A stretch of DNA of 7,186 nt from a virus (Duplodnaviria > Heunggongvirae > Uroviricota > Caudoviricetes), in the IMG/VR virus record IMGVR_UViG_2660238486_000009, one strand, 5' to 3'. The notes beneath the pieces were generated by a model. It worked only from the letters and a program-made list of their open reading frames with translations, was not told where the DNA came from and did no database searches. The translations under genes and the position numbers were made by a program. Below are positions 1 through 7,186 of this stretch, one piece after another; the first letter of the stretch is position 1, and every line of letters starts with the position of its first letter.

Positions 1-204
1 ATGTCCACAGCCCTGACGGGGAACTTCTCTGCGGGAGTGTGCGGGGATAATCAAAAACGATGCACACCGGGTTTTCTCATTTTTCACGAGATGGGAGCGA
101 TTTCCCGCGAAGCCGCCTGTCCGGTGCGGTGGTGGAAGAAACCGGATAAAACAACCGCATTGTGCAAATATCGATCAAATATGGTGCTGCTGTGTGAAAT
201 CTGA
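1..204 (+). CDS. Hypothetical small protein (67 aa, 5 Cys), possibly 5'-truncated by the window edge
   Basis: ORF on the same strand as the downstream packaging genes, ending 56 bp before the putative terS start. It begins at base 1, so an upstream start cannot be excluded. No motif I can assign (no clear HNH, HTH or lysis signature). Confidence 0.3.
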   Translation: MSTALTGNFSAGVCGDNQKRCTPGFLIFHEMGAISREAACPVRWWKKPDKTTALCKYRSNMVLLCEI

Positions 205-259
205 AAAATCACAGCGGTCATTATGCATCAGTTTTTAACACAGGACGTCAGAACGTGAC

Positions 260-1066
260 ATGGCAAAGCTGGACTGGAAAAAGCTGGAGCAGGCATTCCG
301 ACGCGAACATGCCGAAACGGGAATAACATTACTGGACTGGTGCCGGAAGAAAAAGATTAATTACAACACCGCCAGAACCCGTATAAAAATGGGCAAAATC
401 GATCATGAAATTGATCATAAAACCGATCATGAAATCGATCATGACATCTCAGATGAAGAACCCTGCAATGACGCGGGTTCCGGCGATGAAAAATGCGCAA
501 AAAACTCTGAAAAAAACTGCGCAAATTCGGCAGAAACGAAACGGATTCGTGGTTCCCGACTTTTACCACCTTCAAACGCTTTTTCTCAGCGAAACACCCA
601 CGCCGTAAGACACCGTGGATATGCGAAGTATCTTGAGGCAGATAACCTCATGGATGATGCGTCCGACATGGTGCTGTTCGATGAACTGGTGTTCACCCGG
701 GCCCGCGCACTTTCAGTAACTAAGGCACTTAAAGGGATGTTCGCCGACCTGGAAGAGGCAACTGACGTGGAAACCCGTGTTGCTCTTTACGACAAAATAC
801 TCAAAGCTGAACAGGCCCTTGACCGGAATATTGCCCGTATCGAGTCAATTGAACGCTCATTGCTGACGCTGGACGTCCTGGCTGAGACAGCACCAAAACT
901 TCGTGCTGACCGGGAAAGAATCAACGCCGCCAGAGATAAACTCAGAGCTGAAACCGATATTCTGACCAACCAGCGTCGGGGCGTTGTTACGCCTGTCAGT
1001 GACATCGTGTCATCGCTGCATGAAATGAGTAATTCGGGGAGACTGGATGACATTCCGGAAGAATGA
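260..1066 (+). CDS. Putative terminase small subunit (TerS), 268 aa
   Basis: Sits immediately upstream of, and overlaps by 20 nt, the large terminase gene. The N-terminus (ITLLDWCRKKKINYNTARTRI) looks like the helix-turn-helix DNA-binding domain of small terminases. The C-terminal half is predicted helical/coiled-coil (LKAEQALDRNIARIESIERSLL...RERINAARDKLRAE), consistent with an oligomerisation domain. It is longer than typical TerS proteins (about 140-180 aa) because of an acidic His/Asp-repeat linker. Start codon is uncertain (weak SD; an in-frame ATG at 389 is an alternative). Confidence 0.55.
   Translation: MAKLDWKKLEQAFRREHAETGITLLDWCRKKKINYNTARTRIKMGKIDHEIDHKTDHEIDHDISDEEPCNDAGSGDEKCAKNSEKNCANSAETKRIRGSRLLPPSNAFSQRNTHAVRHRGYAKYLEADNLMDDASDMVLFDELVFTRARALSVTKALKGMFADLEEATDVETRVALYDKILKAEQALDRNIARIESIERSLLTLDVLAETAPKLRADRERINAARDKLRAETDILTNQRRGVVTPVSDIVSSLHEMSNSGRLDDIPEE
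401..448 (+). repeat. Four tandem 12-bp repeats, each beginning with GATC (GATCATGAAATT / GATCATAAAACC / GATCATGAAATC / GATCATGACATC)
   Basis: Read directly from the sequence: GATC at 401, 413, 425 and 437 with exact 12-bp periodicity. In the terS frame it encodes IDHE-IDHK-TDHE-IDHD. Confidence 0.9.
486..545 (+). other. Helically phased A-tracts (candidate intrinsically bent DNA) within terS
   Basis: A-runs at 489-493 (A5), 499-504 (A6), 510-516 (A7), 523-525, 534-536 and 539-541, spaced about 10-11 bp apart, with TGCGCAAA occurring twice (494-501 and 518-525). Curvature is inferred from the phasing, not computed. Confidence 0.5.
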
Positions 1067-2753
1067 ACCGCGATGTGATGAGCCGTCAGAAATGACCGAG
1101 GCTGAACAACGTCTGTTCATCATGACTAAACTGAGCAATCCCTGGTGGCGGCTCAATCATCTCTACAAAATACAGAACGAAAAAGGTGAACTGGTCACCT
1201 TCAGAATGCGACCGGCGCAGCGCCAGTTGTTCCGGAGCATGCACAATAAAAATATTATCCTGAAAGCGCGCCAGGTGGGATTTTCCACAGCCATTGATAT
1301 TTATCTTCTCGACCAGGCATTATTCATTCCGCATCTCAAATGCGGGATCGTCGCTCAGGATAAACAGGCTGCCAGTGAAATTTTCCGCACAAAAATTGCT
1401 GTACCGTTTGATCATCTCCCTGACTGGCTGAGAGCCTCATTCACCATCGTTGAACGTCGTAGCGGTGCCAGCGGTGGCTATATCCTGTTTGGTCACGGCT
1501 CGAGTATCCAGGTGGCAACCTCATTCCGTTCAGGTACGGTGCAGCGCCTGCATATCTCAGAGCACGGCAAAATTTGCGCGAAATATCCGGCTAAGGCGAA
1601 AGAACTGCGAACCGGTACGCTTAATGCCGTCTCTGATGAATGCATTATTTTTGATGAGTCCACTGCTGAAGGCGTGGGTGGTGATTTTTACGAGATGAGT
1701 AACCGAGCACAGGAGATCACTGCATCAGGCTTATTGCTGACGGCACAGGATTATAAATTCCATTTTTACGCCTGGTGGCAGGATCCTAAATACAGCGCCA
1801 GAGTGCCGGAAAGCGGGCTGAAGCTGTCACGGGAAAAAATGACGTATTTTTCTGCGGTTGAGAAGGCAATGAACATCACGCTTACTGATGAACAGAAGCA
1901 GTGGTACATCAATAAGGAAACTGAACAGCGTGAGGAAATGAAGCAGGAGTTTCCCTCAACGCCACAGGAGGCGTTTCTGACGTCCGGACGACGTGTGTTC
2001 AGTGCCGAAAGTACGTTGCAGGCAGAATCATTCTGTTCGCCACCGATGATTGTTTATGACATTGAACCTGTTACAGGAGCGAAGACTAAAGCTCAGTCTC
2101 TGCGTGAAGGAAATAAAAACGAGTTGCAGCGGACGCTGATGAATTATCTGCTGGTATGGGAACTGCCGGATCCGGATGAAGAGTATGTTTGTGGGGCAGA
2201 TACTGCCGAAGGGCTGGAGCACGGAGACCGCTCATCGCTGGATGTTGTCAAACGCAGTAATGGCGAGCAGGTGGCTCACTGGTTCGGGCATCTCGATGCT
2301 GAACTTTTTGCTCATCTCATTTCGCAGGTCTGTCGTATGTATAACAACGCGTTTGTGGGGCCGGAGCGTAATAATCACGGACATGCAGTTATCCTGAAAC
2401 TCCGGGAACTCTATCCGACACGTTATATCTACAACGAACAGCATCTTGACCAGGCATATGACGACGATACGCCCCGCCTTGGCTGGCTGACAACCCGTCA
2501 GAGCAAACCTGTTCTGACCGAAGGAATGAAAACGCTTCTGAATAATGGAATATCAGGGATCCGCTGGTCAGGCACATTATCGGAAATGAACACCTACGTT
2601 TATGACGCGAAAGGCTCCATGAATGCACAGGAAGGCTGCTTTGATGATCAGCTCATGAGCTACATGATTGCCCAGGAGATGCGCGCCAGAATGCCGGTGA
2701 GGGTAAAACAGAAAACGGATAAACGCAGAACCACACACTGGATGGCACACTGA
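1047..2753 (+). CDS. Terminase large subunit (TerL), ATPase + nuclease, 568 aa
   Basis: Deviant terminase-type Walker A, KARQVGFST (nt 1263-1289), preceded by a Q-motif-like RPAQRQLF. Walker B plus coupling motif CIIFDEST (Asp-Glu at nt 1653-1658). C-terminal RNaseH-like nuclease signature VCGADTAEG...DRSSLDVV with a distal acidic CFDDQ. SD GGGGAG at 1035-1040, 6 nt before the ATG at 1047. The start could alternatively be the in-frame ATG at 1092. Confidence 0.85.
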   Translation: MTFRKNEPRCDEPSEMTEAEQRLFIMTKLSNPWWRLNHLYKIQNEKGELVTFRMRPAQRQLFRSMHNKNIILKARQVGFSTAIDIYLLDQALFIPHLKCGIVAQDKQAASEIFRTKIAVPFDHLPDWLRASFTIVERRSGASGGYILFGHGSSIQVATSFRSGTVQRLHISEHGKICAKYPAKAKELRTGTLNAVSDECIIFDESTAEGVGGDFYEMSNRAQEITASGLLLTAQDYKFHFYAWWQDPKYSARVPESGLKLSREKMTYFSAVEKAMNITLTDEQKQWYINKETEQREEMKQEFPSTPQEAFLTSGRRVFSAESTLQAESFCSPPMIVYDIEPVTGAKTKAQSLREGNKNELQRTLMNYLLVWELPDPDEEYVCGADTAEGLEHGDRSSLDVVKRSNGEQVAHWFGHLDAELFAHLISQVCRMYNNAFVGPERNNHGHAVILKLRELYPTRYIYNEQHLDQAYDDDTPRLGWLTTRQSKPVLTEGMKTLLNNGISGIRWSGTLSEMNTYVYDAKGSMNAQEGCFDDQLMSYMIAQEMRARMPVRVKQKTDKRRTTHWMAH

Positions 2754-4897
2754 TGAAAAATGAAATTAACACCACAGCGATGAAAAACGATCATGGATCC
2801 ACGCCGCGTTTTTCTCAGCGTCAGTTACTGTCTCTCTGTTCTGATATTGACAGTCAGCCTCTCTGGCGTGATGCCGCAAACAAGGCCTGTGCGTATTATG
2901 ATGGCGACCAGCTGGCACCGGAAGTTATCCAGGTACTGAAAGATCGCGGTCAGCCCATGACCATCCATAACCTCATTGCCCCCACGGTAGATGGTGTACT
3001 GGGAATGGAGGCAAAAACAAGAACGGACCTGATAGTGATGTCAGACGATCCGAACGATGAAACAGAGAAACTGGCAGAGGCCATTAATGCGGAGTTTGCT
3101 GATGCGTGCCGTCTTGGCAACATGAATAAGGCCCGCTCCGATGCCTATGCGGAACAAATCAAGGCGGGCCTCAGTTGGGTGGAGGTCAGACGAAACAGTG
3201 ATCCGTTCGGGCCTGAATTTAAGGTGTCTACTGTCAGCCGGAATGAGGTTTTCTGGGACTGGCTGAGCCGGGAGGCTGATTTAAGTGACTGCCGCTGGCT
3301 GATGCGTCGCCGCTGGATGGATACCGATGAGGCAAAAGCTACATTCCCGGGAATGGCTCAGGTTATCGATTATGCCATTGATGACTGGCGTGGTTTTGTC
3401 GATACCACGGTTACTGAAGGCCAGCCCAGTCCGTTGATGAGTGCATGGGAAGAGTATCAGTCATGGGATCGACAGCAGAACGAATGGCTTCAGCGTGAAC
3501 GCCGTCGTGTGCTGCTTCAGGTGGTTTATTACCGTACATTCGAGCGTCTTCCGGTGATTGAACTCAGTAATGGACGGGTGGTGGCCTTTGATAAAAATAA
3601 TCTGATGCAGGCGGTAGCTGTGGCATCCGGGCGGGTTCAGGTGAAAGTCGGGCGGGTAAGCCGTATTCGTGAAGCCTGGTTTGTCGGGCCGCACTTTATT
3701 GTGGATCGCCCCTGTAGTGCTCCGCAGGGGATGTTTCCGCTGGTTCCTTTCTGGGGATACCGAAAGGATAAAACCGGGGAGCCATACGGGCTAATTTCCC
3801 GCGCCATTCCGGCACAGGATGAGGTGAATTTTCGTCGTATCAAGCTGACCTGGTTGCTTCAGGCCAAACGTGTGATTATGGACGAGGATGCCACCCAGTT
3901 GTCAGACAACGACCTGATGGAGCAGCTCGAACGTCCGGATGGCATTATTAAACTGAATCCGGTCCGAAAAAATCAGAAAAGTGTCGCAGATGTTTTTCGG
4001 GTTGAGCAGGATTTTCAGGTTGCCAGCCAGCAGTTTCAGGTCATGCAGGAATCGGAAAAACTTATCCAGGATACCATGGGAGTGTATTCCGCATTTCTCG
4101 GGCAGGATTCAGGTGCGACGTCAGGCGTGGCTATCAGTAACCTGGTGGAGCAGGGGGCCACAACCCTTGCGGAAATCAACGATAACTACCAGTTTGCCTG
4201 CCAGCAGGTGGGAAGACTGTTGCTGGCTTATCTTCTCGATGACCTGAAAAAACGCCGTAATCATGCAGTGGTGATTAATCGCGATGATCGCCAGCGTCGC
4301 CAGACCATTGTCCTCAATGCTGAAGGTGATAATGGTGAACTGACCAATGATATTTCAAGGTTAAATACACATATTGCGCTGGCGCCTGTTCAGCAGACAC
4401 CGGCGTTTAAGGCACAGCTTGCACAGAGAATGTCAGAGGTTATTCAGGGGCTGCCGCCTCAGGTGCAGGCTGTTGTGCTCGACCTGTGGGTTAATCTTCT
4501 GGATGTGCCGCAGAAACAGGAGTTTGTTGAGCGTATTCGTGCTGCGCTGGGGACGCCAAAATCACCGGATGAAATGACGCCGGAAGAACAGGAAGTAGCG
4601 GCACAACAACAGGCACTTCAGCAACAACAGGCAGAACTCCAGATGCGCGAGATGGCTGGCAGAGTGGCAAAACTGGAAGCTGACGCCGCCAGGGCACATG
4701 CAGCTGCACAACGGGATAATGCCAGTGCACAGCGGGAAGTCGCCCTGACACAGGGGCAGCGTTATGTGGATGCGCTTAACCAGGCACATACGGCAGAAAT
4801 CATTACCGGCGTACAGAATATGGAACAGGAGCAGGACGTTCTTCAGCAACAGATGCTGTATACGTTACAACAGCGGATGAATGAAATGTCGCTCTGA
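2753..4897 (+). CDS. Portal protein, 714 aa, with a long C-terminal Q-rich helical/coiled-coil tail
   Basis: Position directly downstream of TerL with a TGATG stop/start overlap. Length fits P22-like portals (about 700-725 aa). C-terminal roughly 110 residues are Gln/Ala-rich and predicted helical (EEQEVAAQQQALQQQQAELQMREMAGRVAKLEADAARAHAAAQ...), resembling the P22 portal barrel. Call rests on synteny, size and composition, not a homology search. Confidence 0.75.
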   Translation: MKNEINTTAMKNDHGSTPRFSQRQLLSLCSDIDSQPLWRDAANKACAYYDGDQLAPEVIQVLKDRGQPMTIHNLIAPTVDGVLGMEAKTRTDLIVMSDDPNDETEKLAEAINAEFADACRLGNMNKARSDAYAEQIKAGLSWVEVRRNSDPFGPEFKVSTVSRNEVFWDWLSREADLSDCRWLMRRRWMDTDEAKATFPGMAQVIDYAIDDWRGFVDTTVTEGQPSPLMSAWEEYQSWDRQQNEWLQRERRRVLLQVVYYRTFERLPVIELSNGRVVAFDKNNLMQAVAVASGRVQVKVGRVSRIREAWFVGPHFIVDRPCSAPQGMFPLVPFWGYRKDKTGEPYGLISRAIPAQDEVNFRRIKLTWLLQAKRVIMDEDATQLSDNDLMEQLERPDGIIKLNPVRKNQKSVADVFRVEQDFQVASQQFQVMQESEKLIQDTMGVYSAFLGQDSGATSGVAISNLVEQGATTLAEINDNYQFACQQVGRLLLAYLLDDLKKRRNHAVVINRDDRQRRQTIVLNAEGDNGELTNDISRLNTHIALAPVQQTPAFKAQLAQRMSEVIQGLPPQVQAVVLDLWVNLLDVPQKQEFVERIRAALGTPKSPDEMTPEEQEVAAQQQALQQQQAELQMREMAGRVAKLEADAARAHAAAQRDNASAQREVALTQGQRYVDALNQAHTAEIITGVQNMEQEQDVLQQQMLYTLQQRMNEMSL

Positions 4898-4916
4898 AAA
4901 CTCTGGCTTCAACTGA

Positions 4917-4941
4917 ACCCCGTCATCGTACGGGGTTTTTT
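4917..4941 (+). terminator. Rho-independent (intrinsic) terminator-like hairpin followed by a T-run
   Basis: Perfect 7-bp inverted repeat ACCCCGT (4917-4923) / ACGGGGT (4930-4936) with a 6-nt loop CATCGT, followed by a T-run to 4941 (GGGGTTTTTTG). Lies 20 nt after the portal stop codon. Confidence 0.7.
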
Positions 4942-5054
4942 GTTTCCGGAGGTAAGCGTTCCGGGAGCGGTGCGCTTATTCGCGGGGGCAGCGATAAGCC
5001 TTATTTACTCAACCATTCGGATCTGTCCGATAAACAGACCATGCGGAGTTATTT

Positions 5055-6062
5055 ATGGATTTTGAATTTACGGGTGAAGAAACCCCGGAACAACTGGAAA
5101 AAATGCTGGAAGGACTTGGGGATGTGGATATTGACAGTCACGCACAGGACGTCGTGACGGAAGATACCACGGAAAAACATGCGGATGAGGAAGCACAGAC
5201 TCAGACGGGCGATAACAATGTGGCACCGACGCCGGATGCCAGTGTGGAGCAGACGCAGGACGTGAAGGAGCCGGAAGCGAAGGGGGTGCTCACCCGCGAC
5301 GGTAAACACGTCATTCCCTATGAAGTCCTTGAGGCTGAACGTTCCGGTAAGCAACGGGCCGAACAGGAAGCCGCACTTCTTCGTGGGCAGATAGCTGAAG
5401 AAAAACGCAGGGTGGAACTGCTGACGTCTCAGATCCACCAGGCCGGTATGAAGCCCACACCGTTACCGGAAAACGAAAAAATTTCTGATGAGCAGATTGC
5501 CCGTATCAGGGAGATGTATCCGGAAATTGGTGACGCGGTGGCTTCGCTCATCCGTAAAAATAACTATCTCCAGTCCCGTGTTCAGCAATCAGCACAGCAG
5601 GCAGAAGGTAATGGTGGTGAGGATTTATCACCGGTTCTTGATGCGATGAATGCCGTGCCGGTGCTGAAAACGTGGCAGGAGTCCGATCCAGATCGCTTCT
5701 CGGTTGCTGTATCCATCGACGGGAAGCTCCAGAATGACCCCGCATGGAAAGACAAAACGCTCACTGAACGTTTCGCTGAAGTGGCCCGTCGTACGCAGGT
5801 TGCTTTCGGTGAAGTCAGTGAGTCGTCTGCTGACAACAAGGCAGACAAAACGGATATCCGGAAAACGGCGGAAGAGAAAGTGAAGACCGCTGAACAGGAG
5901 CAGGCAGTACCTGCTTCCCCGTCAGATTTAGGCACCACGGCTTCCGTCGGAACCGGTGATAATTTTGAACGGTTACTTGGCGCTTCTCATTCAGAGGCAG
6001 AGGCGATTATGCGCGGTATGACGAATGCTGAAATAGACGCGCTTCTGGAGAAGCTCGGGTAA
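5055..6062 (+). CDS. Putative scaffolding protein, 335 aa
   Basis: Located between portal and major capsid genes. Strongly acidic N-terminal region (FTGEETPEQLEKMLEGLGDVDIDSHAQDVVTEDTTEKHADEEAQ), Ala/Glu/Lys-rich predicted helical body, and a C-terminal helix-turn-helix-like segment (RLLGASHSEAEAIMRGMTNAEIDALLEKLG). No Ser/His protease motifs seen. GGAG at 5045-5048, 6 nt before the ATG. Confidence 0.6.
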   Translation: MDFEFTGEETPEQLEKMLEGLGDVDIDSHAQDVVTEDTTEKHADEEAQTQTGDNNVAPTPDASVEQTQDVKEPEAKGVLTRDGKHVIPYEVLEAERSGKQRAEQEAALLRGQIAEEKRRVELLTSQIHQAGMKPTPLPENEKISDEQIARIREMYPEIGDAVASLIRKNNYLQSRVQQSAQQAEGNGGEDLSPVLDAMNAVPVLKTWQESDPDRFSVAVSIDGKLQNDPAWKDKTLTERFAEVARRTQVAFGEVSESSADNKADKTDIRKTAEEKVKTAEQEQAVPASPSDLGTTASVGTGDNFERLLGASHSEAEAIMRGMTNAEIDALLEKLG

Positions 6063-6085
6063 CTTACTGAAGGAGAACTGAAGTA

Positions 6086-7186
6086 ATGACGACTGTAACA
6101 TCAGCCCAGGCGAATAAGCTGTATCAGGTGGCGCTTTTTACCGCTGCCAACCGCAACCGCTCGATGGTAAATATCCTCACTGAACAGCAGGAAGCGCCAA
6201 AAGCGGTTTCGCCGGACAAGAAAAGCACGAAGCAGACCAGCGCGGGTGCGCCGGTTGTCCGTATCACAGACCTTAACAAACAGGCCGGTGATGAAGTGAC
6301 CTTCAGCATCATGCACAAACTCTCAAAACGTCCGACGATGGGAGATGAGCGTGTTGAAGGTCGTGGTGAGGATCTCAGCCATGCTGACTTCTCCCTGAAA
6401 ATCAATCAGGGACGTCACCTGGTGGATGCAGGCGGACGTATGAGTCAGCAGCGCACGAAGTTTAACCTGGCATCCTCAGCCAGAACGCTTCTGGGGACGT
6501 ACTTTAATGACCTGCAGGACCAGTGTGCGATAGTGCATCTTGCTGGAGCTCGTGGTGATTTTGTTGCTGACGACACTATTCTGCCGACAGCGGAGCACCC
6601 TGAATTCAAAAAAATCATGATCAACGATGTACTGCCTCCGACACATGACCGTCACTTTTTTGGCGGTGATGCGACAAGCTTTGAGCAGATTGAAGCGGCA
6701 GATATTTTTTCTATTGGCCTGGTGGACAATCTCTCCCTGTTCATTGACGAAATGGCGCATCCGTTACAGCCGGTTCGTCTGTCCGGTGATGAACTTCACG
6801 GAGAAGATCCATATTACGTCCTGTACGTCACGCCGCGTCAGTGGAATGACTGGTACACCTCGACGTCCGGTAAGGACTGGAACCAGATGATGGTTCGTGC
6901 CGTGAACCGTGCAAAAGGTTTTAATCATCCGCTGTTCAAAGGTGAATGTGCGATGTGGCGCAATATCCTGGTTCGTAAGTATGCGGGTATGCCGATCCGT
7001 TTCTATCAGGGGTCAAAGGTTCTGGTATCAGAGAATAACCTGACGGCAACCACGAAAGAGGTCGCTGCTGCAACCAATATTGACCGCGCCATGTTACTGG
7101 GGGCTCAGGCGCTGGCAAATGCTTACGGTCAGAAGGCGGGCGGTCATGTTCACCATCGACCAGCCGCGCTATCAAAAGGCGCTTGA
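6086..7186 (+). CDS. Putative major capsid (coat) protein, 366 aa
   Basis: Last gene in the terS-terL-portal-scaffold-coat order. Strong SD AGGAG at 6071-6075, 10 nt before the ATG, and a 23-bp gap after the scaffold gene, consistent with a highly expressed structural gene. Size fits HK97-fold coat proteins. The stop codon TGA is the last three bases of the window, so downstream context is unseen. Confidence 0.65.
   Translation: MTTVTSAQANKLYQVALFTAANRNRSMVNILTEQQEAPKAVSPDKKSTKQTSAGAPVVRITDLNKQAGDEVTFSIMHKLSKRPTMGDERVEGRGEDLSHADFSLKINQGRHLVDAGGRMSQQRTKFNLASSARTLLGTYFNDLQDQCAIVHLAGARGDFVADDTILPTAEHPEFKKIMINDVLPPTHDRHFFGGDATSFEQIEAADIFSIGLVDNLSLFIDEMAHPLQPVRLSGDELHGEDPYYVLYVTPRQWNDWYTSTSGKDWNQMMVRAVNRAKGFNHPLFKGECAMWRNILVRKYAGMPIRFYQGSKVLVSENNLTATTKEVAAATNIDRAMLLGAQALANAYGQKAGGHVHHRPAALSKGA

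What the first reader, a model, noticed from the sequence alone, without database searches (positions are those of the whole stretch)
397..448. Four GATC sites at exact 12-bp spacing in a tandem repeat inside the small terminase gene
Four Dam-methylatable GATC motifs within 40 bp is far above chance (one GATC expected per 256 bp). The site lies inside terS, where headful-packaging phages such as P22 and Sf6 carry their pac site. Possible roles: part of pac, a Dam/SeqA-sensitive switch that couples packaging or late expression to replication state, or a slippage-prone repeat that varies the His/Asp linker of TerS. The encoded (I/T)DH(E/K/D) x4 repeat could also bind metal ions.
Basis: partly seen in the sequence, partly recalled or inferred. 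Interest (0 to 1): 0.55.

Follow-up and report, generated by a model that had tools for sequence, protein, structure and literature searches.

The report
Probable packaging-start site of Stx phage
The four evenly spaced GATC sites inside the small-terminase gene of this Shiga-toxin phage (933W type) are most likely where the phage's own terminase binds to start DNA packaging, as in phage P1, whose packaging is controlled by Dam methylation.

Summary
GATC occurs at 401, 413, 425 and 437, inside a 12-bp tandem repeat (396-448, 4.4 copies) in terS (260-1066) of a 933W/Sp5-type Stx phage.

What it is: each unit holds the hexamer YGATCA, which is the phage P1 pac hexamer TGATC(A/G). The TerS N-terminal helix-turn-helix is homologous to that of P1 PacA (hhalign 95%, E 2.8e-8). 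In both families a hexamer array sits just downstream of the HTH-coding part.

Family evidence from 37 related terS genes read at DNA level:
- 36 of them carry 3-7 copies of a short motif at this place.
- The common motif is TGCGCA, and it is written in all three reading frames, so the DNA is selected, not the peptide.
- The motif class (TGCGCA, TTCGCA, YGATCA, or GTACGCA with a different N-terminal domain) changes together with the HTH recognition helix.

The repeat encodes a predicted disordered linker. Copy number varies from 1 to 7; in the phage collection 161 records fit the 4-copy allele and 59 the 3-copy allele. 933W is an experimentally shown generalized transducer, so it packages by headfuls, but I found no mapped pac site.

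Best reading: this is the TerS recognition array of pac. Dam control is inferred from P1 only. No second GATC cluster and no IHF site were found, so I file it as a variant of the P1 type. The metal-binding idea is not supported.

The parts
260..1066 (+). terS, small terminase subunit, 268 aa (933W L0112)
   Evidence: ORF. 100% identical to annotated terS of many Stx phages. PHROG 370 at 4.8e-125.
275..382 (+). Coding region of the N-terminal three-helix HTH domain: helices aa 6-20, 24-31 and 35-41. The presumed recognition helix YNTARTR is encoded at 362-382.
   Evidence: AlphaFold2 model, block-mean pLDDT 76-88 over aa 1-40. hhalign against the P1 PacA family: 95.2%, E 2.8e-8 over aa 5-47. 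Weak reciprocal PHROG hits. The P1 PacA N-terminus gives sub-threshold Pfam HTH_23/HTH_28 hits.
396..448 (.). The finding: a 12-bp tandem array holding four YGATCA hexamers at 400-405 (CGATCA), 412-417 (TGATCA), 424-429 (CGATCA) and 436-441 (CGATCA). Each contains one Dam site. Proposed TerS-binding array of pac.
   Evidence: The hexamer is the P1 pac TGATC(A/G) hexamer read on either strand. Class-specific hexamers are confined to +130..+305 of terS in 33 related loci.
395..583 (+). Coding region of the predicted disordered linker, aa 46-108. It carries the GATC array and the two TGCGCA units.
   Evidence: AlphaFold2 pLDDT below 50 for aa 46-108. The peptide sequence is not conserved across the family.
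385..397 (.). Degenerate copy of the family's ancestral unit, AAAAATGgGCAAA. The equivalent CTGCGCAAA is intact in the Salmonella GATC-type relatives and in the enterobacterial TGCGCA-type relatives (E. coli, Salmonella, Citrobacter and one Yersinia prophage).
   Evidence: the repeat finder family D2. Codon-level comparison.
489..501 (.). Unit AAAAATGCGCAAA, with TGCGCA at 494-499. It is a possible right-hand partner site or a relic.
   Evidence: TGCGCA is the array motif of most family members.
513..525 (.). Unit AAAACTGCGCAAA, with TGCGCA at 518-523. Second copy of the possible right-hand partner.
172..178 (.). Isolated CGATCAA hexamer 88 bp upstream of the terS start, in the same AAAT-rich context as the array units. 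It is present in the 7-copy relative and absent in the Salmonella relatives, so whether it belongs to the site is uncertain.
1047..2753 (+). terL, large terminase subunit. It overlaps terS by 20 nt. It is the nuclease/ATPase that TerS would recruit to the site.
   Evidence: ORF. PHROG 2 at 1.2e-53. The nearest solved relative is T4 gp17, 4.3e-7. Annotated as 'T4-like headful' in a relative's record. No significant similarity to P1 PacB.
2753..4897 (+). Portal protein, P22-like. Context for a headful packaging machine.
   Evidence: Pfam P22_portal at 8.1e-127.

Best explanation
The array is the terminase-recognition part of the phage's pac site, the place where headful DNA packaging starts.

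Proposed mechanism:
1. TerS is made from this same gene. It has an N-terminal three-helix HTH domain, then a disordered linker, then a long helical oligomerisation domain.
2. Several HTH domains of one TerS oligomer each bind one YGATCA hexamer. The hexamers sit every 12 bp (about one helical turn), each preceded by an A-tract, so the DNA can be bent or wrapped on the oligomer.
3. The bound TerS recruits TerL (T4 gp17-like). TerL cuts nearby and starts a series of roughly 61-kb headfuls.
4. Because every hexamer contains GATC, binding or cutting is probably sensitive to Dam methylation, as at P1 pac. That would tie the start of packaging to the replication and methylation state of the DNA.
5. 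The DNA signal is written into codons of a disordered linker. This tolerates almost any peptide and in-frame gain or loss of 12-bp units.

Shown here: the anatomy, the homology to P1 PacA, the family-wide motif arrays written in three reading frames, the motif/helix co-variation, and the copy-number polymorphism. Shown in the literature: 933W packages by headfuls. Inferred: TerS binding to the hexamers, the position of the cut, and any Dam or SeqA control.
For: (a) Same element as P1 pac. The units read CGATCA/TGATCA, that is TGATC(G/A). P1 pac is a 161-bp site inside pacA with seven TGATCA/G Dam-site hexamers, an IHF site and a central cut (PMC10028697).

(b) Homologous reader. hhalign of the 933W TerS family against the PacA family gives 95.2%, E 2.8e-8 over the N-terminal 43 residues. 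PHROG hits are reciprocal. In both families the hexamers start just downstream of the HTH-coding part. PacA relatives down to 29% identity keep TGATCA clusters in two or three reading frames.

(c) Family-wide DNA-level selection. In 24 related prophage loci the same place (codons 37-110) holds 4-7 GCGCAR sites, against 0.6-2.0 expected under synonymous resampling; p was at most 0.004 in all but one locus. The 157 sites fall in frames 0, 1 and 2 as 113, 13 and 31, with consensus AAAsTGCGCAA. Within -1000..+2000 of the start codon the class hexamer is almost confined to +130..+305.

(d) Motif and recognition helix change together. ARR(Y/H)(I/L)K goes with TGCGCA. AKR(Y/H)IT goes with TTCGCA. ART(R/Q)IK goes with YGATCA, in both an E. 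coli and a Salmonella background. A different N-terminal domain goes with GTACGCA. At the protein level the partition is complete in 106 family members. The changed residues T40 and R41 lie in predicted helix 3.

(e) The phage needs a pac site. 933W performs efficient generalized transduction of about genome-sized DNA, and its virion DNA was inferred to be terminally redundant (PMC3752737). TerL is T4 gp17-like and the portal is P22-like. GenBank notes call relatives circularly permuted.

(f) Module behaviour. Mosaic relatives keep the HTH, the GATC array and the TGCGCA pair together while the downstream terS sequence is exchanged (P0016 and P0024; L158).

(g) A Dam-type methyltransferase gene (L0094) is present in 933W.
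Against: - No packaged DNA end has been mapped at or near this site. PhageTerm on a phage identical over window 1-1100 gave 'Mu-like', that is no defined terminus (PMC7946995).
- For this gene alone, GATC is not significantly more frequent than its peptide would give. The repeat units are copies of one another, not independent observations.
- The bipartite 4+3 GATC layout of P1 is absent. The nearest other GATC sites are 228 bp upstream and about 900 bp downstream.
- No IHF consensus lies near the array.
- The helix-to-motif rule is not universal. P1 PacA and a set of IMG/VR TerS genes have an ARRY helix yet use TGATCA.
- The HTH-coding part and the array are only about 15 bp apart, so part of their co-variation could be linkage.
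- Alleles with 1 or 2 units exist. These come from short contigs of unknown viability.
- A relative with TGCGCA arrays also encodes an adenine methyltransferase, so carrying a methylase does not track the GATC type.
Confidence: 0.65

Rival explanations
1. The repeat is just a slippage-prone stretch in a disordered, unconstrained linker of TerS. The GATC sites are a by-product of Asp-His codons (GAT-CAT), and the array has no role as a DNA site.
For: The encoded segment is predicted disordered. Copy number varies from 1 to 7 in frame. Given the peptide, GATCA is not significantly enriched in the window (observed 4, expected 2.05, p about 0.1). The units are duplicates of one another.
Against: Almost every relative has a motif array at the same place although the peptides differ. 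The common TGCGCA motif is written in three reading frames and is 3-10 times commoner than synonymous resampling predicts. The motif class tracks the HTH helix. The sister family is P1 PacA, where these same hexamers are the experimentally defined pac site. Slippage explains the variation in copy number, not the presence of the motif.
Confidence: 0.15
2. The array is a Dam/SeqA-responsive element that acts on something other than packaging recognition. For example, hemimethylated GATCs could be sequestered by SeqA to delay late-gene transcription through terS, or to affect replication or recombination.
For: Four GATC sites 12 bp apart lie roughly on one face of the helix. From my recollection of work by Brendler and Austin, this suits cooperative SeqA binding to hemimethylated DNA. 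The phage encodes a putative Dam. Host Dam is reported to matter for 933W lysogeny (cited in PMC3342100).
Against: Relatives with the same gene layout use non-GATC motifs (TGCGCA, TTCGCA, GTACGCA) at the same position, so the conserved feature is an array read by the TerS domain, not methylation as such. No promoter-like site lies in 1-1200. The reported Dam effect on lysogeny is not tied to this locus.
Confidence: 0.07
3. The (I/T)DH(E/K/D) peptide repeat is the functional unit, for example a metal-binding His/Asp motif in TerS.
For: The repeat contains four His and five Asp residues in 17 residues.
Against: Homologues encode unrelated peptides at this position (SAQK, NSQI, GTQ, SDQK), and functional-looking alleles have 3 to 7 units. 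The segment is modelled as disordered. Nothing in the family conserves His there.
Confidence: 0.03
4. The array mainly marks a recombination or insertion hot spot, that is a boundary for module exchange.
For: An IS3-family element sits 3 bp beyond the array in a set of O157 Stx2a prophages. Mosaic joints occur within terS.
Against: The mosaic joints lie downstream of the TGCGCA pair, after about aa 95, not at the array. One IS lineage is a single event. This reading does not explain the three-frame motif conservation.
Confidence: 0.05

Closest known systems
Phage P1 pac site with PacA/PacB pacase (Sternberg and Coulby; Skorupski et al.; summarised in PMC10028697)
   Same: The hexamer is the same, TGATC(A/G), and carries a Dam site. 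It lies inside the small-subunit gene, just downstream of the region coding a homologous N-terminal HTH (hhalign 95%). It is translated as xDH/xDQ codons in both. Spacings of 12 bp also occur between some P1-family hexamers. Both phages are headful packagers and generalized transducers and carry their own adenine methyltransferase gene (for P1 this is from my own knowledge).
   Different: P1 has two GATC clusters (4 + 3) with irregular spacing around an IHF site and the cut. Here there is one strictly periodic cluster of 4 (3-7 in alleles), no IHF match, and two TGCGCA units where a right-hand cluster would be. Outside the HTH, TerS (268 aa) is unrelated to PacA (397 aa). TerL is T4 gp17-like and shows no significant similarity to PacB. 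Methylation dependence is untested here.
TGCGCA-type arrays in the same TerS family (PHROG 370), found in prophages of Escherichia, Salmonella, Citrobacter, Serratia, Yersinia, Brenneria and Aeromonas. As far as I could find these are undescribed.
   Same: The gene, the position (+130..+305), the A-rich context before the hexamer and the palindromic TGNNCA core are the same. The window still keeps two TGCGCA units and one decayed copy.
   Different: The central dinucleotide is CG instead of AT, so there is no Dam site. Spacing is variable (mostly 9-14 bp) and the motif is written in three frames. The recognition helix reads ARR(Y/H)(I/L)K instead of ARTRIK.
pac sites inside terS of P22, Sf6 and SPP1 (generic class; from my own knowledge)
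   Same: The packaging recognition site is embedded in the small-terminase gene of a headful phage.
   Different: P22 uses a single asymmetric site of about 22 bp. SPP1 uses pacL/pacR boxes around pacC. Neither uses Dam-site hexamers, and their TerS proteins are not detectably related to this one (no Pfam or PDB sequence match).

Membership tests
P1-type pac site | Lies inside the small terminase (pacA-like) gene, downstream of the part that codes the DNA-binding domain | tested here: met
   The array is at codons 46-62 of terS, and the HTH ends at about aa 41-45. P1 hexamers lie at pacA nt 194-233 and 324-380.
P1-type pac site | The small subunit has a PacA-type N-terminal HTH | tested here: met
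   hhalign 95.2%, E 2.8e-8 over aa 5-47 against 4-46. Reciprocal PHROG hits at 3.1e-5 and 1.9e-4.
P1-type pac site | Repeated hexamer TGATC(A/G) containing a Dam site | tested here: met
   CGATCA, TGATCA, CGATCA, CGATCA at 400-441. CGATCA reads TGATCG on the other strand.
P1-type pac site | Two hexamer clusters (4 + 3) flanking a central region of about 90 bp where cleavage occurs | tested here: not met
   There is only one GATC cluster. The nearest other GATC sites are at 173 and 1346. Two TGCGCA units at 494-523 might substitute, but they are not GATC hexamers.
P1-type pac site | IHF binding site between the clusters | tested here: not met
   No match to WATCAANNNNTTR with up to 1 mismatch anywhere in 1-1244. 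The consensus scan is crude, and other bending proteins are not excluded.
P1-type pac site | Cleavage requires full Dam methylation; hemimethylated sites are bound but not cut | not testable with these tools
   This needs packaging or cleavage assays in dam+ and dam- backgrounds. Only the presence of a phage methylase gene was seen.
P1-type pac site | The partner large subunit is PacB-like | tested here: not met
   BLASTP of TerL against PacB gave a best E of 3.7. TerL's nearest solved relative is T4 gp17.
Headful (pac) packaging phage | Terminally redundant, circularly permuted virion DNA and generalized transduction | tested here: met
   From the literature, not computed here: 933W transduces chromosomal markers with about 61-kb headfuls, and terminal redundancy was inferred (PMC3752737). 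A 'circularly permutated' note appears in GenBank records of relatives. One paper assumes cos packaging without data (PMC7566468).
Headful (pac) packaging phage | Mapped pac cleavage or first-headful start | not testable with these tools
   No reads or end-mapping data are available. PhageTerm was reported as 'Mu-like' for an identical phage. GenBank record starts are arbitrary: an XhoI site or the terL start.
Small terminase (TerS) architecture | N-terminal DNA-binding domain, helical oligomerisation core, gene directly upstream of terL | tested here: met
   AlphaFold2 gives an HTH at aa 6-41, disorder at 46-108 and a helical hairpin at 130-238. terS overlaps terL by 20 nt. PHROG 370. The oligomeric state is unknown, and Foldseek against the PDB was uninformative.
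SeqA-binding GATC cluster | Two or more GATC sites within about 30 bp on one helical face, bound when hemimethylated | tested here: inconclusive
   The spacing criterion is met (12 bp, four sites). Binding and methylation state cannot be tested. The spacing rule is recalled from the literature and was not checked here.
Phase-variable simple-sequence contingency locus | Changes in repeat number switch the reading frame or promoter spacing on and off | tested here: not met
   The unit is 12 bp, which is 4 codons. All alleles with 1-7 units stay in frame.

The most novel reading that the evidence does not exclude
A large family of small terminases carries its own recognition site as an array of palindromic TGNNCA hexamers written into the codons of a disordered linker, directly behind the HTH that reads them. 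Specificity has been re-set several times by paired changes in the recognition helix and the hexamer: TGCGCA, TTCGCA, and GTACGCA with a swapped domain. In the 933W lineage of Shiga-toxin phages the switch to GATCA placed the start of packaging under Dam (and possibly SeqA) epigenetic control, as in P1. The natural 3-7 copy polymorphism then tunes how often pac is used, and so tunes phage yield and the frequency of generalized or lateral transduction of host genes from EHEC.
Probability: 0.25. Interest if true: 0.7.

Novelty: new variant of a known kind. Interest (0 to 1): 0.55.

Why it matters
933W/Sp5-type phages carry the Shiga toxin genes of E. coli O157:H7 and spread them. Their packaging strategy is described inconsistently. 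One paper shows a generalized transducer with inferred terminal redundancy (PMC3752737). Another assumes a 'cos phage' (PMC7566468). A PhageTerm run reported 'Mu-like' (PMC7946995). I found no mapped pac site.

A concrete candidate of about 140 bp (385-525) makes several questions directly testable:
- where packaging starts;
- whether host or phage Dam gates it;
- why these phages package plasmid and chromosomal DNA;
- whether the common 3-copy and 4-copy alleles differ in yield or transduction.

More generally, the family offers natural matched pairs of HTH variant and hexamer variant for studying how small terminases recognise DNA. It is also a clear example of a DNA signal embedded in a disordered protein-coding segment.

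Tried and rejected
- Pfam and NCBIfam gave nothing for TerS. For TerL, Pfam gave only a chance-level match (FERM_F1, E 0.14) and NCBIfam nothing.
- A PDB sequence search for TerS gave only chance hits.
- Foldseek of the AlphaFold2 model against the PDB returned generic coiled coils. The model is confident only for the HTH and the helical hairpin (pTM 0.40).
- A scan for the IHF consensus found nothing near the site.
- The promoter/terminator scan of 1-1200 found no promoter-like site.
- Rfam found no family in the window.
- Folding 385-530 as single-stranded DNA gave z = -2.75, explained by the palindromic units; I did not pursue it.
- I tested whether carrying a phage adenine methylase tracks the GATC type. 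It does not: PhiR12_3 (TGCGCA type) also has one.
- I looked for informative genome ends in GenBank records. They start at an XhoI site or at terL by convention.
Only 8 of 120 loci were TerS/PacA-like.
- A simple residue-to-base code (RRY = CG, RT(R/Q) = AT) is rejected as universal. P1 PacA and the L081-type TerS have ARRY with TGATCA.
- Three papers were not held: Plunkett 1999, Murphy 2008, and Sternberg and Coulby 1990.

Full report
**What the window is.** The 7186-bp window is the start of the late morphogenesis region of a short-tailed 933W/Sp5-type Shiga-toxin phage (Sepvirinae). Bases 1-1100 are 100% identical to many Stx phages and 99.9% identical to 933W and VT2-Sakai. The genes are:
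- the 3' end of a small ORF (1-204);
- terS (260-1066, 268 aa);
- terL (1047-2753), which overlaps terS by 20 nt;
- a P22-like portal (2753-4897; Pfam at 8e-127);
- an ORF of unknown function (5055-6062);
- the major capsid gene (6086 onward).

**The observation.** GATC lies at 401, 413, 425 and 437. Tandem Repeats Finder reports one array in the window: 396-448, period 12, 4.4 copies. It encodes IDHE-IDHK-TDHE-IDHD. The window as a whole is not GATC-rich (28 sites against 34.8 expected). Four sites in 40 bp were reached in 26 of 2000 dinucleotide shuffles. The exact spacing comes from tandem duplication. Given the peptide, GATC is not significantly enriched in this gene alone (observed 4 GATCA, expected 2.05, p about 0.1). 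The description is correct, but the count by itself proves little.

**The hexamer is the P1 pac hexamer.** With one base on each side the units read CGATCA, TGATCA, CGATCA, CGATCA, that is TGATC(G/A). In P1 the pac site is a 161-bp stretch inside pacA. It has seven TGATCA/G hexamers (four on one side, three on the other), an IHF site and a central cut, and its processing is regulated by adenine methylation (annotation and sequence; PMC10028697, citing Sternberg and Coulby and Skorupski et al.). P1 PacA translates its hexamers as IDH, NDQ, GDH and DDH, much as here.

**The reader domain is homologous.** Pairwise BLAST between TerS and PacA is weak (E 0.009, N-terminus only). PHROG hits are reciprocal. 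A profile-profile comparison of 67 TerS relatives against 21 PacA relatives gives 95.2% probability and E 2.8e-8 over residues 5-47 against 4-46. An AlphaFold2 model built on the alignment shows three helices (aa 6-20, 24-31, 35-41), then a segment with pLDDT below 50 (aa 46-108), then a long helical hairpin (aa 130-238). The array therefore lies in codons of a disordered linker directly behind an HTH. The rest of TerS is unrelated to PacA. TerL is T4 gp17-like and is not detectably similar to PacB. What the two systems share is the HTH and the hexamers.

**The family-wide pattern.** I read the 5' part of terS at codon level in these relatives:
- 28 prophage loci from genomes;
- four loci fetched by protein: Salmonella L038, L039 and L041, and the E. 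coli 7-copy allele L043;
- PhiR12_3;
- three Klebsiella phages and one Providencia phage.

All but the most distant one (Pseudoalteromonas) have 3-7 copies of a short motif at the same position.

In 24 loci the motif is TGCGCA, with consensus AAAsTGCGCAA. It is written in all three reading frames: nnT-GCG-CAA (xAQ), GTG-CGC-AAA (VRK) and TGC-GCA-AAx (CAK). The 157 sites fall in frames 0, 1 and 2 as 113, 13 and 31. Under synonymous resampling 0.6-2.0 sites are expected per gene against 4-7 seen, with p at most 0.004 in all but one locus. Within 3 kb around the start codon the hexamer is almost confined to +130..+305. This is selection on DNA, not on the peptide.

**Motif and helix change together.**
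- Loci with helix ARR(Y/H)(I/L)K have TGCGCA.
- The Pectobacterium/Brenneria clade has AKRYIT and TTCGCA.
- The 933W type (ARTRIK) and a Salmonella group (ARTQIK, in an otherwise Salmonella-type TerS) have YGATCA at exactly 12-bp spacing.
- Klebsiella phages with a different N-terminal domain have GTACGCA in two frames.

Across 106 family proteins the partition of helix class against linker-repeat class is complete. TGCGCA and TGATCA differ only in the central dinucleotide. The window still has two TGCGCA units (494-499, 518-523) and a decayed one (TGgGCA, 390-395) flanking the GATC array.

Two caveats apply. The HTH-coding part and the array are adjacent, so linkage contributes to their co-variation. 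The rule is also not universal: P1 PacA and a group of IMG/VR TerS genes combine an ARRY helix with TGATCA. All GATC-type members I saw share N-T at the start of helix 3.

**Polymorphism.** Alleles with 1, 2, 3, 4, 5 and 7 units exist. In the phage collection 161 records match as the 4-copy allele and 59 match the 3-copy query at 99% identity or more. All alleles stay in frame.

**Does the phage need a pac site?** Yes. 933W transduces chromosomal markers efficiently, with roughly genome-sized DNA, and its virion DNA was inferred to be terminally redundant (PMC3752737). Relatives are annotated as circularly permuted. No end mapping exists that I could find. PhageTerm gave 'Mu-like' for a phage identical over window 1-1100 (PMC7946995). 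One paper simply assumes cos packaging (PMC7566468).

**Conclusion.** The array is most likely the TerS-recognition part of pac in a headful Stx phage, a variant of the P1 design (confidence 0.65). Steps shown: the anatomy, the homology, the family-wide DNA-level selection, the co-variation and the polymorphism. Steps inferred: TerS binding, the cut position and the direction of packaging. Dam (or SeqA) control follows only from the P1 analogy and from the presence of GATC in every unit. The phage has a putative Dam gene, but so does a relative of the TGCGCA type.

It is not a strict member of the P1 type. There is no second GATC cluster, no IHF consensus and no PacB-like partner.

Rivals: a neutral slippage-prone linker (0.15), a Dam/SeqA element unrelated to packaging (0.07), a recombination hot spot (0.05) and a metal-binding peptide (0.03).

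Noticed in passing
L004 (LC727869.1) 2665-3980; junction equivalent to window ~451/452: In a set of O157 Stx2a prophages, an IS3-family element (108-aa and 296-aa transposase ORFs; its end TGAACCGCCCCGGG looks IS629-like from memory) is inserted 3 bp beyond the GATC array, which there has 3 units. The rest of terS and the downstream morphogenesis genes are replaced or deleted, so these prophages should be packaging-defective.
   Followed up: partly
window 494-499 and 518-523; decayed copy at 390-395: Two intact TGCGCA units and one decayed unit of the family's common motif flank the GATC array. The 933W site therefore looks like a hybrid of two motif classes. Whether the TGCGCA pair acts as a right-hand half-site is open.
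   Followed up: partly
window 172-178: An isolated CGATCAA hexamer in the same A/T-rich context lies 88 bp upstream of the terS start, next to TGTGCAAAT (one mismatch from TGCGCAAAT). It is conserved in the 7-copy E. coli relative but absent in the Salmonella GATC-type loci. Several Aeromonas loci have a single TGCGCA at about -255.
   Followed up: partly
P0067-P0073, P0100; L006-L008 (Klebsiella phages): The same TerS C-terminal domain is fused to unrelated N-terminal DNA-binding domains (MNQSEE..., MDMEAL..., MAKPDWEAIESAYRAGV...). The Klebsiella version has its own array, GTACGCA x5-7. This is modular exchange of the reader domain together with its site.
   Followed up: partly
L081, L164, L168, L130, L068, L115 (IMG/VR contigs): These are further TerS/PacA-like genes with GATC hexamer arrays. 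L115 has five GATC at 12-bp spacing. The L081 type combines a 933W-family C-terminus with a P1-like NTARRYLQ helix and has GATC hexamers at aa ~78-117. They look like intermediates between the two families.
   Followed up: no
window 1047-1066: terS and terL overlap by 20 nt in different frames. This suggests translational coupling of the two terminase subunits.
   Followed up: no
literature (PMC7566468 vs PMC3752737 vs PMC7946995): Published statements on 933W packaging conflict: 'cos phage', generalized transducer with terminal redundancy, and PhageTerm 'Mu-like'. The 'Mu-like' call (host DNA at read termini) could reflect packaging from the unexcised prophage (lateral transduction).
   Followed up: partly
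window 1499-1504: The GenBank records of Stx2 converting phages I and II and of the Stx1 converting phage all begin at a CTCGAG (XhoI) site inside terL. Their coordinate origin is a cloning artefact, not a genome end.
   Followed up: yes
window 4560-4897 (portal C-terminus): The portal ends in a long Gln/Ala/Glu-rich, probably helical tail (…QQQALQQQQAELQMREMAGRVAKLEADAARAHAAAQ…). It is reminiscent of the P22 portal barrel.
   Followed up: no
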